A DNA stretch of 64,000 nucleotides, from the NCBI GenBank assembly GCA_963770525.1, contig CAVYPY010000003.1:445129-509128 (forward strand), read 5' to 3'. Numbering within the stretch: position 1 is the first letter of the stretch; every line of letters begins with the position of its first letter. A model generated the notes under the pieces. It saw only the letters and a list, made by a program, of their open reading frames with translations. It made no database searches and was not told the origin of the DNA. Source of the stretch: an uncultured Acidobacteriaceae bacterium. Its GTDB lineage: Bacteria > Acidobacteriota > Terriglobia > Terriglobales > Acidobacteriaceae. This document shows positions 1 to 64,000 of the stretch, one piece after another. A program made the translations under genes and the position numbers.

Positions 1-758
1 GTGGCTTTCTTCGTCAGCTGGAGGCTGACGCACTCTGTATGCCCATCTTCGACCGCAACCCGATTGCAGTGCGCGCTCATCCTGGCCGGCAGCGGCTCGA
101 CGACGCGCCCGTTGAGCCGGCCCAGCAGCTTCAGGGTTTCGGCCTCCATCTTCTCTTCTTCGTTCTTGATAAACGGAACCACGTTGCCGAGAATATCCAT
201 GGATGCCACGCCGGGATAGCCGGCCCCGCTTACCGCCTGCATTGTGCTGACGAAGATGGCTTCGATGCCGAAGCGTTCGGCAATCGGCTTCAGAGCCAGC
301 ACCAGCCCGATCGCCGAGCAGTTCGGGTTGGTGACAATGTATCCGCCCGCTTCCTTGCGCCAGCTCTGGTTCTCCACCAGAGCGAGATGGTCGGCATTCA
401 CTTCAGGAATCACCAGCGGCACGGCCGGCTGCATGCGAAAAGCGCTGGAGTTGGAAATCACCGCGCATCCGGCTGCGGCAAATTGCGGTTCCAGTTCGCG
501 CGCAATATCGGCGTCGAGCGCAGCGAAAATGATGCGCGGCGCACCCTCCGGCTCCGCCGGGGAAACGGGGATCTGGGCAATCCGTTCCGGCAGCGGCGTA
601 TCCAGCTTCCAGCGCGCCGCATCGCCGTATTTCTTCCCGCTCGAGCGATCGCTGGCCGCCAGCCAGTCCACCTGGAACCACGGGTGATTCTCCAGAAGCT
701 GAATGAACCGCTGCCCGACCATTCCGGTCGCGCCCAGGATGCCAACTTTATGCCGCAT
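1..758 (-). CDS. asd: Aspartate-semialdehyde dehydrogenase, N-terminal part (3' end of the gene lies before the window start)
   Basis: Absent from the ORF track because it runs off the window. Hand translation of the reverse strand from ATG 758..756 gives MRHKVGILGATGMVGQRF...IVTNPNCSAIGLVLALKP...STMQAVSGAGYPG...CNRVAVEDGHTECVSLQL, with no stop down to position 1. Rossmann GxxGxxG start and NCS active-site motif typical of Asd. Confidence 0.85.
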   Translation of the reverse strand, partial: MRHKVGILGATGMVGQRFIQLLENHPWFQVDWLAASDRSSGKKYGDAARWKLDTPLPERIAQIPVSPAEPEGAPRIIFAALDADIARELEPQFAAAGCAVISNSSAFRMQPAVPLVIPEVNADHLALVENQSWRKEAGGYIVTNPNCSAIGLVLALKPIAERFGIEAIFVSTMQAVSGAGYPGVASMDILGNVVPFIKNEEEKMEAETLKLLGRLNGRVVEPLPARMSAHCNRVAVEDGHTECVSLQLTKKA

Positions 759-872
759 GATTGCGCCTTTGCTAAGAGAGCTCACGCCGGCATAGACAAA
801 AGATCCGGCTGCAGGAGCTTTAGCGATAGTGTAAATCGTGCCGCTGCAGCCGCCGTGGGGGAGTTGCAGTCT

Positions 873-1640
873 CTATTGCTGCACGGTTCCCGGCCCGTTG
901 CCGTAGGTGAAGTCCTGGGTCACGGTCTGCTTTGGGCCGACGGTGACAGTCGAGATCTTCTGCCCCAGGTTTTCCTGATCCGCCACCAGCGTGTAGGTGC
1001 CGGGGGGCAGACCCTTGATCACGAAGCGGCCGGATGCATCGGAGACAGCGTAAAACGGATCCGCCGCCACATTGATAAAGGCCTGCATCCAGGGGTGGTT
1101 ATTGCAGCGTACCGGAATCATCAGCTCCGGCTCGTGGAAGGTGCGCTCATCCTGGCCCGCGTTCGGCGGCTGGGAAATGTCCACAGCCTGATTGCCGGCG
1201 ACCGTGGGCGTCATGTGAATGTTATGCATGGTCGGATCGCTGTTGGTAAAGCGCACCGGCTGGCCCGCCATGACGCCGACCACATGAGGAATATACCGGC
1301 AGCCCTTCTGATCGATGTCCACCGGCTGTGTCGGCGGCGCGTAGGTGCGATTGCCCAGGCCATCCTTCACGTAGATGAAGACGTTGGCGAATCCGCCCTT
1401 GTTGACCACGTAGCCCTCGCTGTAATTCGTGGGGCCGAGGGTGCAGGCCGGATCCTGATTCATGTCGATCTCGATCGGCTTCGGCGCCGTGCCCACATAG
1501 TGCACGGTTCCCTCGATCGTTCCGGCAGTGTTCCAGTCGATCGCCGTGTAACTCGGTTTCGGAGTTGTCTCGGTCGCCTGCTTTTTGCAGCCTGCCGCCA
1601 GCAGCAGCAGAGCCGCTGCCATGAGCACTCTCGTCTTCAT
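873..1640 (-). CDS. Secreted lipoprotein with cupredoxin-like metal-ligand motifs and a carboxypeptidase-regulatory-like C-terminal beta-sandwich
   Basis: 255-aa ORF with lipobox LLLAAGC. MHNIH and C-x2-H-x2-M (CNNHPWM) resemble type-1 Cu ligands. C-terminal SGRFVIKGLPPGTYTL motif. The start overlaps the upstream stop (ATGA at 1637-1640). Confidence 0.6.
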   Translation of the reverse strand: MKTRVLMAAALLLLAAGCKKQATETTPKPSYTAIDWNTAGTIEGTVHYVGTAPKPIEIDMNQDPACTLGPTNYSEGYVVNKGGFANVFIYVKDGLGNRTYAPPTQPVDIDQKGCRYIPHVVGVMAGQPVRFTNSDPTMHNIHMTPTVAGNQAVDISQPPNAGQDERTFHEPELMIPVRCNNHPWMQAFINVAADPFYAVSDASGRFVIKGLPPGTYTLVADQENLGQKISTVTVGPKQTVTQDFTYGNGPGTVQQ

Positions 1641-2677
1641 CCCTGTGTTCCCCCTGCGTGCGTTGTCTCGTGCGCCAGCGCCTCAATCACTGCATCCGCG
1701 AAGGCCGCGGTTCCCGCTGTTCCACCCACATCGCGGGTCAGGGTCTTCTTTGCGGAATACGTTGCTTCAAGGGCCGCGTGTAAGCGATCAGCGGCTTCCG
1801 CCTCATCAATGTGGCGCAGCATCAGAACCGCCGACTGCAGCAAAGCCGTCGGATTCGCGATGTCTTTGCCGGCAATGTCGGGCGCCGAGCCATGCACCGC
1901 TTCGAATATGGCAGCTTCCGCCCCCAGGTTCGCTCCCGGCACCAGTCCCAGGCCTCCGACAAAGGCCGCGCACAGATCGCTGACGATATCGCCGTAGAGA
2001 TTCTCGAGCAGCAGCGTGTCGTACTGGTATGGATTCATCACCAGCTGCATACAGGTGTTATCGATGATGTGCTCGCCGTAGGTGATGTCCGGGTATCCTT
2101 TGGCCACATCGCGTGCACAGCGCAAGAACAGGCCGTCGGACATCTTCATGATGTTGGCTTTGTGGATGGCATGGATACGGCGCCGTCCATGCTTCGCCGC
2201 ATATTCAAAGGCGAACTTCGCAATGCGCGTTGAGGCCTTCTCGGTGATCACCTTCAGCGACTCGATGACGCCAGGCACAACCTCATGTTCCAGGCCGACG
2301 TACAGTCCCTCGGTGTTCTCACGAATGATGATCAGATCCACATTGGGGTAGCGCGTATCGAGCCCGGGCAGGTTTTTGATGGGCCGGAAGTTGGCAAACA
2401 GCTCGAACTTCTTCCGCAGCGTGACGTTGATCGAGGCGAATCCGCCGCCGACCGGTGTCGTCACCGGACCCTTCAAAGCCACGCGGTTCCGCTCGATCGA
2501 GGCGTAAAGTTCCTTCGGGATATATTCGCCGTGCTTTTCGAAAGCCCCGGCTCCGGCGGCGAAGCGCTCCCATGCGAATCGAACGCCGGTCGCTTCGAGA
2601 ATCCGGACCACCGCGTCGGTGACTTCCGGGCCGATGCCGTCACCGGGGATCAGCGTAATGGTGTGTGTCTTCCCCAC
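1637..2677 (-). CDS. NAD-dependent isocitrate/homoisocitrate dehydrogenase (beta-decarboxylating dehydrogenase family, IDH3-like)
   Basis: 346-aa ORF. Motifs: ITLIPGDGIGPEV, IIRENTEGLY, NLYGDIVSDL, FEAVHGSAPDIAGK. Confidence 0.85.
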   Translation of the reverse strand: MGKTHTITLIPGDGIGPEVTDAVVRILEATGVRFAWERFAAGAGAFEKHGEYIPKELYASIERNRVALKGPVTTPVGGGFASINVTLRKKFELFANFRPIKNLPGLDTRYPNVDLIIIRENTEGLYVGLEHEVVPGVIESLKVITEKASTRIAKFAFEYAAKHGRRRIHAIHKANIMKMSDGLFLRCARDVAKGYPDITYGEHIIDNTCMQLVMNPYQYDTLLLENLYGDIVSDLCAAFVGGLGLVPGANLGAEAAIFEAVHGSAPDIAGKDIANPTALLQSAVLMLRHIDEAEAADRLHAALEATYSAKKTLTRDVGGTAGTAAFADAVIEALAHETTHAGGTQG

Positions 2678-2707
2678 ATTTCTCCTTGGATGAGTTGTCG
2701 AGCCGGA

Positions 2708-3193
2708 TCAGGCCTGCTTCTTTTTGGGATGCTTGTCGCTGTGCTGGTTCAGCAGCTGCTCCAGCTCTTCCTTAAATTCGCGAACGTCTTTGAAATCCCG
2801 ATAGACGCTGGCGAAACGGATGTAAGCGACGGTGTCCAGCGCCTTCAGCCGCTCCATAATCAGCTCGCCGATTTCCGAGGTGGTTCGCTCGCGCTCGGTG
2901 GACTCGGTGACGAAGGCCTCTGTTTCATCGACCAGCTGTTCCAGCTTGCCGGCGGAAATCGGCCGCTTCTCGCAGGCGTGCAGCAGCCCGCTTAATACCT
3001 TCTGGCGCTCGAATTTCTCCCGGCGCCCATCCTTCTTCACCACCATGTAGGGGATTTCGTCGATTCGCTCGTAGGTGGTAAACCGGCGGTTGCACCGCTC
3101 GCATTCGCGCCGCCTGCGGATGGAGTCGGCCTCCCTGCTCTCCCGCGAATCAATGACGCGGTCCTGGGCAAACCCGCAGTAAGGACATTTCAT
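2708..3193 (-). CDS. nrdR: Transcriptional repressor NrdR
   Basis: 161 aa. N-terminal zinc ribbon MKCPYCG...CERC followed by an ATP-cone (VVKKDGRREKFERQKV...). Confidence 0.95.
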   Translation of the reverse strand: MKCPYCGFAQDRVIDSRESREADSIRRRRECERCNRRFTTYERIDEIPYMVVKKDGRREKFERQKVLSGLLHACEKRPISAGKLEQLVDETEAFVTESTERERTTSEIGELIMERLKALDTVAYIRFASVYRDFKDVREFKEELEQLLNQHSDKHPKKKQA

Positions 3194-3316
3194 CGGTCTG
3201 CTTTGATTCTAGCAGCGCCTGCATCAGAACGCGCTCCGGCGCTGATGTCCCGCTTTGTGCAATTGTCAGGGTGTTCGAATCGGGCTATCGTGATTCGCAA
3301 CGCATCTTATCCGACT

Positions 3317-3781
3317 ATGAGCAAAGATTCGACACGCAGCATCATGAAAGGCGCGCTCGCCGGATTAATCGGCGGCCTGGCCGGAGCCGCGGCGAAAATG
3401 ATCGCCGAGCAGCTCTTCCCGCCGCGCGTACAGGGACAGACGCCGCCTCCGGTGGTTCTCGCCGAACAGGTCGCCCGGCGTCCCCTCACCGAGAGCGATC
3501 GCCAAATGGCCATGCAGGGCATTCACTGGATTTTCGGCGCCCTGGCCGGAGCCGTCTACGGCGTCATGGTGGAGTACGAGCCTTCACTGGGCGCCTGGCG
3601 CGGGGCAGCGTTCGGCATTACGCTCAACCGGATCACGCATGAATCCCTGCTGCCGAAGCTGGGTCTGTCGGCTCCTCCCGGGCAACAGCCCACCCAGGAG
3701 CGCATCAGCGAGTGGGCGACGCACGCAGCCTACGGCGTAGCGACGGATGCTGTCCGGCGCGCCGTTCGACGCGCTCTCTGA
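3317..3781 (+). CDS. Small membrane protein (DUF1440-like)
   Basis: ORF 3203..3781. The internal ATG at 3317 (MSKDSTRSIMKGALAGLIGGLAGAAAKMIAEQ) is the likely start. Glycine-rich hydrophobic segments. No catalytic motif recognised. Confidence 0.45.
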   Translation: MSKDSTRSIMKGALAGLIGGLAGAAAKMIAEQLFPPRVQGQTPPPVVLAEQVARRPLTESDRQMAMQGIHWIFGALAGAVYGVMVEYEPSLGAWRGAAFGITLNRITHESLLPKLGLSAPPGQQPTQERISEWATHAAYGVATDAVRRAVRRAL

Positions 3782-3799
3782 TCCGCTCTTTGCGAGTCG

Positions 3800-4870
3800 T
3801 CAGGCTTCCTGGGTCGTCGCAGAAGAATGGCTCACGTCCTCCCCGGCGTGCCCGCTCTCGCGCGTCACGTTCTTCAGGGAGATGTGGTCGAAGCGCGCCC
3901 AGATCAGCCCAACCGGCACGATGCCCAGGAAGGTGACCAGCAGCAGCGTCGCGGCGCATCCGGTCGCCGGCTCCGGCGCCACTCCAAAGAATCCCGACAT
4001 GGCTGCGGCGACCAGGCCGATCTGCGTAAACCAGCCGAGAATGGGCAGCTGAAATCCGCTGGCCACCATGCTCGAAGCCATCAGCAGCATGCACTGAGCA
4101 ACGGTCATATGCCCCAGTTGTGGACTGGCCACAAAAGCTCGGGTCGTCTCCAGATAGGAGAGCGCAATCAGGACCCACATGGCCAGGGAAACTCCCAGCA
4201 TCGCGCCGAAGTCGGAGAAAGAGCGGAGAGTATCGAGTCCGGTGTGGAAGGTTCGAATCTTGTCTCCCACCGCTTGTCCGAGCTTGTGGGACGCCATTCC
4301 GAAGGCCTTCTCGGAAAAGGACGCCACCGCGTTGCCGGAGAGGCGCACAGCCAACAGGAAGAGACCGCCGGCGATCGTCGTCGCCAGGGCTGTGTAGCTC
4401 GCTTTCCGGATGATCTCCGGGTGCGGCAGCGATCCTGAGGGAGCCAGCAGGATCACGGAGCAGAAGATAAGCGCCATCGATCCCGCGTCAAACAGCCGTT
4501 CAACGATGTACACGGCAAGCTGCGAACTCAGCGGCAGCCCGGTCTTCTTCGCGACCAGATAGGGCCGCACCGGATCGGCCACGCGACCGATCAGAGCCAC
4601 CGCTGTGAATCCAATCACCTGCGTGCCCAGCAGCGACAGTAGAGGCACTTTCTTGTTCTGCCGGATCAAGAGCGCCCAGCGAACGGAGCGCAGGACATAG
4701 CCCAGATAAATGCATCCCAGCGCGACGAGAATCCTGCCCCACTCCGCCTGGCGCAGCTGCGCAACAAAGACGTGCCAGTCAAAGTGAATCCGATGACGGC
4801 CGTACCCGATGAGCACGGCAACCGCCGCCAGGATAATGGCCAGTACGATCCAGTTTCTCCTGGATTTCAA
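3800..4870 (-). CDS. Flippase-like / lysylphosphatidylglycerol-synthase transmembrane-domain protein (UPF0104 family)
   Basis: Multi-pass membrane ORF. The stretch RSVRWALLIRQNKKVPLLSLLGTQVIGFTAVALIGRVADPVRPYL is typical of the family. The track start (5056) overlaps the upstream gene. A TTG at 4870 preceded by GGAG (4881-4878) is a more likely start. Confidence 0.7.
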   Translation of the reverse strand: MKSRRNWIVLAIILAAVAVLIGYGRHRIHFDWHVFVAQLRQAEWGRILVALGCIYLGYVLRSVRWALLIRQNKKVPLLSLLGTQVIGFTAVALIGRVADPVRPYLVAKKTGLPLSSQLAVYIVERLFDAGSMALIFCSVILLAPSGSLPHPEIIRKASYTALATTIAGGLFLLAVRLSGNAVASFSEKAFGMASHKLGQAVGDKIRTFHTGLDTLRSFSDFGAMLGVSLAMWVLIALSYLETTRAFVASPQLGHMTVAQCMLLMASSMVASGFQLPILGWFTQIGLVAAAMSGFFGVAPEPATGCAATLLLVTFLGIVPVGLIWARFDHISLKNVTRESGHAGEDVSHSSATTQEA

Positions 4871-4904
4871 ATCAAAGCTCCGGAGGGAAAGCGCTGCGGG
4901 TCCT

Positions 4905-5666
4905 TCACTGCGCCTGCTGGGGCAGTGGAGCCGGCTGGCCGGCCGCCAATTGCTGCGCGCGCTGGCGAAGCCTGTACCGCCGGTTGTACTCGTGAATGAC
5001 CCGGGCCACATAGAGCTGCGTCTCGCGATAGGGTGGAATCCCGTGCCAACGGTCAACCGCTGCCGGACCGGCGTTGTACGCGGCCAAAGCCAGCGCCAGA
5101 TCGTTGTGGTACCGGGTCAGCAGCGCGTCAAGATAAGCCGTGCCGCCGTCAATATTCTGGCGCGGCGCAAAGCTGTTGCTCACGCCCAGCTGAGCGGCCG
5201 TTCCCGGCATCAGCTGCATCAGCCCCTGCGCACCCGCGCGGCTGACCGCTCGCGAATGCCCGCCGCTCTCCTGCCGGATGACGCTCGCCAGCAGATCGGT
5301 ATCGATATCAAACACCGCTCCGGCTTTCGCGAGCATCGGATGCAGGTCTGAATCGGAAAGCTTCTCCGGTGCGGGAGCCGGCGCAGAGGTGGCCGCAGCG
5401 GTCTTTGCTGCCGGCTTCGGCAGGTTCACGGTCTCGGCAGAGACGATGTCCGAGGCCTTCACTTCCAGATAGCTGCCGGTCGAGTCGTCGAAATAGAGCC
5501 GTACCTTGTCGCCATCCAGCACCCGGTGGTCGCAGATGAGGTTCTGGCCGTTCTTCAGGGTGACATACTCGGCTGCATGGGCCACCGTGCCGCCCAGGCA
5601 GACGACAGCCAGGACCATGAGGCCCGTTTTGGCGCACGATCGGTGCATTGCCTCCAACTCTACCAT
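4905..5666 (-). CDS. Lytic transglycosylase (SLT domain) with signal peptide
   Basis: Motifs: VIRQESGGHSRAVSRAGAQGLMQLMPGTA ... AYNAGPAAV. Confidence 0.85.
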   Translation of the reverse strand: MVELEAMHRSCAKTGLMVLAVVCLGGTVAHAAEYVTLKNGQNLICDHRVLDGDKVRLYFDDSTGSYLEVKASDIVSAETVNLPKPAAKTAAATSAPAPAPEKLSDSDLHPMLAKAGAVFDIDTDLLASVIRQESGGHSRAVSRAGAQGLMQLMPGTAAQLGVSNSFAPRQNIDGGTAYLDALLTRYHNDLALALAAYNAGPAAVDRWHGIPPYRETQLYVARVIHEYNRRYRLRQRAQQLAAGQPAPLPQQAQ

Positions 5667-5668
5667 TC

Positions 5669-6541
5669 TCAGACGCGACTTTCGGCTAAAACGCTCTCCA
5701 CGATCCGGGCAACGCCATCGTCGTCATTGGCGGGGGCAATTTCCCATCCGCGCTGGCGCGCCAGGTCCACCAGGTCCGGAGCGCCATTCCTCATGACGAC
5801 CGGCCGCCCGGCGAACTCCAGCATTTCCAGATCGTTCCAGTTATCGCCTATCGCCAGAATCGCCTCGCGTGCAATGCCCCGTTTTTCAGCGAGTTGGCGC
5901 AGCGCTGCCCCTTTGGAACACCCCGCCGGCAGGATGTCGACAATCGTCAGGTTCCGTGACGGATACTCCGTCCGGTGCACTTCAATCTGCGGGGCAAGGG
6001 GGCTCTCCATTAGCCATTCCTCTGCGCGCCTCATTTCCGCTACGCCACCGCAGACCATGCCCTGGACCGGCGCCTCTCCATTATCGAATGCCCGTTCCAG
6101 CGGCCTGACTTCGCGAATCCACGGCCGGTTCGCCTCCACCCAGAGAGAGATGCGGTCATGAAGTGACTGCAGCGACTCGAGAACCAGCTCGCCGGCCCCT
6201 TCCCGGTCGAACGTGAAGACCGTCGTCCCGAAAGGACGGAGCGCGGGACACAAGGCGCGTGCGGTTTCCACCGGCAGGAAAAAGCGATCGATGGGATCGC
6301 CCGCCATCGTGCGCGTAACCGTGCCATTGGAGGTGATCAGCACCGTCTCCGGCCTGAGGCCCAGGGGGCTGAGCAGCGGCATCGCATACGCCTGCCGCCG
6401 CCCGGTCGCAATCACGACATCCAGCCCCGCCGCCTCGGCCTCGCGCAGGATGCGACAGGTGCGCTCGCTCACGCCTGCTCCCACTGACGGCAACAGCGTG
6501 CCATCGATATCGATCACCAGCATGCGAATGGGAGCTGTCAT
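5669..6541 (-). CDS. HAD-IIB (Cof-type) phosphatase
   Basis: Motifs: MLVIDIDGTLL, ATGRR, GDNWNDLEML. There is a 4-nt overlap with tadA. Confidence 0.8.
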   Translation of the reverse strand: MTAPIRMLVIDIDGTLLPSVGAGVSERTCRILREAEAAGLDVVIATGRRQAYAMPLLSPLGLRPETVLITSNGTVTRTMAGDPIDRFFLPVETARALCPALRPFGTTVFTFDREGAGELVLESLQSLHDRISLWVEANRPWIREVRPLERAFDNGEAPVQGMVCGGVAEMRRAEEWLMESPLAPQIEVHRTEYPSRNLTIVDILPAGCSKGAALRQLAEKRGIAREAILAIGDNWNDLEMLEFAGRPVVMRNGAPDLVDLARQRGWEIAPANDDDGVARIVESVLAESRV

Positions 6542-7023
6542 CTGTTTTCAGCCCCGGAATCGCTCGACTCCTGGCGGCGCTCCCGGAAAAAACTGCGCAG
6601 AAGCTCGCCGCACTCCTCCGCCAGCACACCGGAGGTCAACGCCATTTGGTGGTTGAGCCTGGGATGATTCACCACCTCCAGAACCGATCCGGCCGCGCCC
6701 GCCTTGGGATCGGAAGCTCCGTAGATCAGCCGCCCCAGCCGTGCGTGGATCATGGCCCCGGCACACATCGCACAGGGCTCGAGGGTGACAAACAGTTCGC
6801 AATCGAGCAGCCGATAGTTGCCGATGGCGTGCGCGGCGGCGCGCAGCGCGACGATTTCGGCGTGCGCGGTTGGATCGACGTCGCGCAGCACGCGATTCTG
6901 TCCACGCGCCACAATCGTGCCGCCGATCGCGGCCACCGCCCCAATGGGAACCTCGCCTGCGTCGGCCGCGGCACGCGCCTCGACAAGCGCCGCCCGCATC
7001 AGGACCTCGTCGGCTTCTGCCAT
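6538..7023 (-). CDS. tadA: tRNA adenosine(34) deaminase
   Basis: Motifs HAEIVALR and LEPCAMCAGA. The ATG at 7023 (MAEADEVLMRAAL) is preferred over the track start 7095, which would overlap the upstream gene. Confidence 0.9.
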   Translation of the reverse strand: MAEADEVLMRAALVEARAAADAGEVPIGAVAAIGGTIVARGQNRVLRDVDPTAHAEIVALRAAAHAIGNYRLLDCELFVTLEPCAMCAGAMIHARLGRLIYGASDPKAGAAGSVLEVVNHPRLNHQMALTSGVLAEECGELLRSFFRERRQESSDSGAENR

Positions 7024-7061
7024 TCTTCTATGGTATTCGGCGCTGGAGACAAGCCTCGCGC

Positions 7062-7367
7062 TCAGGACTGCTCCTGCTGCGGCTCTTCGACCCATTTCCG
7101 GAATACGCCAATGATCTGCTCCAGCCGCCGCGGATCGCCGGCGCCTTCAAATCGCTCCTCGGAGATGGTGCAGTCGATCCACTCCTCGCCGCTGGTGCCG
7201 AAGTTGAGCCGGTTGGGAGTGACATTCTGCGCGGTGGTGCCTTCGAGGCTGATCGTCAGCCGCCACCCGCGCCCCTGGCTCTCCAGTCGAATTCCCTGCG
7301 TATGTTCCCAGTCGCCGTCGCACTGGCGTTGGTACCAGTCTTCCAGCCACTCGAGATTGTCGGGCAT
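7062..7367 (-). CDS. Imm53-like immunity-family protein (orphan)
   Basis: Sequence: MPDNLEWLEDWYQRQCDGDWEHTQGIRLES..GWRLTISLEGT...EERFEGAGDPRRLEQIIGVFRKWVE. This matches the W-x3-WY-x3-CDGDWEH ... GW ... GAG pattern I recall for Pfam Imm53. The ATG at 7367 shares one base with the aguA stop (TAATG). Confidence 0.55.
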   Translation of the reverse strand: MPDNLEWLEDWYQRQCDGDWEHTQGIRLESQGRGWRLTISLEGTTAQNVTPNRLNFGTSGEEWIDCTISEERFEGAGDPRRLEQIIGVFRKWVEEPQQEQS

Positions 7368-8500
7368 TACGGCTCCACTACTTTGGGCTGTTGTTGCGTC
7401 ATGCAGTGCAGAGCGCCCAGCCCCCAGATCAAATCTCCGCAATAGATGCCCACGACCTCGCGGGACGGAAAAGCGTCCGCGAGAATGTTGAGCGCTCGCC
7501 GATCAGCGGAACGATTTAAGGTTGGCACGAGCACCAGATCATTGGCAATGTAAAAGTTGGCGTAGCTGGCGGGCAGCCGCTGCCCATCAAAAATTACCGG
7601 TGGCGGCATCGGCAGCTCAATCACTTCGAAAGGCTTTCCTTCGCGATTTCTCGCTGATTGCAGCCGATCCAGGTTTTCGGCCAGGGGCAGATGGTTCTCG
7701 TCGTTTTTGTTCGGCTCGACCACCGTCACAATCGTATTCGGCCCCACGAAGCGCGTGATATCGTCCACGTGCCCGTGCGTATCGTCGCCGGCGATGCCCC
7801 GATTCATCCACAGGACCTGGTCAATGCCGAGAAAGTTGTGAAAGATCTGCTCCAACTGCTCACGCGTCACTCCAGGATTGCGCTGCTGCACATCACTCAG
7901 CAGACATTCTTCCGTGGTGATCAGCGTGCCCTCGCCGTTCACGTCGATTGATCCGCCCTCAAGAACAATTCTCTGCGGACCTGCGAGTGTTTCGATGGTT
8001 GGCGTCCACTGCGGCAGGCCGAGCAACTCGGCCACCTGGTCGGGGATCCGGTCATCCTTGTGCCAGTCAGAGTACTTCGCCCAGGCGTTGAACTTCCAGT
8101 TGGTAATGGCAACGGAGTCTTTGCCGGGCTCATTCCTCCGCACAAAAATTGGTCCGGCATCGCGCGTCCACACGCGATCCGTCGGCCACAGATGGAAGTG
8201 CACCCGGGCAAGGTTCGCACCGCAACGCTTCAGAATGCGCCGCGCACGTTTCTCCGCCGCGGCATCGTCGACAAGGATGTGGACATTTTCGACGCGCGCC
8301 AGGTGCCCGACGATCTCCGCGTAAACCCAGGGAATCGGCTGGAACTTGCCGGGCCAGTCTTCCGGGTTGTGCGGCCACGCCAGCCAGGTCGCCTCGTGCG
8401 GCTCCCACTCCGCGGGCATGCGATATCCGTGCTGGCGCGGCGTGCCCGTCATCGTCGACAAGGCGCCCTCGATCTCTTCCACTGCGGTGTTCTCGCTCAT
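7367..8500 (-). CDS. aguA: Agmatine deiminase
   Basis: 377 aa. Begins YRMPAEWEPHEATWLAWPH and ends with the C-terminal catalytic GALHCMTQQQP. Confidence 0.9.
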   Translation of the reverse strand: MSENTAVEEIEGALSTMTGTPRQHGYRMPAEWEPHEATWLAWPHNPEDWPGKFQPIPWVYAEIVGHLARVENVHILVDDAAAEKRARRILKRCGANLARVHFHLWPTDRVWTRDAGPIFVRRNEPGKDSVAITNWKFNAWAKYSDWHKDDRIPDQVAELLGLPQWTPTIETLAGPQRIVLEGGSIDVNGEGTLITTEECLLSDVQQRNPGVTREQLEQIFHNFLGIDQVLWMNRGIAGDDTHGHVDDITRFVGPNTIVTVVEPNKNDENHLPLAENLDRLQSARNREGKPFEVIELPMPPPVIFDGQRLPASYANFYIANDLVLVPTLNRSADRRALNILADAFPSREVVGIYCGDLIWGLGALHCMTQQQPKVVEP

Positions 8501-9414
8501 TTCTCACCGCCATCCAGGAAGCGGCTGACAATCGGGCCGTAGGCGTCGATGCGGCGATCGCGCAGAAACGGCCAGTTTCGGCGCGTGTCTTCCATCGCCT
8601 GCAAATCGATCTCGCCAATCAGGATTTCCTCCCGATCGTGCGCGGCTTTCGCAATCACGCGCCCAAAGGAATCGGCCAGGAACGACCCTCCCCAGAACTC
8701 CAGCCCCGGCCCTTCAACGCGATTGCCGCGCACATCGCCGTGCTCCATACCCACGCGGTTGACCGCCGCCACGTAGACGCCGTTGGCGATGGCATGCGCG
8801 CGCTGGATTGTCTGCCACGCCTCATACTGCGCCGTGCCGAACTCCTCCTTCTCGCGCGGATGCCACCCGATCGCGGTCGGATAAAACAATACGTTCGCGC
8901 CCTGCAGAGCAGTAATGCGCGCGCCCTCCGGATACCACTGATCCCAGCAGACGAGGGTGCCAATCCGTCCCGCCGAAGTGTCGAAGGCGCGAAATCCCAG
9001 ATCGCCAGGCGTGAAATAAAACTTCTCGTAATAGAGCGGATCATCCGGGATGTGCATTTTGCGGTAGAGCCCCGCCACCCGGCCATCTTTTTCGAGGACC
9101 GCGGCGGTGTTGTGATAAAGCCCCGGCGCGCGCCGCTCGAACAGCGATGCCACCACCACTACTTTCTCCTCGCGCGCGACCGCTCCCAGCCGCTCGGTGC
9201 TCGGCCCGGGAATGGGTTCGGCCAGATCGAAGAGGGCGATATCCTCCCGCTGGCAGAAATACTGAGCGCGGAAAAGCTCGGGCAGGCAGATCACCTCTGC
9301 GCCCTCGCGCGCCGCTTCGCGCACGCGATCCGCAGCCTTGTCCAGATTAGCGTCAGGATCCGGCCCGCAGCTCATCTGCACCAGTCCAACGCGAAAATTG
9401 CTGTCGTTTACCAT
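8497..9414 (-). CDS. aguB: N-carbamoylputrescine amidase (CN-hydrolase)
   Basis: Motifs: VGLVQM..., CLPELF, YRKMHIP, LVCWDQWYPE. The ATG at 9414 (MVNDSNFRVGLVQM) is the likely start. Confidence 0.9.
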   Translation of the reverse strand: MVNDSNFRVGLVQMSCGPDPDANLDKAADRVREAAREGAEVICLPELFRAQYFCQREDIALFDLAEPIPGPSTERLGAVAREEKVVVVASLFERRAPGLYHNTAAVLEKDGRVAGLYRKMHIPDDPLYYEKFYFTPGDLGFRAFDTSAGRIGTLVCWDQWYPEGARITALQGANVLFYPTAIGWHPREKEEFGTAQYEAWQTIQRAHAIANGVYVAAVNRVGMEHGDVRGNRVEGPGLEFWGGSFLADSFGRVIAKAAHDREEILIGEIDLQAMEDTRRNWPFLRDRRIDAYGPIVSRFLDGGEK

Positions 9415-9504
9415 ATTTGTGCTGATTCCAGTTACATAAATTACAAAAACAAGCAAAAGGCGCAGGCCATTGTGGCCCACGCCCACGTTCAGACCACTTC
9501 CGGC

Positions 9505-10062
9505 CTATTCGAAAATCAGAATCGCCGCCGCGATCGTTGTCGTCCAAAGCCCGCGCTTGTCGCCAATCGCCGACTGAGTCACGTTCGCGGTGCGCACGAT
9601 CTTGTTGGAGATGCGGTAAATCTCCTTTTTTTCGTCCCAGCTCGTGTCAGGATCGAACTCCACGTCCAGCGTGGTGGCCAGCATCTCTGCGGCCAGCTCT
9701 TCGGCGTATTCTCCTGCCTGTTCTTCGGTCTCGCCGAAGCTGTGGTGCTCGCTTAAGTAACCGTAGGTGTTACGATCACTGGGAATCGCCACCCCGATGC
9801 TGGATGCCACCAGCCGATGCGGCTCTCGTGTGGAGTTCTCGGCCACCACCGCGAAGACCACTTCGCCCGGGCTCAGATACTTCAGCCCTTCTTTGCGGGG
9901 AACCAGCTTTGCCTGGGGCGGGAAAATGGACGAGACGCGCACCAGATTCTGCGCCGCAATGCCGGCATCCCGCAGCGCCAGCTCAAACGAAGTCAGCCGT
10001 TCCTTATGTTTTCCCACGCCCTTCGTAAAGAACAGCCGTCGCGGGACCATGCTTTTTCCCAA
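9505..10062 (-). CDS. pdaD: Pyruvoyl-dependent arginine decarboxylase
   Basis: [31 protein letters not shown]...VSSIFPP is typical of the PdaD family. The start may be the ATG at 10050. Confidence 0.85.
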
Positions 10063-10292
10063 TTTTCAATCCCTCCGGATCCTGAAACTTCTACACGCTC
10101 CCTTGCTCCGAGCTCCGTTTTCACCCTCGGAGAGGAAGGTCCCCGATGAAACGTATCATGACAGAGGCTCCGGCCGAGATTCCGGGCGCGTGAAATTCAC
10201 ACTTTTTCAATCATACGGCACCATGCGAAACACTGAAACCCGCTCCGCATCGCTATATCGGGAAGCAATGCGCAACCAGCCCGCGGTCACGC

Positions 10293-11891
10293 TTAGTGCT
10301 CGCCCATCGCCGGGGCTGCGCGTCCCGCGCGCGGCGGCCGGCGCATGATGAACGGCAGCGGAATCAGGAAAAGAATAATGATGCTCAGCCCCCAGAAGGC
10401 GTTCTGATAGCTCAGCATCTGCGCCTGACGGTTGAGTGTTTGCCAGACATTTCCCTGGGCAAACTGGGCGGCGCTGCTGGCGCTCTGTCCCAGCCGCTCC
10501 AGCGCTTCGCGGGTCATGTCGACAAAGCGCGAATACTGCGGGCTTCCCGGCACCACGTGCGAGCTCAGCGCCGAAATATGGGTTTGCTGCGTCCTCTGCA
10601 GAAACGTGGTCAGCAGAGCCGTGCCTACGGATCCGCCGATGTTGCGCGCGAAGTTCGAGAAGCTGGAAATCTGATTGTTCTTGGTGCGCGGGACGCCCAG
10701 ATAGTTCAGCGTGCTGATGGGAATGAAGACGAACGACAAGCCCATTACCTGATACGCGCGCCACAGCGTGATCTGCGCGAACGAGACGTTCAGGTCCAGG
10801 CGAGTCAGGTTAAAGAGGCCGGCCGCCGTGATCGCGTACCCAATGGCCACCAGCATGCGCGGATCGAACTTGTTCGACCCGACAATTCGTCCGGCAATGG
10901 GCATCGTCAGCATAAGAACCAGCGCCCCTGGAGACAGAACCATGCCCGCGCGCTCGGCGGTGTATCCCAGCAGCACCTGCAGAAACTGCGGGATCAGGAC
11001 CGTCGTTCCGAACAGCACCATGCCCAGCACGAACTGCAAAAAAACGGCCGTGCCGAAATTGCGGTTCTTCAGCAGCTTGAGATCGACGATGGGGTCTTCG
11101 TGCCGCCATTCCCACCAGACAAACGTCACGAGCATGACCACGGCGATGATGGCAAAGGCGGTGATGTTCGGATCTCCGAACCAGTCTTTCTCCTGGCCCT
11201 TGTCCAGCACGAACTCCAGACAGCCCACGCCAATGGAGATGAGCCCCAGTCCCATGAAATCGACCCGTCCGCCGCGGCCCTTTTCTTCCTGCAGGTACGG
11301 CGGATCTTCGACCATGCGATGAGTCAGAAACAGCGACAACAGCCCTACCGGCACATTGATAAAGAAGATCCAGTGCCAGTTGAAATTGTCAGTGATCCAG
11401 CCGCCGAGAGTAGGACCGATCGCCGGAGCCACGACCACCGCCATTCCGTAAAGCGCAAAAGCCTGTCCGCGCTTGCTGACCGGAAATGTATCCGCCAGGA
11501 TGGCCTGCTCGCTGGGCGCCAGCCCACCACCGCCTATCCCCTGCAATATGCGGAAGAAGACCAGCATCGGCAGAGAAGTCGCGAGGCCGCACAACATGGA
11601 GCAGATCGTAAACAGCGTCACGCAGGTCATGTAGAAGCGTTTGCGGCCCATGCGCGCCATCAGCCAGCCAGAGATCGGCAGAATAACGGCACTCGACACC
11701 AGATAGCTGGTCAGAACCCAGGTGGCTTCGTCCTGGCTGGCGCCGAGGGTTCCGGCCATATGGGGCAGGGCCACGTTGGCGATGGAGGTGTCGAGCACCT
11801 CCATAAAGGTCGCCAGCGTGACCGTGAGCGCCACAAGCCACGGATTATGGCTCGGGGTCCAGTTCGCCTCGTCATAATGCAGTTCTGCCAA
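10293..11891 (-). CDS. MFS drug:H+ antiporter, DHA2 (EmrB/QacA) family
   Basis: 532 aa with 14-TMS architecture. Motifs: LDTSIANVALPHM, RMGRKRF, FRILQGIGGG. Confidence 0.85.
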   Translation of the reverse strand: MAELHYDEANWTPSHNPWLVALTVTLATFMEVLDTSIANVALPHMAGTLGASQDEATWVLTSYLVSSAVILPISGWLMARMGRKRFYMTCVTLFTICSMLCGLATSLPMLVFFRILQGIGGGGLAPSEQAILADTFPVSKRGQAFALYGMAVVVAPAIGPTLGGWITDNFNWHWIFFINVPVGLLSLFLTHRMVEDPPYLQEEKGRGGRVDFMGLGLISIGVGCLEFVLDKGQEKDWFGDPNITAFAIIAVVMLVTFVWWEWRHEDPIVDLKLLKNRNFGTAVFLQFVLGMVLFGTTVLIPQFLQVLLGYTAERAGMVLSPGALVLMLTMPIAGRIVGSNKFDPRMLVAIGYAITAAGLFNLTRLDLNVSFAQITLWRAYQVMGLSFVFIPISTLNYLGVPRTKNNQISSFSNFARNIGGSVGTALLTTFLQRTQQTHISALSSHVVPGSPQYSRFVDMTREALERLGQSASSAAQFAQGNVWQTLNRQAQMLSYQNAFWGLSIIILFLIPLPFIMRRPPRAGRAAPAMGEH

Positions 11892-12136
11892 TCGCTTGTC
11901 CGTGCCGCTCGGTGTTTTCGACTGCTGCGCAGATCACGCGCTCTCCGGAATGCGCAGGCATTTCCTGAGGAGCGCCCCAAATCGGCGGACGCCAGAGCGG
12001 ATCAATGAGAATGGAACAGGTTTTAGATTAGCAGCAGCGGATTGGGGACTCTTTTTGGTGTCCGCCACCCTCAGGCGTGGCCTGAGGCGGCCGGTTCCGG
12101 CTGAGGACTGGTTCCGGCGGAGGACTCGTCCACGCG

Positions 12137-13285
12137 CTACTGTGCGCCTTTAAAGACATCTTCCGCGTAGTAGTTCACCACCCGCGCCTGGTCGCGCAGC
12201 ATTTCCAGATAAGCATTTTTCAGCAGCTGCTCGCGGCTGTCCCGCAACTGCTGGCGAATGTCCTGCTGCACGCGAGGATCGTTCAGTTCCCGCTGCCCCG
12301 CCGCCAGGCGATCGATGAGCTTAAAAATCTGATAGCCCACGGGCTGTTTGGAATTGGGCGACGGGTAGATGGGCATAATGTCGGTGATCTGTCCCGGCTT
12401 CAGCTTCGTGATCGCGGCATAGAGAGCCGGATCCTGGCGCAACTGGGAGTCCTGCACAAAGCCCATGTCACCGCCATTGCCCGCCGTGTTCGGATTCTCC
12501 GAGAAGTTCATGGCCAGCGCGCCGAAATCGTCGCCACTCTCCAGCCGGTTATACAGCGTCTCGATCTTCCGTTTGGCTTCCGCCTCATTCATCGCCTTAC
12601 TGTTCTGCAGATTGCCCACCTGCTGCGGCGGCATCGGCTGCGCGGTCACCACAATCTGCGCCAGGTGATAACGGGGTTCGATGAGATTGAAATCTGCCTT
12701 GTGCTCGTTGTAGTAGTTCGTGATGTCGGCGTCGGTGATGTTGATCCGGGAGGTGATTTCCTTGTTGAAGAGTTTCTCTTCGGTCCGATTCCGGCGGATC
12801 TCCCGCTTCAGATCGTCCAGGGTCATATGTTGCGAATCCAGTTTCTTCTGAAACTCCTCTTTCGTGAACGGCGCCTTGAACTCGTTCAGCTGATCGTTCA
12901 CTTCCTCATCGGTCGCCACCAGATTCTGTTTTTCCGCCCGCTGCATCACGATCTCCTGATCGATCAGCTGACGCAGAATATTCAGGCGCATGATGTCCGC
13001 CTGCACCTTCGAGGGCTGCTGGTGCGAGTCTCCCAGGTTGTTCTGGAAGATGGTTTCCACTTCCGCTCGCTCGATCGGCTTTCCGTTCACGGTGGCCAGC
13101 GTGTTGGGGTCGTGAGCGCGCTGGCAGCCACCCAGCAGCGCCAGGGCGACCCCCAGAACAGCAACCTTCAGGATCCGAGGTGGGAATGGGGAATCCAGGA
13201 CAGCCAATGAAACCGATCGAGATGGCAAAAATCTTCTCCCTGCTGGCGCGCCGCGAATCGGGGTACGGCGCTTATGATTCAGCAT
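12137..13285 (-). CDS. SurA-like periplasmic chaperone / PpiC-type peptidyl-prolyl isomerase (lipoprotein signal)
   Basis: LALLGGCQ lipobox, SurA_N-like region, and parvulin-like C-terminal part (MGFVQDSQL...LKPGQITDIMP). The true start is uncertain and may be internal, near 13207. Confidence 0.75.
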   Translation of the reverse strand: MLNHKRRTPIRGAPAGRRFLPSRSVSLAVLDSPFPPRILKVAVLGVALALLGGCQRAHDPNTLATVNGKPIERAEVETIFQNNLGDSHQQPSKVQADIMRLNILRQLIDQEIVMQRAEKQNLVATDEEVNDQLNEFKAPFTKEEFQKKLDSQHMTLDDLKREIRRNRTEEKLFNKEITSRINITDADITNYYNEHKADFNLIEPRYHLAQIVVTAQPMPPQQVGNLQNSKAMNEAEAKRKIETLYNRLESGDDFGALAMNFSENPNTAGNGGDMGFVQDSQLRQDPALYAAITKLKPGQITDIMPIYPSPNSKQPVGYQIFKLIDRLAAGQRELNDPRVQQDIRQQLRDSREQLLKNAYLEMLRDQARVVNYYAEDVFKGAQ

Positions 13286-13312
13286 AATGCGGTCCCCGAG
13301 CCCTGCAAAGAC

Positions 13313-14326
13313 TCATTTCGCCGCGGCCGGGCTCGCCGGACTCGGGCTCTCCGCCGGCGGCGCGATTCCCTGCTCCCGCAGGGCCCGGTCGATCATGATC
13401 CACAACTCGTGCTCGTCCAGCTGCCCCGCCCAGCGCTCCCCGTTCACGAAGAAGGTCGGCGTGGCGTTCACGCCCGCCCGGTCTCCCGCCTTCATTTCGG
13501 CGATGATCCCGTGGTCGTCCTGCTTCGCCACGCAGGCGTTCAGCTGCGTCCCGTCCAGATGTTCCCGCGTACCTTCCTGGCTGGCCAGCTTGTCCAGCAT
13601 GGCCGCTGATTTGGCCGTATCGTGAGACGGGCCGCTCACATCCTCGCCATGGGTGTGCAGATAATCGACGTAATTCCAGTAGGCCGTTTGGTTCTGGACT
13701 GCCAGGCAGTTCGCATCTACCGCCGCGTGCATCGCCCAGGGATGGATCTCGACCAGCGGGTAATCCAGATAGATGAAATTCACCAGGCCCTTGTAGTGTT
13801 CCAGCGTGTCGGGAAAGAACTCCGCGTTCATCCGCGCGCAGTAGGGGCACTCCAGGTCGTCGAAGTTGACGATCGTCACCTTCGCCTGCGAATTGCCGCG
13901 AACGGGCCGGCCCTCGGTCGGCAGCGTCGTCGCGGGATCCTTTCCCAGATCCCATCTGGACAGACGGGCCAGCGTGTTGCCGTCTTTCGAGAGCAGGAAG
14001 TTCACCGTCTGCGACCGGCTCGGCTCGCTGGGCAGTGAAAATGTCACCGGGATGGTGTCAAAGCCCACCAGGTCGCTCTTCTCACGCGCCCCGATGGTCA
14101 CCTGGTATTCCGGCGGCACGCTCAGCTCCGACCGGATCATGATTTCAATCTTCCGATTCAACGATGCAGGCGCCGGCAGAACTGGGGTATCCGTCTGCTG
14201 CGCGACGCACCCGGCTGCCAGAATCAAGGCGCCGCAAAAAAGCAAAAACCTGCTCAACAAGAAAAACCGCCTTCTCGGCTCAAAGCCAACATTACTGGGA
14301 TCACTTCCTTCATTATCGCAGTTCAC
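13313..14326 (-). CDS. DsbA-family thiol:disulfide oxidoreductase (lipoprotein)
   Basis: Lipobox LAAGC. Thioredoxin-fold CPYC motif (VNFDDLECPYCARM). Confidence 0.75.
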   Translation of the reverse strand: MNCDNEGSDPSNVGFEPRRRFFLLSRFLLFCGALILAAGCVAQQTDTPVLPAPASLNRKIEIMIRSELSVPPEYQVTIGAREKSDLVGFDTIPVTFSLPSEPSRSQTVNFLLSKDGNTLARLSRWDLGKDPATTLPTEGRPVRGNSQAKVTIVNFDDLECPYCARMNAEFFPDTLEHYKGLVNFIYLDYPLVEIHPWAMHAAVDANCLAVQNQTAYWNYVDYLHTHGEDVSGPSHDTAKSAAMLDKLASQEGTREHLDGTQLNACVAKQDDHGIIAEMKAGDRAGVNATPTFFVNGERWAGQLDEHELWIMIDRALREQGIAPPAESPSPASPAAAK

Positions 14327-14349
14327 CCGACGTCAGGCTTCCAAACCCG

Positions 14350-16839
14350 TCAAAACAGGCTGATCCGGTGAGTCAGATCGCCCACATTCGACATGCCGGC
14401 AAAATTGAAGGTCCAGAAATACTCGGTGTCGTCACGGATCGAGCCCAGCGAAAACCGGCGATACTGGAAATCGATACCGCAGCAATCCCAGTTGTACTGT
14501 ACCTGGGCCGCTCCAAATTGCAGCTGCTGGTGCACCAGATCGTACGTCGTATTCAGCCCCTCGCTCAGCCCCAGATGATTCGCTGCCCCGTGCGTCGCCA
14601 GCAGATGGATCTGGTTGTACTGAGTCGGCGCATTCGGCGATTGCGGCGGCGACTTGGCGGTGGTCAGCGGCGTGTATCCCAGGGGCACATTCATGTACGC
14701 ATCCCCAAACTGCAGCTTCCACAGGCCCGTCCGATATCCCGCAAACAGATTGCTCGAAGTGATCTTCCCTTCCTTCACGTCGTAGTCCAGATCCCACTCC
14801 CCATCCGTGGTCCCACTGGTCCGCAGCCGCAGCCGCGAAATCACCGGAGTGGTGTGCCGCGGCTCCGTCAGGAAGTCGATTCCTGTGAAATCGAGCGTTG
14901 TATCGAGCGGGTTCGGCGTACCCCGCGTGATCGCATGATCGAAATCCGGCTCGAAATAGTACTTCTGCGCGACCCGCCAGGTGAGCCAGTCCCTCGATCC
15001 CCCGCCGCACAGCACATCCGGGCCGAGCGCTTCGTCACCCTTGCACGGATGTGGAGGCAGATGCCGCAGAAACAGCCGTTGCGTCAATCCGTACTCCAGC
15101 TCGTTGGTGTTGCTCGCCACATCCGTCTGGTCGAATCGCAGAATCTGCCGGAAGTTATTGATCCCGGTGACGTACCGATAGGACACAGCCGGCTCAATCG
15201 TGTGGCGCACGTCACCGCCCAGCAGATGCACAAGCCATGGCGGAGAGAAATCTCGTTCCAGCGCTGGCGGCCGCAGCTCAAACCCCATCTCCACGTCGCT
15301 GCGCGCGACGTCTTCCGTGCGCACCGTCGGGATCTGCTCCAGATCCGCAGGATCCTGGCTCTTCCCATACCAGGTCTCGCGGAACGCCGCTTCCGGCCGA
15401 AAGGTCCAGCCATCGAAATGCAGCGGCAGAGAAGCGCGGGGGTAAAAGTCCACACGGGGCACCCCCGCCGTCGTCCGGAAACTCGGGTAGTCGTACCGGG
15501 ATATTGCACCCGCCGACCCGTCGAACCCCCACATGACACCCGACACGCTCTGCGGCCCACCCAGCCGCCGGTCCGCCGTGGCCACATCGACCTCCGGGAG
15601 ATGCAGGATTCGCACTTCGTCGCCCGTGATCGCCGCGCTCTGGAAATCCTGGTACCGATTCATGCGCAGGCTCTCCCACATGTCGTGGTTCTCGTGGGTC
15701 ACAAAGAGCTGCGATTTCACCTCGGAGTTGATCGCGATTGCGTAATCTTCCTCCCACACCAGCCGATAGATGTAGGAACTCAGATACTCCGCATCCACTA
15801 CCCCTGTCGTATGTGGCGTGAAATCGTAGCGGCCGTCGGCCGCGACATCCACCCCTCCCTGGTTCGCTCCGCGCTGTCCGTTTGGCAACAGAACGCCTTC
15901 ATCCAGGAGGCTGTGAAAGCGGACGTTCGCGAAATTCCGCTCCAGTCCCCGGTACCGGAACAACCCGTTGGGCGCGAATCCCCGGTTCGACCACCATTGC
16001 GACGCCACCATCAGGTCCGCGCTCCGCCCCAGCGTCAGGTAGACACCCTCCCCGATCATGAATCCCCTCGTCGTGTCATCTCCGAAATAGGGAATCAGAA
16101 TCCCCGACGACCGCTGCACATCCACTGCGTGCGTCATGTAGGGGAGGAAAAGCAATGGCAGGTGGAACCACTGAAACGTGGCGTTTTTTGCGCGTGCGAC
16201 GCCGTTGTCGAGCGCGATATTCCGCGACAGAATCCGCCAGTCCGGCTTCGGCAGCCGACACGAAGTCATCGTTCCGTGAATAACCCGATAGTGCCCCTTG
16301 CCCAGTTGCAAAACCTCGCGGCCGGTAAGGGCAAAGGGATTCGGCGCGGTAAACACCATCCGGCCGCGCGGCGTGCGCTCCACCCCCAGCGTGCCCACGA
16401 CATCAAAGAAGTCGCCCGTATCCTGCTGCACGTTGGTGGTTCCGTGGCTGGCTTCGAAATGCTCATCGTCCGGGCCGCCATCCACCATCAGGTGCCCCTG
16501 CGCCACCACTTCGCCGGTTGTGGCGTTGTAGGTCGCGTGGTCGGTGTGGATGATATAGAGCCGGTAATACAGGACCACATTGCCGTCCAGGGTATAAACG
16601 GTCCCGTTCTTCGTCTCTTCCCGCGTCTGCGTATCGGCAATGATTTTTACCGGTACCCCGGGGCTCGGTTGCGGCACAACATGCGCCTGTGGAATCGAGC
16701 TGTGCAGGCTGGGATCGTCAGGCAGGCTTGCTGCAGGACGACCTTGTGCGGGGGGAAGCTGCGTGGTTACCGCCTGCGCTCGGAGTCGCGGATGACACAG
16801 CAGATACAGCGTGATACACCAAAACAAGCGGGTTCTCAT
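14350..16839 (-). CDS. lptD: LPS-assembly outer-membrane protein LptD (OstA)
   Basis: About 830 aa. Signal peptide MRTRLFWCITLYLLCHPRLRAQ, OstA-like N-terminal domain and a large beta-barrel that ends with an aromatic residue (..HRISLF). Confidence 0.8.
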   Translation of the reverse strand: MRTRLFWCITLYLLCHPRLRAQAVTTQLPPAQGRPAASLPDDPSLHSSIPQAHVVPQPSPGVPVKIIADTQTREETKNGTVYTLDGNVVLYYRLYIIHTDHATYNATTGEVVAQGHLMVDGGPDDEHFEASHGTTNVQQDTGDFFDVVGTLGVERTPRGRMVFTAPNPFALTGREVLQLGKGHYRVIHGTMTSCRLPKPDWRILSRNIALDNGVARAKNATFQWFHLPLLFLPYMTHAVDVQRSSGILIPYFGDDTTRGFMIGEGVYLTLGRSADLMVASQWWSNRGFAPNGLFRYRGLERNFANVRFHSLLDEGVLLPNGQRGANQGGVDVAADGRYDFTPHTTGVVDAEYLSSYIYRLVWEEDYAIAINSEVKSQLFVTHENHDMWESLRMNRYQDFQSAAITGDEVRILHLPEVDVATADRRLGGPQSVSGVMWGFDGSAGAISRYDYPSFRTTAGVPRVDFYPRASLPLHFDGWTFRPEAAFRETWYGKSQDPADLEQIPTVRTEDVARSDVEMGFELRPPALERDFSPPWLVHLLGGDVRHTIEPAVSYRYVTGINNFRQILRFDQTDVASNTNELEYGLTQRLFLRHLPPHPCKGDEALGPDVLCGGGSRDWLTWRVAQKYYFEPDFDHAITRGTPNPLDTTLDFTGIDFLTEPRHTTPVISRLRLRTSGTTDGEWDLDYDVKEGKITSSNLFAGYRTGLWKLQFGDAYMNVPLGYTPLTTAKSPPQSPNAPTQYNQIHLLATHGAANHLGLSEGLNTTYDLVHQQLQFGAAQVQYNWDCCGIDFQYRRFSLGSIRDDTEYFWTFNFAGMSNVGDLTHRISLF

Positions 16840-16956
16840 CGCGCGCGGCAACTCCAGCATAGCAAAGCAGAATGCGGATTCTCCGGCGCGACACGTGCCT
16901 GCCGCCCGATTTGGGAGTCTTTGACACCCCGGTTATCACCGGGTACCACCCCGGGG

Positions 16957-18261
16957 ATGATCCCTGCTGCAGTTTTCAACCCGACGAGGATTGATTTGAC
17001 GCCGCTCACGACCGACCTTCCCCCTTCGACCTCCACGGCGCCCATCCCCGTTCCTCCCACGCCGTCCTGGAAGAATGAAGTCACGGCGCGAGTCCGTGCG
17101 CATCGCACGCGACGCTCCCCGTCCTCCGAAGACCAGCCCGCCCTCCCGGGACTGGAGAACGCGCTCGGCCCCTCGACCATTGCCGCTCGCGTAGCCGAAC
17201 GCTACGCCCGCGTGCCTTCCTATAGAGACGTTCTCGCGGCCCAGGCTGCCGCAGCCGAAGCCGAAGCGGCCGCCGAGGCGAGGGCCGCCGCTCGCGCCGC
17301 CATCTCCCCGACTGTCACGCCGACCCTTGAGCCTTCCCAGGAACCGCTCCTCCCGGATGAGCCGGTCGAACAGCCCTGGCAGCCCGATCTGCTTCGCTAT
17401 TTCGTCAGCACGGATTCGCTGCCCCCTGCGCCATCCACCCCGGCGGAAGCCCGCGTTTCGGCACATCGCTCGGTGGACATGCCCGAAACTGGAGCCGATC
17501 CTCTCGAGGATGCGGTTGTGGAGCCCGCGCATCCCCTGCCGGCGCGCGTGCTGGCCTTCCCGCGCGAGCTGATCGCGCCCCGCAAAGCGCGCCCTCGCCG
17601 GGCTGAAGGCCCCCTTCGCGAGGATTCCTCGCCTCAGGTCGATCCCGCAGAGGCCCGGCAGGAGCTCCCGACCCGCTCCGACTCTGACCCCGGCGAACTT
17701 CGCATTTTTGAAGCCGAGCCTGCCCGGCCGCCCTTATCGCCGGCGCAGGACCCGCCGGAATGGCTTTCCATTCACCTGGACGCGGAGACCTCCATGCCCC
17801 CGACGAAGCAATCCGCGCGGAACACCTCTCTGGACGACCTGCCCCTGCATGTCGCGCCCCTCGGGCACCGGGCCATGGCCGGTCTGGTGGACTTTTCCCT
17901 CACGCTGGCCGCTTTTCTTCTCTTCATTGTGGTCTTCGCGGCCTCGACCACCCATCTGCCCTCCGGCCGCGTGGCCCTCATTGGTTCCGGCGCTATCCTG
18001 CTGATCATGTGGGTGTTGTACCAGTTCCTCTTCTTCACCCTTACGGATGCGACCCCGGGAATGCGCTACGCGAAGATCGCGCTCTGCACCTTTGACGACG
18101 AAAATCCCGCCCGCTCCGCCATGCGCGGTCGGATCGTCGCGATGCTCCTGTCGGCCCTGCCCCTGGGTCTCGGTTTTCTGTGGGCACTCTTCGACGAGGA
18201 CACTCTCGGCTGGCACGACCGCATCACGAGAACGTATCAGCGGAGCTATCGCCCGGAATAG
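16957..18261 (+). CDS. RDD-family membrane protein with a long Pro/Ala-rich N-terminal region
   Basis: Only the 3' third of the 1365-aa track ORF is credible. ATG at 16957. The C-terminal RDD domain reads GHRAMAGLVDFSL...TPGMRYAKI...LGWHDRITRT. Confidence 0.75.
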   Translation: MIPAAVFNPTRIDLTPLTTDLPPSTSTAPIPVPPTPSWKNEVTARVRAHRTRRSPSSEDQPALPGLENALGPSTIAARVAERYARVPSYRDVLAAQAAAAEAEAAAEARAAARAAISPTVTPTLEPSQEPLLPDEPVEQPWQPDLLRYFVSTDSLPPAPSTPAEARVSAHRSVDMPETGADPLEDAVVEPAHPLPARVLAFPRELIAPRKARPRRAEGPLREDSSPQVDPAEARQELPTRSDSDPGELRIFEAEPARPPLSPAQDPPEWLSIHLDAETSMPPTKQSARNTSLDDLPLHVAPLGHRAMAGLVDFSLTLAAFLLFIVVFAASTTHLPSGRVALIGSGAILLIMWVLYQFLFFTLTDATPGMRYAKIALCTFDDENPARSAMRGRIVAMLLSALPLGLGFLWALFDEDTLGWHDRITRTYQRSYRPE

Positions 18262-18322
18262 TCGTGTGCATGGCAACCGACTTGTACGACTTTTAACGCA
18301 AAATTAGCATCACAATAATGCT

Positions 18323-18724
18323 GTGAACAGCTTTGCCTCCACACCGCATTCTGCCCCAGCTGCAAAGTTCGGGCCCTATCATGGCCAATATGAAGGACAT
18401 GCTCGGGTCTCGATGGTTCTCTCCCTGGCCGAGACTATCTGCCTGATCGTCCTTCCGTGGATCCTCGGATGGACTGAGATGATCCGAAATCCCGATATGG
18501 CTTATCTGAAGGATCTGCCCATGTCACCGGGCTGGCTGGCGGTCGTCGACTTCATCGGCATCTTTGCCGCGTACGCTTACTACTCGCTGTATAAGCGCAT
18601 CAGTGCCAGAATTGCCGAGGGAATGCCAGGCTACGCTTTTCTCGACCGAGTCCGGCTCCGCCTCACCCTGCTGTCCCATACGGTCCTCATCCTGGTCATT
18701 TTCCTCGTTCTCAAGATTCGCTGA
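18323..18724 (+). CDS. Hypothetical small membrane protein
   Basis: 133-aa ORF with a GTG start and 3 predicted hydrophobic helices. No family recognised. Confidence 0.4.
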   Translation: MNSFASTPHSAPAAKFGPYHGQYEGHARVSMVLSLAETICLIVLPWILGWTEMIRNPDMAYLKDLPMSPGWLAVVDFIGIFAAYAYYSLYKRISARIAEGMPGYAFLDRVRLRLTLLSHTVLILVIFLVLKIR

Positions 18725-18756
18725 ACCCACTCGAGGCTCAGTGAATCCCTCGCCGT

Positions 18757-21700
18757 CTACTGAATCGGTTTCTCCTGCGCCGGCTGATAGTTGAAATCCC
18801 ACCGCTGATCGCGCCGACCGGACTCATACCGCGTATCCCACGTCAGCCAGTAGCGGTCGGCCGCAGCGCCCTCCGGATAATGCTCGCTCGCCGGATACGG
18901 ATACCGCGTCATCGCCTGGAACGGCATCGGCCCCACCGTAAAGGGCGAAGCCTCCCAGAAGTCCATGTCCTTCACAAAGCCGTTGGCATAGAAGAAATAA
19001 TCCCGCTTCCAGCCACGCGGCAGCGGCGGCAGAGCCCCGGCCCGGAACTCGGCATCGATCTCCTCGCCCGTCCCAAAGATCACATAGCGGTTGTCCACCC
19101 GCTCCAGCAGCGGTGTCACATCCCCGTAGCGCGTGTACACACCCCGAGCCCAGAAAAACGGCCCCGTCTGGCTGATCCGCTCGTAGTTGTACGTGAGGTC
19201 GCCCGGCGTCTTTCCCTCAATCTGCTGCGGATACCCGCGAAACGCCAGATGCGCCTCGGCCAGCGGTACCTCGATCCGCCGCACCTGGTTTACTGCTTCG
19301 GGCCCGTTGTCCACCAGCGCCTGATCCCAATAGATCTGCAGATTCGTGGTGATCCGGATCTTCCGCGCGCCCGGCGGCAGCTTGCCTGTCAGGTCCACGA
19401 CGATCGTCCGCGGAAGCCCCGCCGGGAACCCCATGTCCTGAATCACCCGTTTCCAGCGTCCATCGGGCATCTGCACGTCCAGCTGCGGCGGCATCGGATG
19501 CAGCCCCGCCTGCCAGGCCGCATGCATCGAACTCGCGCTGAAATATTCGATATATCCGTGCAGCAGCAGCCGCAGCGGATTTCCGGGCGTCCACGCACCC
19601 AAATCCAGGGTCAGCGTGTGCGGGTTCGCGAATCCGGCATAGCTGAGGTTCGTGAAGTCCCGCACGTACTGGTGGTCGATCTTAGCCAGCTGCGGACGCA
19701 CATCGCGTCCATGGTCGTCCCACGCGCCGGCTACCGGCCGCGGCGCCACCACCGCAACCGTCTTTCCCGAAGCAAACGGCCGCTCGCTCAGGAACCGCTC
19801 ATCGGGATAAACCTCCACGCCCGCCGGATGGTCGACCGCCACCAGCCGCAGCTGGTCGATGTAATTGACCTCCTCCATCGGCTCCCCAAAGCGCAGGCTC
19901 AGCAGACCATTCCGCGCGCGCAGCAGGTTGCCGTCCACCTTGATCCACTCATCCGGATCGTTCTCGTTGGTCGCTGTCGGCGAAACCCAGTGTCCGACGA
20001 CAGCCGCACCGATCACGTCCGACACAAACCGATACTCCTTTCCATCCCAGGCAAAGAGTGTCGGACACGAACTTCCCCGCCGATCCAGCTCCTTCAAGGC
20101 CAGGGTCCTGTTGGCGGCGATGTTGATCTCGTCCTGCGGAACCCCTGTCGGCCACAGCAGCCGCACCACATCCACCTTGTCTGCCGAACCGAGCCCGGCT
20201 AGAACGTCCATCGATCCCTGGCTCAGGTACCCGGATCCGCCGGCCACCTCAAACTTCTGCCAGTGTCCCCCCGCCAGCACTTCAACCTTGGTCCCGATTC
20301 CCGACTTGTTATCCGCCAGCCCCGCCAGAGCAATCCGCAGCGAATGGTTTTTGTTCCCGCCGACATTTCTCAGCACCACGGGCGCTCCGTTCAGACGGGT
20401 CACGATGAGATCCGCCGCCCCGTCACCGTCCACGTCCGCGGCAATCACCGACCGCGCGTCTTTGATCGTGACTTTGTCCAGTCCGAGGGGCGCGCTCACG
20501 TCCTCAAACCCTTGCGGCCCCAGGTTCCGGAAAACATGCAGTTCGGTCCCATGCGCCGTTTCCAGCACGGCAGCCAGATCGATCCATCCATCGTTGTCGA
20601 AGTCGATCGGCGTCACACCCCATCCGCCCGTCACTCCCGCCGGCAGCGGCAAATGGACGCGCTCAAACCGCTTTCCCTCGACGTTCTTCCACAGGGTCAG
20701 GCCCGGCGCTCCCGCATGGGTGACTGCGACATCCATCCAGCCGTCTTTGTCGAAATCGAAGACGCTCACTCCGCGCGTCGCCGGCAGGCTCGCATCCGCG
20801 TACAGCGGCATCGGCTGGAAAGCTCCCTCACGCCGGTTGAAATAGATCGTCGGCGCGCCACTGTCGCCCGTGATCAGCAGATCCACCGCGCGGTCGTTGT
20901 TGATGTCCGACAGCGTCGCCTGCACCGTTCTCCCGTGTCCGCCCAGCGCGGTTGGCCCGGTCCGCTCGGTAAACGTCGAGTTCCCGTTGTTCCGCCACAG
21001 CACGTTCGGCCCGGACTTGCCTCCCTCAGTCGCCGCTCCCGTGATCAGCAGATCCAGATCTCCGTCATGGTCGAAATCCACAAACGTCAGGCCCGCCGGC
21101 CGGTTCAGCTGCTGAATTCCCACTTTCGCCGTCACATCCTCAAACTTCCCGCCCCCGAGATTCCGATAGAGAATCACTCGGTCCCGAAGCGCCACCGCCA
21201 GATCGGGCAGGCCGTCATTGTCGAAATCCCCCACCGCGCAGGCAACGCCCACCCCGCTTGCGTCCAGACCCGTTTCGCTCGCCGGAATCGGTTCAAATGA
21301 TCCATTCTTCAGGTTCCGATACGCCTCGATGGCCTCCGGACCCTGCGTCATCACGACCAGGTCCTGCGATCCCGCACCCTCCAGATCCGCAACACACGCT
21401 CCCCCGCCCAAAGAGCCGTCTGCCGCCGCTCCAGCGTCCTGCCGGTAATGCGACGGCGCAAACTGCATCACCCGCTGTGGCTCGAAGTGCACCGGGATCA
21501 TCGCGCCCACCGGCGCCTCCGGCAGTTCCATCTCTTCCATCGTCGAATAGTGGCCGCGCTCTCCGTAGCCAACGCTCAGCGGCGAAGCGATCTTCGCCTG
21601 CGTCAGGTGCTGAAAAATCTTCAGGTGCTCGTGCGCCTCCTGCGTCCGCCCTACCCGCTGCAGAGCTCGCGCCAGCCCAAACTGCGCCGAGCAATGAATG

Positions 21701-22221
21701 GGATTCATCTCCAGCGCCTTCTCGAACTCGGCAATCGCGTCGTTGAAGTTCCCCACCGTCAGGTCCAGCTGTGCCACGAAATAATGCGCATCGGCGTCCT
21801 GCGGATCGATCGCCAGAACCCTCCGCATGTCCTCGATCGCCCCCTTCTGATTCGCCTCGTCCATCTGCGTCAGGCCCAGGTTGTACCAGACCCGCGGATT
21901 ATCGGGCGCCATCCGCGCTGCCTGCTGCAGTTCCTGCTCCGCCTCCGGCAGCTTTTCCAGGTACAGCAGCGCAATGCCCCGGTTCAGCACCGGAATCGCC
22001 GACTGCGGATCCGCCTTCTCTGCCTCGGCGAACTGCGCCGCCGCCTTTTCTGTCAGCTGCTGATTCATCAGCGCCACGCCGATGCTGTTCAGCCGCGCCG
22101 CCTCGGTTGCATCGTTCGGCTCCGCGGAAGGACGAGCCGTGAGCGCGGTCATTCCCCCGATCAGAACGACCGCGGGCACAAAAAAGCTCACAAACTGGAG
22201 AGGAGTTTTCCTGGATGGCAT
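18757..22221 (-). CDS. CRTAC1-family protein: TPR repeats + FG-GAP/VCBS repeats + ASPIC/UnbV domain
   Basis: N-terminal signal and TPR repeats. Repeated DxDxDGxxD FG-GAP motifs (DFDNDGLPDL, DFDHDGDLDL, DFDKDGWMDV, DVDGDGAADL). UnbV-like region GSGYLSQGS. The ATG at 22221 is preferred, because 22222-22296 is repeat DNA. Confidence 0.8.
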   Translation of the reverse strand: MPSRKTPLQFVSFFVPAVVLIGGMTALTARPSAEPNDATEAARLNSIGVALMNQQLTEKAAAQFAEAEKADPQSAIPVLNRGIALLYLEKLPEAEQELQQAARMAPDNPRVWYNLGLTQMDEANQKGAIEDMRRVLAIDPQDADAHYFVAQLDLTVGNFNDAIAEFEKALEMNPIHCSAQFGLARALQRVGRTQEAHEHLKIFQHLTQAKIASPLSVGYGERGHYSTMEEMELPEAPVGAMIPVHFEPQRVMQFAPSHYRQDAGAAADGSLGGGACVADLEGAGSQDLVVMTQGPEAIEAYRNLKNGSFEPIPASETGLDASGVGVACAVGDFDNDGLPDLAVALRDRVILYRNLGGGKFEDVTAKVGIQQLNRPAGLTFVDFDHDGDLDLLITGAATEGGKSGPNVLWRNNGNSTFTERTGPTALGGHGRTVQATLSDINNDRAVDLLITGDSGAPTIYFNRREGAFQPMPLYADASLPATRGVSVFDFDKDGWMDVAVTHAGAPGLTLWKNVEGKRFERVHLPLPAGVTGGWGVTPIDFDNDGWIDLAAVLETAHGTELHVFRNLGPQGFEDVSAPLGLDKVTIKDARSVIAADVDGDGAADLIVTRLNGAPVVLRNVGGNKNHSLRIALAGLADNKSGIGTKVEVLAGGHWQKFEVAGGSGYLSQGSMDVLAGLGSADKVDVVRLLWPTGVPQDEINIAANRTLALKELDRRGSSCPTLFAWDGKEYRFVSDVIGAAVVGHWVSPTATNENDPDEWIKVDGNLLRARNGLLSLRFGEPMEEVNYIDQLRLVAVDHPAGVEVYPDERFLSERPFASGKTVAVVAPRPVAGAWDDHGRDVRPQLAKIDHQYVRDFTNLSYAGFANPHTLTLDLGAWTPGNPLRLLLHGYIEYFSASSMHAAWQAGLHPMPPQLDVQMPDGRWKRVIQDMGFPAGLPRTIVVDLTGKLPPGARKIRITTNLQIYWDQALVDNGPEAVNQVRRIEVPLAEAHLAFRGYPQQIEGKTPGDLTYNYERISQTGPFFWARGVYTRYGDVTPLLERVDNRYVIFGTGEEIDAEFRAGALPPLPRGWKRDYFFYANGFVKDMDFWEASPFTVGPMPFQAMTRYPYPASEHYPEGAAADRYWLTWDTRYESGRRDQRWDFNYQPAQEKPIQ

Positions 22222-22276
22222 GATTCGCCGTCCATTATAGGGATCAGCGCAGACGTCTCGCCAAATAAACGGCGCT

Positions 22277-22423
22277 AACCGTCGGAGCCTGCACACATCT
22301 TAAACGCGCAAACGCGCGCGACCAGCCCCGTTCCTGCATTCAAAGGGCGCGTAGCGCCGCCCGCCTGGACGGCCAGTCCCGCGAACCGTTGGAGCCTGCA
22401 CAGATCCTAAGCGCGCAAGCGCG
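22277..22423. repeat. Two direct copies of a roughly 40-bp intergenic element (22277-22318 and 22384-22423), with a copy of the CGCCTGGACGGCCAGTCC element (22362-22379) between them
   Basis: AACCGTCGGAGCCTGCACACATCTTAAACGCGCAAACGCGCG versus AACCGTTGGAGCCTGCACAGATCCTAAGCGCGCAAGCGCG, aligned by eye. Confidence 0.7.
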
Positions 22424-22436
22424 TACGCCCGGGTGG

Positions 22437-23483
22437 CTAACCGCCGATGTGGACCATGCTCCGCGATGGCTTCAGAAAGTCCGGCTCCCCGATATGGTGC
22501 CGCGCTTCTTTCTGATCCACGGTCCTGCGGATGAACGCAATCATCTCGTCATCGCTGCCGCCTCGCTGCATCACTCCGTACAGGTCATGATCCGATTGCG
22601 AAAACAGGCAGGTTCGGATCTTCCCGTCCGACGTCAGCCGGACACGGCTGCAGGCCCCGCAGAATGCCTGGGTTACCGGGGCGATGATGCCCATCTCGCC
22701 GACCCCGTCGTCGAAGGTGTACCGCACCGCCGTCTCGCTGGCCACGTTCGGCGTCAGACGGCGCACCGGCCGGAAGCTCTCCAGCGCCGACACGATCTCC
22801 TTCAGCGACACCACCGACTCCGGCGTCCACAACCGGTCCTCTTCGAGGGGCATAAATTCGATGAACCGCACGATCACATCCTCATCCCGGGAAAACCGCG
22901 CGAACGGCACAATCTGATCTTCATTGAAGCCGCGCAGCAGCACGCAGTTCACCTTCACCGGAGCCAGCCCGGCGCGCTTCGCTGCCCGAATCCCGGCCAG
23001 CACCCGCTCATAACTCCCCGGCACCCGCGTAATGCGTGCAAACTTCTCCGCATCCACGGCGTCCATGCTCACGGTGATCCGGCTCAAGCCTGCCTCGCGC
23101 AGCGGCTTCGCCATCTCTTCCAGCAGGTGCCCGTTCGTCGTAATCGCCAGATCCAGCGGCTCTCCATCCAGCGTCTTCAGCCGGCTCAGCTCTCGCAGCA
23201 GATCGAGAAGGCCGCGGCGCAGCAGCGGTTCTCCACCCGTCAGCCGGATCTTTTCGATCCCCAGCGAAACAAACACCCGCGCGATCCGCAGGTAATGCTC
23301 GATCGGCAACTCCGCGTAGATGGCGCCTTCGTTGCCTGTCCGGCAATAGACGCACTTGTAGTTGCACCGGTCTGTAATCGAGATGCGCAGGTCGGTGATC
23401 GCCCGCCCGTGCTTGTCCCGCAGCCGCTCGGACACGTCTCCCGCGGACGGGAAATTCGGGGGTGGGGCCAAGGCGATCGCCAT
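22437..23483 (-). CDS. moaA: GTP 3',8-cyclase (molybdenum cofactor biosynthesis protein A)
   Basis: Radical-SAM motif CNYKCVYC. C-terminal CGACSRVRLTSDGKIRTCLF cluster motif. Confidence 0.95.
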   Translation of the reverse strand: MAIALAPPPNFPSAGDVSERLRDKHGRAITDLRISITDRCNYKCVYCRTGNEGAIYAELPIEHYLRIARVFVSLGIEKIRLTGGEPLLRRGLLDLLRELSRLKTLDGEPLDLAITTNGHLLEEMAKPLREAGLSRITVSMDAVDAEKFARITRVPGSYERVLAGIRAAKRAGLAPVKVNCVLLRGFNEDQIVPFARFSRDEDVIVRFIEFMPLEEDRLWTPESVVSLKEIVSALESFRPVRRLTPNVASETAVRYTFDDGVGEMGIIAPVTQAFCGACSRVRLTSDGKIRTCLFSQSDHDLYGVMQRGGSDDEMIAFIRRTVDQKEARHHIGEPDFLKPSRSMVHIGG

Positions 23484-23524
23484 GAGCTAATACTTTACTT
23501 GGATGCGCGCCGCCCACGCCAGTT

Positions 23525-23716
23525 TCAACCCGCGGCTATCCGCGTAACATGTTCGGACGGCCTACGCCTCCAGCGATGAAAGCGCCGGTTGCAGTTCAGG
23601 CAGCGCCAGGTCTTCATTCCCACCATCCAAAATACCCAGTCATTGGCACGATGGTGGGAGCGGCGAATCGCATTCGCCTCTCCGCAACCCGGGCAGCGAA
23701 ACAGTTTGCTGGTCAT
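23525..23716 (-). CDS. Hypothetical small zinc-ribbon protein
   Basis: 63 aa with CPGC...CLNC (two CxxC pairs). Basic C-terminus. No clear Shine-Dalgarno sequence. Confidence 0.4.
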   Translation of the reverse strand: MTSKLFRCPGCGEANAIRRSHHRANDWVFWMVGMKTWRCLNCNRRFHRWRRRPSEHVTRIAAG

Positions 23717-23862
23717 CGGAACTCACTTGTCGTTCCCCATCCTGTGACCCGATGGTCCGTCATGTTATGTCGCGGGGAATCTGTGTCCCCTTTGACACCG
23801 GCCGTGCCTCGGAAGTTGCCCAGTCACCCCTCCGCGATCATTCCGGATTGGATTCACAGCAC

Positions 23863-25662
23863 TTACATCCCGTCGTAGTTCGGACCGCCTCCGCCCTCCG
23901 GGGGCACCCAGTTGATGATCTGGTAGGGATCCATGATGTCGCAGGTCTTGCAGTGCACACAGTTGGTGAAGTTGATCTTCAGCTCTTTCTTCGCCCCTTG
24001 TGCGGCTTCGTGTCCGACGCCGTCCGACGCGTGTCTGACATTGTCCGACGCCCCCGATGCCATGTCCGGCACGTCCACCATCTCGTACACCGCCGCCGGG
24101 CAGAAGTACTGGCAGGGATTGCCATACTCCTGCGTGCACCGGTCGCTGCAGAGGTTCAGATCCTTCACCACCAGGTGCACCGGCTGGTCCTCGTCGTGCC
24201 GCGTGCCGGAATGAAACACATCCGTCAGCCGGTCGAAGGTCAGCTTCCCGTCCCCGCGGGCGTTGCCGACCATCGGCCCCCGGTTCAGGTCCGGAGGCCC
24301 CAGCTCGTCCACGCGAGCCATTTGCCGGTAATCCGCTACACTCTCCGCGTCCGGACCCAGGCGCGCTCCAAACATCACCTGCTGGACCGCCGCGCTGGCC
24401 AGGCCCTCCAGCAAACCATGCTCAAATCCCTGATGGAAATTCCGCACCCGCCACATCTCATCGCGGATCCAGCTCGCGTCCACCAGCGCCTTATACTGCC
24501 GCAACGTCTTTTCCGAGCTGTCCCCGGTCAGCAGCGCGTCGAAAACCGCCTCCGCCGCCAGCATGCCGCTCTTGATCGCCAGATGAATCCCCTTCAGCCT
24601 CTGCGAATTCAGGAAGCTCGCCGAATCCCCAAGCAGCACCCAGCCATTCCCGTAAATCTGCGGCATCGTCAGCCATCCGCCATAGGGCAGGCTCTTCGCG
24701 CCATAGCGGATCATCTTCCCGCCTTCCAGAATCCGCCGCGCCCAGGGATGCTCCTTAAAGCTCTGGAACACATGGTGCGGGTCCGTCCGCGGATCCTCGT
24801 AGTCCAGCCCCGTCACATACCCAATAGAAATCAGCGTGTCGCTGATCCCGTAAATCCACGCGCCGCCGTACTCCCGGGTCGTCAGCGGATATCCCAGCGT
24901 GTACCGCACCTCGCCTTTCGCGATCCGCCCCGCGGGAATCTCCCACAGCTCCTTGACCCCCAACCCGTAGGTCTGCGCATGCTCCGGATCCTCGAGGCCC
25001 AGCCGCCCAATCAGCTCCTTCGCACAGTTCCCACGCGTGCCCTCGGCCAGCACCGTCACCTTCGCCCGCAGATCGTACCCCGGTTCAAAATTCCCTTTCG
25101 GATGCCCTTCCTTATCCACGCCCTTGTCATCCGTCTGGACGCCCGCCACGCGTGCATCCTCGCCCCACAGCAGCTGCGACCCCGCGAACCCCGTGAAGAT
25201 GGTGATGCCGGCTTCTTCAACCTTCTGCCCCATCCACTTCACGAACTTGTTCAGCGAGATGATGTAGTTCCCGTGATCCCGCAGCGGAGGCGGCACAATC
25301 GGAAATTTCCTCTGCCCCGTCGGCGTCAGGTACCACAACGACTCCTTCGTCACCTCGGCGTCCAGCGGCGCTTCCTTCTCAAACCCCGGCAGCAGCTCCC
25401 GCATCGATTCCGGATCGAGCAGCGCCCCGGACAGGCAGTGCTGACCCACCTCCCGCGCCTTCTCCAGCACGTAAATGTTCTCTTTGGTCAGCGGCGAATC
25501 CGGATGTTCCGCCTTGTGCGCATCGATCAGCTGCGCCAGTCGCAAAGCGCACGCCATCCCCGCCGGGCCGCCGCCGACGATCACCACGTCCGCCTCCATC
25601 TGCGGCCGCTCCACACCTTCTACTGGTTTTCGAAAGACAATCATGGGTTCCGGGGTCAGCAA
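23863..25662 (-). CDS. Electron-transfer flavoprotein:ubiquinone oxidoreductase (ETF-QO)
   Basis: FAD motif VVIVGGGPAGMACA. C-terminal CVHCKTCDIMDP...PEGGGGPNY 4Fe-4S/ETF-QO signature. Confidence 0.9.
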   Translation of the reverse strand: MLTPEPMIVFRKPVEGVERPQMEADVVIVGGGPAGMACALRLAQLIDAHKAEHPDSPLTKENIYVLEKAREVGQHCLSGALLDPESMRELLPGFEKEAPLDAEVTKESLWYLTPTGQRKFPIVPPPLRDHGNYIISLNKFVKWMGQKVEEAGITIFTGFAGSQLLWGEDARVAGVQTDDKGVDKEGHPKGNFEPGYDLRAKVTVLAEGTRGNCAKELIGRLGLEDPEHAQTYGLGVKELWEIPAGRIAKGEVRYTLGYPLTTREYGGAWIYGISDTLISIGYVTGLDYEDPRTDPHHVFQSFKEHPWARRILEGGKMIRYGAKSLPYGGWLTMPQIYGNGWVLLGDSASFLNSQRLKGIHLAIKSGMLAAEAVFDALLTGDSSEKTLRQYKALVDASWIRDEMWRVRNFHQGFEHGLLEGLASAAVQQVMFGARLGPDAESVADYRQMARVDELGPPDLNRGPMVGNARGDGKLTFDRLTDVFHSGTRHDEDQPVHLVVKDLNLCSDRCTQEYGNPCQYFCPAAVYEMVDVPDMASGASDNVRHASDGVGHEAAQGAKKELKINFTNCVHCKTCDIMDPYQIINWVPPEGGGGPNYDGM

Positions 25663-25743
25663 CGACCGACCATCTTACCAGTGAGAGGATGCGCCCGTTG
25701 CGCTCGCCCCCGCCGATTCCGCTATTTGTATAACCGATTCAGA

Positions 25744-27129
25744 TCAGTCTCCGGTATCCGATGCCGCAGCCACCTCGCGCAGAGGGATCGCCGCCTTACG
25801 CGTTCCATACCGATGCACCATCGTGATCAGCACTGCCGCCACCAGAGTCGGGAACGCCAGCGTGACCAGGCCTCTCTGATAGCCGCCCATCCAGCCTGCC
25901 GAGAGCCCCATCCAGTACGGCCCCACGAAACCGCCCAGAATCGCGATCGAATTCACTGTGGCGATCCCGGCAGCGGCTGACCGGCCCCGCAGAAAGCTCG
26001 TGGGGATCGTCCACAGCGGCCCCTGAAAGGCATTGAACCCCATCATCACCACGACCAGAGCCGCAATCACCACCCCCGCCCGGCTCGACAGCGCGGCCGC
26101 AACAAAAGCAGGCGCCATCACCACGACCGGCAGGAGAATGTGCCAGTAGCGTTCGCCGTTCCGGTCGGAATGCCAGCCGTTCAGCAGCATCGCCGCGGCG
26201 CCCAGAAGCCCAAGACACGCAATGATCATGCCCACGCCGGTGGCGTGCAGTCCCGTTACGTCGCGGACCAGGGACGGCGCGATGAAGGTGTAACCATAGG
26301 TGCCAACGTAGAGACAAAACAAAAACATCCCCACCAGCCAGACCCGCGGATCGCGAAAGGCTCCCGTAGTGCTGTGCGTCTGCTCTTCGTCCCGCACGCC
26401 CTGCTCTCCCAGCTCGCGCTGAATCCAGCTGCGTTCGGCCTCCGTCAGCCAGGCCGCCTGCCTCGGACCGTCAGGCAGCGCCGCCAGAAACACCACGCTC
26501 ATCAGCACCGCGGGCAGACCTTCCATCAGCAGCAGCCACTGCCATCCCGCCAGATGACCTCGGCCATTCAGGTGCAGCAGACCGCCCGCCAGCCCTCCCA
26601 TCACTGTGGAGGCGAGCGGAAACGCAATATAGAACCGGCTGACAGCTTTCGCCCGTTCCCTGGCGGGAAACCATCGGGACAAATAAAAGATGATCCCCGG
26701 GAAAAACCCCGCCTCCGCGGCGCCCAGCAGCAGCCGTCCCGTGTAAAACTCCAGCGGAGTCCGCACGAAGATCATCCCCATCGACAGCAGACCCCAGGTG
26801 AACATGATCCGCGCCAGCCACCGTTTCGCGCCGAACCTCAACAGCATCAGGTTCGACGGAATTTCCAGCGCCGCATAGGGAAGAAAGAACAGCCCCGCGC
26901 CCAAACCAAACACCGCGGCAGAAAAATGCAGCTGCTGGTTCATCTGGAGCGCGGCAAAGCTCACATTCACGCGATCCATATAGGCGATCCCGTAGCCGAC
27001 GCCGATCAGCGGCAACAGCCGTACGCTCGCCTTGCGCAGCGCCGAGCGTCCAATCGCCTCGTCGCCGCGCGGAGGCACCACCGCCAGCCCGTTTCGATCG
27101 GGTTGCTCCACTGCCTGGTTTGTCTGCAT
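25744..27129 (-). CDS. MFS transporter, anion:cation symporter (ACS)-like
   Basis: 12-TMS ORF with YMDRVNVSFAAL...FFLPYAALEIPSNLMLLRFGAKRW. The ATG at 27129 (MQTNQ) is the likely start. Confidence 0.8.
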   Translation of the reverse strand: MQTNQAVEQPDRNGLAVVPPRGDEAIGRSALRKASVRLLPLIGVGYGIAYMDRVNVSFAALQMNQQLHFSAAVFGLGAGLFFLPYAALEIPSNLMLLRFGAKRWLARIMFTWGLLSMGMIFVRTPLEFYTGRLLLGAAEAGFFPGIIFYLSRWFPARERAKAVSRFYIAFPLASTVMGGLAGGLLHLNGRGHLAGWQWLLLMEGLPAVLMSVVFLAALPDGPRQAAWLTEAERSWIQRELGEQGVRDEEQTHSTTGAFRDPRVWLVGMFLFCLYVGTYGYTFIAPSLVRDVTGLHATGVGMIIACLGLLGAAAMLLNGWHSDRNGERYWHILLPVVVMAPAFVAAALSSRAGVVIAALVVVMMGFNAFQGPLWTIPTSFLRGRSAAAGIATVNSIAILGGFVGPYWMGLSAGWMGGYQRGLVTLAFPTLVAAVLITMVHRYGTRKAAIPLREVAAASDTGD

Positions 27130-27206
27130 GGGGAGCGAATGAGTTGGCCGAGTATAGCACCGGCCACGCGGGCTCGCTGACCGCGTCATCCGCGAACCGA
27201 AACTGA

Positions 27207-27266
27207 GCTGACCGGCCCTTAGCTGACCGGTTTTGAGCTGACCGGTTCTGAGCTAACCGCTCCTCA
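27207..27266. repeat. 15-bp tandem repeat x4 (GCTGACCGGYYYTRA)
   Basis: The four units are GCTGACCGGCCCTTA, GCTGACCGGTTTTGA, GCTGACCGGTTCTGA and GCTAACCGCTCCTCA. The last unit contains the etfA stop codon. Confidence 0.85.
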
Positions 27267-28250
27267 GCTGCTTTTCGCCTTCTTCACTTCTTCCGTCAGC
27301 GCCGGCACGATCTGGAAAAGATCCCCCACCACCGCGACATCGGCAATCTCAAAAATCGGCGCCTCCGGATCCTTATTGATCGCAACAATCGTCCGCGCGC
27401 CCTTCATCCCCACAATGTGCTGGATCGCACCGCTCACGCCCAGCCCGATATACAGCTTCGGCGCTACCGTCTGCCCCGACGACCCAATCTGCCGCTCCAG
27501 AGGCAGCCATCCGTTGTCGCAGATCGGCCGCGACGCCCCGACCTCGCCGCCCAGCGCCGCCGCGAGATTCTCGACCAGCGCCATGTTCTTCTGCTCTTTG
27601 ATCCCGCGCCCGACGGCGACGATCACCTCCGCTTGCGACAGGTCCACCGTCTGCTTCGCCTCCTGGAAGACCTCATGCGGTGTCACCCGCGGCGCGCTCG
27701 CAGCGACCGCCGCCGCTACGGTCTCCACCGCCGCCGATCCACCCTCTGCCTGATCCCCGCGAAACGCCCCGATCTGAATCGTCGCCATCCACGGCGCGTC
27801 TCCGCCAAACGACACGTCTGCGGCAAATTTCCCCTGGAACATCTGCCGCGTGAACAGCAGCTTTCCTCCCTCGTACTTGTAGCCGGTCGAGTCGGAAATC
27901 AGCGTCCGGTCCAGAGCCAGTGCCAGCCGCGGCGCAAAATCCCGCACCTGATACGTGTGCGGAAACAGCACCAGCTTCGGCTGCTTCTCAGCAATGAATG
28001 CCTTCAGCGCATAAACGTACGCATCGGAGGTGTACTTCGCCAGCGAATCAGCCTCCAGAGCCACGACCTTCGCCACAGCTTTTGCTGCCAGTTCCTGTGC
28101 CAGCGCCGCCACGTCATGGCCCGCCAGCACCACTTCGGCGCTCCAACCCGTCTGCTTAGCGATCGCCTGCGCCGCCGCAATCGTCTCGAAGGAAACCCGA
28201 TTCAGTTTTCCTTCCCGCTGCTCCGCCACCACCAGAATCAAATCGGCCAT
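27264..28250 (-). CDS. etfA: Electron transfer flavoprotein alpha subunit
   Basis: Begins MADLILVVAEQREGKL. C-terminal FAD-binding region reads LYIGLGVSGAIQHIVGMKGARTIVAINKDPEAPIF. The track start is 28277. Confidence 0.9.
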   Translation of the reverse strand: MADLILVVAEQREGKLNRVSFETIAAAQAIAKQTGWSAEVVLAGHDVAALAQELAAKAVAKVVALEADSLAKYTSDAYVYALKAFIAEKQPKLVLFPHTYQVRDFAPRLALALDRTLISDSTGYKYEGGKLLFTRQMFQGKFAADVSFGGDAPWMATIQIGAFRGDQAEGGSAAVETVAAAVAASAPRVTPHEVFQEAKQTVDLSQAEVIVAVGRGIKEQKNMALVENLAAALGGEVGASRPICDNGWLPLERQIGSSGQTVAPKLYIGLGVSGAIQHIVGMKGARTIVAINKDPEAPIFEIADVAVVGDLFQIVPALTEEVKKAKSS

Positions 28251-28346
28251 AACACGCCTTGTCTCAGTCATCCGCACCGTGGGCGCTCAGGAAAAAGCGC
28301 GGCCCTGGAGCCGCGCCTAAACCCTAATCCCCTAATCCCTGCTTCT

Positions 28347-28625
28347 CTAGTATTCGTGGACCCGTCCGCGCCGCAGATACGTGCCATAGATCCCAAAGAT
28401 CACCGCCAGCACGCCCGCCAGCACGTTGTAGTAGAACATCGGATGAATCCAGCCCGGATCGTATTGCAGGTCCTGCCCCGTCCACAACAGCAGCAGCACC
28501 GCGAAGAACGCGCACTGCCCCGAGACCACCTGAAACATCAGCCCCCGCTGCCGCCGCTTCTCCAGCGCGCCCACCTGCGCCGGCGTCAGATTGCGTTCGC
28601 TCTCGGGGATCGTCATGTTCGGCAT
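28347..28625 (-). CDS. Hypothetical two-helix membrane protein lying between etfB and etfA
   Basis: 92-aa ORF with two hydrophobic segments (CAFFAVLLLLW, VLAGVLAVIFGIYG). Same strand as etfBA. Confidence 0.45.
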   Translation of the reverse strand: MPNMTIPESERNLTPAQVGALEKRRQRGLMFQVVSGQCAFFAVLLLLWTGQDLQYDPGWIHPMFYYNVLAGVLAVIFGIYGTYLRRGRVHEY

Positions 28626-28745
28626 CGTCTGTCCTTCTCCTTCGTCGTGTTGCGCACCATTATATCCGGGGATCGCGGTGATTTTCCCTCTCGTCAGGGC
28701 CTCTGCGTTTCTAAAATCTAATCCCTAAACTCTAAACTCCGCCTC

Positions 28746-29528
28746 TCACAGCGCCCGCGCCTCGTTCTTCAGATACTCCACCAGTTCCTTTGCCACCTGC
28801 GCCGCCGGACCCTCGATCTTCCGCGTCTGCTTCTGGCTGCCCGGGACGTAGAGCTTCTCGATCTTCTGCACATGCGGCGACAGCTTGCCTTCCACGTCTG
28901 CCCACATCACCTTGCGCATCGGCTTCATCTTCGCCTGCTTGATGCCGATCAGCGTCGCGTACCGCAGCTTGTTGATCCCGCTCTGGATCGTCAGCACCGC
29001 CGGCATGGCCATCTCAATATTCTGATAATGCCCCGCCTCCAGCTCCCGCTTCAGCTTCAGCCCCGTTTCGGTCTTCTCGATACCGATAATGATCGTCGCG
29101 TGGGGAATCCCCAGGATCTCCGCCAGCAGCACGCCTGTCTGCGCCGCGCCAAAATCGTCCGACTGCAGCCCAGTCACGATCAGGTCGAACCCCTCGCCCC
29201 CATTTTCGGATGCGATCGCCGCCGCTATCGCCCTGGCCGTGTTCGCCGCGTCCATCTGCGCAAAGCGGTCGTCTTCCAGATGAATCGCCCGGTCGGCGCC
29301 CTTGGCCAACGCCTCGCGCAACACCTGCTGCGACCGCGCCGGGCCGGCCGTGATCACCGCCACCTCGCCGCCGTGCTTCTCCTTCTGCCGCAGCGCCTCT
29401 TCCAGCGCATACGCATCGGGCTCGTTCGTCTCCCATGAGACATCGTCGCGGATCCACGTCCCCGACTCGTTCAGCCGCAGTGGCGCATCCTTCTGCGGCA
29501 CCTGCTTGATGCAAACCAGAATCTTCAT
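28746..29528 (-). CDS. etfB: Electron transfer flavoprotein beta subunit
   Basis: Motifs: MKILVCIKQVPQKD ... VITAGP ... LIVTGLQSDD. Confidence 0.9.
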   Translation of the reverse strand: MKILVCIKQVPQKDAPLRLNESGTWIRDDVSWETNEPDAYALEEALRQKEKHGGEVAVITAGPARSQQVLREALAKGADRAIHLEDDRFAQMDAANTARAIAAAIASENGGEGFDLIVTGLQSDDFGAAQTGVLLAEILGIPHATIIIGIEKTETGLKLKRELEAGHYQNIEMAMPAVLTIQSGINKLRYATLIGIKQAKMKPMRKVMWADVEGKLSPHVQKIEKLYVPGSQKQTRKIEGPAAQVAKELVEYLKNEARAL

Positions 29529-29567
29529 AGCAACCGGCAAGTATAAATGCTCCGCATGACGGTTGCC

Positions 29568-29598
29568 GCGAAGCGGCGTACGCCTGGACGGCCAGTCC
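29568..29598. repeat. Dispersed intergenic element copy (contains CGCCTGGACGGCCAGTCC)
   Basis: The 18-mer at 29581-29598 is identical to 22362-22379. A degenerate copy, CGTCTGGACAGCCAGTC, lies at 30654-30670. Confidence 0.7.
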
Positions 29599-29607
29599 TT
29601 CGGACGG

Positions 29608-30465
29608 CTAGTTCTGCGGCGGGACCGTAAGCTTCTTCCTCGTCGCCTGCGTGTCAGCGGCCGGAGTGGTTCCCGCGCTGGCCGCCTCCTCCATCGAAGT
29701 CAGCTCCGACTTCCGGTACACCGGCGCACTCACATAGCCGTGAACGTGATCCTTCGTGATGGTGTTGATCACCACCTCAATCGGCTGCTCGCTGTCCGAC
29801 TCGTAGTACATCACCGGCTGATCCAGATTCACGTGCTTCTGCACCAGGTCACGGTCGTCCACCATCAGCTGCAGGTCGACATACTGATGTTTCACATTCG
29901 CCTTCCGCAGGCTCACGCCCACCGGCCCCTCGTGCGCGAACTGCTTCGACTTCTCCAGATCGAATTCAAAGTAGCTCCGCTGTCCGCGCCTCTCCAGCAC
30001 CACCAGCTCGTCGTGCGTATGCGCGATCGATCCGCCCAGCTCGGTTTTCGCGCTGGCCAGATCCCCGCGCGCCTCCTCGATCTCTTTGCCCTGCGCATCC
30101 AGCTGCGCCTGCATCTTTTTCCAGCGCGCCTCGACCGGCCGCCCGGCGTGCGGTTTCCCGATCCGGCGCACAATCGGATGTTGCGCCTCCTGGGCCGCCT
30201 GCTGCTGTGCAGCCTGTTGTGCCGCCTGCTGTTCCGCGGCACGCGTCGTCAGCTCGCTCACCTTCGTCGTCAGGTCATTCAGCTGGCTGCGGGTCCGCGC
30301 CAGTTGCGTGTTGACCTGCTGATTCTCTGCCGCCAGCTTCTGCGCGGCATGGTGCTCGTGCATCGCATAGCTAAATCCGGCAATGCCTACCGCCAGCGCC
30401 GCCACAGCCACAGCCACCCGCCGCACCAGCGGCGTCGAACCTTCAATCGAGGAGTCGTCCATCAT
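29608..30465 (-). CDS. Hypothetical membrane-anchored coiled-coil protein
   Basis: ATG at 30465 preceded by GGAGG. One N-terminal TM helix (VAVAVAALAVGIAGF). Q/A-rich coiled coil (AAEQQAAQQAAQQQAAQEAQ). Conserved-looking C-terminal beta-rich domain. Confidence 0.55.
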   Translation of the reverse strand: MMDDSSIEGSTPLVRRVAVAVAALAVGIAGFSYAMHEHHAAQKLAAENQQVNTQLARTRSQLNDLTTKVSELTTRAAEQQAAQQAAQQQAAQEAQHPIVRRIGKPHAGRPVEARWKKMQAQLDAQGKEIEEARGDLASAKTELGGSIAHTHDELVVLERRGQRSYFEFDLEKSKQFAHEGPVGVSLRKANVKHQYVDLQLMVDDRDLVQKHVNLDQPVMYYESDSEQPIEVVINTITKDHVHGYVSAPVYRKSELTSMEEAASAGTTPAADTQATRKKLTVPPQN

Positions 30466-30730
30466 CTGTATGCCTCCGGACACACGAAGACTGTGCCCCT
30501 GTCGCAAGCACGCAGGTTTCCATCTTTCCCAATGAGCAAGTGTCTGATTTTCCATTGGTTCCAGTCGTCATGGCACTGCCGTAACCGGCAGAAAAATACA
30601 CGTCTTTTGGAAATTCTTGCCCGTCGGCAGAAGCTCCGGCGCCCAAGCGCGTCCGTCTGGACAGCCAGTCGCCGGCGGCGACGAGCCCCATCCTATATTC
30701 TGAAGAAGACCCCAATTTATTGAGAGCTGC

Positions 30731-32338
30731 ATGATCTCCGTTAGCAACGTCACCATGCGCTACGGCGCCAAAGTTCTGTTCGAAGAAGTCTCCACCACCT
30801 TCACGCCCGGCCGGCGCTATGGCCTTACCGGCCCCAACGGCGCCGGCAAATCCACCTTCATGAAGATCCTCTCCGGCGATCTCGACCCGCAAAAGGGCGC
30901 CGTCGTCCGCCCCAGGAAGCTTTCCGTCCTCAGCCAGGACCAGTACGCCTTTGACGCCTTCCGCGTCATCGACACGGTCGTTATGGGCAACAAAGGCCTG
31001 TGGGCTGCCCTCGCCGAGCGCGACAAAATCTACGAAAAGTCCGACCTCACGGATGACGACGGCATGCGCCTGGCGGAGCTGGAAGGAGTGGTTGGCGAAG
31101 AAGACGGCTACACCGCCGAATCCGACGCCGCCATCCTCCTCCAGGGCCTCGATATCGCCGACGAGCTCCACGAGCGCAAAATGTCCGAGCTCCAGGGCGG
31201 CCAGAAGGTCCGCGTCCTCCTCGCTCAGGCTCTCTTCGGTAAGCCCCAGGCACTGCTCCTCGACGAGCCCACCAACTACCTCGATCTCGACTCCATCCAC
31301 TGGCTCCAGGATTTCCTCGGCCGTTTCGAAGGCACCCTGATCACCATCTCCCACGACCGCCACTTCCTCAACTCGGTCTGCACCCACATCGCCGACATCG
31401 ATTACCAGACGATCATCACTTACACCGGCGGCTACGACGACATGGTGCTCGCCAAGACGCAGATCCGTTCGCGTCTCGAATCCGAAAACGCCCAGCGCGA
31501 GAAAAAGATCGCTCAACTGAACGAATTCATCGCCCGCTTCTCCGCCGGCACCCGCTCCTCGCAGGTCACCAGCCGCAAAAAGGAAGTGGAACGGTTACAA
31601 ACCACTGACCTCGCCCGCTCCAACATCGCCCGTCCCTACATTCGCTTCGACCAAAACCGTCCTTCCGGCAAATACGTGCTCGAGATCGAAGGTCTCCGCA
31701 AGACCTACGGCGACCTCACCGTCATCGATGGCTTCTCGACCGGCATCAGGCGTGGCGAAAAAATCGGCCTCATGGGCCGCAACGCCCAGGGCAAGACCAC
31801 CATGCTTAAATCCCTGCTCGCGAATCAAAAGGACCTCGCCGAAAAAGACTTCATCCTCGACGCGGGCAACGTGAAGTGGGGACACGAAGTCCAGATCGGA
31901 TACTTCCCTCAGGACAATACCGGCGTCATCGAGCCTGGCGTGACCATCGTCGACTGGCTCCGCCAGTTCGACGCCAAGGCCACCACCGAAGACATCCGAG
32001 GCATCCTCGGCCAGATGCTCTTCCGCGGCGAAGAAGGCCTCAAACCCACCGCTGCGCTCTCCGGAGGCGAAGCCGCGCGTCTGCTCTTCTGCAAGCTCAT
32101 GCTGCAGAAGCCCAACCTGCTCATCCTCGACGAGCCGACGAACCACCTCGACCTCGAAGCCATCAACGCCCTGAACATCGCACTCCAGAAATACGAGGGC
32201 ACCGTCCTGCTCGTCACTCACGACCACGACCTCATCGACGAAGTGGCCACCCGCATCTGGCACTTTGACAAGGGTGTCATCGAGGACTTCAAGGGCCCGT
32301 ACGAGGAATACCAGCAGGCCGCTGCCGCCGCCCGCTAA
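30731..32338 (+). CDS. ABC-F family ATPase (two ABC domains, no transmembrane domain; YbiT-like)
   Basis: Two Walker A motifs (GPNGAGKST, GRNAQGKTT). Two signature motifs (LQGGQK, LSGGEA). Confidence 0.9.
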   Translation: MISVSNVTMRYGAKVLFEEVSTTFTPGRRYGLTGPNGAGKSTFMKILSGDLDPQKGAVVRPRKLSVLSQDQYAFDAFRVIDTVVMGNKGLWAALAERDKIYEKSDLTDDDGMRLAELEGVVGEEDGYTAESDAAILLQGLDIADELHERKMSELQGGQKVRVLLAQALFGKPQALLLDEPTNYLDLDSIHWLQDFLGRFEGTLITISHDRHFLNSVCTHIADIDYQTIITYTGGYDDMVLAKTQIRSRLESENAQREKKIAQLNEFIARFSAGTRSSQVTSRKKEVERLQTTDLARSNIARPYIRFDQNRPSGKYVLEIEGLRKTYGDLTVIDGFSTGIRRGEKIGLMGRNAQGKTTMLKSLLANQKDLAEKDFILDAGNVKWGHEVQIGYFPQDNTGVIEPGVTIVDWLRQFDAKATTEDIRGILGQMLFRGEEGLKPTAALSGGEAARLLFCKLMLQKPNLLILDEPTNHLDLEAINALNIALQKYEGTVLLVTHDHDLIDEVATRIWHFDKGVIEDFKGPYEEYQQAAAAAR

Positions 32339-32386
32339 TCCCTGGTCCCAGCCGTCCGCCATCCGGGGCCACCTCCAGGCCCCGGC

Positions 32387-33667
32387 ATGACGGATTCTTC
32401 ATGCGCGCCGCGAGCCAACCTTGCATCTAAGGCTCCGGAGTCGTACGTGCACGCCCGTCACCTGTCGATATTCGCCCTGGCCCTCCTTCTCGCGATACCC
32501 CTCGCCTGCGGCAGCCACAGCACCAGCAGCAACACCCCCACGGCGCCATCGCCCACGCCGCCCGCTCCGCCTACTCCCCCCGCCTCGCCCACCATAACGT
32601 CTGTCTCCGTCACCTGCAGTCCGTCCACCCTCGACGTCAGCACGACCGCCCAATGCAACGCCACCGTCAGCGGAACCGGCAGCTTTAGTTCCACCGTCAC
32701 GTGGTCCGCCAGCACCGGCACCATCGACAGCAACGGACTCTTCACAGCTCCGGCGTCTGCCACCACCGCCACCGTCACCGCCACCAGCACCCAGGACACG
32801 ACAAAGTCCGGCAACGCCTCCGTCACCGTCCAGGCGATAACCCCGCCTCCCGTCCTGACGCCCCGCAGCAATCACGTGGTCCTGGTGATGGAAGAGAATC
32901 AGAGTTACTCCACCGTCGTCGGCAGCAGCGCCTGGCCCAATCTCAACCACCTCATCGCCACCGGTGCGCTGCCGACAAACTACTACGCCGACACTCACCC
33001 CTCCATCGGCAATTACTTCATGCTCACTACCGGCCAGATCCTGACCAACGACGACAACTCCACCACCGTCTATTCCGTCGACAACATCGCCCGACGCATG
33101 CTCTCCTCCAGCGTCTCCTTCCGCGTCTACGCTGAGGGCATCACCCGCGGCTACCTCGGCGGCAATACAGGCCTCTACCTCATCCGCCACAACCCCTTCG
33201 CCATGCTCTCCGACGTCGCCGACAGTACGACCGTCGCTAACGATGTCCTCTGGCCGTTTACGCAGTTCGCCACCGACCTCACCGCAAACGCCCAGCCCGC
33301 CTTCTCGTACATCGTTCCCGACGTCAATGACGACGCTCACAACGGTACTCCGCAGGAAGCCGACACCTGGCTCCAGACCAACGTCGTCGCTCCCTTGTCC
33401 CAAACCGCGGCTTTCCAGCCAGGCGGCGACGGCGTCCTCATCGTCGACTTCGACGAAGCCGCCACCACCGACACCACCCACGGTGGTGGCCACGTCGCCC
33501 CCGTGCTCTGGGGACCCGGCGTCCGCTCCGGCTACGAGCAAACCTCCTCCACCGTCTATCAGCACGAAAGCATGCTGGCCACCATGATGGAGTTGCTCAA
33601 GCTCCCCAACCCTCCCGGGAACGCCGCTAACGCCCCCCTTATGAATGAGTTCTTCGTCCAGCAATAG
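32387..33667 (+). CDS. Secreted Big_2-domain protein with phosphoesterase (AcpA/PLC-family) domain
   Basis: Lipoprotein-like signal (LAIPLACGS). Ig-like region VTCSPSTLDV...VTATSTQD. Phosphoesterase region NHVVLVMEENQSYS...HPSIGNYFMLTTGQ. Confidence 0.7.
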   Translation: MTDSSCAPRANLASKAPESYVHARHLSIFALALLLAIPLACGSHSTSSNTPTAPSPTPPAPPTPPASPTITSVSVTCSPSTLDVSTTAQCNATVSGTGSFSSTVTWSASTGTIDSNGLFTAPASATTATVTATSTQDTTKSGNASVTVQAITPPPVLTPRSNHVVLVMEENQSYSTVVGSSAWPNLNHLIATGALPTNYYADTHPSIGNYFMLTTGQILTNDDNSTTVYSVDNIARRMLSSSVSFRVYAEGITRGYLGGNTGLYLIRHNPFAMLSDVADSTTVANDVLWPFTQFATDLTANAQPAFSYIVPDVNDDAHNGTPQEADTWLQTNVVAPLSQTAAFQPGGDGVLIVDFDEAATTDTTHGGGHVAPVLWGPGVRSGYEQTSSTVYQHESMLATMMELLKLPNPPGNAANAPLMNEFFVQQ

Positions 33668-33815
33668 GGCCTTCCCGCCCGCCGTCCCGCCTCTTTCCTC
33701 CCTCCGCACTGGTTAACCAGAAAGTAACTCCAGGCATCCGACTCCATTAGCGCGCTGGATTTCGTTCGCCGGGCCCCGGCGCCCGGAACCTCAATTTCTC
33801 AAGGAGTCCCCACAC

Positions 33816-34415
33816 ATGAAACGCATTGCCATGATCCTGGCTCTGGGCACGCTGGTTGCACTGCCAGCGGCCTTGTTCGCCCAGAGCGATCACGGAGAAG
33901 TCGGTGCTTACGCGGATTATCTCCGCCTCAATCCAGGAAATACCGCGACCAATTACGTCGGTGTCGGCGGCCGTGTCGCCTTCAATATCCGTCCCACCTT
34001 TGCCATGGAGGCGGAGATGAACTATGACTTCGCCCGCAACTACACCACCACCTACACCACCGGCGCTGGCGCCGGGGCCACCACTTCTTTTGTCACTTCC
34101 AGCGTGCGCCCTCTCACTGGCCTCTTCGGCCCCAAACTTGAAACCCCGGGCCCCTTCAAGGCGTTTGTCACCGGTAAGGTCGGGTTCGTCGATTTCAGCG
34201 TCAATAACAGCGGCAATGTCACCACCACGAGCGCCACCAATGCGGTCGCGGGTGTCGGCGGCTCCGGGACTCACCTCGCGGTTTATCCCGGCGGCGGCAT
34301 CGAAGGTTTTGTGGGACCCATCGGCCTGCGTGCAGAGGTCGGCGACGAAATCTATCTCGACAACGGCACTTACAACAATCTCCGTGTCACCTTCGGCCCG
34401 ACGCTCCGCTTCTAA
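33816..34415 (+). CDS. Outer-membrane beta-barrel protein (OMP_b-brl family)
   Basis: Signal peptide MKRIAMILALGTLVALPAALFAQ. Alternating beta-strand pattern. C-terminal ...TLRF. Confidence 0.7.
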   Translation: MKRIAMILALGTLVALPAALFAQSDHGEVGAYADYLRLNPGNTATNYVGVGGRVAFNIRPTFAMEAEMNYDFARNYTTTYTTGAGAGATTSFVTSSVRPLTGLFGPKLETPGPFKAFVTGKVGFVDFSVNNSGNVTTTSATNAVAGVGGSGTHLAVYPGGGIEGFVGPIGLRAEVGDEIYLDNGTYNNLRVTFGPTLRF

Positions 34416-34459
34416 GTCCCGGCGCTGCGCTCGCACCTCACCTTACTCTTGCCTTAACC

Positions 34460-34490
34460 GACGCTCCCCTCACGGGGAGCGTCTTCTCCT
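34460..34490 (+). terminator. Rho-independent terminator after the OMP gene
   Basis: Hairpin GACGCTCCCC-TCAC-GGGGAGCGTC followed by TTCTCCT. Confidence 0.7.
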
Positions 34491-34687
34491 GCGCCTTATC
34501 TTGTCGGTCTCGCCAGGAAGTGACTGGATGGAAATTCCAGTCAGCCCCAAATACCTCTGTGCTCTCTGCGTCTCTTGTGGTGGACCCCTCTTCATCAGGT
34601 GACCCCCCCTTGCAGTGCGCACCCGCCACTAAAACGCTTCATCTTGACTCCATCCTGCGCCCCCGCGTAGCATGACGCTCGTTCGAG

Positions 34688-36961
34688 GTGCTTATGTTTC
34701 TGCTCGCTTCCTGTTTGCGCCGCACCTTGTCGTGCGCCGCCGCTGTCCTCTTCGTAGCCCTGTTTAGCTTCGCGCCTTCTGCCTCTGCTCAGAGCCAGCC
34801 GCCCGATCGACCCTGGATGAACAAATCGCTCTCACCCGATGAGCGCGCCGATCTCCTCATCAAACAAATGACCCTCGACGAAAAAATGAACTTCGTCCAC
34901 GGCACCGGCTGGAACGGCCTCCGCGAAAAAGCTGAAATCCCCAAAGGCTCCCTCGGCAACGCCGGCTACATGGAAGGCGTTCCCCGCCTCGGCATTCCCG
35001 GCGTCAATATGGCCGACTCCGCGGTTGGCGTCCGTCTCGCCGCTCAGGGCTCGCACTACGCCACTCTGCTGCCCTCCGTCCTCGGCGCCGCCAGCAGCTG
35101 GGATAAGCAGGCCCTCTTCCTCTTCGGCGACGTCATCGGCCGTGAGCTGCGCGAATCCGGCTACAACATGTCCATCGGGGGCGGCGTCGACATTGCCCGC
35201 GACCCGCGCAATGGCCGCAACTTCGAATACGCCGGAGAAGACCCGATCCTCGCCGGCACCATGGTTGGCGAACTCGCCCGCGGCGTCCAGTCCAACCAGG
35301 TCATGGGCGACATCAAGCACTACGCCTTCAACGATCAGGAAACCGGCCGCACCATCGTCAACGCCGAAATCAGCCAGCGCGCGGCTCGCGAAAGCGATCT
35401 CCTCGCCTTTCAGATCGCCATCAGCCTCGCCCATCCCGCCGGCGTCATGTGCTCCTATAACAAGGACACGATCACGCCTCCCGGCGGCACCGACTGGTCC
35501 TGCGAAAACGACTACCTCCTCAACCAGGTCCTCAAAAAGGACTGGGACTTCAAAGGCTTCGTCCTCTCCGACTGGGGTGGAACCCACTCCACCGTTCACG
35601 CCGCGCTCGCCGGCCTCGATCAGGAGGAGCCCGGCAGTCAGTACTTTGGCGATGCTCTCAAGCAGGCCGTCCAGAACGGCCAGGTCCCCATGTCTCGCCT
35701 CGATGACATGGTGCACCGCATCCTCCGCGAGATGTTCGCCAACGGCGTCATCGATAATCCCCCCGTCGGCGAGGTCGTCAATCCCTTCCGCGGCCGCGAA
35801 GACGCCGAGCACATCGCCGACGAAAGCATCGTCCTCCTCAAAAACGACGACATCCTCCCCCTCAAAGCCGACGACGTGAAGTCCATCGCCATCATCGGCT
35901 CTCACGCCGATGTCGGGGTGCCCTCCGGCGGCGGCTCCGCCCAGGTCGATGCACCCGGCGGCAACGCCGTCAATCCGCATCCCGGCCCCTCCTACTGGGG
36001 TGAGGTCGTCTACTTCCCGTCTTCTCCGCTGCGGCAAATCCGCAAGCACGCTCCCAACGCGCAGGTTGAATTCAACGAAGGCACGGACACCGCCGCTGCC
36101 GCGCAGCTTGCCGCGCAATCCCAGATCGCCATCGTCTTCGTCAATCAGCCCATGCGCGAAGGCATGGATGCCGCCACCATTGAGCTCCCCAACAACCAGG
36201 ACGCGCTCGTTGAGGCCGTCGCCGCCGCCAACCCCCGCACCATCGTCGTCGTTGAATCCGGTGGGCCCGTCGCTATGCCCTGGGTCGACAAAGTGCAGGG
36301 CATCCTCGAAGCCTGGTATCCCGGCATCGGTGGCGCCCAGTCCCTCGCCAACATCCTCTTCGGCGAAGTCGATCCCTCCGCTCGCCTCGCCATCACCTTC
36401 CCGAAGAGCGACGATCAGCTCCCGCATCCCGAAGTCCCGGGCATGAACCTCCTTAAGCCCGTCAGCGGCGGCATGCCTGAGGCGCACCATCACCACATGG
36501 GCGAGCTGCCGCCCTTCGACGCCGACTACAACGTCGAAGGTGTCCGTGTCGGTTACAAATGGTTTGAGTCAAAAGACCTCAAGCCGCTCTTCCCCTTCGG
36601 CTTCGGCCTCTCCTACACCTCGTACTCGTTCTCCGGCCTCCATGTGGATGCCGGTACGCACACCGTCACCCTCACCGTCCGCAACACCGGCCAGCGCGCC
36701 GGAGCCGAAGTCGCCCAGGTCTATGCTGTCCTGCCTGCGTCCACCGGCGAGTCCAGCTTCAAGCGCCTCATCGGCTGGGATCGCGTCCAGCTCGCCCCCG
36801 GCGACTCCAAAACCGTCACCGTCACCATCGATCCGCTCTATCTGTCCATCTTCAATGTGGAGAAGAACAGCTTCGAGCTCACTCCCGGCGACTACAGGAT
36901 CTTCGCCGGCTCCTCGTCCGCCGATCTGCCTCTCAGCAAGACGGTGCACTTCTCCGAATAG
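34688..36961 (+). CDS. bglX: Glycoside hydrolase family 3 beta-glucosidase
   Basis: 757 aa with a signal peptide. The GFVLSDWGG catalytic-nucleophile region and an FnIII-like C-terminus are present. Confidence 0.9.
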   Translation: MLMFLLASCLRRTLSCAAAVLFVALFSFAPSASAQSQPPDRPWMNKSLSPDERADLLIKQMTLDEKMNFVHGTGWNGLREKAEIPKGSLGNAGYMEGVPRLGIPGVNMADSAVGVRLAAQGSHYATLLPSVLGAASSWDKQALFLFGDVIGRELRESGYNMSIGGGVDIARDPRNGRNFEYAGEDPILAGTMVGELARGVQSNQVMGDIKHYAFNDQETGRTIVNAEISQRAARESDLLAFQIAISLAHPAGVMCSYNKDTITPPGGTDWSCENDYLLNQVLKKDWDFKGFVLSDWGGTHSTVHAALAGLDQEEPGSQYFGDALKQAVQNGQVPMSRLDDMVHRILREMFANGVIDNPPVGEVVNPFRGREDAEHIADESIVLLKNDDILPLKADDVKSIAIIGSHADVGVPSGGGSAQVDAPGGNAVNPHPGPSYWGEVVYFPSSPLRQIRKHAPNAQVEFNEGTDTAAAAQLAAQSQIAIVFVNQPMREGMDAATIELPNNQDALVEAVAAANPRTIVVVESGGPVAMPWVDKVQGILEAWYPGIGGAQSLANILFGEVDPSARLAITFPKSDDQLPHPEVPGMNLLKPVSGGMPEAHHHHMGELPPFDADYNVEGVRVGYKWFESKDLKPLFPFGFGLSYTSYSFSGLHVDAGTHTVTLTVRNTGQRAGAEVAQVYAVLPASTGESSFKRLIGWDRVQLAPGDSKTVTVTIDPLYLSIFNVEKNSFELTPGDYRIFAGSSSADLPLSKTVHFSE

Positions 36962-36975
36962 CGGGTTTGTGTCAA

Positions 36976-37018
36976 ACAAAAAGGCTCCGCATCGGTCAGA
37001 TGCGGAGCCTTCTTCTTT
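36976..37018. terminator. Bidirectional terminator between convergent bglX and the bactofilin gene
   Basis: Hairpin AAGGCTCCGCATC-GGTCA-GATGCGGAGCCTT, flanked by an A-run upstream and CTTCTTT downstream. Confidence 0.75.
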
Positions 37019-37030
37019 ACACTCGATCGG

Positions 37031-37444
37031 TTACTGCGCTCCAGCGACCGGACTCGGCGTGCTGGCTGGCACATGCGCCGCTGCCTTGCCGCCTTCAGCG
37101 GTCGAACCCGTCCCGTCCAGCTCGACTTTTCCCGAGTAGACTGCGTTGTCTTCCACCGACAGCCGCGCCGCACGGATATCCCCGGTAACGTGGCTGCCGG
37201 CCCGCAGTTCCACGCGTCCTGTCGCCTGCACATCGCCTTGCAGCGTGCCCAACACGATCACATCGCGTCCCACGACATTTGCCTGCACGCGCGCGTGCGG
37301 ACCCACCGTCAGGCGATTCCCGCTCAGCGTGATCGTGCCTTCCACCAAACCTTCCACCACCAGATCCTCGTTCCCCTTCACTTCCCCGCGGATCTGTACC
37401 GACTTCCCGATCACCGCCGTGGCTTCACCTGCCGCCATGCCCAT
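37031..37444 (-). CDS. Bactofilin (polymer-forming cytoskeletal protein)
   Basis: IGKSVQIRGEVKGNEDLVVEGLVEGTITL...RVELRAGSHVTGDI is a repetitive beta-helix signature. Confidence 0.9.
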   Translation of the reverse strand: MGMAAGEATAVIGKSVQIRGEVKGNEDLVVEGLVEGTITLSGNRLTVGPHARVQANVVGRDVIVLGTLQGDVQATGRVELRAGSHVTGDIRAARLSVEDNAVYSGKVELDGTGSTAEGGKAAAHVPASTPSPVAGAQ

Positions 37445-37585
37445 TCCTCTCTTCTCTCATTGACGTTTGCATCTTTGCTCGAACTATACGCAAGGCCCCG
37501 CGCCCCCGCAACCCAATTGGCGTGAATCCGCAACCGTTCGTGCCCGGCACCCGATCGCGATGCGATCTGCGCCATAATCGAGTCA

Positions 37586-39643
37586 ATGGGCAATTCCACC
37601 AGCGGCCCCACGCGCCGTACCTTCCTCCGCGGACTCACCGCCGCCGCCGCTGCCTCCACGGCACCCGCCTGGCTCGCCCGCACCGCCGCCGCCGCGCCCC
37701 TCACCAACACCCGCCCACAACCGGCCATCAAAGATCGAGCCCCGCTCACCTCCGGCGCCTTCTTCTTCCTGCCGCTCGGGTCCATCCGCCCCCGCGGCTG
37801 GCTCCTCGACCAGCTCCGCATCCAGGCCTCCGGCCTCTCCGGCCACCTCTACGAAATCTGGCCCGACGTCGGCCCCAACTCCGGCTGGCTCGGCGGCACC
37901 GGCGAAAGCTGGGAGCGCGGCCCCTACTACCTCGACGGTCTGCTGCCGCTCGCCTGGCTCGTCAACGATCCCCGCCTTCAGGCGCTCGCCCAGCGTTTCG
38001 TTGACTGGACCCTCGACCATCCCTGGCCCAGCGGCATGATCGGCCCCACGAAAAACAGCGACTGGTGGCCGCGCATCGTCATGCTCAAAGCCCTCACCCA
38101 ATACCAGGAGCTCACCGGCGACCCCCGCGTCCTTCCGCTCATGGACCGCTACTTCCGCTACCAGCTCGCCACGCTGCCCTCGCGACCGCTCCGCGACTGG
38201 GGCAAATTCCGCTGGCAGGACAACGTCCTCTCCGTCCTCTGGCTCTACAACCGCACCGGCTCGCCCTATCTCCTGGACCTCGCCCGCCTGCTCCATCAGC
38301 AGGGCTACGACTGGATCGCCGACGCCGAGCACTTCCAGTACACGCACGCCATGACCCAGGCCGAGCTGAAGCTCTCTTACGGACAGGGACTCGACGGCCT
38401 CGCCCTCGCCACCCACGGCGTCAACAACGGACAGGCCCTCAAGACCGGCGCCGTCTGGTCGCTCGTCTCCGGATCGCCGACCGATCGCGCCGCCTCCGCG
38501 CAGATGCTCGCCGACCTGACCCAATATCACGGCCTGCCCAACGGCATGTTCTCCTGCGACGAGCATCTCGCCGGACGCGATCCCTCGCACGGATCAGAAC
38601 TCTGCACCGTCGTCGAGAGCATGTTCTCGCTCGAACGCGCGCTCGCCATCACCGGCTCGGCCGCGCTCGGCGACCGGCTGGAGAAGCTGGCCTTCAACGC
38701 GCTGCCTGGCACGCTCACGGACGATATGTGGGCGCACCAATATAACCAGGAGCCCAATCAGATCGAGTGCAGCCTGCACCAGAAACCCTGGGTTTCCGAC
38801 GGCCCCGAGTCGAACCTCTTCGGCCTCGCGCCCAACTTCGGCTGCTGCACCGCGAACTTCCATCAGGGTTGGCCCAAGTTCGCCAACAGCCTCTGGATGC
38901 TCTCCGGCGCACCCGACCACGCCCGCGAAGACGGATTAGTCGCTGCCGCGTACGCGCCGTGCGAGGTCACAACGCTCGTCCGCGGAACCACCGTCACCGT
39001 GACTGAAGAAACCGGCTATCCGTTTCGCGGTGCCGTTTCATTGACGGTCAATCCGGAAAAGCCGCTGGCATTTCCGCTGCAGCTCCGTATTCCGGAGTGG
39101 GCCAGCGGAACCACGATTCGCATCAACGGCCAGAGCGTCGGCGAAATTCAGCCCGGCACTTTCCCCCGCGTCGAGCGGACGTGGAAACCTGGCGATCGCG
39201 TCGAGATCGACTTCCCGATGCACCTGCGCACTTCACGCTGGTTTAACCAGGCGGTCGCGGTCGAACGCGGGCCTCTGGTCTTCTCGCTCCAGGTTGGAGA
39301 AGACTGGGTCAAGCTGCAGCAGCACGGCGAGAAGTCCGCGGACTGGCAGGTTTTCCCGACCCACGAGTGGAATTACGCACTGGCCATCGATCCGGCACGT
39401 CCCGAAACGGATCTGGCGGTGACCGAAACCCCGATTGGCTCAGTTCCCTTTTCGGCAAAGGACACCGGAGTTCGCATCGCCGCCCGTGGACGCCAGGTCA
39501 CATCCTGGGTCGCCGACGATGGAGCAGCGAATCCGCTGCCGGAAAGCCCGGTTGCCAGCGAATCTCCGGAAGAGCGGCTGACGCTGTTGCCTTACGCGGC
39601 AGCAAAGCTGCGGATCACGGCGTTTCCGGTGCTCAAAAGCTAG
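37586..39643 (+). CDS. Glycoside hydrolase family 127 (DUF1680, beta-L-arabinofuranosidase-like) with a Tat signal
   Basis: Twin-arginine motif TRRTFLRGL. SELCTVVE and FGCCTANFHQGWPKF match the Cys/Zn site motifs of GH127. Confidence 0.8.
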   Translation: MGNSTSGPTRRTFLRGLTAAAAASTAPAWLARTAAAAPLTNTRPQPAIKDRAPLTSGAFFFLPLGSIRPRGWLLDQLRIQASGLSGHLYEIWPDVGPNSGWLGGTGESWERGPYYLDGLLPLAWLVNDPRLQALAQRFVDWTLDHPWPSGMIGPTKNSDWWPRIVMLKALTQYQELTGDPRVLPLMDRYFRYQLATLPSRPLRDWGKFRWQDNVLSVLWLYNRTGSPYLLDLARLLHQQGYDWIADAEHFQYTHAMTQAELKLSYGQGLDGLALATHGVNNGQALKTGAVWSLVSGSPTDRAASAQMLADLTQYHGLPNGMFSCDEHLAGRDPSHGSELCTVVESMFSLERALAITGSAALGDRLEKLAFNALPGTLTDDMWAHQYNQEPNQIECSLHQKPWVSDGPESNLFGLAPNFGCCTANFHQGWPKFANSLWMLSGAPDHAREDGLVAAAYAPCEVTTLVRGTTVTVTEETGYPFRGAVSLTVNPEKPLAFPLQLRIPEWASGTTIRINGQSVGEIQPGTFPRVERTWKPGDRVEIDFPMHLRTSRWFNQAVAVERGPLVFSLQVGEDWVKLQQHGEKSADWQVFPTHEWNYALAIDPARPETDLAVTETPIGSVPFSAKDTGVRIAARGRQVTSWVADDGAANPLPESPVASESPEERLTLLPYAAAKLRITAFPVLKS

Positions 39644-39664
39644 GTAGGGGTACCCCCTGGTAGT

Positions 39665-39733
39665 GCCAAATCACAAGTTGCTGATTTGGCAGCACATGGA
39701 AGGTAATACCCTGAGGGTATTACCTTCTTTTTC
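39665..39733 (+). terminator. Two tandem hairpins after GH127; the second is a rho-independent terminator
   Basis: First hairpin: GCCAAATCA-N8-TGATTTGGC (39665-39690). Second hairpin: AAGGTAATACCC-TGA-GGGTATTACCTT followed by CTTTTTCC (39700-39733). Confidence 0.75.
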
Positions 39734-39975
39734 CGGCTGGGCCTTGTTTCGGGCCGGAGCCGGTGAGCGAGAAAGCGAGCGGTCGTCTCAAAGAGCGCGG
39801 CGCTCCACCTGAGTGGAGCGGCAAAGGAAAAGCCCTGTTCGCGTTGCGGACAGGGCTTTCCCTGCTTCCAGTTTGGAATGCGGGGCGGTTGAGTGCAAGG
39901 GGAATCGCGCGGTGAGAGGGTACGAAGGTACCGCGGGGAGTGAGTCCGCTGCGCTCGTCCCGAGCTGCGCGGACG

Positions 39976-40044
39976 GCCTGCGGCAGCAAGGAAGCGCGCT
40001 GCGCGCGGTCTTTTCGGCACGACTGAAGTCATGCCCTGATACAA
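39976..40044. repeat. Left arm of a long inverted repeat flanking the tandem array (includes a REP-like hairpin)
   Basis: 39976-39994 (GCCTGCGGCAGCAAGGAAG) is the perfect reverse complement of 40421-40439. 40013-40044 matches the reverse complement of 40370-40401 at 31/32 positions. Confidence 0.85.
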
Positions 40045-40070
40045 AACCTCAGGGGCTGAAGCCAGGGACC

Positions 40071-40370
40071 TGTATCAGGGCATGGGTCTTGTATCAGGTC
40101 ATGGGTCTTGTATCAGGGCATGGGACTTGTATCAGGTCATGGGTCCTGTATCAGGGCATGGGTCTTGTATCAGGCATGGGTCCTGTATCAGGGCATGGGA
40201 CTTGTATCAGGTCATGGGTCCTGTATCAGGTCATGGGTCTTGTATCAGGCATGGGTCCTGTATCAGGGCATGGGTCCTGTATCAGGGCATGGGACTTGTA
40301 TCAGGGCATGGGACTTGTATCAGGTCATGGGTCTTGTATCAGGCATGGGTCTTGTATCAGGCATGGCTCT
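40071..40370. repeat. Tandem array of 16 units of 18-19 bp, TGTATCAGG(G/T/-)CATGG(G/C)(T/A)C(T/C)
   Basis: Units counted by hand start at 40071, 40090, 40109, 40128, 40147, 40166, 40184, 40203, 40222, 40241, 40259, 40278, 40297, 40316, 40335 and 40353. Twelve are 19 bp and four are 18 bp. Confidence 0.95.
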
Positions 40371-40439
40371 TGTATCAGGGCACGACTTCAGTCGTGCCGA
40401 ATAAGTGCGCCGACAGGTACCTTCCTTGCTGCCGCAGGC
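40370..40439. repeat. Right arm of the inverted repeat (REP-like hairpin GGCACGAC-TTCA-GTCGTGCC plus the outer 19-mer)
   Basis: See the left arm. The spacer segments between the inner and outer blocks (18 and 19 nt) are unrelated. Confidence 0.85.
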
Positions 40440-40517
40440 TCTCGGCGCAGGTGCGCAGCACCGCAGCCGAGTCGTTGAATCGGCCGATTGCCTCAAAGCA
40501 GGCCTGATCCGCTGTCG

Positions 40518-41060
40518 CTAGCGGCTGTTTTCCCCGTGCCAGTCGATGTGGACGCCGCGGGCGGAGATGGTGATGGAGGGCGGGCGCTGGCGGGTGAGGA
40601 GATGGATGGTCTGGAATCCGCCGGTGAGGGCGAGGAGGGCTCCGCTGCCGACGAGGAGGCCGAGTTTGGAGGTGGGGTCGGGGTCGAGGACGGCGGCGAT
40701 GATGAGGCCGGCGCCGAAAACCGTCATCCCCGCCGAAACGGAGACGGCGGTCCACTCGCGGCGGGAGAGGCGGCCGGAGAGGCCCATCTGCAGGAGCGAG
40801 TGGCGGGCGGGGTCGATGCCAGCGCCAGCGTCGTCGATGAGGTCGACCTGGGCGTGGTGGCGGTAGGCCTCGGTGAGGCGGGCGAGCCAGTCTTTTTCGG
40901 AGGTTCGGATGGTTAGGGGCGGGGCCGGGCTGGATTGCAAGTCGGGCTTCGACTCGTGGCGGGGGGGCAGGACGATCTCGGTTGGCCCGGTGGAGCGATA
41001 GGCCTTCATCGCATTCAGGCCGGCCTGAAAGGCCTGGCGGATCCTAGCCATGTGAAACAC
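40518..41060 (-). CDS. Hypothetical membrane protein (soluble N-terminal half, two C-terminal TM helices)
   Basis: 180-aa ORF. Either the GTG at 41060 or the ATG at 41051 could be the start. It overlaps the XRE gene's stop by 17 or 8 nt. TM segments: VSAGMTVFGAGLIIAAVL and LGLLVGSGALLALTGGF. Confidence 0.55.
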   Translation of the reverse strand: MFHMARIRQAFQAGLNAMKAYRSTGPTEIVLPPRHESKPDLQSSPAPPLTIRTSEKDWLARLTEAYRHHAQVDLIDDAGAGIDPARHSLLQMGLSGRLSRREWTAVSVSAGMTVFGAGLIIAAVLDPDPTSKLGLLVGSGALLALTGGFQTIHLLTRQRPPSITISARGVHIDWHGENSR

Positions 41061-41367
41061 GCTCCAGCCGCTGCAGGGTATCAGGGTAATGACGCACCAG
41101 CAGGATCAGCGCTGCGGCCTGGGGATTGGGTTTGGAACGGCCCTGTTCCCATTTTTCGAGTGTGCGCTCGTTAATGCGCAGGCGGCGAGCAAAGACGGCA
41201 CGGGAGCAGCGCAGCCTGGCACGCGTGTCGCGAATGAAGGCCGAATCCAGTTCGGGGAGCGGCGCGGGATCGAAGCGATACGAGCGCAGCGTGATTTTCC
41301 CCTCGCGATGTGCCTTCATCGCCTCGACGCCTTCCATGAGTTCGTTGAAGAGACTGCGCTTCGCCAT
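41044..41367 (-). CDS. XRE-family HTH protein, antitoxin-like (COG2944/HigA2-like architecture)
   Basis: 107 aa. C-terminal HTH reads SRAVFARRLRINERTLEKWEQGRSKPNPQAAALI. GGAGG lies upstream of the ATG. Confidence 0.75.
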   Translation of the reverse strand: MAKRSLFNELMEGVEAMKAHREGKITLRSYRFDPAPLPELDSAFIRDTRARLRCSRAVFARRLRINERTLEKWEQGRSKPNPQAAALILLVRHYPDTLQRLERVSHG

Positions 41368-41520
41368 AACTACCTCCTCGGCGGACGTCGTGCGACCCGC
41401 ATTGCTGTCTCCATGTCGACCGCTGCTTTCAGTGCGCTTTTTTGTGCAGGGCTCAGATCGTCCATTTCGCTCTTCCCTTACAGCGTCATCAGCCAGATTT
41501 GCCGATTCAGGAGGATTGCT

Positions 41521-42300
41521 TCATTCGCTGCTTATCACAACACGTTCCTTCCGCGACCATTCCTTATAGGTGCTATTGCAGTAAGGATGAGTAAGCACCG
41601 CGTTGTCCTCCGAGCCAAGGCCTCCATGCCTTTTGTCAACGACATGGTCCAGGTTCATGGAATTCTTGTGTAGGCGTGCTCTACATATTCCGCACCGCAT
41701 CGCCGTCTTTAGAGCTTGAGTCAAAAACACTGCCGACTTTCTCTCGGTAGTAAAGTCCGGATTCGTCCCCTTGTCGAAGTCGATGATCGGCTTTAGAAAT
41801 CCCATTGTCTCTTCTTCGACCAGTTTCGGGATGATTTCTTCCTCGTTCTTGCCTTGCCGGATTCCATCAAAAACGTGCCTGAAGAGACGGGAGACGCCAG
41901 TCAGGCTCCTTTGCCCCGCACCGAGTTTCCTGACAATTTGATTGATGAGGTACTTATGCCTGACAAGCAGTTCCTCAAAATCGTGCCGAAACTGCGTAAA
42001 AACGTTTAGTTCGTCAGACCTCTCAAGGTCCAAGGCGAGGCGAACGGCAGCTAGAAATGCGGTTGGTTGATAGTTACCTGTTGCGCTGTAGAAGTAGACC
42101 GCAGGATGCAGCCCCAGAGACTGCGGCTTTATTCCCGCGATTCTGGAGGACGCGTTGCGGACGTTTTCGAGAAACTGAATTGTCTTTGACCCATCGGTGT
42201 CCTCTTGCATTGTGGGCGCAAGAATGTCAGTCTTTCCCCTGCGCCTTTTCACAGCTGGGCCTGCCGTGGGAATGGGATTCACAAATTCGACAAAATCTAG
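41521..42300 (-). pseudogene. C-terminal fragment (HNH nuclease part) of an IS-disrupted ParB/DGQHR-fold + HNH gene
   Basis: HNH motif CGICRARLHKNSMNLDHVVDKRHGGLGSEDNAVLTHPYCN. Its frame continues in phase with the N-terminal fragment once the IS and one CTAG copy are removed. Confidence 0.8.
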
Positions 42301-43200
42301 AGGCTGTTATTAAGTTTGAGTAAGCATTTTGAAGAGGGTGGCGAGCATGAGGCAGGCGCAGGCGAGAAAGTGGAAGGCACCGAGAGTGGTAGCCAGGCGT
42401 TCGTAATCGCGGGCCAGGCGGCGGAAGCGGGCAGCCCAGGCAAAGCTTCTCTCCACCACCCAGCGGCGCGGCAGCAGAACAAAGCCTCGTTTGGCCTGAG
42501 TATGTTTCACCACTTCCAGGGCGATTCCGTGCTGTTCGGCGGCCTCGGCCGCAGCTTCGCCGGTATAGCCCTGATCCACGTAGGCGAGTTCGACGTGCTC
42601 ACCGGTGATCTGCTGCACCTGCCGGGACAGCTCGCCGACCTGGGCGCGATCCTGTTCGTTGGCCGGAGTCACATGCAGGGCCAGCAGATGCCCCAGCGTA
42701 TCCACAGCGGCGTGTACTTTGGAGCCTTTGCGCCGTTTGGCTCCGTCATAGCCGGCTCGCGCACCCGATTCCGGTGTCGACTGCAGCGTGCGGCTGTCGA
42801 GAATCATCGCTGTGGGCTGCGCTTTGCGCCCGGCAAACTCGCGCAGCAGCATGCGCAGGTCTTCCACCATCGTCTCGAAGCAACGGGCGCGGATCCAGCG
42901 CTGCACCTGCTGATACACGACCTCCCACGGCGGCAGATCGTTGGGCAGATAACGCCACTGGCAGCCGGTCCGCACCACATAGCGCAATCCGTTGAAGACG
43001 TCGCGGAGCGGGTACTCGCGCTGCTCGGCGTCCTCCCGGCAGAGGGCCAGGTAGGGCGCCACCATCGCCCACTCCTCATCCGTCACATCGCTCGGATACC
43101 CCTGTCGCTCACGCCGTCCCACAACCCCAGGATGCACGACAGAAAGCCAAATCGCTCATCTGTTTCAAAACACAGGAACAAACTTAATAACAGCCTCTAG
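42297..43200 (-). mobile_element. IS5-family insertion sequence (904 bp including both CTAG ends)
   Basis: Perfect 22-bp terminal inverted repeats: CTAGAGGCTGTTATTAAGTTTG (42297-42318) and CAAACTTAATAACAGCCTCTAG (43179-43200). CTAG at both ends can be read as a 4-bp target duplication. There is a single transposase ORF inside. Confidence 0.9.
42310..43137 (-). CDS. IS5-family DDE transposase
   Basis: 275 aa. The stretch [16 protein letters not shown]...[31 protein letters not shown] (DUF4096-type N-terminus) is followed by a DDE_Tnp_1-like region ([10 protein letters not shown]...YVDQGYTG...[10 protein letters not shown]). Confidence 0.9.
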
Positions 43201-44049
43201 AATGAGTTTCATCGTCTCTGCCGAATAGCCGCGGCCAGCTACGGGCAAATCGAGCGTCTTTATCGGGGTTTCTAACGGAGGCACAAAGAGGTCTGCGTAG
43301 ACATCCTTCGCCAACAACTTGATTTGACCGTTCGTTAGATCGGAGAAAGATGGCGGGGAGTATCGTCCGGTTCCAGCCCCAACGAGTGCGCGTGTCGCTA
43401 TTGCATTGGCACTCTTCCGGTCTCTAATTAAGCGCACTTCCAAGTCGCCAATCGGGGTTTGCTCAGTATTGATCGTGTGGAATGATCTCTCCGCGCGTGA
43501 CGCATCGCCGCGAACCCACTGCAACGTGATTCCGCCAGCCGCCAGATTGCTCGCGAATCGAGCACGTTCCGGGGTCAAATTGGCACCATGCTTGATGTCG
43601 TTATATGACCCGATTTTCGTTGCGACTAGCTTTCGCGCCTCAAGCGCGGCGGCTTTCTGTTCCGGGGGTATCGAACCTTCAAAAAATCCCAGCGAAATTC
43701 CGCCGTCTCCATAGTCATCGTGCACCCACGCAACCAGCGCACTGAGGCGATGTGCTCCATCAATTACGAATATTCCGCTTGCATCGGATTGCCAAAGAAT
43801 CAGGGCGGGGATGAGGTCGCCAGATACGAAACTCTCGATGAAGCCTGCTACCTTCGTCGGGGACCAATGCGCCGTCGTCCTCTGAAAATCAGGCTTTCTG
43901 AGCCACCTGAACATGAGACTCGTAGGCTCAATCTCTATGATTTTCATTCGATCCGCTTCATCCAGTGGATGTGACTTCTGCGGGTCAATGTTTACGGTGA
44001 AATCCTCTCTGCGGATCAGCGCGTCGAGGTTGACCATGTGCGTGGGCAC
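43197..44049 (-). pseudogene. N-terminal fragment (ParB/sulfiredoxin-fold, DGQHR-type domain) of the IS-disrupted nuclease gene
   Basis: Sequence: LRKPDFQRTTAHWSPTKVAGFIESFVSGDLIPALILWQSDASGIFVIDGAHRLSAL. The track ORF extends to 43165, but its last 10 residues (EAVIKFVPVF) are encoded by the IS end. Confidence 0.8.
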
Positions 44050-44143
44050 GGATCGAATTCCTCCTAGTGGGAAGCTTTAATCATAGCCCCCCGAATCCCT
44101 CGAATCTCTTGCCCTTGTCGCGGACCCTTATTCCTTCGCTACC

Positions 44144-45302
<1,159 letters not shown>

Positions 45303-45322
45303 TCTTAAAGTCTAGCTAAAAA

Positions 45323-45381
45323 GCGGGCAGCGGGTGAAGCGGGCAGCGGGTGAAGCGGGCAGCGGGTGAAGCGGGCAGCGG
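45323..45381. repeat. 16-bp tandem repeat GCGGGCAGCGGGTGAA x3.7 between lnt and prfB
   Basis: There are three perfect units (45323-45338, 45339-45354, 45355-45370) and a partial fourth. Confidence 0.95.
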
Positions 45382-45398
45382 AAGAACTGTCAGCGAGG

Positions 45399-47052
45399 CT
45401 ATCGGCTACCGGCTGGGCGACGCATGAATCCGGCGGCGAGAGCCGCGAGGACAATGGCGCCGCAAAGATACGCGAACAGGTCGCCGTGGCGGGTATAGAA
45501 GGTGAGGTCCGTGCGGTATCCGAAGCGGGCAACGAGCGAGGTCAGCGTATGGCGTGGGACGGAGAGGGTGACGCGTCCGCGGGGGTCGATGACGGTGGTG
45601 ACGCCGGAGTTGGTGTCGAGCAGGAGCCAGCGGTGGTTTTCGATGGCGCGCATGCGAGTCATGTTGAGGTGCTGCCAGGGGGCGGAGGTGTCGCCGTACC
45701 AGCCGTCGTCGGAGATGTTGACGAGGACCTGGGCGCCGTTGAGGGCGAAGTGGCGGATCTCGTCGGCGAAGACGGATTCGTAGCAGATGAAGAGGCCGAA
45801 GGTGTGGCCGTCGGCGTGGAAGACGGTGCGCCGGGTGCCGCGCTGGAGGTCTTCGAGCTGGTGGGTGAGCTTGGGGGCGAAGAAGAAGAGCTGACGGTAC
45901 GGGATGTATTCGCCGAAGGGGACGAGGTGGATTTTGTCGTAGCGTCCCTGGACGGAGCCGTCGGAATTGACGAAGACGCCGGAATTGTAGAAGCCCTGGG
46001 AGTCGTGGCCGAGCATGCCGACGATGAGGGGGGCATGGGCGGCGGTGGCGAGGGTCTGCCATGGCGTCGAGGGTGCGGGGCTGGTCGCTCTGGAACCAGG
46101 AGGCGGTTTCAGGCCAGAGGATGATGCCGGGGGGCGGGGTGTTTTGCGCGCATTCGGCGGGCGCAGCAGGCGGATGCGCGAGGGTGGGCAGGCCGTCGAA
46201 GGCGGGAGTGCAGGTGCGCGCATCCTGCTGGAGGATCCAGGAGAGCTGGCCGTTCCACTGGAGGCCGGGCCAGGTGGTGGCGTCTTCGGCGGCGACGTTG
46301 ATGTTGGGCTGCAGGAGGACGGCGTAATCGGAGGTAGGTGAGGGTGGGCCCTCAACGAAGGAGCCGGGCTGGAGGATGGCGACGAGGAGGACGCCTGAGA
46401 CGGCGAGGACGAGGCGCGGACGGGCGGTGGCCAAGAGGGCTCCGGTGAAGAGGGCGTTGACGCCGACCAGGACAAAGGAGAGGCCGTAGACGCCGGTCCA
46501 GGGAGCAAGGTGGGTGAGGAAGAGGTTGTCGACCTGAGCGTAGCCGAGCTGGTCCCAGGGGACGGAGGTGATGCGGGCGGCGGCGAGTTCGAGAGCGGTC
46601 CAGAGAAACGGGGCGAGGACCAGGGCGGAGATCAGGCCGAGGCGGCGGCGGATGAGAGCGAGGAGGAGTCCGAAGAGGCCGAAGTAGAGGCCGAGGATGG
46701 CGCTGAAGGCGACGACCATGAATGCGCCGCCAATGGCGGGGAGATGGCCGTAGAGGACCATCGTCTGGTAGATCCAGTAGCAATTGAGGATGTACCACAG
46801 GAGTCCGGAGAGCCAGCCGATGAAGGCGGCGCGGCGGAGGTCGTGGGGATGGGCGGCCTGGGCGGGGGCGAGCAGCGCCCAGAGCAGAGGGACGAGGGCG
46901 AACCAGGCGAGGATGCCGCGCCAGGGCGGGAGGGGTCCGGCGACCGGGAAACAGAAGTCGAGGAGGACCGAGGAGACGAAGGCGAGCAGGATGGGAAGGC
47001 GGAGCGAAGCACGCACAGGACGCGCGGAGACGGGCGGAGAGGCGGCTACCAC
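45399..47052 (-). pseudogene. lnt: Apolipoprotein N-acyltransferase with an interrupted reading frame (1-nt frameshift near 46056)
   Basis: The N-terminal membrane domain is in the frame of ORF 45406..47052, up to ...ILWPETASWFQSDQPRTLDAMA. The CN-hydrolase domain is in the frame of ORF 45399..46508, from TLATAAHAPLIVGM onward, with motifs HLVPFGEYIP, FICYESVF and ISDDGWYG. Omitting one base (G at 46056) joins them. Confidence 0.8.
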
Positions 47053-47094
47053 TGCGGGCGATCCGGTTGCGGGGAATCCGGGGAGGACATGAAT

Positions 47095-47199
47095 CTACTC
47101 CTTGCCGATGAGTTCGTTCAGGTCCTCGAAGAAGCTAATGATGATGACGAGCAGGGATCCGGCGACGCCGATGAAGAAGATCCAGACCATCCCGGTCAT
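47095..47199 (-). CDS. Candidate small single-TM peptide upstream of lnt (34 aa, or 42 aa from the GTG at 47223)
   Basis: Hand translation: MTGMVWIFFIGVAGSLLVIIISFFEDLNELIGKE. 31 of 34 codons end in G/C, matching the coding bias of neighbouring genes. No Shine-Dalgarno sequence seen. Too short for the ORF track. Confidence 0.35.
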   Translation of the reverse strand: MTGMVWIFFIGVAGSLLVIIISFFEDLNELIGKE

Positions 47200-47425
47200 G
47201 ACGGCGTGGGCAAGAGCGATCACAGGGGCATTGTAAATCAGGAACGTGGAGAGCCATGGTGGAGGGGCGAGTGCGGTCCCGTTTCGACACTGATTTCGGC
47301 GCTGCTGTTACTTCAGAATGCTGGGTCTGAGCGAAATTCTCTTGCTGTTCATGGTCCACCGCGATACTGGGCCGGAGAATGTATCTGATACGTCGGGCCT
47401 TGCAGACGGGTTTCGCGAGGATTCC

Positions 47426-48835
47426 ATGAGCCAGAGCGTTTCGATTGCAGTAGTCGGTTCCGGGTACGTGGGATTGGTGGCGGCCGCCTGCTTCGCGGAG
47501 ATCGGACACCGCGTGGTGTGCGTCGATAACGACGAGGCGAAAGTCGGTGTTCTGCAACAGGGCGGAATTCCGATCCACGAGATGTATTTGCCGGAGTTGC
47601 TGGGGCGGCATCGCGGCCAATCGCTGACGTTTACGACGGACCTGCGGGGGGCTACCCAGGAAGCCCAGGCGGTTTTTATTGCTGTCGGCACACCCCAGAG
47701 CGATTCGGGCTGCGCCGATTTGTCCTATGTAGACGCGGTGGCCAGCGAAATCGCTCGGGCGATCGATGACTACAAGGTGATCGTGGAGAAGAGCACGGTT
47801 CCCGTCTATACGAACGAGTGGATTCGGCGGGTGATTGAACGAAATGGCGTACACCGGCAACTCTTTGAAGTCACCTCCAATCCCGAGTTCCTGCGCGAAG
47901 GAACAGCGGTGGCGGATTTCCTGCATCCGGAGAGGATTGTTCTGGGCACGCAGACTGAGCGGGCAGCCGAGCTGCTGCGGAAGATCTACGAGCCGCTGAT
48001 TTCGGGCGCTTATTATCGAACCGCCGGAGCGGTGCCCGGGATGCGGCAGGAGAGCGATCCGCCGCCGCTCCTGCAGACATCCACGAAGGCGGCGGAGATC
48101 ATTAAGCACGCCTCGAATGCCTTTCTGGCGACCAAGATTTCGTTCATCAACGTTGTTGCCAATATCTGCGAGACGGCCGGAGCCGATGTGAGGGAGGTCG
48201 TACGTGGACTCGGCATGGACAGCCGTATCGGTCCGCGGTTTCTGGAGCCGGGCATCGGTTATGGCGGATCGTGCTTCCCCAAGGATGTGGCCGCCTTCCG
48301 GCATGTGGCCGAGCAGATGGGAGTGGATTTCAGCCTGCTGCGGGAGGTGGAGAAGATCAATACGGAGCAGAGGAGGCGCTTCTTTCAGAAAGTGCGCGCA
48401 GCCCTGTGGACCTTCCGCGGCAAGAAGATCGGGGTTTTGGGGCTGGCATTCAAGGGCGGGACGGACGATATCCGGGAATCACCGGCGGTTGATATCGTGC
48501 GGCAACTGCTGCTGGAGGGCGCACGCGTGACCGCATATGACCCCGCGGCGGCTGAGCGGGCGAAGGAAGTGCTGCCGGCAGGACCGCAGATGTGCTACGC
48601 CGACGACGCCTATGCCGCGGCCCAGGATGCCGATGCCCTGCTGATTCTGAACGAGTGGGAAGAATTCGGCCAGCTGGATCTGAAGCGGGTCCACCGTGTG
48701 CTGCGTTACCCCATCATCATCGACGGGCGCAATCTCTATGAGCCGGACGCGATGGCGCAGCAGGGGTTCACGTACCTGAGCGTCGGACGGCCGGGAACGT
48801 CGCACACGCGGGATGTCGGGGTGGGGCTGTCCTGA
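47426..48835 (+). CDS. ugd: UDP-glucose 6-dehydrogenase
   Basis: Motifs: IAVVGSGYVGLVAAACFAE, GGSCFPKD. The ATG at 47426 (MSQSVS) is preferred to the track start 47318. Confidence 0.9.
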   Translation: MSQSVSIAVVGSGYVGLVAAACFAEIGHRVVCVDNDEAKVGVLQQGGIPIHEMYLPELLGRHRGQSLTFTTDLRGATQEAQAVFIAVGTPQSDSGCADLSYVDAVASEIARAIDDYKVIVEKSTVPVYTNEWIRRVIERNGVHRQLFEVTSNPEFLREGTAVADFLHPERIVLGTQTERAAELLRKIYEPLISGAYYRTAGAVPGMRQESDPPPLLQTSTKAAEIIKHASNAFLATKISFINVVANICETAGADVREVVRGLGMDSRIGPRFLEPGIGYGGSCFPKDVAAFRHVAEQMGVDFSLLREVEKINTEQRRRFFQKVRAALWTFRGKKIGVLGLAFKGGTDDIRESPAVDIVRQLLLEGARVTAYDPAAAERAKEVLPAGPQMCYADDAYAAAQDADALLILNEWEEFGQLDLKRVHRVLRYPIIIDGRNLYEPDAMAQQGFTYLSVGRPGTSHTRDVGVGLS

Positions 48836-49012
48836 AGGCGTTCAAATCGCTATCGCCCGCCGAGGCTGTAAGGGGCGTGATGTGCAGGTCGGCACTCCCA
48901 CAGTGATAATTTGAATACCTGTGATCCGTCGTCCGCAAAAACCCGAGACTCGTCTAAATTCCGATCCGGGTTCAGGGCGACCCCTGCAATCCGAGCGCGC
49001 CCCGGGAGAACC

Positions 49013-50080
49013 ATGATCGAACGCGTGCTGATCTACCGTCTGGGGAGTCTGGGCGATACCGTCGTGGCCTTGCCGGCGCTGCACCTGGTGGAGCGGGCCT
49101 TCCCCGGCGCAGAACGACGTCTTCTCACGAACATGCCGACGCACTCCAAAGCACCGGCGGCATTTGCCGTTTTAGAGGGTTCGGGGCTGGTTCACGGGTT
49201 TATGGATTATCCATGGAGGACGCGCAGCTTCGGCGATTTAGCGCGACTTTGGTGGAAGATCGTGCGATTTCGTCCCCAGGTTGTGGTTTATCTGATGGGC
49301 CAGCGCAACACGGAAAGCCGGGACCGATGGTTTTTTCGCCTGTGCGGGGTGTGCGAGGTGATTGGCCTGCCGACAGGAGATCTGGCAGAGCCGTTGTATG
49401 ACCCGGCCACCGGGGTTTGGGAGCACGAGGGAGCACGGCTGGCGCGCTGCCTGCGCAGTCGCCTCGGCGAAGTGGATCTCCAGGACCCGGCCAACTGGGA
49501 TTTGCGGCTGACCGAGGCGGAAGAGCGAAAGGCTGCAGAAGTACTGATTCCCGCCGGAAATCGTCCGATCGTTACGTGCGGTCCGGGCACCAAGATGCAG
49601 GCGAAGGACTGGGGACAGGAGAATTGGCGCCAGTTGCTAAGCCGGCTGAGCCGCGAATTCCCGAACCATGCTCTGGTGCTGGTGGGCGCGAAGGAAGACG
49701 CAGCCGCGGCGGATTATGCAGCCGAAGAATGGGGTGGACCGATCATCAATGTATGTGGAAAGCTGACCCCTCGCGAGACGGCGGGAGTTCTGCGGCGAGC
49801 AGAGCTTTTTCTCGGACCGGACAGCGGGCCGATGCATCTGGCAGCCGCTTATGGGGTGCCCTGCGCCATTCCGTTTGCGGCGCTGGACAGGGCGGGACGC
49901 TGGTTCCCGATCGGCAGCCGCCACCGCCTGATTTACCACCATGTCGATTGCGAAAACTGCCGGCTGACCGTGTGTATTGAGGAGCGCAAAAAGTGCCTGA
50001 CCTCGATTACCGTGGAGGAGATGATGACAGCAGCGCTCGAGGCGTGGCGGGAAGGACAAAGGGTTCCCTGTGAGCGCTGA
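49013..50080 (+). CDS. Glycosyltransferase family 9 (heptosyltransferase-like)
   Basis: Motifs: [23 protein letters not shown] ... KDWGQENW ... [22 protein letters not shown] lies upstream of the ATG at 49013. Confidence 0.8.
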
Positions 50081-50573
50081 AGCAAGAATGGTCCCGCGCT
50101 CTCCGGAAGAGAAGATTCTGGAATGGGCAGAAGCGCGAGTTCGAGTGACCGAATGGCGGACAGCCGGACTGAAGAATGTATTCACGAACGGGTGCTTCGA
50201 TTTGCTCCACCTGGGACATGTGACACTCCTGGATCAGGCACGACGTGAGGGCGATCGGCTGATTGTGGGCATCAACAGCGACGATTCAGTCCGATCGCTG
50301 AAAGGGCCATCGCGGCCGGTGCTACGCGAGGAAGCGCGGGCGCGGGTCCTGGCAGGACTGGAGGCGGTGGATGCTGTGGTGATTTTCGATGAGCCCACCC
50401 CGCTGCAATTGATCGAAGCGCTGCGTCCGGATGTGCTGGTGAAGGGGGGGGACTATGCAGGAGAAGAGATTGTGGGTGGACCGGAAGTGCGGTTGTGGGG
50501 AGGCAAAGTCTTATTTGTGCCTTTTGTTGAAGGGTTCAGCACGACGGAGATCATTGCACGCGCGCGGGAGTAG
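50070..50573 (+). CDS. HldC/RfaE-domain-II-type sugar-1-phosphate nucleotidyltransferase (cytidylyltransferase fold)
   Basis: Sequence: [22 protein letters not shown]...[19 protein letters not shown]...VKGGDY. The start is either the GTG at 50070 or the ATG at 50088. Confidence 0.8.
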
Positions 50574-50586
50574 CCCCCGGCGCAGG

Positions 50587-50949
50587 CTACCGGGCTTGGG
50601 AGCGGCCTTGTTCCTCAAGAAAGGCCTCGATGCGTGAACAATCGGGATCGTAGAAGACGGAGCGATCATCAATGAGGAAATCGTAGCGGGGCTTACCCAT
50701 CCAGAGTTCGTGATAGCGCACGCCCCAGCCGGCGAGCTGGTCCTCGGTGAAAGCGCGTCCGATGCGCTCCGTCTCTTCACGGTTCCCCTGGGTCCGACCC
50801 ATAAAACGGCTGGTGTGCAGGACGATGGTGAAGCCGCGGTCGTAAAGTCGATTGACCAGAGCGATCATGGCGGGGTGGGGCTGTGCGTCTTCATAGTCGC
50901 CTTCCATCTGGTCGCACAAGACCCCATCGATATCGAAGCAAACCCTCAT
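50587..50949 (-). CDS. Small capless HAD-superfamily phosphatase
   Basis: Motifs: FDIDGVL (motif I), HTSR (II), GKP...LIDD (III/IV). ATGA overlap with the upstream gene. Confidence 0.7.
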   Translation of the reverse strand: MRVCFDIDGVLCDQMEGDYEDAQPHPAMIALVNRLYDRGFTIVLHTSRFMGRTQGNREETERIGRAFTEDQLAGWGVRYHELWMGKPRYDFLIDDRSVFYDPDCSRIEAFLEEQGRSQAR

Positions 50950-51617
50950 GAAGACATCCAGCCCTGGAAATCTTTGAGGAAGCCCTGGACGGATTTGTCC
51001 GTCGCTGGATGCGCGGCCATCTGCTCAAGGATTTTGGCTCCGACAGTGACGATATGGCCGCCAGCCATATGCGCCTCGAGGACGTCGGTCTGGAGGCGGA
51101 TGCTGCCGGCGATAATCTCCGCCTTGTGACCGGCCTGGTCGAAGATGCGACGCGTGTTACCGATGACCCGCACCGGATCGCCGCCGATGTCCTTGAGCCG
51201 GCAGTGAAAGACAGAGACATAGCTGGCACCGCTGTTAGCGGCGAGCACGCACTGCTCCTCGGTGAAGATGCAGGTGCAGTTGACGCGGATCCCGGCTTTG
51301 GAGAGCCCGTAGATGGCTTTCAGTTCGTCCCAGCCAATGGGGATTTTGATGTTGAGGCCGGAATAACCGATCTTGTCCATGATGTCCTTGCCCTGGGCGA
51401 TCATTTCGTCGGCTTTGGTAGCGAAGACTTCCACGCTGAGAGGCAGTTTGCGGCCATCTGCTTCGATCAGCTTCGCAATCTTTTTGATGTGCTCGTAGAA
51501 ATTGGCTTTGGGCTCCTTCGCCAGCAGAGACGGGTTGGTGGTGATGCCGGAGAGATGGCCGCGCGCCAATCCGTTTTCGACGTCCTGGAGGTTGGCCGAG
51601 TCGAGGAAAATCTTCAC
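50946..51617 (-). CDS. Transaldolase / fructose-6-phosphate aldolase family enzyme (short TalC/FSA type)
   Basis: Motifs: MKIFLDSANL...GITTNPSL...NIKIP (Schiff-base Lys region)...YVSVF. Confidence 0.85.
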   Translation of the reverse strand: MKIFLDSANLQDVENGLARGHLSGITTNPSLLAKEPKANFYEHIKKIAKLIEADGRKLPLSVEVFATKADEMIAQGKDIMDKIGYSGLNIKIPIGWDELKAIYGLSKAGIRVNCTCIFTEEQCVLAANSGASYVSVFHCRLKDIGGDPVRVIGNTRRIFDQAGHKAEIIAGSIRLQTDVLEAHMAGGHIVTVGAKILEQMAAHPATDKSVQGFLKDFQGWMSS

Positions 51618-52450
51618 GCAGGTTGCTCCTGTTTTGGGTTGAGTGGGAGGGAGTCGACGTCGATGTGGCGATAGGTCTGGCCATCTTCGACGAGATAGGA
51701 ATCGGAATCGGAGTCGCGCGTAGAGACTTCGAGGATGACGGTGTCCTCGAGGCCGATGCGCATATGCATGACGCCGGGGCGGACATCGTAGCTTTGTCCG
51801 GCCATCATGACGATGCTGCGATTCTCGGCACGGCCGATGCGCAGGCCGACCTTCAGCAGGCCGGAATGGATGTAGTAGCTCTCGCTTTTTTCCACGTGAT
51901 ATTCGAGGCTGCTTTGCCCGCCCTTCTGGACAAAAATGCGTTTGGCAGCGACGTCTTCGCTGAGGATGGTCTCGATGCGGCCCCAGTATTTTTCGCGGAC
52001 GTCGGTGGTGGGCTGGCCGATGAGGGGAATCGAAGCCGAATCCAGAGAGCGGAAGGCCGCAGCCGCGGCCTCATCGGTTTCGAGACGGATGGAGCGGAGA
52101 CCTTCGGGAGTGCGAGGGCCGAAGAGATAGATGGCGGCACCGGAGTGACTGGCGGCGGCGTGGGGGAAGAATGCGGGAATGGGCAGGAGCTGGCCGGCGC
52201 GGACGATGCCAGCCTGGGGATTGCCCGCCTGATCGATGCTGCGCAGAAGGACTTCGCCGGATTCCACAACGGCGTGGAATTTGCCGGCGGCGAGGATGTG
52301 CAGCGGCTGAGCGGCGCCGGGGAGGAGGTCGACACGATACATCGAGAACTGCGGCAGCTCGGTCAGGGAGGTGACGCCGCCCCACGAGAACGAGGCGGCC
52401 TGAGGCTGATTGATGTGGCGGACCTGATCGAGGGTCAATCCGTAAGCCAT
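51614..52450 (-). CDS. Bicupin protein whose C-terminal half resembles the type II phosphomannose-isomerase cupin
   Basis: The stretch EKYWGRIETILSEDVAAKRIFVQKGGQSSLEYHVEKSESYYIHSG...GVMHMRIG...ILEVSTRD resembles the RPWG..F.VKRI.V.PG..LSLQ.H..R.EHW pattern of PMI-type cupins. Confidence 0.6.
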   Translation of the reverse strand: MAYGLTLDQVRHINQPQAASFSWGGVTSLTELPQFSMYRVDLLPGAAQPLHILAAGKFHAVVESGEVLLRSIDQAGNPQAGIVRAGQLLPIPAFFPHAAASHSGAAIYLFGPRTPEGLRSIRLETDEAAAAAFRSLDSASIPLIGQPTTDVREKYWGRIETILSEDVAAKRIFVQKGGQSSLEYHVEKSESYYIHSGLLKVGLRIGRAENRSIVMMAGQSYDVRPGVMHMRIGLEDTVILEVSTRDSDSDSYLVEDGQTYRHIDVDSLPLNPKQEQPA

Positions 52451-52468
52451 AAGCGGCTCCTTTTGCGG

Positions 52469-53431
52469 TTACAGGCCGAGGGCCGGCGCGAGGTCGGTCT
52501 TCCTCGGCGGAATCGTACCGTGGATCTGCACGGCGAGGCCAGCCCAGGCGTTGGCCAGTTGCAGGGCTGCCTCAGGATCGTCGAGACCGGCGAGACAAAA
52601 GGCGGAAAGAAAGGCGTCGCCCGCGCCGGTTGTGTCGGTGACGGTAACGGCCCGGGCAGGGGCCTGAAAGACGGAGGAGCCATTCTGGAAGATAGCCCCG
52701 TCTTCGCCCAGCTTGACGACGATGCGGCTGGTGTCGAGTGCGCGGTTCAGGACCGCGAAGGAGCCGGGAGCTGTGGACGGGGTAAAACCCGGATCGATGC
52801 AGCGGGCTTCTCGCAGGTTAAGGACCATGACGCAGCCGCCGCGGTAGAGGGCGTGATTGCTGGCGGTCTGCGAGACCTGCGAGTCCACATAGACGGTTTT
52901 TTGTGCAGCATGCAGTCGGGGCAGGAGCGAAGTCAGGAGATCGGTGGAGAGCAGGCCGTGGCGGTAATCGGAGATGATGACGATGTCGGTGCCGGGCAGT
53001 GCAGCTTCCACCAGGGCAAGAACCTGGTCGCCGACAGTGGCGGAGATGGGGGCGTCGTCGCGCTGGTCGAGCTGGAAGAGTTTGTAGCCGTCGACCCAGA
53101 AGCGATGCTTGACGGTGGTGGGACGCGCGGGATCCTCCACAGGGAGCAGACTCAGATGCGGCGCAGCGAACTGCCGGACGTGGGCGGCTTCCTCATCGGC
53201 GCCGATCAGCGTGAGGAACTGCACGGAAGCACCGAGTTCGAGGAGGTTGCGAGCGACCAGGGCCGCACCTCCCAGCGAATGCTTTACTTCCCTGCGGCGA
53301 GCAACGATCGTAGGCGTTTCGGCGGAGAGGCCGAGCGCGGTGCCGTAAGTATAGATATCGAGGATGGTATCCCCGATCAGCAGCACTCGCCTGCGGTTCA
53401 GTCTTTGAAGAATGGTTTCCAGTGTGTTCAA
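52469..53431 (-). CDS. PfkB-family sugar kinase, HldA/RfaE-domain-I-like
   Basis: Motifs: RVLLIGDTILDIYTYG...SAETPTIV...GGAALVARNLLELG...DTTGAGDAF. By eye it is collinear with the E. coli HldE N-terminal domain. Confidence 0.8.
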   Translation of the reverse strand: MNTLETILQRLNRRRVLLIGDTILDIYTYGTALGLSAETPTIVARRREVKHSLGGAALVARNLLELGASVQFLTLIGADEEAAHVRQFAAPHLSLLPVEDPARPTTVKHRFWVDGYKLFQLDQRDDAPISATVGDQVLALVEAALPGTDIVIISDYRHGLLSTDLLTSLLPRLHAAQKTVYVDSQVSQTASNHALYRGGCVMVLNLREARCIDPGFTPSTAPGSFAVLNRALDTSRIVVKLGEDGAIFQNGSSVFQAPARAVTVTDTTGAGDAFLSAFCLAGLDDPEAALQLANAWAGLAVQIHGTIPPRKTDLAPALGL

Positions 53432-53491
53432 CCGAGAATTCCCGAGAAGCGCGGCCGGACCATCCGCGAGGGAGTCACCGGCGCCACGCGA

Positions 53492-54385
53492 TCAGTGGAT
53501 CCGAGCCGATTCATGCGACGGAGATTGTGGCGATTCGCCGCGCTTAATGCGTTGAATGACATTCGTGGAGGAGTAACCGCGAACCAGAGGGAAAATCTTG
53601 ACCTCAATGTCCTCGGGAACTTCATCCTGGGCGCGGACCTCTTCGGCGAGCCATTCGCCGCCCTTCACCACGATGGCGGGATGAAGCGATTCGATGAGCG
53701 CGGTTGGCCGCAGATCATCGAAGACGACTACCTCATCGACAAAGCGCAGTGCCTGGAGAACGGCCTTGCGGTTCTCCTGGGAGTTGACGGGGCGACCTTC
53801 GCCTTTGAGAGCGCGCACTGAGGCGTCGGAATTGATACCGACGACCAAACGGTCGCCGAGATTACGGGACCAGTTCAGAAGCTCGATGTGCCCCTGGTGC
53901 AGGATGTCGAAAACACCGTTCGTGAAGACCACCTTGCCCCGAGGATCGGGGGCGATTCGCTCGACCCGCCGCACATGGCGGCGCTCTCCGAACTTCTCCG
54001 AAAGCCAGCGGTGGCTGATCTCGATGTTCTCCTGATCGCTGCAGATCCAGGAGCCGAGGCAGAGTACATTAGCGTCATTGTGCTCGCGGCACTTGCCGGC
54101 GCTTTCGTAATTGTGCACAACAGCGGCGCGCACTTTGGGCAGCTTGTTCGCGGCAATGCTCATCCCAATCCCGGTACCACAGATGAGGATTCCACGATCG
54201 CAGTCGCCGTTCTGAATCAGCGTGCCCACCAGTTGGGCGTAGTCGACATAATCGACGGAAACCGACGAAGAAAACGGGCCAAGATCGAGGCAGCGGTGAC
54301 CGGCTTCGGTCAGGGAAGCTTTGATTCTCGACTTCAGGTCAACACCGTTGTGGTCGGCAGCGAGACAAACGATCATTTCGCTCAT
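53492..54385 (-). CDS. Fusion protein: RpiB/LacAB-type sugar-phosphate isomerase (N) + HldC-type nucleotidyltransferase (C)
   Basis: N-terminal half: IVCLAADHNGVDLK...ILICGTGIGMSIAANK...RAAVVHN...HNDANVLCLG. C-terminal half: VVFTNGVFDILHQGHIELL...VGINSDASVRALKGEGRPV...VKGGEW. ATG at 54385 preceded by AGGAGA. Confidence 0.8.
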   Translation of the reverse strand: MSEMIVCLAADHNGVDLKSRIKASLTEAGHRCLDLGPFSSSVSVDYVDYAQLVGTLIQNGDCDRGILICGTGIGMSIAANKLPKVRAAVVHNYESAGKCREHNDANVLCLGSWICSDQENIEISHRWLSEKFGERRHVRRVERIAPDPRGKVVFTNGVFDILHQGHIELLNWSRNLGDRLVVGINSDASVRALKGEGRPVNSQENRKAVLQALRFVDEVVVFDDLRPTALIESLHPAIVVKGGEWLAEEVRAQDEVPEDIEVKIFPLVRGYSSTNVIQRIKRGESPQSPSHESARIH

Positions 54386-54431
54386 GCAGGGTGTCTCCTG
54401 TCGGTGTGGAGGGACGCACTCAGACCCCTCA

Positions 54432-54467
54432 GCGGAAAAGGGCACAGCAGCAGAGCTACTGTGCCCT
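54432..54467 (-). terminator. Rho-independent terminator after the aminotransferase gene
   Basis: The reverse strand forms AGGGCACAG-N11-CTGTGCCCT followed by TTTTCC. Confidence 0.6.
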
Positions 54468-54538
54468 CAATCTACGCGATCCGGCACAGTGGGCGCAAGA
54501 GAAACAGCCTCGGCAGCACACAACTGCCGGCAGCCAGT

Positions 54539-55816
54539 TCAGCCGGCGGAAGCCGGCGCCTTTTCCTGCTGCAGCATCTGGCGGATGCCGCGCAGGGCCT
54601 GGCGGGTGCGCTCCTCGTTTTCGATCAGGGCGAAGCGAACGTGGCCGTCTCCGTACTCGCCAAAGCCGATGCCGGGACTGACGGCGACCTTCGCTTCCTG
54701 CAGCATGAGTTTGGAGAACTCGAGGGATCCCATGGAGCGCCATTGCTCCGGGATGGGCGCCCAGACGAACATGGTGGCGCGCGGCAAGGGGACGTCCCAG
54801 CCCAGCTTGTTCAGACCGCTGACCAGGCAGTCGCGGCGACGCTGATAGATGTCGCGGATTTCGCCAACGCAGTCCTGCGGACCTTCGAGAGCAAGGATGG
54901 CCGCCACCTGAATGGGCGTGAAGGTGCCGTAGTCGAAGTAGCTCTTGAGACGGGCGAGCGCGGAGACCAGCTCGGGATTGCCCACCATAAAACCCACTCG
55001 CCAGCCGGGCATGTTGTAGCTCTTCGACAGCGTGAAGAACTCAACGGCGATGTCTTTGGCGCCGGGGACTTCGAGGATGGAGGGAGCGCGGTAGCCGTCG
55101 AAAACGATATCGGCGTAGGCGAGATCGTGGACGATCCAGATGTTGTGCTGGCGACAGAGAGCGACGACCCGCTCGAAAAAAGCCAGGTCGACGCACTGGG
55201 TCGTCGGGTTGGCGGGGAAGTTGAGGATGAGCATCTTCGGACGCGGGACCATGAGCGGGATCACCTGTTCCAGCTCGGCGAGGAAGTTGTCCGCGCTGTG
55301 AATGGGGACGCTGTGAATGGTGGCGCCGGCGATCACCGGCCCGTAGATGTGGATGGGGTAGCTGGGATTGGGCACGAGAACCACGTCGCCCTGATCGAGA
55401 GTGGCCAGACAGAGATGGGCAATGCCTTCCTTGGAACCAATGGTAACGATGGATTCCGTTTCGGGATCGAGGGTGATGCCGTAACGGGAGGCATACCACT
55501 TCGTAATGGCACGACGGAGTCGCGGGATGCCTTTGGAGATGGAGTAGCGATGGGTTTCGGGGCGGCGCGCCGCCTCGATCATCTTGTCCACGATATGGCG
55601 AGGAGTGGCGCCGTCGGGATTGCCCATGCCGAAGTCGATGATGTCCTCGCCACGGCGACGGGCAGCGGCTTTGAGCTCGCCGGTAATGTTGAAGACGTAG
55701 GCGGGCAGGCGGCGAATACGCGGGAATTCGTGCACGGCGTCCTCGTGGAGAATTGTTTTGGCTAAAGGTGCAGAAGTTGCGGCCGGCGGTGGCAGCTCGA
55801 CCCCATCTTTCACCAC
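54539..55816 (-). CDS. Class I/II PLP-dependent aminotransferase (AlaC/AspC-like)
   Basis: Motifs: [40 protein letters not shown] (PLP Lys). Confidence 0.85.
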
Positions 55817-55848
55817 ATCTTAACGAGGTCCGATGAAGAGCGGGCATC

Positions 55849-56454
55849 TCAGAGAAGGTTCGCACCACTTTCGTCATGTATGGCCTGAAGGAATTGCTGC
55901 AGGATTGCAATTCGGGACGCTGCCAGCCGGCGGGCGCTCTCGAGGCGGAGTTTGCCCGGCAGATCCTCGACATTGCGTCGCAGAACGGCGACCGCATCGG
56001 TAAAGCGAGGAAAACGGGTATCGCGGCCGACTTTGCTGACCGCGCGCAGAATGCCAATGGCGCCGAGCTGCTCGAGGATGTCGGCGTCGCGGAGGATGGT
56101 GGCCTCGATCGTCTGCGGCTCGTCGCCGGGCTGATGTTGCCGGAAGCAGGTGAGGACGCCGGGGATTTTCCCTTCGGGGAACTCCATTTGGCGGAGGATG
56201 CCGGGGACATGGGAACAGGCGTAAGCCACGTGATCCCAATGGGCGAGTTCTTCCGGATTATCGGGGCGATGACCGACAAAGACGCCGAGATCGTGCAACC
56301 AGGCAGCGGCAGCGACAATTTCGCAGTCATGGGGGATGTCGGCGCCGATCAGCCGGGTCAATTCGATCAGCCGGGGCTGATGCCCGAATTTATCCACAGG
56401 GCGGGCCTGGGTTTCGACGAAATGGGCCAGCCGATCAAGGACAGGGGAACTCAT
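55849..56454 (-). CDS. HD-domain phosphohydrolase
   Basis: Motifs: AAWLHDLG ... RDADILEQLGAIG. Confidence 0.75.
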   Translation of the reverse strand: MSSPVLDRLAHFVETQARPVDKFGHQPRLIELTRLIGADIPHDCEIVAAAAWLHDLGVFVGHRPDNPEELAHWDHVAYACSHVPGILRQMEFPEGKIPGVLTCFRQHQPGDEPQTIEATILRDADILEQLGAIGILRAVSKVGRDTRFPRFTDAVAVLRRNVEDLPGKLRLESARRLAASRIAILQQFLQAIHDESGANLL

Positions 56455-56876
56455 GATACCTTTGTAATCTTCCGCAAGCCATTTTGCAGGGGCAGAATAC
56501 CGGGGGATGCAGAGGCTTCTCTCTTTTGGTTATCGGTTTGTGACATTTTTCTCTGGAAAGAGTTCACGCACTACTTTATTTTGCTACTGCCGCGGTTCGC
56601 GGAGGTGGCAGGAACCTCCGAAAACGGCAAAGTTGTTGTATCGTGCTTAAAAGACCAAAAATCCTTAGTCGTCGGGGCCGATTTGTTTTCCGCGGAGTTG
56701 CACAGAAGTTTGGATTCGCCGGAAATTCCGTCGCCAGGAAGAAACTGTAGCCGCTCTTGAATGCTGCAATCGTTAGCAGGAGACGGATTTCCAGACCGGG
56801 CCGAGACAGAAACGGCACAATCAACCCGCAGCCGAAGACCTGACCGGGCCGGATAAGGCCGGCCAACCAGAAGGAT

Positions 56877-58394
56877 ATGGCGACCTCAGAGTATCTGCGG
56901 AACCGACAGGACAGAGACCGACCTCAGGGTCCGGTGCTGCAACTGCCAGCCAGCCCACGGCGATCGGGGATTGGACCCTCGACCGTAGCCTCTGCGCTGG
57001 TGATGCTCAACGATGTTTTGGCGATCGTGGTGGCGTTTGGCCTGGCTGTCCTGCTGCGGATGCTCGTGACAAGGTGGGATCTGATTCCCGGAGCCGGCCT
57101 GGGATCGGTGCCGAACACGCCGCTGGACCTGTTCTATCTCGGATGGTTCCTGCTGGCGTATGTGCTGGTGGCGCGACGCTACGGGCTGTACGCCACCATT
57201 CCGTCAGGAACCGGAATGCACGAGCTGCGCCTGGTATTGCAGGGGTGCATGAACGCAGGGCTGTTGCTTTGCGGCGCGCTGTTCATGTTCCACGGTCTGG
57301 CAATCTCGCGCATTCTGGTGCTGCTTCTGGTGATAACCGCATCCCTGACGCTGTGCGTGCGCCGCTCGGTGCGGCGGTATGCGTTGTACCGGCAATTCGC
57401 GCAGGGGATCGAGCTGCGCAACATCCTGATCCTGGGAACGAATCAGCTCAGCTATGCGATGAGCCGGCATATCCGGATGCACAGCCGGCTGGGATACCGG
57501 TTCGCAGGATTCGTCGCTGCTCCGGGGTCGGCGGTCAGCCGGGAAATCGCCCCACAAGAGATTCTGGGCAGCACCGACAGGATGCGGCAGCTGGTGCGGC
57601 AGAATTTCATCGACGAAGTGGTGATCGCCGAATATTACCCTACAGAAAGTGCGATTCGGCTGGTGCAGGAGGCGCGGGAAATGGACGTGGATGTGCGCGC
57701 GATCTCCGGCTATTACAGCGATTTGTCAACGAATGCACCGGTGGAATTCCTGGGCATCTTTCCGCTATGCCCGCTGCACCGGCGCACACCGCGCATGATC
57801 GGGCTGCTCGGCAAGCGAGGCGTGGATATTCTTCTCTCTCTGGGGGCCCTGCTGGTCGCTGCGCCGCTGATGCTCCTCATTGCGCTGGCGGTGAAGCTGG
57901 AATCGCAGGGGCCGGTCTTCTATATTTCGGAGCGCATCGGCAAGCGGGGGCGGGTATTTCCCTGCTTTAAATTTCGCACCATGGTGAATGAAGCGGAAAA
58001 GATGAAGCAGGATCTGACCGCCCTGAACGAGAGGGACGGAGTCCTGTTCAAGGTGAAGAACGACCCGCGGGTGACGCGGCTGGGCAGGATCCTTCGGAAA
58101 TACAGCCTGGATGAGCTTCCGCAGTTCCTGAATGTGCTGCGCGGCGAGATGAGTATTGTGGGGCCGCGGCCGCCGATTGCCAGCGAGGTGGAGAAGTACG
58201 AACTGGAGCACATGCGCCGGCTCGAAGTGCTGCCTGGACTGACAGGCCTCTGGCAGGTGCAGGCCCGGCACGATCCCTCCTTCGCCAAGTACATCGCCCT
58301 GGATACGGCTTACGTGGAGAACTGGAGTTTCTGGCTCGATCTGCGCATCCTGGCGCAAACGGCCAATGTCGTCCTGCGCGGAACCGGTTCCTGA
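56877..58394 (+). CDS. Polyprenyl-phosphate glycosylphosphotransferase (exopolysaccharide priming sugar transferase, WbaP/EpsB-like)
   Basis: N-terminal TM helices. C-terminal Bac_transf motifs: KFRTM, DELPQFLNVLRGEMSIVGPRPP. Confidence 0.9.
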   Translation: MATSEYLRNRQDRDRPQGPVLQLPASPRRSGIGPSTVASALVMLNDVLAIVVAFGLAVLLRMLVTRWDLIPGAGLGSVPNTPLDLFYLGWFLLAYVLVARRYGLYATIPSGTGMHELRLVLQGCMNAGLLLCGALFMFHGLAISRILVLLLVITASLTLCVRRSVRRYALYRQFAQGIELRNILILGTNQLSYAMSRHIRMHSRLGYRFAGFVAAPGSAVSREIAPQEILGSTDRMRQLVRQNFIDEVVIAEYYPTESAIRLVQEAREMDVDVRAISGYYSDLSTNAPVEFLGIFPLCPLHRRTPRMIGLLGKRGVDILLSLGALLVAAPLMLLIALAVKLESQGPVFYISERIGKRGRVFPCFKFRTMVNEAEKMKQDLTALNERDGVLFKVKNDPRVTRLGRILRKYSLDELPQFLNVLRGEMSIVGPRPPIASEVEKYELEHMRRLEVLPGLTGLWQVQARHDPSFAKYIALDTAYVENWSFWLDLRILAQTANVVLRGTGS

Positions 58395-58560
58395 AGCTGG
58401 CGATTGCCGCCTCGGCTTGCGGCCAGATACCTCTTCCTGTTACAAGTTTTGCCGATAGGGTTGAGACTTTCCGCGAGCCCGGATCGTCCCTGTCGGCAGG
58501 CCGTCCCTTCGCTTCTTTCCCGGAAAATTTTCAAAGAATCAGTCTCTTCGGAGGTCAAAA

Positions 58561-60126
58561 TTGAGCCAGTTGCTGCGCAGATCCTGCGTTCTCATGCTGG
58601 GAACGCTGTTGGTTACAGGCACGATGCAATCGCTCCGCGCACAGGAGCAGCGGCGTCCGGAAGAACCGCACCCAGCCGACGCGAATAAGCAGGAACCGAT
58701 ACCGCCGGAAAAGAGCTCGGTCACGCAGCACGATCTGAATCTGGACGGCAAAACCCTGCACTATACGGCCACGGCCGGTACGCTGCTGATCCGGGATGGA
58801 GAAGACGACCATCCCTACGGCAGCATCTTCTACGTGGCTTATACGCTGGATGGAGCGGATGCGAGTTCGCGTCCGGTCACGTTCCTGTATAACGGCGGCC
58901 CGGGATCGGCGACTCTGTGGCTGCACATGGGCTCCTTTGGGCCGATGCGTATCGAAACGGCCAGCCCGGACGCGACCGGCCCGGCGCCCTACCATCTTGT
59001 TCCGAACCAGTACAGCCTGCTGGACAAATCGGACCTGGTCTTCATCGACGCTCCGCTGACCGGCTTCTCGAAGGCCGTGGGCAAGGGCACCGATAAGGAC
59101 TTTCGCGGCGTCGATCAGGACATCAAGGCGTTCGACAAGTTCATCGTTCGTTACATCACGGTGAACGATCGCTGGAATTCGCCGAAGTATCTGTTCGGCG
59201 AGTCGTATGGTACGCCTCGTTCGGCGGGCCTGTCGGATTCGCTGGAAGAGGACGGGGTTTACGTGAACGGTGTGGTGCTGCTGTCGTCGATCCTGAACTT
59301 CGCCGACGGCTCGCCGGGGCTGGACGAGGAATACATCGGAACACTGCCCTCGTATGCGGCGATTGCGTGGTACCACAACAAAGTGCAGGACAAGCCGGCG
59401 GACATCAAGACGTGGGTGGCCCAGGCGCGGACCTTTGCAGATGGAGAATTGGCCGCGGCTCTGCGGGCCGGCGACCAGATCTCACCCGAACAGCTGAACG
59501 AGGTGGCGACGAAGATGTCGCACTTTACCGGGCTGAGCGTGCAGTACCTGAAGGACGCCAACCTGCGCGTGAATCCGTCGCGGTTCCGCAAGGAGCTGAT
59601 GCGGGAGGACGGCGACATTCTGGGACGCTACGACGCGCGCTTTGAAGCAACGGACGTGGACAATGCAGGTGAGTTTCCTGGCTTCGACCCGTCAGATACA
59701 GGCATCACGGGTGCGTTTGTCGCGGCCTTCCACAACTACCTGGTGAACGACCTGAAGTACGAGACGACCGACACGTATCACACCCAGTCGATCTCCGAAG
59801 TGCCGTGGGACGAGCACCACCGTATGCCGGGGATGCGCTTCTTCGGCGGCGGGCGGAGCGGAGCGCCTTACCTGGCCGGCGACCTGGCAGATGCCATGCG
59901 GAAGGATCCGAAGATGAAGGTCTTTTCGGCCAACGGATACTTCGACCTGGCGACGCCGTTCCACATCACGGAGTACGACCTGTCGCAGGTGATGCTCTCG
60001 CCGGCGCTGGCGAAGAACATCGAGTTCGGCTACTACCCGTCCGGGCACATGGTGTATCTGAACGTGGAGGCGCTGAAGGAGTTCAAGCACGATCTGGCCG
60101 GCTTCTACACCGAAACCGGGCACTGA
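58561..60126 (+). CDS. Peptidase S10 (serine carboxypeptidase) with signal peptide
   Basis: Motifs: LYNGGPGSATLW, GESYGTPR (catalytic Ser), YPSGHMVY (His region). Confidence 0.8.
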   Translation: MSQLLRRSCVLMLGTLLVTGTMQSLRAQEQRRPEEPHPADANKQEPIPPEKSSVTQHDLNLDGKTLHYTATAGTLLIRDGEDDHPYGSIFYVAYTLDGADASSRPVTFLYNGGPGSATLWLHMGSFGPMRIETASPDATGPAPYHLVPNQYSLLDKSDLVFIDAPLTGFSKAVGKGTDKDFRGVDQDIKAFDKFIVRYITVNDRWNSPKYLFGESYGTPRSAGLSDSLEEDGVYVNGVVLLSSILNFADGSPGLDEEYIGTLPSYAAIAWYHNKVQDKPADIKTWVAQARTFADGELAAALRAGDQISPEQLNEVATKMSHFTGLSVQYLKDANLRVNPSRFRKELMREDGDILGRYDARFEATDVDNAGEFPGFDPSDTGITGAFVAAFHNYLVNDLKYETTDTYHTQSISEVPWDEHHRMPGMRFFGGGRSGAPYLAGDLADAMRKDPKMKVFSANGYFDLATPFHITEYDLSQVMLSPALAKNIEFGYYPSGHMVYLNVEALKEFKHDLAGFYTETGH

Positions 60127-60168
60127 GCGGGCGGTTGAGCGACGCGTTCAGCCTGAGCGCATTGCGTT

Positions 60169-60204
60169 CAAAAGGGAAGGGCGACTGCCCTTCCCTTTTT
60201 GTTT
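60169..60204. terminator. Bidirectional rho-independent terminator
   Basis: Sequence: CAAAA-GGGAAGGGC-GACT-GCCCTTCCC-TTTTTGTTT. Confidence 0.8.
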
Positions 60205-60217
60205 CTCCGCAAACAAG

Positions 60218-61012
60218 TCACACCTCGGCGCGCCGCAGGAACAACTGCGCAATCAGCGGGAGGAACGGAAGAACGGCGAGCCGCTCGAGGATGGCGGAGG
60301 CCAGGTCGGGCCGCAGAACGAGCGGAGAGCCGTGTTCGACAGAGGGATCAAGAAAGAGGTCGGGCAGACGTGGCATCCAGGCCGGACCGTATTGCGCAAC
60401 CTCATGAGTGAGGATGGCATAGACGATCAGGAATCCCAGACAGAAGAGCAGCCCGCGGGTGGAGTTGCGCAGCGCGACGGTACCGCAGTGGGTGACGCTG
60501 AAGATCAGCGCGAGGAAGACAAAGACGCAGAGCGTGGTAGCTGTCGCCAGCCCGGATGGAAAAACGGGCGCGAGCAGAAGCGGCGCGGCCGTCGAGTTCG
60601 GCGACTCGATGACGAAGTGGAAGATGTCCAGGCGCATCCCCAGCCACCACAGGCAATCGGCAAGCGCGAGCAGCAGTGCCAGTGCGGTCAGGCCGGAGGC
60701 CCACTCGGTCCAGACGAAACGTCCGCGGGGTGCGGGACGAGTCAGCATAAAGGAGCCCGCGCCATGGCCGAGATCGCGGCCAATGCCGACCGTGCCCATC
60801 GCCCAGGCGAGAAGGACAAACGCCATCTGGACGAAGGTAAGGCCAGCCACGAATTCCGGCATAACCCGCCCTGCATGGCTGGTGGTCGTGATGTGCGCTT
60901 CGGCAGAACCGCGCAGGTGGGCGTACACAATAACCGCAGCGACTATAGCGAGCCACGTGAGGCCAATCCAGACGAAGAGACGGAGATCACGCCAGCACTT
61001 CCACAGCATCAT
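60218..61012 (-). CDS. ABC-2-type transporter permease
   Basis: 264-aa polytopic membrane ORF immediately downstream of the ATPase, overlapping it. Confidence 0.6.
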   Translation of the reverse strand: MMLWKCWRDLRLFVWIGLTWLAIVAAVIVYAHLRGSAEAHITTTSHAGRVMPEFVAGLTFVQMAFVLLAWAMGTVGIGRDLGHGAGSFMLTRPAPRGRFVWTEWASGLTALALLLALADCLWWLGMRLDIFHFVIESPNSTAAPLLLAPVFPSGLATATTLCVFVFLALIFSVTHCGTVALRNSTRGLLFCLGFLIVYAILTHEVAQYGPAWMPRLPDLFLDPSVEHGSPLVLRPDLASAILERLAVLPFLPLIAQLFLRRAEV

Positions 61013-61886
61013 GGTTCTCCTTTCCGACCAGCTCGAGGAAGATTTCGGACAGGTTCATGGGAGAGGCATCGAGGATCACCGCGCCCTGGCGGCTGAGTCC
61101 GGAGGTAAATTCGGCCGCGCCGGAACGAAGGACGTACTCGCTGACGCCTCCGGTCTCGGCAACGGTGAGAATGGCCGGACCCTCTCGCGGCAGATCTCGG
61201 CCGGAAACGCGAAGCCGCGCATAGCTGCTGCGGATGTCGTCGAGCTGGGCCTCGAGCAGAAGGCGGCCTCGGTCGATGATGCCGACCCAGTCGGCGATCT
61301 TCTCCACCTCGGAAAGATGGTGCGAGGACATGAGGATGGTGCGGCCGGAGGCGGCGACATCGTCTACCAGGATGCGCAGCAGCTGATCGGTGATGACGGG
61401 GTCGAGTCCCAGGGTGGGCTCGTCGAGGATGAGCAGTTCCGCGCCCTGGGCCAGAGCGAGCAACAGGCAGAGCTTGGTGCGGCTGCCCTGGGAGAGCTTG
61501 CGGAACTTGCGGTCCATGGGGACTTCGAGAGCTTTGGTGTACTTGCTGACGAGTGCGTCGGACCAGCCAGGGAAGAAGCCGCGGTTGAAGCGAACGAGCT
61601 CGTTGCCGGTGAGGGAGGGGAGCAGTGTCTTCTCGATGACAAAGCCGGTGCGCGCGAGGAGGGCGACGCGGTCGCGCCGGGGATCGAGGCCGAGGACGGC
61701 GGCTTCGCCGGAAGCGGGACGGGCCAGGCCGGCAAGGACGCGAATGGCGGTGGTCTTCCCCGCTCCGTTGCGGCCGAGAAAACCGTAAATGGAGCCGCGC
61801 GGCACGCTGAGAGAGAGACCGTCGAGCGCGGCAATATTGCCGTAGTGCTTGAGCAGCGATCGCGTAAGGATGACGGGATCACTCAT
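60987..61886 (-). CDS. ABC transporter ATP-binding protein
   Basis: The ATG at 61886 (MSDPVILTRSLLKHYG) is the likely start. Motifs: Walker A GRNGAGKTT, signature LSQGSRTK, Walker B LLILDEPT. Confidence 0.9.
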   Translation of the reverse strand: MSDPVILTRSLLKHYGNIAALDGLSLSVPRGSIYGFLGRNGAGKTTAIRVLAGLARPASGEAAVLGLDPRRDRVALLARTGFVIEKTLLPSLTGNELVRFNRGFFPGWSDALVSKYTKALEVPMDRKFRKLSQGSRTKLCLLLALAQGAELLILDEPTLGLDPVITDQLLRILVDDVAASGRTILMSSHHLSEVEKIADWVGIIDRGRLLLEAQLDDIRSSYARLRVSGRDLPREGPAILTVAETGGVSEYVLRSGAAEFTSGLSRQGAVILDASPMNLSEIFLELVGKENHDAVEVLA

Positions 61887-62265
61887 GGCTGTCTCCGAGT
61901 TCCTGGAAGGATTGGTCAAGCAGGCGCAGGGCTTCTTCGCGGGAGAAGCGGAGCTGGCTGGCTTCCACCGCAAGCTGGGTAGCCAGCGGCCTGAGCCGGC
62001 GGACCTTTTCCGAGCGAAGCAGCCCCGGGGACTGCTGATTGACATAGCAGCCGCCACCGGGAACGGTGCGCAGGACTCCTTAGCCGAGATTCTGGAAGGC
62101 GCGGGCGACGGTGTTGGGATTCACGCGGAGCTCAGCGGCGAGCTTGCGTACCGAAGGGAGCGGGTCGTCGTGGCGGAGGACGCCGGCGGCGACGGCGTGG
62201 CGCACCTGGTTCTCAATCTGGAGATAGATGGGAACGCCGGAAGCGGGATGGACGCGAAAAAGCAT
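61879..62265 (-). pseudogene. GntR/YtrA-family transcriptional regulator interrupted by an in-frame TAA (62082..62080)
   Basis: The ATG at 62265 gives MLFRVHPASGVPIYLQIENQVRHAVAAGVLRHDDPLPSVRKLAAELRVNPNTVARAFQNLG, then a stop. The same frame continues GVLRTVPGGGCYV...LRLLDQSFQELGDSHE, and its TGA overlaps the ABC ATPase ATG (ATGAGTGA). Confidence 0.8.
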
Positions 62266-62304
62266 GGAGATCGGGGAGCGGGCACTCAGGGCTGCCTCGC
62301 CTTC

Positions 62305-62343
62305 ACTGTATTCATACAGTAGTACAGTTATGTGAATTGTCAA
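62305..62343 (-). promoter_or_regulatory. Candidate operator/promoter of the GntR-ABC operon
   Basis: Palindrome ACTGTATTCATACAGT (62305-62320), a third TACAGT half-site (62323-62328), and a TTGACA on the reverse strand (62343..62338). This AT-rich patch lies about 40-80 nt upstream of the ATG at 62265. Confidence 0.45.
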
Positions 62344-62486
62344 GAGTATTAATTTGGGAGCGGACGGAGAGCCGGTCTCCCGATTTGAACCCGCGCCCCT
62401 GGAAGTTTCTGACGAGGCTGATTGTGAAAAGCCATTCTTAACGATGATCCAGGTATCGGCTCCTTCGGCCGTTTGCGAGGTGCACA

Positions 62487-62867
62487 GTGCGCTGGCGCGG
62501 TATTTCCCCTCGGGCGTATTTCGAGCTTCTGCTGGTAGCCTCGTGGGCCGGGTTTGGGGTGTGGACGGTGTGGGGGCAGGCCACGCCGGATACGAGCCAG
62601 GAGGCGAAGAAGCCGTCAGCCGTTGTGGGGTACTACTCCCTGGTGACAACCGTGGTTGAGCCAACCGGAGAGGCGCACTGGCTGAATCCGGCGCCGACGA
62701 TCGCCGTTCAGGCAGGTTCGCAATATACGGCTGCAGAGACGGCGGGCAATCTCGATCGTTCCGGCCTCAGTGCGCGATTGAGGAGTTTGGGGTGCCGCGC
62801 TATGAATGCGCGGAGACGGCGGCGAAGCAGCACGGATGCGCGGCGCTGGATCAGACGGATGTCCTGA
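62487..62867 (+). CDS. Hypothetical secreted/membrane-anchored protein; only the part up to about 62790 looks genuine
   Basis: GTG start and hydrophobic N-terminus (YFELLLVASWAGFGVWTVW). Strong G/C third-position bias up to ...LSARLRSLG. The Arg-rich tail CRAMNARRRRRSSTDARRWIRRMS looks out of frame. Confidence 0.45.
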   Translation: MRWRGISPRAYFELLLVASWAGFGVWTVWGQATPDTSQEAKKPSAVVGYYSLVTTVVEPTGEAHWLNPAPTIAVQAGSQYTAAETAGNLDRSGLSARLRSLGCRAMNARRRRRSSTDARRWIRRMS

Positions 62868-63217
62868 TTCGGGACGCGAACACCGTGGGCTATCGCATTG
62901 TGACGCACGGGGCCGCTGTACAGCTGACCGTCAATCTGAAGGTACGCGACCTGTTGCCGGTTTCGCATGGGGGGCCAGCGACGGACTGGCATGCGGGCGA
63001 GGTGATTTTTGTTCCGCTGCCGAAGGCGACGGCCGCCTGCGCATTCGTCTCAGAGACGCTGGTCGGCACGTGGCAGGATGAAGCGATCGTTTTTGAAGTC
63101 GGCAAGCCTCTGCCGGCCGACGCAAAGAAGGGCCTGGAAGATTTGGGGCTCAAACAGGATCTGGGCGATCGCGTGCTGTACGCGTTTCGCGTAAAGGAGC
63201 CGGAAAAGAAGAAATAA
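62792..63217 (+). CDS. Hypothetical protein: either an independent gene or the continuation of the preceding ORF
   Basis: GTG at 62792, six nt after GAGGAG (62780-62785). Coding-like codon bias throughout. Lys-rich C-terminus. No family recognised. Confidence 0.55.
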   Translation: MPRYECAETAAKQHGCAALDQTDVLIRDANTVGYRIVTHGAAVQLTVNLKVRDLLPVSHGGPATDWHAGEVIFVPLPKATAACAFVSETLVGTWQDEAIVFEVGKPLPADAKKGLEDLGLKQDLGDRVLYAFRVKEPEKKK

Positions 63218-63285
63218 ACGGAGGGGGAGCCCCCGGTCCTGCCGGAAAGAAGAGACTCTCTTCCGCGCCGCGACAACGACTCAGC

Positions 63286-64000
63286 TCAGTACACGTCGCG
63301 CAGGTAGCGCTTCTGCTTCTTCATGGCGGCGAGATACTCGTTCGCGTACTCAGTTCCGCGGCCGCTGTGGGTGCCGATCGATTCCAGCAGCGCCGCTTCG
63401 ACATCGGGAGCCATGCGTTTGGAGTCGCCGCAGACGTAGAAGTAGCCGCCCTGGTCGAGCCAGCGCCAGATTTCGGCGGAATTCTCGCGGATACGGTCCT
63501 GGACGTAGATCTTGAAGGACTGATCGCGAGAGAAGGCGGTGTCGAGCCGGTTGAGCAGGCCCGACTTCTGCCAGGCGAGGAGTTCCTCCTCGTAGAGGAA
63601 GTCCTGTTTGGCGCGCTGATCGCCGAAGAAGAGCCACATGGGCCAGCGTCCGCACCCGGCCTCTTTGTGCTCAAGATAAGCGCGGAAGGGTGCAACGCCG
63701 GTACCGGGGCCAACCATAATCACAGGGACATCGGGATCGGCAGGCATGCGGAAGAGCTGGTTCGAATGGATGAAGACGGGCAGCTTGCCGCCGGGAGGGG
63801 TGCGCTCGCCGATGTAGCCGGAACACACGCCAAGGCGTTCGCGTCCATAGCTCTGGTACTTCACGACGCGGACCGAGAGGTGCACGGAGTCCGAGTGCAG
63901 CGCCTGGCTGGATGAGATGGAATAGAGGCGCGGCGCGAGACGAGGCAGGAGCTTGAAGAGCTGCTGCGGGTCTTCGACTTTGCAGGGCGAGTGCTCGATG
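63286..64000 (-). CDS. Diflavin-reductase / sulfite-reductase-flavoprotein (CysJ)-like FAD/NADPH module, C-terminal part (5' end lies beyond the window)
   Basis: The frame stays open to position 64000; hand translation above 63885 gives ...LAPRLYSISSSQALHSDSVHLSV (the R-x-Y-S FAD motif). Further motifs: GPGTGVAPFR, YVCGD, C-terminal ...RYLRDVY. Confidence 0.85.
   Translation of the reverse strand, partial: IEHSPCKVEDPQQLFKLLPRLAPRLYSISSSQALHSDSVHLSVRVVKYQSYGRERLGVCSGYIGERTPPGGKLPVFIHSNQLFRMPADPDVPVIMVGPGTGVAPFRAYLEHKEAGCGRWPMWLFFGDQRAKQDFLYEEELLAWQKSGLLNRLDTAFSRDQSFKIYVQDRIRENSAEIWRWLDQGGYFYVCGDSKRMAPDVEAALLESIGTHSGRGTEYANEYLAAMKKQKRYLRDVY

What the first reader, a model, noticed from the sequence alone, without database searches (positions are those of the whole stretch)
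39976..40439. Sixteen 18-19-bp tandem repeats enclosed by a roughly 70-bp inverted repeat at the edge of the low-GC island
Positions 40071-40370 hold 16 head-to-tail units of TGTATCAGG(G/T/-)CATGG(G/C)(T/A)C(T/C). I listed the unit starts in the feature entry. Twelve units are 19 bp and four are 18 bp.

The 17th unit start runs directly into a REP-like hairpin, GGCACGAC-TTCA-GTCGTGCC. The unit therefore looks like an amplified 5' portion of that element.

The whole array is bracketed by an inverted repeat.
- The outer 19-mer at 39976-39994 is perfectly complementary to 40421-40439.
- The inner 32-mer at 40013-40044 is complementary to 40370-40401 at 31/32 positions.

The period is not a multiple of three and unit lengths are mixed, so I do not think it is coding. 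All three forward frames are nevertheless open, which produces three overlapping artefactual ORFs in the track.

Possible roles:
- an iteron-like protein-binding array, with the adjacent XRE protein as an obvious candidate binder;
- a MITE-like non-autonomous element with an expanded internal satellite;
- a long stem-enclosed structured RNA;
- a contingency (copy-number-variable) locus.
Basis: seen in the sequence. Interest (0 to 1): 0.65.

Follow-up and report, generated by a model that had tools for sequence, protein, structure and literature searches.

The report
Inverted REP pair enclosing amplified REP-edge satellite
Two inverted copies of a hairpin-rich repeat element common in soil Acidobacteria (a REP element, linked elsewhere to its own transposase-like gene) enclose a 16-unit stutter of the element's own edge; it is most likely a by-product of how such elements are cut, copied or replicated, not an origin, an operator array or an RNA gene.

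Summary
There are 16 head-to-tail units of 18-19 bp at 40071-40370. They are bracketed by an inverted repeat whose arms are in fact about 103 nt long (39942-40044 and 40371-40473).

Each arm is one copy of a composite multi-hairpin REP-type element that is widespread in Terriglobales (Acidobacteriota). Its core hairpin, GGCACGAC-TTCA-GTCGTGCC, was found in more than 120 genome stretches. In five loci a REP-associated tyrosine transposase (RAYT) gene lies directly beside it, and in three of them inverted copies bracket the gene. The stems covary. Copies are about 90% intergenic, and their orientation follows the replication strand (p = 6e-7).

The array is a lineage-specific amplification of the element's head plus half-stem, lying in the linker of a head-to-head REP pair. 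Orthologous loci in relatives have the inverted repeat without the array, a single arm, or nothing. Similar head-adjacent arrays recur in other genomes (25 bp x 12.8, 30 bp x 3.5, 12 bp x 8.6 and others).

The most likely mechanism is RAYT nick-and-strand-transfer or hairpin-promoted replication slippage. The iteron, XRE-operator, structured-RNA-gene and contingency-locus readings are not supported.

The locus coincides with a clade-conserved GC-skew switch, which remains unexplained. Verdict: a new variant of a known kind, of moderate interest.

The parts
39942..40044 (-). Left arm: one full copy of the composite REP-type element, read on the minus strand. In window coordinates it comprises a distal hairpin (39942-39975), the conserved 19-mer (39976-39994), a small GC hairpin (39994-40006), the core hairpin hp1 GGCACGAC-TGAA-GTCATGCC (40016-40035) and the head CTGATACAA (40036-40044).
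   Evidence: Inverted-repeat pairs I1 and I2. The family profile hits 40006-40046 on the minus strand at E = 5e-11. It aligns over its full length with 37 dispersed copies. Orthologous single copies exist in L013 and L121.
40045..40070 (-). Ancestral linker between the two heads. It contains a remnant resembling the family's second hairpin (GGCTTCAGCCCCTGAGG on the minus strand, 40047-40063).
   Evidence: Read directly from the sequence. The family profile matches model positions 45-73 at 40046-40074 on the minus strand, E = 0.03.
40071..40370 (+). Tandem array of 16 units (12 x 19 bp, 4 x 18 bp; 8 variants). Each unit is the REP head TGTATCAG plus the first stem bases GGCATG plus GGTCT.
   Evidence: The array is absent from the orthologous loci L123/L124, L121, L013 and L125. 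The unit occurs in none of 245 related loci and in no viral or metagenome contig.
40371..40473 (+). Right arm: a second full copy of the composite element on the plus strand. It comprises the head TGTATCAG (40371-40378), hp1 GGCACGAC-TTCA-GTCGTGCC (40379-40398), a spacer, the 19-mer (40421-40439) and a distal hairpin CTCGGCGCAGGTGCGCAGCACCGCAGCCGAG (40440-40473).
   Evidence: The family profile hits 40370-40406 at E = 8e-11. Positions 40420-40474 are 98% identical to an arm in L123. Alignment A2.

Best explanation
The feature is a head-to-head pair of REP-type elements, organised like an E. coli BIME or a REPIN. The elements belong to a composite multi-hairpin repeat family that is dispersed through Terriglobales genomes and is serviced in trans by a REP-associated tyrosine transposase (RAYT, an HUH/Y1 enzyme acting on single-stranded DNA).

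The 16 x 19-bp array fills the linker between the two heads. It is a lineage-specific tandem amplification of the element's own edge: the head plus the first six stem bases of the right-hand copy.

Shown:
- the family membership of both arms;
- the RAYT linkage of the family;
- selection on the hairpins;
- the replication-strand bias of the family;
- the absence of the array from orthologous loci;
- the recurrence of head-adjacent arrays in other genomes.

Inferred: how the units were added. I favour RAYT bound to the intact hairpin on lagging-strand-template ssDNA, cutting at the stem-foot junction (GCC|CTGATACA on the minus strand). A 3'-OH is then extended or rejoined one unit out of register. 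Each new unit re-creates the junction, so the process can repeat. Plain replication slippage at a hairpin-stalled fork is the close alternative.

The array itself probably has no dedicated cellular function.
For: Family and RAYT link:
- hp1 occurs in more than 120 genome stretches, all Acidobacteriota, where I estimate about 2 hits by chance. It has a conserved head, spacer and second hairpin.
- A RAYT gene lies directly beside hp1 in L066, L117, L069, L050 and L051. In L066, L069 and L117 inverted hp1 copies about 541 bp apart bracket the gene. The L066 protein matches NCBIfam REP_Tyr_transpos at 118 bits (cutoff 80) and Pfam Y1_Tnp at 4.8e-15.

Selected hairpins:
- hp2 shows 32 double-sided changes against 5.9 in shuffles, with 0 of 500 shuffles reaching that.
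- 9 of 14 two-mismatch hp1 variants are exact compensatory pairs.
- 7 of 8 stem pairs of hairpin A covary across 39 composite copies that include both window arms.

Distribution:
- 114 of 126 copies are intergenic.
- Orientation tracks local GC skew (Fisher p = 5.8e-7; Mann-Whitney p = 1.3e-9), and does so in all four gene arrangements. This is as expected for ssDNA elements acting at the lagging-strand template (PMC3333891).
- The outer 19-mer and distal hairpin are also part of dispersed copies.

Lineage specificity:
- L123/L124 have the same outer arms but no array.
- L121 and L013 have a single arm.
- L125 has none.

Recurrence of head-adjacent arrays:
- L089 25 bp x 12.8; L068 30 bp x 3.5; L041 16 bp x 2; L076 51 bp x 2.3; L026 21 bp x 2; L144.
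- L111 has a head-to-head pair with a 12 bp x 8.6 array between the heads.

Mechanistic precedent:
- E. coli TnpA-REP binds a complete REP on ssDNA. It cuts at CT sites in the inverted REP and in the linker, and its strand transfer can assemble tandem copies. The published amplification model uses a head-to-head BIME.
- The unit's hypervariable position (G, T or gap) sits exactly on the stem-foot junction.
Against: - No RAYT gene and no further family copy lie in the 64-kb window. The source genome could not be retrieved, so I cannot show that a cognate RAYT exists in this organism or how many copies it has.
- The family lacks the GTAG tetranucleotide of classical REPs.
- Head-to-head pairs are the rare arrangement in this family, 2 of 44 neighbouring pairs.
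- The array has 8 unit variants, with variable positions also away from the junction. It is therefore not young, and ordinary slippage followed by mutation explains it equally well.
- The resemblance of the junction to the E. coli cleavage site is a resemblance, not a test.
- The exact-match scans bias the sampled copies towards conserved ones.
- The coincidence with a conserved GC-skew switch is not explained by this model.
Confidence: 0.72

Rival explanations
1. The identity is the same (an inverted REP pair), but the array arose purely by replication slippage or unequal exchange. The hairpin-forming REP stalls the fork and short homologies misalign. No RAYT catalysis is involved.
For: - The left arm's CATGCCCTGATACAA can pair with any of the units, giving at least 12 alternative registers.
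- TRF finds higher-order periods of 75 and 94 bp, suggesting multi-unit duplications.
- The 8 unit variants and mixed 18/19-bp lengths are typical of minisatellite dynamics.
- There is no RAYT in the window.
Against: - Slippage alone does not predict that arrays in many genomes should sit specifically at the head or foot of hp1 and include its first stem bases.
- It also does not predict that the most variable unit position should be the stem-foot junction.
Confidence: 0.3
2. The array is an iteron-like or origin-associated protein-binding array. It sits at the cumulative GC-skew minimum and acts in replication initiation or control.
For: - Sixteen direct 18-19-bp repeats are iteron-sized.
- The replication-type skew switch (negative to positive, independent of gene strand) lies at about 39.3-39.9 kb, next to the array. 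It is conserved at the same gap in L121 and L123.
Against: - The window has no initiator or rep gene, no dnaA, no DnaA-box cluster, no AT-rich unwinding element and no parS.
- Relatives keep the skew switch but lack the array.
- The unit is derived from a dispersed REP.
- There are no plasmid or phage matches.
Confidence: 0.05
3. The array is an operator array for the neighbouring XRE-family regulator (41044-41367).
For: An HTH_31/HTH_3 protein is encoded about 0.7 kb away, and direct repeats could bind a multimeric regulator.
Against: - The array lies downstream of the convergent 3' ends, not at the XRE promoter.
- No unit-like sequence occurs upstream of the XRE gene or anywhere else in the window.
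- L121 has the XRE and 173-aa gene pair without the array or the inverted repeat. L123 has the inverted repeat but only a 34-aa ORF where the XRE gene would be.
Confidence: 0.03
4. The region is a long stem-enclosed structured RNA gene or a cis-regulatory RNA.
For: - The predicted fold is strong (z = -10.7).
- The family hairpins covary, which is equally compatible with RNA.
- REPs in other bacteria act in mRNA 3' ends (established knowledge, summarised in PMC3333891).
Against: - There is no Rfam match in the window or in 16 family loci.
- No promoter-like site was found.
- Element orientation follows replication strand in every gene arrangement and is only weakly tied to gene direction.
- RAYT linkage points to a DNA-level element.
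- The array is absent in orthologues.
Confidence: 0.06
5. The array is a contingency (phase-variable) locus whose copy number switches expression of a neighbouring gene, or it is an assembly artefact.
For: Short tandem repeats are intrinsically length-unstable. No independent assembly of this genome was found for checking.
Against: - The tract lies between two convergent stop codons (39643 and 40518), not in a promoter or an ORF.
- The aperiodic order of 8 unit variants (CBADCEADBEFAABGH) is not what collapsed or expanded repeat mis-assembly produces.
Confidence: 0.05

Closest known systems
E. coli BIMEs (REP + inverted REP with linker; BIME-2 and atypical BIME tandem arrays) and their RAYT, TnpA-REP (Ton-Hoang et al. 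2012, PMC3333891)
   Same: - Two inverted hairpin repeats are separated by a linker.
- The family is linked to a RAYT gene flanked by the repeats (a REPtron).
- Amplification is local and tandem.
- The published model has the enzyme bind the full REP, cut at CT sites in the inverted REP and in the linker, and add units by strand transfer, illustrated with a head-to-head BIME.
- Copy number at a locus varies between strains.
   Different: - Here the amplified unit is only 18-19 bp, a sub-REP fragment of head plus half-stem, not a whole REP-iREP unit.
- The element is a roughly 100-nt composite of three or four hairpins.
- The head is T(G/T)T(G/A)N(C/A)AG, not GTAG.
- The host is Acidobacteriota.
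REPINs (REP doublets forming hairpins) of Pseudomonas (Bertels and Rainey 2011, PMC3116915)
   Same: - It is an inverted doublet of REPs able to fold into one long hairpin in ssDNA.
- It is non-autonomous, and a RAYT is present elsewhere in the family.
   Different: - The two arms are distinct family members, only 77% complementary in their outer halves.
- The head-to-head doublet is rare in this family (2 of 44 pairs).
- There is no evidence that the doublet replicates as a unit.
- The spacer is expanded to 326 nt by the satellite.
Acidobacterial 'TIRYT' and class 3 Y1-transposase systems (Di Nocera et al. 2013, PMC3733652; Quentin et al. 2018, PMC6006769)
   Same: These are RAYT-like Y1/HUH genes in Acidobacteria flanked by inverted hairpin-containing repeats that can be multi-copy in the genome.
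   Different: - Those papers do not give this hairpin sequence, and no searchable paper contains it.
- I did not test which published class the L066-type RAYT belongs to.
- No sub-REP satellites are described there.
Plasmid and secondary-chromosome iterons
   Same: These are direct repeats of 17-22 bp in multiple head-to-tail copies in a non-coding region. The window's array additionally sits at a skew switch.
   Different: - There is no adjacent initiator gene, DnaA box or AT-rich region.
- The units derive from a dispersed REP.
- The array is absent in relatives that keep the skew switch.

Membership tests
REP elements of a REP-RAYT system | Short GC-rich imperfect palindrome (20-40 nt) whose pairing is maintained | tested here: met
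   hp1 has an 8-bp stem and a 4-nt loop. Compensatory variants are seen, and hp2 covaries.
REP elements of a REP-RAYT system | Many dispersed, mostly extragenic copies | tested here: met
   Met at family level: more than 120 genome stretches and 114 of 126 copies intergenic. For the source genome itself this is not testable; only 2 copies lie in the 64 kb.
REP elements of a REP-RAYT system | A RAYT gene flanked by the same repeats (REPtron) in genomes carrying the family | tested here: met
   Met in L066, L117, L069, L050 and L051. NCBIfam REP_Tyr_transpos scores 118 bits against a cutoff of 80. It is not present in the window.
REP elements of a REP-RAYT system | Conserved GTAG (or CGTC) tetranucleotide at the foot of the palindrome | tested here: not met
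   The head consensus is T(G/T)T(G/A)N(C/A)AG, and only AG is nearly invariant. The family therefore lies outside the classical GTAG superfamily of PMC3733652.
REP elements of a REP-RAYT system | Strand asymmetry consistent with ssDNA or lagging-strand-template biology | tested here: met
   Orientation against local GC skew gives Fisher p = 5.8e-7, and the bias holds in all gene arrangements.
REPIN | Two REPs in inverted orientation separated by a short spacer | tested here: met
   The arms are 39942-40044 and 40371-40473. The spacer without the array is 26 nt.
REPIN | The doublet, not the single REP, is the replicating unit and occurs as many near-identical copies | tested here: inconclusive
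   Head-to-head doublets are only 2 of 44 neighbouring pairs in the sampled loci, and the two arms are different family variants. The source genome was not available for counting doublets.
BIME-type tandem amplification | Tandem repetition of whole REP-iREP units at one locus | tested here: not met
   In the window only an 18-19-bp sub-REP fragment is repeated. Whole-element tandems with periods of 90-98 bp do occur elsewhere in the family (L035, L037, L038, L042, L065).
Iteron-type replication origin | Adjacent initiator (rep or dnaA) gene, DnaA boxes and an AT-rich unwinding element | tested here: not met
   Searches found none of these in the window.
Iteron-type replication origin | Array conserved among relatives that share the replicon | tested here: not met
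   L121, L123/L124 and L125 share synteny and the skew switch but lack the array.
Curated RNA family (Rfam 15) | Match to a covariance model | tested here: not met
   No hits were found in the window at the gathering threshold, only chance-level hits at E up to 10, and none in 16 family loci.
Contingency locus | Repeat tract inside an ORF or a promoter, so that length changes switch expression | tested here: not met
   The tract lies between convergent stop codons at 39643 and 40518. No promoter-like site was found.

The most novel reading that the evidence does not exclude
Sub-REP 'head stutter' satellites may be natural footprints of RAYT nick-and-strand-transfer activity. This covers the window's 19-bp array and its counterparts in L089, L068, L041, L076, L026, L144 and L111. 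On this reading, each unit boundary marks the in vivo cleavage junction at the foot of the hairpin. The process would be favoured where ssDNA is abundant, and in this clade the doublet sits at a conserved replication-type GC-skew switch that lacks any canonical oriC signature. If so, these arrays would give the first sequence-level read-out of RAYT cleavage and amplification outside enterobacteria. They would also flag an unconventional origin-proximal, or polarity-switch, hot spot in Acidobacteriaceae.
Probability: 0.3. Interest if true: 0.6.

Novelty: new variant of a known kind. Interest (0 to 1): 0.42.

Why it matters
REP elements and their domesticated transposases are well studied in only a few Proteobacteria, and how REPs amplify locally is known only from in vitro work with the E. 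coli enzyme.

This locus and its relatives define an apparently undescribed REP-RAYT family that spans an order of abundant soil bacteria. The family has composite elements of three or four hairpins, lacks the classical GTAG tag, and shows a strong replication-strand bias. It repeatedly spawns short satellites from the exact edge of the hairpin. If those satellites are enzyme footprints, they give testable predictions for the cleavage site and amplification mechanism of a non-enterobacterial RAYT.

Practically, the result warns annotators on three points:
- the three long ORFs across the array are artefacts;
- a 19-bp direct-repeat array at a skew minimum need not be an iteron origin;
- the region is a rearrangement and island-insertion hot spot.

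Tried and rejected
- Plasmid and phage blastn of 39900-40500: no match.
- Exact-protein look-ups of both flanking genes: not on record, so the source genome could not be retrieved.
- Two-unit array pattern in viral and metagenome collections: 0 hits. Copy-number variation and an assembly artefact therefore could not be tested.
- Rfam, at the gathering threshold and permissively, on the window and 16 loci: nothing credible.
- DnaA boxes (up to 2 mismatches), AT-rich 40-mers, parS and Pfam annotation of 20 flanking genes: no origin signature.
- Coding hypothesis for the three overlapping ORFs: no family match, and the period is not a multiple of three.
- tRNA or tmRNA attachment site for the island: none in the window.
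- Outer 19-mer as locus-specific sequence: rejected. It is part of dispersed composite copies. It also occurs in an unrelated lipobox-coding class and in a G-rich class of unknown nature.
- RAYT genes in the relatives' orthologous gap as the cognate enzyme: rejected. They form a different clade (26-30% identity) with a different flanking repeat, and the window retains no trace of either.
- Literature search for the hairpin sequence and for origin mapping in Acidobacteria: nothing found.
- I planned a covariance model but did not build one. Profile-HMM, regex and alignment analyses answered the same questions.
Full report
**1. Observation**

The sequence is as described.
- Tandem Repeats Finder reports 40071-40382 with period 19, 16.6 copies and 90% matches.
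- Parsing the TGTATCAGG starts gives 16 units: twelve of 19 bp and four of 18 bp, in eight variants ordered CBADCEADBEFAABGH. A 17th start continues into GGCACGAC-TTCA-GTCGTGCC.
- The core 15-mer occurs 14 times with up to 2 mismatches, against 0.08 expected, and only at this locus.
- The inner arms (40013-40044 and 40370-40401) are complementary at 31/32 positions. The outer 19-mers are perfectly complementary, and this outer repeat extends to 53 nt at 77% (39942-39994 and 40421-40473). Each arm is therefore about 103 nt.
- As ssDNA the region folds with the arms paired and the array largely unpaired in the centroid structure (dG -136 kcal/mol, z = -10.7).
- All three forward frames are open, but the ORFs have no credible family match.

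**2. Setting**

The window is chromosomal DNA of about 62% G+C.
- The array lies in an 874-bp gap between convergent genes: a GH127 beta-L-arabinofuranosidase (37586-39643, +) and a 180-aa hydrophobic protein (40518-41060, -).
- Further right come an XRE regulator, an HNH nuclease, an IS5-type transposase, a GmrSD-like nuclease, RF-2 and Lnt.
- The window has no tRNA, no Rfam family, and no plasmid or phage similarity.

**3. What the arms are**

All hits were Acidobacteriota: Terracidiphilus, Acidobacteriaceae, Sulfotelmatobacter, Korobacteraceae and other Terriglobales.
- The flanks show a composite element. It has a head (TTTGTATCAG, TTTGTGTCAG, TTTGTAACAG, TTTTGAAAG or GGGAAG, with AG nearly invariant), then hp1, an A-rich spacer, a second hairpin GGGGC-TTTA-GCCCC and CTGAGG.
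- The second hairpin shows compensatory changes at every stem pair: 32 double-sided changes against 5.9 in shuffles, with 0 of 500 shuffles reaching that.
- Divergent hp1 copies carry exact compensatory pairs, in 9 of 14 two-mismatch variants.
- In L066 two inverted copies bracket a 175-aa ORF with HUH (NHIHIL) and YIENNP motifs. It matches the NCBIfam equivalog 'REP-associated tyrosine transposase' (118 bits, cutoff 80) and Pfam Y1_Tnp.
- Homologous genes lie directly beside hp1 in L117, L069, L050 and L051. In L117 and L069 the gene is bracketed by inverted hp1 copies about 541 bp apart, as in L066.
- A metagenome scan with the outer 19-mer returned more than 120 stretches. About 65 copies have the same module order as the window's arms: head, an 8-bp hairpin with a TTCA-type loop, a small GC hairpin, the 19-mer and a distal hairpin.
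- In an alignment of 39 such copies, including both window arms, 7 of 8 pairs of the main stem show double-sided compensatory changes.

Both arms, inner and outer parts together, are therefore complete members of a dispersed, RAYT-linked REP-type family. No searchable paper contains the hairpin sequence. RAYT-like genes with flanking repeats have been noted in Acidobacteria (PMC3733652, PMC6006769).

**4. Family behaviour**

- 114 of 126 copies are intergenic.
- Orientation follows local GC skew: the strand carrying head-hp1(TTCA)-hp2 is the C-rich one (Fisher p = 5.8e-7; Mann-Whitney p = 1.3e-9). This holds in all four gene arrangements. The bias is therefore with replication, not transcription, as described for single-strand HUH transposition (PMC3333891).
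- Neighbouring copies are mostly tandem (30) or tail-to-tail (12, three of them around RAYT genes). Head-to-head pairs like the window's are rare (2).

**5. What the array is**

- On the plus strand each unit is the head TGTATCAG, then GGCATG (the first six stem bases, in the variant carried by the left arm), then GGTCT.
- On the minus strand each unit is CTGATACAAGACCC + ATGCC: the 3' flank of the hairpin plus its last five stem bases.
- The unit is found nowhere else: not in the window, not in 245 related loci totalling 1.59 Mb, and not in viral or metagenome collections.

Orthologous loci were recovered through GH127 homologues of 88-89% identity and through the hairpin scan (L013). They show a graded series:

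| Locus | State of the orthologous region |
|---|---|
| L123/L124 | Same outer arms (34 nt, 94% complementary). Inside them is a different inverted hairpin pair (CCCCGGCC-TGAA-GGCCGGGG) around 194 nt of unique sequence that retains CCCTGATACAAAAC. No array. |
| L121 | One arm only, with hp1 split by a 44-nt insertion. |
| L013 | One intact arm. |
| L125 | Nothing. |

The array is thus a lineage-specific expansion inside an older and labile REP structure.

**6. Recurrence**

Short-period arrays abut the hp1 head in other genomes, and several include the first stem bases.

| Locus | Array |
|---|---|
| L089 | 25 bp x 12.8 |
| L068 | 30 bp x 3.5 |
| L041 | 16 bp x 2 |
| L076 | 51 bp x 2.3 |
| L026 | 21 bp x 2 |
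| L144 | head duplicated (GTATCAGGGCAC twice) |

L111 reproduces the whole architecture: two complete elements head-to-head, with a 12 bp x 8.6 array between the heads. Whole-element tandems with periods of 90-98 bp or 198 bp also occur.

**7. Mechanism**

Shown so far are the identity of the arms, the RAYT linkage, the strand bias, the lineage specificity and the recurrence. The step that adds units is inferred.

Ton-Hoang et al. showed that E. coli TnpA-REP:
- binds a complete REP on ssDNA;
- cuts at low-specificity CT sites at the inverted REP (type I site TGCC|TGAT) and in the linker;
- catalyses strand transfer that can assemble tandem copies. Their amplification model uses a head-to-head BIME.

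The window's array occupies exactly that linker. Every unit re-creates the junction ATGCC|(C/A/-)TGATAC, and the unit's most variable position (G, T or gap on the plus strand) is that junction.

I therefore favour RAYT nick-and-rejoin stuttering. Hairpin-promoted replication slippage is a close alternative. The left arm can pair with at least 12 units in alternative registers, and TRF sees higher-order periods of 75 and 94 bp. The two cannot be separated in silico.

**8. Rivals**

- **Iteron or origin.** The replication-type GC-skew switch (negative to positive, regardless of gene strand) lies at about 39.3-39.9 kb and is conserved at the same GH127|prfB gap in L121 and L123. But the window has no dnaA, rep gene, DnaA-box cluster, AT-rich element or parS, and relatives keep the switch without the array.
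- **XRE operator.** No unit lies near the XRE promoter, and the XRE gene and the array or inverted repeat do not co-occur.
- **RNA gene.** There is no Rfam hit and no promoter, and orientation is tied to replication.
- **Contingency locus.** The tract lies between convergent 3' ends.
- **Assembly artefact.** This is untestable here, but the aperiodic variant order argues against it.

**9. Comparison and verdict**

Functionally and structurally this is a BIME- or REPIN-like head-to-head REP pair from a RAYT-linked family. It fails the GTAG criterion of classical REPs and the 'doublet as replicating unit' criterion of REPINs. What is repeated is a sub-REP fragment, not a whole BIME.

I rate it a new variant of a known kind. 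The REP family appears undescribed, and the head-stutter satellites are a new wrinkle with mechanistic promise, but nothing suggests a new kind of system.

Limits:
- the source genome was not retrievable;
- the scans were exact-match and capped;
- the cognate RAYT in this organism is unseen.

Noticed in passing
window about 39300-39900; L121 about 14000-16000; L123 about 15000: A replication-type GC-skew switch (negative to positive, cumulative minimum, same sign for genes on either strand) lies beside the REP pair. It is conserved at the same GH127|prfB gap in two relatives. No dnaA, DnaA-box cluster, AT-rich element or parS lies nearby. It could be an unconventional origin region or an old rearrangement breakpoint.
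   Followed up: partly
window 39644-44143; L121 12059-19314; L123 12056-15306; L125 5343-6978: The gap between GH127 and prfB/lnt is a hot spot for variable cargo. The window has XRE, HNH, IS5 transposase and GmrSD. L121 has two Y1 transposases, DnaJ and HTH genes. L123/L124 have an N6/N4 methyltransferase. L125 has a Y1 transposase.
   Followed up: partly
L123 14177-15252 compared with window 39674-40910: The segment comprising the terminator-containing intergenic region, the inverted repeat and the 180-aa gene is inverted in L123/L124 relative to the window, L121 and L125. In each genome the 180-aa gene's skew matches the side of the switch on which it lies.
   Followed up: partly
L121 12139-12609 and 18756-19229; L125 6448-6918: A second RAYT-like Y1 clade (156-157 aa, 26-30% identical to the hp1-linked RAYT) sits in the orthologous gap. 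It is flanked by a different inverted repeat, GGGTGCCCCATCCTTGTC. The window retains no trace of either.
   Followed up: partly
L131, L134, L145, L155, L161, L180, L228 and about 10 more metagenome loci: A conserved G-rich sequence of about 65 nt (GGCGTGGGGGGAACCCGCCCGCCCCGGCTTTCCCCCGGAGGGGGAAACGGGAAAGGGGGAGATCAAA) immediately precedes the same 19-mer CTTCCTTGCTGCCGCAGGC in many soil contigs. It has no Rfam match and its nature is unknown.
   Followed up: partly
L121 17015-17070; L123 14909-14938: The core hairpin looks like an insertion or replacement target. It is split by a 44-nt insertion in L121, and in L123 a different 8-bp hairpin with a TGAA loop takes its place.
   Followed up: no
window 40518-41367: An overlapping gene pair, an XRE-family HTH protein (107 aa) and a 180-aa hydrophobic protein with no family match, is conserved at about 86% nucleotide identity in L121. 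The 180-aa gene alone is also conserved in L123 and L125. Its function is unknown.
   Followed up: no
window 39700-39726: A perfect 13-bp palindrome (AAGGTAATACCCT-G-AGGGTATTACCTT) followed by a T-run lies downstream of GH127 and is probably a bidirectional terminator. In L123 the same hairpin lies downstream of prfB because of the inversion.
   Followed up: no
window 44144-45304; L121 19315-20473; L123 15307-16302: The RF-2 (prfB) gene calls differ in length (331 aa against 379-385 aa). That is what the well-known programmed +1 frameshift of prfB would produce. I did not check this.
   Followed up: no
window 39813-40478, 40082-40507, 40108-40404 (+): Three overlapping ORFs of 98-221 aa run through the array in all three forward frames. 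They are artefacts of a stop-free repeat and should not be annotated as genes.
   Followed up: yes

Follow-up and report, generated by a model that had tools for sequence, protein, structure and literature searches.

In tripartite toxin-antitoxin-chaperone (TAC) systems such as the HigB1-HigA1-SecB-like chaperone system of M. tuberculosis, the three genes are found together, and a dedicated chaperone recognises an extra segment on the antitoxin. In the V. cholerae HigB2/HigA2 system (PDB 5JAA, 5J9I, 5JA8; PMC5416850), the antitoxin combines a disordered N-terminal neutralising segment with a C-terminal HTH; residues 3-22 constitute the minimal toxin-neutralising segment, a 20-residue peptide being sufficient against VcHigB2 in vitro, and the N-terminal helices bind the RelE-fold toxin, not one another. 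Orphan antitoxins and anti-addiction modules are chromosomal antitoxins that neutralise the toxins of incoming mobile elements (PMC7354431). No description of a membrane-anchored, membrane-bound, membrane-tethered or transmembrane antitoxin was found in the paper library that was searched. The locus considered here lies on the minus strand of a 64,000-nucleotide stretch of DNA (the window) from an uncultured Acidobacteriaceae bacterium, and contains an XRE gene followed by an overlapping gene for a small membrane protein. It is probable that a HigB2/HigA2 pair has been broken here, with the XRE gene as its surviving antidote half, and that the membrane protein gene is an independent gene with a borrowed, selectively kept neutralising helix, rather than the two forming a new two-gene module.

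The XRE gene (41044..41367, minus strand; stop TAG at 41046..41044) encodes a 107-aa protein with more than 3000 homologues. A phmmer search of the PDB returned V. cholerae HigA2 as a full-length match (5j9i_A/5jaa, E 2.1e-19, residues 1-101 aligned with 1-101), in agreement with the first-pass annotation, which had recognised the architecture of HigA2/COG2944-type antitoxins. Pfam places HTH_31/HTH_3 at residues 43-88, within an HTH region of approximately residues 43-100, and the toxin-neutralising helix of HigA2 is matched by residues 3-22, where the two proteins align without gaps (KRSLFNELMEGVEAMKAHRE vs NRDLFAELSSALVEAKQHSE). The XRE product is thus a HigA2 antitoxin/repressor with the same segment-plus-HTH organisation as the V. 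cholerae protein, and its neutralising activity is predicted. A genome-wide search found no second copy of HigA2 or HigB2 elsewhere in the genome.

In three relatives (L001, L003 and L045) an intact HigB2 gene lies directly upstream of the XRE gene, in the inverted, toxin-first order that is shared with V. cholerae; the 117-aa upstream protein of L001 (2286-2639) matches V. cholerae HigB2 with an E-value of 2.4e-27. Unlike in V. cholerae, no intact HigB2/RelE-fold gene was found immediately upstream of the XRE gene in the window, where the promoter region has been replaced and the toxin is represented by a pseudogene, the 3' remnant of a HigB2-type (PF06296, RelE-like) gene at 41370..41506 on the minus strand. 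This remnant covers approximately codons 74-117 (~44 codons) and contains an in-frame TAA at 41480..41478; its similarity to the intact L001 toxin gene (blastn) starts at 41506, just past the HNH stop, and its translation reads QIWLMTL*GKSEMDDLSPAQKSALKAAV...RRPPRR as compared with QIWLMTLYGKDEMGDLSPAEKKALKAAV...RRPPRR in L001. The 31-codon reading frame at 41465..41370, previously suspected to be a remnant, is the tail of this toxin gene. A further tblastn match to toxin residues 51-73 was spurious, as it crosses stop codons and falls within the end of a neighbouring gene that encodes its HNH motif. That neighbour, a GmrSD-like DUF262 and HNH nuclease gene (41521..44049, minus strand; Pfam GmrSD_N, HNH, DDE_Tnp_1) split by an IS5-family element at 42310..43137, has taken the place of the 5' part and promoter of the toxin gene, and the HigB2 gene of the window has been destroyed by this replacement together with the nonsense codon.

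Since only ~44 C-terminal codons of the toxin gene are left, with an in-frame TAA, the XRE gene is regarded as an orphan antitoxin. The toxin was also lost, by different routes, in two further lineages where the XRE gene neighbours a long-form membrane protein gene: in G432 through an internal deletion that left MELFE fused to the XRE start, and in L044 through 5' truncation at approximately codon 79-81. The antitoxin gene has therefore been kept after toxin loss in three lineages, as in orphan antitoxins, and, as in anti-addiction modules, a stand-alone copy of the neutralising determinant is found in genomes that lack the cognate toxin. In contrast to orphan antitoxins, a second copy consisting of the neutralising helix alone has been grafted here on an unrelated two-TM protein, and its neutralisation is putative. 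Taken by itself, the antitoxin part of the locus is ordinary: it amounts to a higBA2 cassette that has decayed within an insertion spot for defence and TA genes.

The membrane protein gene (40518..41051, minus strand) encodes a 177-aa inner-membrane protein, the long form of a small unnamed family. Its reading frame may begin at ATG 41051 (177 aa) or at GTG 41060 (180 aa), its overlap with the XRE stop being 8 or 17 nt, respectively; ATG 41051 is the better start, because a GGAG precedes it by 10 nt and every long-form homologue starts with MA(T/R/N). The N-terminal helix is followed by a Pro/Ala/Ser-rich linker (codons 20-47, 40911..40994, minus strand) that varies in sequence and measures 27-54 aa among the long forms, with AF2 pLDDT below 50 at residues 33-41 and GC3 exceeding GC2 in frame. 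The two TM helices noted earlier are seen both in the sequence and in the AF2 model, at approximately W100-L122 (40686..40754, minus strand; H97-122 in the model), preceded by R94, R97 and R98, and L130-L152 (40596..40664, minus strand; H129-153 in the model), preceded by an invariant DPDPTSK turn and followed by R154 and R156. This arrangement implies an N-in/C-in hairpin, so that the N-terminal helix is predicted to lie on the cytoplasmic side on a flexible Pro/Ala-rich tether.

There are 250 homologues of the membrane protein, with core identities of 61-92%, and 34 columns of the core are invariant among 79 sequences. A core profile extending from IRTSEKDW to HIDW matched 163 cluster representatives among 1.84 billion. 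The window protein belongs to this family by its core, whose hallmarks are IRTSE..W, DDAxxGIDP, two TM helices with the DPxPTSK periplasmic turn, GGF in TM2 and a C-terminal hairpin. With a GC3 of 0.90 and a core dN/dS of 0.12-0.24, and being conserved on its own, it is a real, independent gene, and it borders a variable insertion spot for TA and defence genes on the downstream side of prfB. Searches of Pfam and NCBIfam gave no family for the protein, the defence models of PADLOC-DB 2.0 gave none at E <= 0.01, and a fold search with the AF2 model (mean pLDDT 65) against the PDB gave none at E <= 0.001, the best match, SepF, not being meaningful at E 0.5.

The XRE and membrane proteins share an N-terminal motif, GVEAMKAHR in the former and GLNAMKAYR in the latter, encoded by GCGATGAAGGCACATCGC at 41322..41305 and GCGATGAAGGCCTATCGC at 41012..40995, which are identical at 16 of 18 positions; the reading-frame coordinates, the 8-nt overlap and this nucleotide identity were all confirmed on re-reading of the sequence. 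A 26-position forward HMM was built from 24 long-form N-termini, the window protein and the XRE-type fusion being left out, and was run against the 70,961 six-frame reading frames (>=40 aa) of the genome. It recovered the membrane protein at E 1.8e-8 and the XRE protein at 7.2e-4, the next match being at 0.81. The XRE protein is thus the sole non-self match in the genome, bearing out the earlier observation that the two N-termini share a motif. A reciprocal, narrow HMM from 21 closely related XRE N-termini found the XRE protein alone, the membrane protein being absent genome-wide at E <= 10; within the family, it scored every long form, mostly weakly, and ranked them above all but one short form. 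As the reciprocal profile missed the membrane protein genome-wide, it is from the forward profile, together with context, that the motif draws its significance, and it can be said with moderate confidence that the motif is more than chance.

Counted from Met1, the motif occupies the same positions (G13..R21) in most long forms and in the XRE protein, and hydrophobic positions 6, 10, 14 and 17 are kept. The suggestion that the shared segment is the one used by HigA2 for neutralisation also stands, as the motif corresponds to HigA2 residues 3-22 (PMC5416850). The N-terminal amphipathic helix of the membrane protein (codons 2-19, 40995..41048, minus strand) is homologous to HigA2 residues ~4-21 and is modelled by AF2 at residues 2-18 with pLDDT of ~85-72; the first ~20 residues of the protein thus appear to derive from a copy of the helix by which HigA2 neutralises its toxin, and to have diverged from it. 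Its net charge is +3 to +5 in the long forms versus 0 in the XRE protein and -2 in VcHigA2. Across nine related sequences and 16 codons, in pairs that are not independent, the dN/dS of the helix was 0.08-0.26, near the core values. The N-terminal extension has a GC3 of 0.78 and a GC2 of 0.57, and its reading frame is kept over linkers of 27-54 aa. These observations suggest that the helix is under purifying selection at the protein level.

The motif is lacking in the short forms, which account for ~90 of 120 protein clusters, and the remote homologues (~130 aa), all of which begin at IRTSE, have neither the motif nor a similar extension. The two-TM family of ~130 aa shares its core with the window protein, the HigA2-like helix and linker being found only in this acidobacterial genus. 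As the remote, ancestral family is short and motif-free, the helix is taken to be a derived addition gained by fusion. The 5' end of a resident higA2 gene was probably fused in-frame onto the membrane protein gene, which would thereby have acquired the helix. An independent and recent fusion of the same kind was identified in another species of the genus (L006 and L013), where XRE codons 1-43 and 13 nt of upstream sequence, including the XRE ribosome-binding site, are joined to the membrane protein core. Decayed XRE fragments were also found around the membrane protein gene in L020, L022 and L030. The long forms occur in at least three clades, and the motif has been retained even between clades with just 61-66% identity in the core, a distribution compatible with one gain followed by several losses, with separate gains or with recombination of 5' ends.

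Within the genus, 27 of 58 genomes carry the membrane protein gene; elsewhere in the family it is nearly absent, with two positives among the ~395 genomes of other genera that were searched. An XRE gene or fragment lies within ~1.5 kb in only ~8 of the 27 positive genomes of the genus, against the expectation that the pair co-occurs across genomes, and direct overlap of the two genes is confined to the window and G432, where it is the same. Long forms without an XRE neighbour were found in L005, L009, L041, L042 and L043. The XRE and membrane protein genes accordingly do not make up an obligate module, since most copies of the latter have no XRE neighbour. The arrangement recalls TAC systems in that a HigBA-type pair has a third gene linked to it and a short peptide is the point of contact; unlike in those systems, the third gene here bears the antitoxin-like segment, encodes a membrane protein and occurs mostly without the TA pair.

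The genes upstream of the membrane protein gene vary and include AIPR, PARIS-like AAA_15 with DUF4276, R-M, ParD/Zeta, RAYT, methyltransferases, GmrSD and higBA2. The conserved left anchor of this variable region is prfB (44144..45139, minus strand; Pfam PCRF and RF-1), which also lies near the membrane protein gene in L001, L005, L006, L041, L042, L046, L047, L050 and L051. Just downstream of the membrane protein gene is a REP-like, hairpin-rich element of ~55 nt (40420..40474, minus strand), copies of which form direct repeats around higBA2 in L001 (2149-2201 and 2980-3032) and L003 (720-773 and 1641-1699); elsewhere in the genome, the element recurs once in full (C2) and ~4 times as a partial copy of its core. 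An attC-like cassette recombination site was considered for these repeats and was ruled out, as the element also occurs inverted 3' of the membrane protein gene and its partial copies are scattered. The locus is thus probably the decayed end of a higBA2 cassette between prfB and the gene of a genus-restricted inner-membrane protein. The minus strand showed no promoter-like site between 40300 and 41700. In the window the XRE and membrane protein genes probably share a transcript, with their translation coupled through the ATGGCTAG overlap, and this coupling would have come about as the cassette decayed and would not reflect a functional partnership.

The first-pass annotation had proposed that the XRE protein and a membrane effector form a two-gene TA or abortive-infection (Abi) module, with the shared peptide mediating their interaction. 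The 8-nt overlap, which suggests co-translation and recurs in G432, the defence genes surrounding the locus, and XRE genes or fragments near the membrane protein gene in more genomes (~8 of 27) than expected for an arbitrary gene are in line with that proposal. It is nevertheless very improbable, given that the cognate partner type of the XRE protein is HigB2, intact in L001, L003 and L045, that most copies of the membrane protein gene lack the motif as well as a nearby XRE gene, and that the remote homologues are stand-alone proteins of ~130 aa. In L044 a ParD/Zeta cassette separates the two genes, PADLOC gave no match, and a peptide-mediated pairing of the two proteins is at odds with HigA2 N-terminal helices that bind the RelE-fold toxin and not each other (PMC5416850). 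The N-terminal extension of the membrane protein could be a neutral fusion scar, a functionless leftover of the higA2 5' end kept for its start codon and ribosome-binding site, as might be expected from the L006/L013 fusion, which brings in both, from the decayed XRE fragments in L020, L022 and L030, and from high-GC DNA, in which frames stay open easily. This is decidedly unlikely, however, as the helix dN/dS is as low as that of the core, in contrast to an adjacent linker whose length and sequence vary freely, and as the motif has been kept across clades with such divergent cores.

Alternatively, the helix may still bind HigB2-type toxins and sequester or neutralise them at the inner membrane, so that the protein would act as a membrane-tethered decoy conferring immunity to incoming higBA2. 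The helix matches the 20-residue peptide that suffices against VcHigB2 in vitro (PMC5416850), its hydrophobic face (positions 6, 10, 14 and 17) is conserved, the predicted topology gives a cytoplasmic helix on a flexible tether, purifying selection appears to act on it, and the fusion is counted as having arisen at least twice. Such a decoy would let the resident toxin decay, and higBA2 cassettes repeatedly land at the spot. The toxin is also dead at all three loci that combine the XRE gene with a long form (window, L044 and G432) and intact at all three with a short form (L001, L003 and L045), although this pattern is tiny and phylogenetically clustered. Intact HigB2 was found in none of eight long-form genomes searched, in two of 19 short-form genomes and in ~5-8 of 31 genomes without the membrane protein gene, numbers too small to interpret; the idea that the long form accompanies a resident HigB2 was rejected on the first of these counts, which also speaks against a decoy. 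Moreover, acidic residues of the helix are now basic (+3 to +5), whereas the toxin is a basic RNase and a charged face aids VcHigBA2 binding. On balance a decoy appears unlikely, and it is doubtful that the two-TM protein captured the HigA2 helix on two or more independent occasions and now employs it as a trap, tethered to the membrane, for HigB2-type mRNases. The likeliest of the roles considered, at somewhat below even odds, is exaptation, in which the segment would now serve as a basic amphipathic helix at the N-terminus and its function would have nothing to do with a resident toxin.

Whichever role the helix plays, the locus does not warrant annotation as a new TA or Abi system built of an XRE and a membrane protein. 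Its less ordinary part is the transfer of a disordered neutralisation helix onto an unrelated membrane protein, where it appears to be selectively kept; a sister species shows a second, recent fusion of this type. Should the helix have retained HigB2 binding, the protein would be a natural minimal tethered antitoxin and a concrete anti-addiction device, and, were the decoy real, it would represent a new route to immunity against selfish higBA2 or phage- or plasmid-borne HigB2 without a DNA-binding antitoxin. If the helix does not bind HigB2, it would be a clean exaptation of an antitoxin segment, in which TA debris feeds the N-termini of new proteins.

Along the minus strand of the window the gene order is lnt, prfB, a GmrSD-like gene with an insertion sequence, a toxin remnant, the XRE gene and the membrane gene, and the sequence features that the first-pass annotation described here are all present. 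They comprise the XRE ORF (41367..41044, minus strand, 107 aa), the two-TM membrane ORF that runs on the same strand from ATG 41051 (177 aa) or GTG 41060 (180 aa) to 40518 and shares 8 or 17 nt, respectively, with the end of the XRE ORF, paired 18-mers (41322..41305 and 41012..40995) with mismatches at two of 18 positions, two hydrophobic helices (W100-L122 and L130-L152, located by hydrophobicity and also predicted by AlphaFold2 in a model of moderate quality, pLDDT 65), and a 31-codon ORF (41465..41370). ATG 41051 is the likelier start of the membrane ORF, because GGAG lies 10 nt upstream and MA(T/R/N) begins all long-form homologues, i.e. those with a HigA2-like N-terminal helix and linker. 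A search of the minus strand around the two genes yielded no sigma-70-like promoter.

The earlier assignment of XRE as a HigA2-type antitoxin is borne out by its match to V. cholerae HigA2 across residues 1-101, N-terminal segment included (E 2e-19, PDB sequences). In two related metagenome-assembled genomes (loci L001 and L003) a 117-aa gene stops 2 nt ahead of the XRE homologue; its product matches V. cholerae HigB2 (E 2.4e-27) and scores 24-25 bits against Pfam RelE PF06296, slightly under the curated cut-off of 27. DNA similarity to this toxin gene starts in the window only at 41506, directly past the stop codon that ends the HNH portion of the IS5-disrupted GmrSD-like gene, and the remnant of ~44 codons (QIWLMTL*GKSEMDDLSPAQK...RRPPRR) has a TAA at 41480..41478 where relatives have a Tyr codon, while the 5' part of the toxin and its promoter region are missing. 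The 31-codon ORF, previously suspected to be a remnant, is indeed the tail of a HigB2-type toxin gene with this in-frame TAA. A second HigB2 or HigA2 homologue was absent from the 5.2-Mb genome, and the XRE gene is, as judged from these comparisons, a HigA2 antitoxin gene without its toxin. The GmrSD-like DUF262 and HNH gene (41521-44049), interrupted by an IS5-family transposase gene, abuts the toxin remnant with its 3' end, and therefore its arrival probably truncated higB2. The mode of toxin loss differs between two further lineages with XRE adjoining a long-form gene: in genome G432 an internal deletion joined MELFE to the XRE start, whereas in L044, where the XRE protein is 100% identical to that of the window, the toxin is 5'-truncated at about codon 79-81.

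The genes adjoining the membrane gene on its 5' side differ widely among genomes, in many of which they are located between prfB and the membrane gene. They include AIPR and higBA2 (L001), PARIS-like AAA_15 and DUF4276 (L005), an R-M methylase pair (L041), ParD/Zeta (L009, L043, L044), a RAYT transposase (L042, L046) and methyltransferases (L047, L050), and in L006 there is nothing but a 24-nt gap from prfB; this stretch is an insertion site whose TA and defence cargo varies from genome to genome. The ParD/Zeta cassette of L044 lies on the opposite strand between the membrane gene and XRE, with a copy of the first ~20 nt of the membrane gene on either side (2410-2432, ATGGCTAGAATCCGCCAGGC; 3501-3527, ATGGCCACATCTAAAATCCGCCAGGC); this doubled gene start may mean that incoming cassettes insert at the 5' end of that gene and re-create it. 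An XRE sequence is located within ~1.5 kb in about eight of the 27 positive genomes of the genus, and the direct overlap is confined to the window and G432. Given these counts and the intervening L044 cassette, XRE and the membrane gene are not an obligate module, and deletion of the spacer found between them in L001, L003 and L045 best accounts for the overlap. The proposal that the two form a new TA/Abi pair is thus not supported, HigB2 being the partner of XRE in relatives; the overlap does recur in G432, but the pairing is not conserved across the genus.

Several smaller elements were also observed at these loci. A hairpin-rich element of ~55 nt forms direct repeats around the higBA2 cassette in L001 (2149-2201, 2980-3032) and L003 (720-773, 1641-1699), a striking placement around a TA cassette, and the same element occurs inverted, immediately downstream of the membrane gene, in the window (40420-40474). 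Decayed higA2 fragments, each reduced to the N-terminal 26-34 codons, adjoin the membrane gene directly on its downstream side in L020 (G421, 1373-1474) and L030 (G440, 2115-2300), and upstream, out of frame, in L022 (G424, 235-312); the higA2 5' end seems to outlast decay preferentially at this locus.

The membrane protein has 250 homologues, with every named source an Acidobacteriaceae sample, and its gene was identified in 27 of the 58 genomes from the same genus as the window, compared with two of ~395 searched from the family's other genera. The core (IRTSEKDW to HIDW) has 34 invariant columns in 79 sequences, a GC3 of 0.9 and, among few, related sequences, pairwise dN/dS of 0.12-0.24. 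With these homologues and this conserved core, the ORF is a real, independent gene. A search of 1.84 billion cluster representatives with the core profile retrieved only 163, and no match was found in Pfam, NCBIfam, PADLOC or by PDB fold. The short form, which lacks the HigA2-like helix, is ancestral, as remote homologues of ~130 aa have IRTSE at their very start. Both TM helices are flanked by positive residues and joined by an acidic DPDPTSK turn, from which we infer an N-in/C-in hairpin with a cytoplasmic N-terminal part. In P0272, a giant protein of 3580 aa, 27 separate stretches match core profile positions 25-57 (the DDAxxGIDP region), and in other proteins this short motif may thus serve as a repeat unit. 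L046 (G432:C154) contains a second, incomplete copy of the long-form gene in inverse orientation, covering the N-terminus and core residues 1-73, ~1.3 kb from the full copy (3913-4272 (+) and 5612-6130 (-)).

Long forms account for about 26 of 120 homologue clusters and share the N-terminal pattern M-x-x-x-K-(I/L)-x-x-x-(F/I)-Q-x-G-(L/V)-x-A-M-K-A-(Y/H)-R, followed by a Pro/Ala-rich linker of 27-54 aa. A helix HMM built from 24 long-form N-termini, the window's protein excluded, was run over the genome's complete set of 70,961 six-frame ORFs and retrieved the membrane ORF (E 1.8e-8), XRE (E 7.2e-4) and nothing further under E 0.8, confirming that the motif shared by the two proteins is real. 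In most long forms its register from Met1 equals that of XRE (G13..R21). The motif aligns with residues 3-22 of V. cholerae HigA2, in agreement with the initial suggestion that the shared segment is the neutralising one; Hadzi et al. (PMC5416850) showed that this peptide, which becomes helical on HigB2, is the smallest part of the antitoxin able to neutralise the toxin. In one species (L006-L008, L013; protein P0038), where the event can be seen directly, XRE codons 1-43 are fused to a short-form core right after prfB, together with 13 nt upstream of XRE that include the ribosome-binding site, and both HTH and toxin are gone from the locus. The helix codons have core-like dN/dS (0.08-0.26, few, related sequences), the adjoining linker varies freely, and the N-terminal extension has coding-type GC3. 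On the profile match, the P0038 fusion, the low helix dN/dS and the coding GC3, we conclude that the helix was probably gained by fusion to the higA2 5' end and kept by selection.

Long forms occur in at least three clades of the core tree, and the two main long-form types are closer to each other than either is to XRE. Two scenarios may be considered: (i) a single old gain of the helix with subsequent losses, which is plausible because 5'-end insertions would delete it, and (ii) several gains or 5'-end recombination, which are possible. In clade-1 loci (window, L005, L020, L021, L041, L044) dS is ~0.72 for membrane-gene codons 4-19 versus ~0.18 for the core, a ~4-fold excess that, in this small sample, would fit a mosaic 5' end produced by recombination.

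As to the present role of the helix, its exaptation as a basic amphipathic helix for another role is, tentatively, the most probable reading. That it makes the protein a membrane-tethered HigB2 trap is rather unlikely. The helix does correspond exactly to the neutralising peptide, retains the hydrophobic face (positions 6, 10, 14 and 17), is predicted to be cytoplasmic and is under purifying selection, and the toxin is dead in all three loci combining XRE with a long form and intact in all three combining it with a short form. However, this three-versus-three pattern clusters phylogenetically, acidic residues have been lost, the helix has a net charge of +3 to +5 versus 0 in XRE and -2 in V. 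cholerae HigA2, and intact HigB2 was found in none of the eight long-form genomes searched. A functionless scar is more doubtful still, and the XRE/membrane TA-Abi model is highly improbable.

Thus, the initial interpretation holds for the HigA2-type antitoxin, the toxin remnant and the shared neutralising segment, but not for a new TA/Abi pair. What remains of interest, to a moderate degree, is that the neutralising helix of an antitoxin appears to have been recurrently grafted onto a membrane protein and maintained there by selection.

Follow-up and report, generated by a model that had tools for sequence, protein, structure and literature searches.

An Acidobacteriaceae gene for a probable Type IV-like DUF262-HNH restriction nuclease, interrupted by a recent IS5-family insertion

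The 64-kb stretch of Acidobacteriaceae DNA analysed here (the window) carries a gene for a protein that joins an N-terminal DUF262 domain to a C-terminal HNH nuclease domain, cut in two by an IS5-family insertion sequence (Table 1). The likely reading is that the gene, acquired horizontally and standing alone, encodes a Type IV-like restriction nuclease regulated by NTP, and that a recent IS5 insertion has inactivated it.

Table 1. Features of the interrupted locus, in window coordinates.
Feature	Coordinates	Strand	Remarks
Disrupted gene, 3′ part	41521..42296	-	aa 285-542; remaining helical middle and zinc-finger HNH nuclease domain
IS5-family insertion sequence	42297..43200	-	904 bp including both CTAG copies; net gain 900 bp
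IS transposase	42310..43137	-	intact single ORF, 275 aa (DUF4096 + DDE_Tnp_1); same orientation as the disrupted gene
IS-encoded tail of truncated N-terminal ORF	43165..43200	-	..L-EAVIKFVPVF-stop; inside the right inverted repeat
CTAG target tetranucleotide	43197..43200, second copy 42297-42300	.	two copies here, one per IS end; one copy in the empty site
Disrupted gene, 5′ part	43201..44049	-	aa 1-283 and first base of codon 284; DUF262/GmrSD_N domain and start of helical middle

The insertion sequence and its target site

The element is an IS5-family IS. Its 22-bp terminal inverted repeat, CTAGAGGCTGTTATTAAGTTTG, matches perfectly between the two ends and is present in the window at 42297-42318 (+) and 43179-43200 (-) and nowhere else, with none expected from 100 shuffles. 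The transposase scores 213.7 bits against the NCBIfam model transpos_IS5_3 (NF033580; cutoff 110) and matches PF01609 (DDE_Tnp_1, 7e-28) and PF13340 (DUF4096, 1e-23), and entries about 70% identical to it and named 'IS5 family transposase' are found on many plasmids. The initial annotation, which had described an IS5-family element with perfect repeats and CTAG at both ends, is thus reproduced in full. Other short IS5-family elements (about 0.9 kb) have the same DDE_Tnp_1 transposase with an N-terminal DUF4096 domain, terminal inverted repeats, and a TA-centred palindromic target (CTAG here) of which 2-4 bp are duplicated; the transposase here is a single ORF as opposed to two frameshifted ORFs, and nothing essential distinguishes the element from the IS5 family. 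Its subgroup may be IS427, IS1031 or ISL2-like. The window holds a single copy; other MAGs of the Acidobacteriaceae carry copies 98.8-100% identical at different loci, often at contig ends, along with relatives at 88-90%.

When 900 bp are deleted and one CTAG is kept, the minus-strand ORFs 43165..44049 and 41521..42282 fuse into 1629 nt encoding 542 aa, and the restored junction reads ...AETMKLIL|DFVEFVNPIPTAGPAVKRRRGK.... A reconstruction by hand had given the same gene, and it proved exact down to the last genuine codon of the N-terminal fragment (CTA at 43200-43198) and the tail that the element supplies. The duplication is either TA or CTAG (2 or 4 bp), the sequence being compatible with both. 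The gene starts with a GTG at 44049, with GGAGG 10 nt upstream, and its fragments have a GC content of 0.50-0.55 compared to 0.60-0.70 for the flanking DNA and 0.62-0.65 for the element, bearing out the low GC reported initially; GC3 is 0.58-0.59 in the fragments and 0.70-0.89 in the neighbouring genes.

The uninterrupted allele is present in a near-identical genome. Contig JBAUGR010000538.1, from an Acidobacteriaceae MAG, follows the window over 53217..43196 at 99.5% identity and then jumps via one CTAG to 42301..42223, ending 75 nt beyond the junction. Between the interrupted and intact alleles there are 0 nucleotide differences in the 1617 nt, out of 1629, that can be compared: the residues of the 5′ part are identical to those of protein P0043 of the empty-site MAG, with 0 nucleotide differences, and the 3′ part has 0 differences from L020 within the gene. 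The insertion is therefore recent, as had been supposed. The occupied upstream junction recurs, together with an identical IS, in a second, independent MAG, and the truncated 294-aa N-terminal product has an exact match in database record MGA8095886.1. The downstream junction was not found in the second MAG, where contig L019 continues beyond the IS into unrelated DNA with no match to the window. With an empty site in one MAG and an occupied upstream junction in another, we take the insertion to be real and recent, and the population seems to be polymorphic for it.

Domains of the restored protein and known DUF262 systems

In the restored protein, Pfam GmrSD_N/DUF262 (PF03235) covers aa 51-204 (36.8 bits, gathering threshold 33.2) with the motifs QRxxxxW, DGAHR and FxxxN, and HNH (PF01844) covers aa 486-528 (25.7 bits, cutoff 21.4) with the pattern CxxC...DH...N...HxxCN of an H-N-N nuclease, upholding the C-terminal HNH finger proposed at the outset. 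All family-invariant residues are kept in this allele, both in the N-terminal domain (K52-P-D-x-Q56, W62, D97-G-A-H-R101 and N194) and in the HNH domain (C486, C489, H502, N516, H521, C524 and N525). The former correspond to the three motifs described for DUF262, QRxxxW, DGxQR and FxxxN (PMC12065111), and R101 is the counterpart of the motif arginine on which the ATPase activity of DndI depends (PMC11662687). The ParB/sulfiredoxin fold that had been proposed for the N-terminal domain holds in the form of DUF262 with its DGAHR motif, while the accompanying assignment to the DGQHR family does not: neither PF14072 nor TIGR03187 (DGQHR) matched at E<=1, and we rejected a DndB-type DGQHR identity because of the missing PF14072 match, there being no dnd neighbours either.

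An AF2 model (pLDDT 79.9, pTM 0.72) has a beta-alpha N-domain, a helical middle region of ~280 aa (aa 205-481, almost all helices) and a C-terminal beta-beta-alpha unit. In a whole-chain Foldseek search of the PDB the best match was BrxU, followed by ParB-CTP structures, sulfiredoxin and Gme HNH (probability 0.99); none reached E<=1e-3, and since the BrxU, ParB and Srx matches are all weak, structural kinship is established no further than the two end domains. A sequence search of the PDB with the family profile returned no DUF262 structure and weak HNH matches (Cas9 HNH, E 0.097; Gme HNH, E 0.54).

Proteins in which a ParB-superfamily DUF262/COG1479 domain is fused to an HNH-type, PD-(D/E)xK or HEPN nuclease are a described class (Makarova et al. 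2013, PMC3632139), and the restored protein fits this broad class. GmrSD enzymes (Eco94GmrSD, BrxU) likewise carry, in one chain, a DUF262 ParB/Srx-like nucleotide-binding domain at the N-terminus and a His-Me-finger nuclease at the C-terminus, joined by an alpha-helical linker of 200-400 aa that is matched here by the modelled helices, and the GmrSD family is solitary, mobile and located in defence islands, as here (PMC4619093). The nuclease, however, is DUF1524 in GmrSD ((D/E)H..N..N / EHxxP) and a classical Cys/His zinc-finger HNH of the same superfamily fold in our protein. PF07510 (DUF1524) did not match the restored protein at E<=1 or any of 52 family members scanned at E<=0.01, whereas PF01844 matched all 52 and GmrSD_N matched 50 of them (best E 7e-16). 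Motif I is one residue longer than in GmrSD, and motif II reads DGAHR instead of DGQQR, keeping D, G and R with A-H in place of Q-Q; since the tested enzymes carry Gln at the position of this His, NTPase activity is only predicted. Using hhalign, the family profile aligns with BrxU over aa 52-106 (E 5e-4, probability 30%), which comprises motifs I-II only, and for this reason we do not equate the middle region with the GmrSD-M/ParBDB domain. At the sequence level, kinship to characterised GmrSD-type enzymes is detectable in the DUF262 core only, and the family is a separate DUF262 + PF01844-HNH group rather than strict GmrSD (DUF262+DUF1524). The initial description as Dnd-associated or GmrSD-like is therefore right for the DUF262 core, and wrong for a Dnd link (no dnd genes are nearby) and for strict GmrSD.

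The phosphorothioate-sensing DUF262 + DUF1524 nickases SspE and DndI share the domain logic of an N-terminal NTPase and a C-terminal HNH-type nuclease, and in both NTP hydrolysis leads to a conformational change controlling the C-terminal nickase (PMC10952713; PMC11662687). Their nuclease belongs to another Pfam family, we found no sequence-level match to either, and ssp/dnd modification genes are not near the homologues of our gene. Menshen NsnA, PD-T4-2_A and Dazbog DzbA also have the DUF262 core in common with the protein, but they lack a fused nuclease and have separate ATPase/effector genes, whereas here the nuclease is fused and there is no conserved partner. Among PADLOC profiles, NsnA matched 52 of 52 family members and PD-T4-2_A 51 of 52, over aa 52-112 only; the reconstructed protein likewise matched through this core, and neither it nor the family matched any defence system or the SspE, DndI or BrxU models.

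Distribution, neighbourhoods and alternative readings

The family is uncharacterised but widespread. A word-index search gave 4530 matches, the best 120 of which all had E<1e-146 and most of which were 520-560 aa long, and a search of 1.84 billion representatives gave 530 clusters at 50% identity with E<=1e-30, most of them aligning over the full length in one piece. Hundreds of homologues of 515-580 aa, up to 90% identical, span the insertion junction, among them full-length ones of 530-560 aa at up to 89-90%, confirming that the two fragments come from one family. Distribution is patchy across phyla (Acidobacteriota, Actinomycetota, Planctomycetota, Verrucomicrobiota and Pseudomonadota), and presence or absence differs between close relatives. 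Literature searches found no experimentally characterised member of the DUF262 + PF01844-HNH family; SCO4213 was considered as a characterised Streptomyces homologue and rejected, the literature showing it to be Mrr-like.

No conserved partner gene was found across 14 neighbourhoods (this locus and 13 homologues). In the P2-like phage KL3 the homologue (gp44) lies beside the portal gene Q with an EcoRII R-M system adjacent, a position inside the gpA-gpQ defence hotspot of such phages (PMC9122126). Other homologues are located in the accessory end of a Pf prophage and on a conjugative plasmid, where the gene adjoins a CD-NTase/ThiF/JAB CBASS operon; of two more, one adjoins a SIR2_2 gene and the other Type_ISP_C and PDDEXK_5 genes. 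These contexts are individual examples and not a statistical enrichment, and it is reasonable to say that they back the original label of 'defence-type architecture'. The presence of the family in validated defence hotspots makes it a reasonable candidate for a Type IV-like restriction enzyme.

We think it unlikely that the intact protein instead supplies the restriction function of a phosphorothioate (Dnd/Ssp) or BREX/Pgl modification system whose genes lie elsewhere in this genome. SspE, DndI and BrxU are DUF262-nuclease proteins that work with or inside modification systems (PMC10952713; PMC11662687; pEFER locus), and our view of this genome is 64 kb. However, a search for dnd, ssp, pgl and brx genes or a methyltransferase partner found none in the 14 neighbourhoods or among the about 30 window genes scanned, the EcoRII system adjoining the KL3 homologue, the one R-M neighbour, is complete and has a nuclease of its own, and the lack of PADLOC matches to SspE, DndI and BrxU points the same way.

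Somewhat less probable again is that the split gene still functions as a two-subunit enzyme, with DUF262 and HNH subunits like the two-gene GmrS + GmrD. GmrS and GmrD are found in nature as separate proteins as well as fused (PMC4619093), the IS sits in the linker between the two Pfam domains, and the fragments are mutation-free and retain all catalytic and invariant residues, so in principle both could still be made. An absence of mutations is nevertheless expected anyway because the insertion is very recent, and the break (codons 284/285) falls in the middle of a helix, within the conserved consensus KLILDFVEFVN (KLIL|DFVEFVN); this helix (residues 277-290) lies in a block with pLDDT about 88, and the break avoids the low-confidence loops at 262-274 and 296-306. 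The 3′ fragment has two possible internal starts, GTG 42282 and ATG 42210, but neither is preceded by a Shine-Dalgarno sequence, no outward-reading promoter-like site was seen in the IS, and a promoter and terminator scan gave nothing exceeding shuffle expectation. Among the best 150 representatives, shorter entries resemble fragments (truncated or at contig ends) and no two-gene form recurs.

We find it very improbable that the protein serves outside defence, in housekeeping or in mobile-element maintenance, for example as a ParB-like partition/segregation accessory or a homing-type HNH. The ParB/Srx fold serves partition too, ParB CTPases are among the Foldseek matches, one homologue adjoins parAB, and homing endonucleases can carry HNH domains. 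Against this, a domain search found no ParB HTH or C-terminal domains in the restored protein, the gene does not lie within an intron or intein and is dispensable here, and the patchy distribution, variable presence between close relatives, low GC3 and repeated location in accessory and defence slots of phages and plasmids all fit such a role poorly. Misplacement of a multi-copy IS by the assembler is hardly credible, since, even with its copies often at contig ends, L019 departing from the window past the IS and the empty-site contig breaking just past the junction, both flanks here are the same gene, in phase and carrying the CTAG of which the empty site has one copy, whereas a chimera would bring unrelated flanks together, as L019 does, and the upstream junction and identical truncated product recur in an independent assembly.

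Proposed function and significance

Under the favoured reading of a solitary restriction nuclease gene inactivated by an IS, the intact protein would most likely be an NTP-regulated restriction or nicking enzyme whose target is foreign DNA that probably carries modifications. The DGxHR pocket would bind and hydrolyse NTP, the resulting conformational change would gate the HNH active site, and as no cognate methyltransferase is involved, the enzyme would be Type IV-like. We infer the NTPase-gated nuclease activity, the defence role and the substrate by analogy with GmrSD, BrxU, SspE and DndI. In the window, a 900-bp IS5-family element transposed into a CTAG inside codons 284/285, separating the predicted NTPase from the nuclease, and the function of the disrupted gene has almost certainly been lost.

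The observation is fairly ordinary and leaves existing concepts unchallenged. It does point to an annotation gap, as a sizeable DUF262-HNH family is missed by current defence-system annotation, with PADLOC matching the shared DUF262 core only. We give about even weight to the broader proposal that DUF262 + zinc-finger-HNH proteins form a distinct candidate single-gene restriction family that has a DGxHR nucleotide pocket of its own and may have a new DNA-modification or nucleotide specificity, in which case the IS-occupied/empty polymorphism in soil Acidobacteriaceae would mark ongoing loss of DUF262-HNH defence. The locus offers a natural example of defence-gene turnover, in which a low-GC acquired nuclease gene was knocked out by a resident IS and the occupied and empty alleles are both preserved among closely related environmental genomes.

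The interrupted gene and its surroundings

There are exactly two copies of the 22-mer CTAGAGGCTGTTATTAAGTTTG in the 64-kb window, where none would be expected by chance, and these are the perfect 22-bp terminal inverted repeats recognised in the initial annotation. The single intact 275-aa ORF between them scored 213.7 bits against the NCBIfam IS5-family model NF033580 (cutoff 110), which agrees with the family first assigned. The ORF entering the IS reads ...AETMKLIL, then 10 residues encoded by the IS (EAVIKFVPVF), then a stop, as had been read by eye, and the gene continues in a second ORF on the far side. Deleting 900 bp and retaining one CTAG gave a single ORF of 1629 nt and 542 aa, with ...KLIL running into DFVEFVNPIPTAGPAVKRRRGK, reproducing the hand-made pre-insertion frame and its product of about 542 aa. 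It has a GTG start at 44049 with GGAGG 10 nt upstream. The target-site duplication could be TA or CTAG, as the palindromic target makes the two inseparable from sequence.

Features of the interrupted gene and its neighbourhood (window positions)
Feature	Position	Strand	Remarks
IS5-family element	42297-43200		
Inverted repeats of IS	42297-42318, 43179-43200	+, -	22-mer
IS transposase ORF	42310..43137	-	DUF4096, DDE_Tnp_1, NF033580 match
5′ fragment of gene, with IS-encoded tail	43165..44049	-	
3′ fragment of gene	41521..42282	-	
31-aa ORF	41370-41465		sole ORF between HNH and XRE/HTH_31 genes
XRE/HTH_31 protein, 107 aa	41044-41367	-	faint MqsA-antitoxin similarity; directly downstream of HNH gene
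19-bp tandem array, TGTATCAGGGCATGGGTCT	40071-40382		16.6 copies, 90% match; intergenic between GH127 gene and ORF 40518-41060
prfB	44144-~45300		
prfB +1 frameshift site	45230-45236	-	CTT TGA C, preceded by CGGGAGTAT
15/16-nt tandem repeat, cgctgcccgcttcacc	~45358-45410		upstream of prfB

The gene stands alone as a low-GC islet amid housekeeping genes, with neighbours including lnt, prfB, GH127, GH3, bactofilin, ETF, MoaA and LptD. It has a GC of 0.50-0.55 and the flanks one of 0.60-0.70, as the first counts had indicated; its GC3 is 0.58-0.59 against 0.70-0.89. The XRE/HTH_31 gene also adjoins the HNH gene on MAG contig JBAUGR010000571.1, and its product may be an orphan antitoxin-like regulator. 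The 19-bp array produces long spurious repeat-peptide ORFs in several frames. The frameshift site in prfB is of the classical programmed type, and the MAG annotation gives the product as a 385-aa PCRF/RF-1 over 1159 nt. Assemblies differ in the length of the repeat upstream of prfB, which is shorter than in the window by 31 nt in JBAUGR010000538.1 and by 15 nt in JBAUVD010000135.1.

Empty and occupied sites in related MAGs

An intact allele, of the kind proposed as a check in the initial annotation, was found. Contig JBAUGR010000538.1 (GCA_049679845.1) matches window 53217..43196 at 99.52% and then jumps to 42301..42223 at 100% via a single CTAG, which is an empty site. The remainder of the intact gene lies on JBAUGR010000571.1 of the same MAG, from window 42210 on, leaving an unassembled gap of only 12 nt. 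There are 0 differences between the intact and interrupted alleles over the 1617/1629 nt covered, in keeping with the recent insertion first proposed. P0043, a partial 309-aa protein retrieved from this Acidobacteriaceae MAG by protein search, is 100% identical to the reconstruction and runs uninterrupted over the junction.

In a second MAG, contig JBAUVD010000135.1 (GCA_049583045.1) carries lnt-prfB, an identical truncated 294-aa ORF and an identical IS, and represents the occupied site. Past the complete IS, 178 nt (3694-3871) are unrelated to the window; this reflects either chimeric assembly or IS-mediated rearrangement, of which the first, by way of a multi-copy repeat, is the best explanation. 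The MAG is labelled Steroidobacteraceae, yet the contig is 99.2% identical to Acidobacteriaceae DNA and is probably a binning contaminant. An assembly artefact in the window itself is unlikely, since both flanks of its IS are in-phase halves of one gene sharing the target CTAG. Other Acidobacteriaceae MAGs contain copies of the IS that are 98.8-100% identical, along with 88-90% relatives, frequently at the ends of contigs. Given the empty site, the occupied site and these copies, the insertion is real and recent and appears polymorphic.

The DUF262-HNH gene is nucleotide-identical in the three haplotypes (the window and the two MAGs), whereas the adjoining prfB, compared over 44144-45140, has ~10 SNPs between the window and the MAGs. 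This suggests that the islet is younger than the flanking haplotypes or has recombined across them.

Domains, family and contexts of homologues

Pfam placed GmrSD_N/DUF262 at aa 51-204 of the reconstruction and HNH (PF01844) at aa 486-528, both above gathering thresholds, the latter being the C-terminal HNH seen from the start. The protein is a member of a broad class in which a DUF262/COG1479 ParB-like domain is fused to a nuclease, already noted as "often fused to HNH-type nuclease" by Makarova et al. 2013 (PMC3632139) and labelled in databases as "DUF262 domain-containing", "HNH endonuclease family" or "GmrSD restriction endonuclease domain-containing". GmrSD proper has a DUF1524 nuclease, while PF01844 was found in 52/52 aligned members, PF03235 in 50/52 and DUF1524 in 0/52, and strict GmrSD membership was rejected. 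Each of the best 120 protein-search matches has E<1e-146, the majority being 520-560 aa long with 46-89% identity, so homologs do span the junction; one member of 541 aa is 90% identical. Among 1.84 billion representatives, 530 clusters matched at E<=1e-30, mostly in a single full-length alignment, and by these matches the family is both large and homogeneous.

The catalytic and nucleotide-pocket residues are intact. The invariant residues of the family alignment match the three described DUF262 motifs (PMC12065111), slightly altered: Q56-R-xxxx-W62 for motif I, D97-G-A-H-R101 instead of DGQQR for motif II, and F190-xxx-N194 for motif III. The HNH has its zinc site at C486/C489/H521/C524 and its H-N-N catalytic set at H502, N516 and N525. 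In the AlphaFold model (pLDDT 79.9, pTM 0.72) the N-domain is beta/alpha, the middle (~aa 205-481) consists wholly of helices and the C-terminus is beta-beta-alpha. Foldseek matches were weak (none E<=1e-3) but mutually consistent, with BrxU first, then ParB-CTP, Noc and KorB structures, sulfiredoxin and Gme HNH (probability 0.99). A DndB-type DGQHR protein was rejected, the N-domain being DUF262 with a DGAHR motif. The family profile aligned with BrxU (sequence from pEFER) over motifs I-II alone (E 5e-4), a PDB sequence search gave weak HNH matches only, and PADLOC recognised nothing beyond the DUF262 core, by way of its NsnA and PD-T4-2_A models.

Distribution is patchy, solitary and mobile, across Acidobacteriota, Planctomycetota, Verrucomicrobiota, Actinomycetota and Pseudomonadota. 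No conserved partner gene was found across 13 further homologue neighbourhoods, which often hold toxin-antitoxin, recombinase or IS genes. Several homologues occupy recognised defence positions, and a non-defence role is unlikely. Burkholderia phage KL3 gp44 (37% identity, full length) adjoins portal gene Q and a complete EcoRII R-M-Vsr module, in what Rousset et al. (PMC9122126) defined as the gpA-gpQ hotspot of P2-like phages. The same hotspot holds a VRR-NUC gene and a pair of DUF3396 genes (KL3 463-2709), possibly additional cargo of an accessory or defence kind. On a Burkholderia glumae conjugative plasmid a homologue adjoins a CD-NTase/ThiF/JAB CBASS operon, and of the metagenomic homologues one lies beside a SIR2_2 gene and another beside Type_ISP_C and PDDEXK_5 genes. 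In a Pf8 filamentous prophage the homologue sits at the accessory end; gp01 of pf8_ST274-AUS411 (NC_073756.1, 8523-10061; 40% identity, 97% coverage) is a full-length homologue annotated "putative repressor C protein", a label that is probably wrong.

Predicted function and effect of the insertion

The characterised relatives GmrSD, BrxU, SspE and DndI couple NTP binding and hydrolysis in the N-domain to a conformational change that controls a C-terminal His-Me nuclease (PMC10952713; PMC11662687). By analogy, NTP binding and hydrolysis in the N-domain of the intact protein would drive a conformational change controlling its C-terminal nuclease, and we infer a nuclease or nickase that is gated by NTP and directed against foreign DNA. 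It would probably be modification-dependent and Type IV-like, because a cognate modification gene is absent. No gene of the dnd, ssp or pgl kind and no methyltransferase gene turned up among the window neighbours. A PT- or BREX-linked nuclease is unlikely.

In the AlphaFold model the IS falls between L284 and D285, within helix 277-290 and the conserved segment KLILDFVEFVN, sparing the flanking flexible loops, and no promoter-like or ribosome-binding site was found ahead of the 3′ fragment. With the break inside a conserved helix and such a 3′ fragment, the gene is most probably inactivated, and it is unlikely that the halves form a split enzyme resembling GmrS/GmrD.

The initial annotation was essentially right in observation and interpretation, and IS knockout of an accessory nuclease gene is commonplace. 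A literature search found no characterised member of the DUF262 plus zinc-finger-HNH family (DGxHR motif). It is mildly interesting that occupied and empty alleles stand side by side in near-identical environmental genomes, and that this family is overlooked by current defence models despite sitting in validated defence hotspots.
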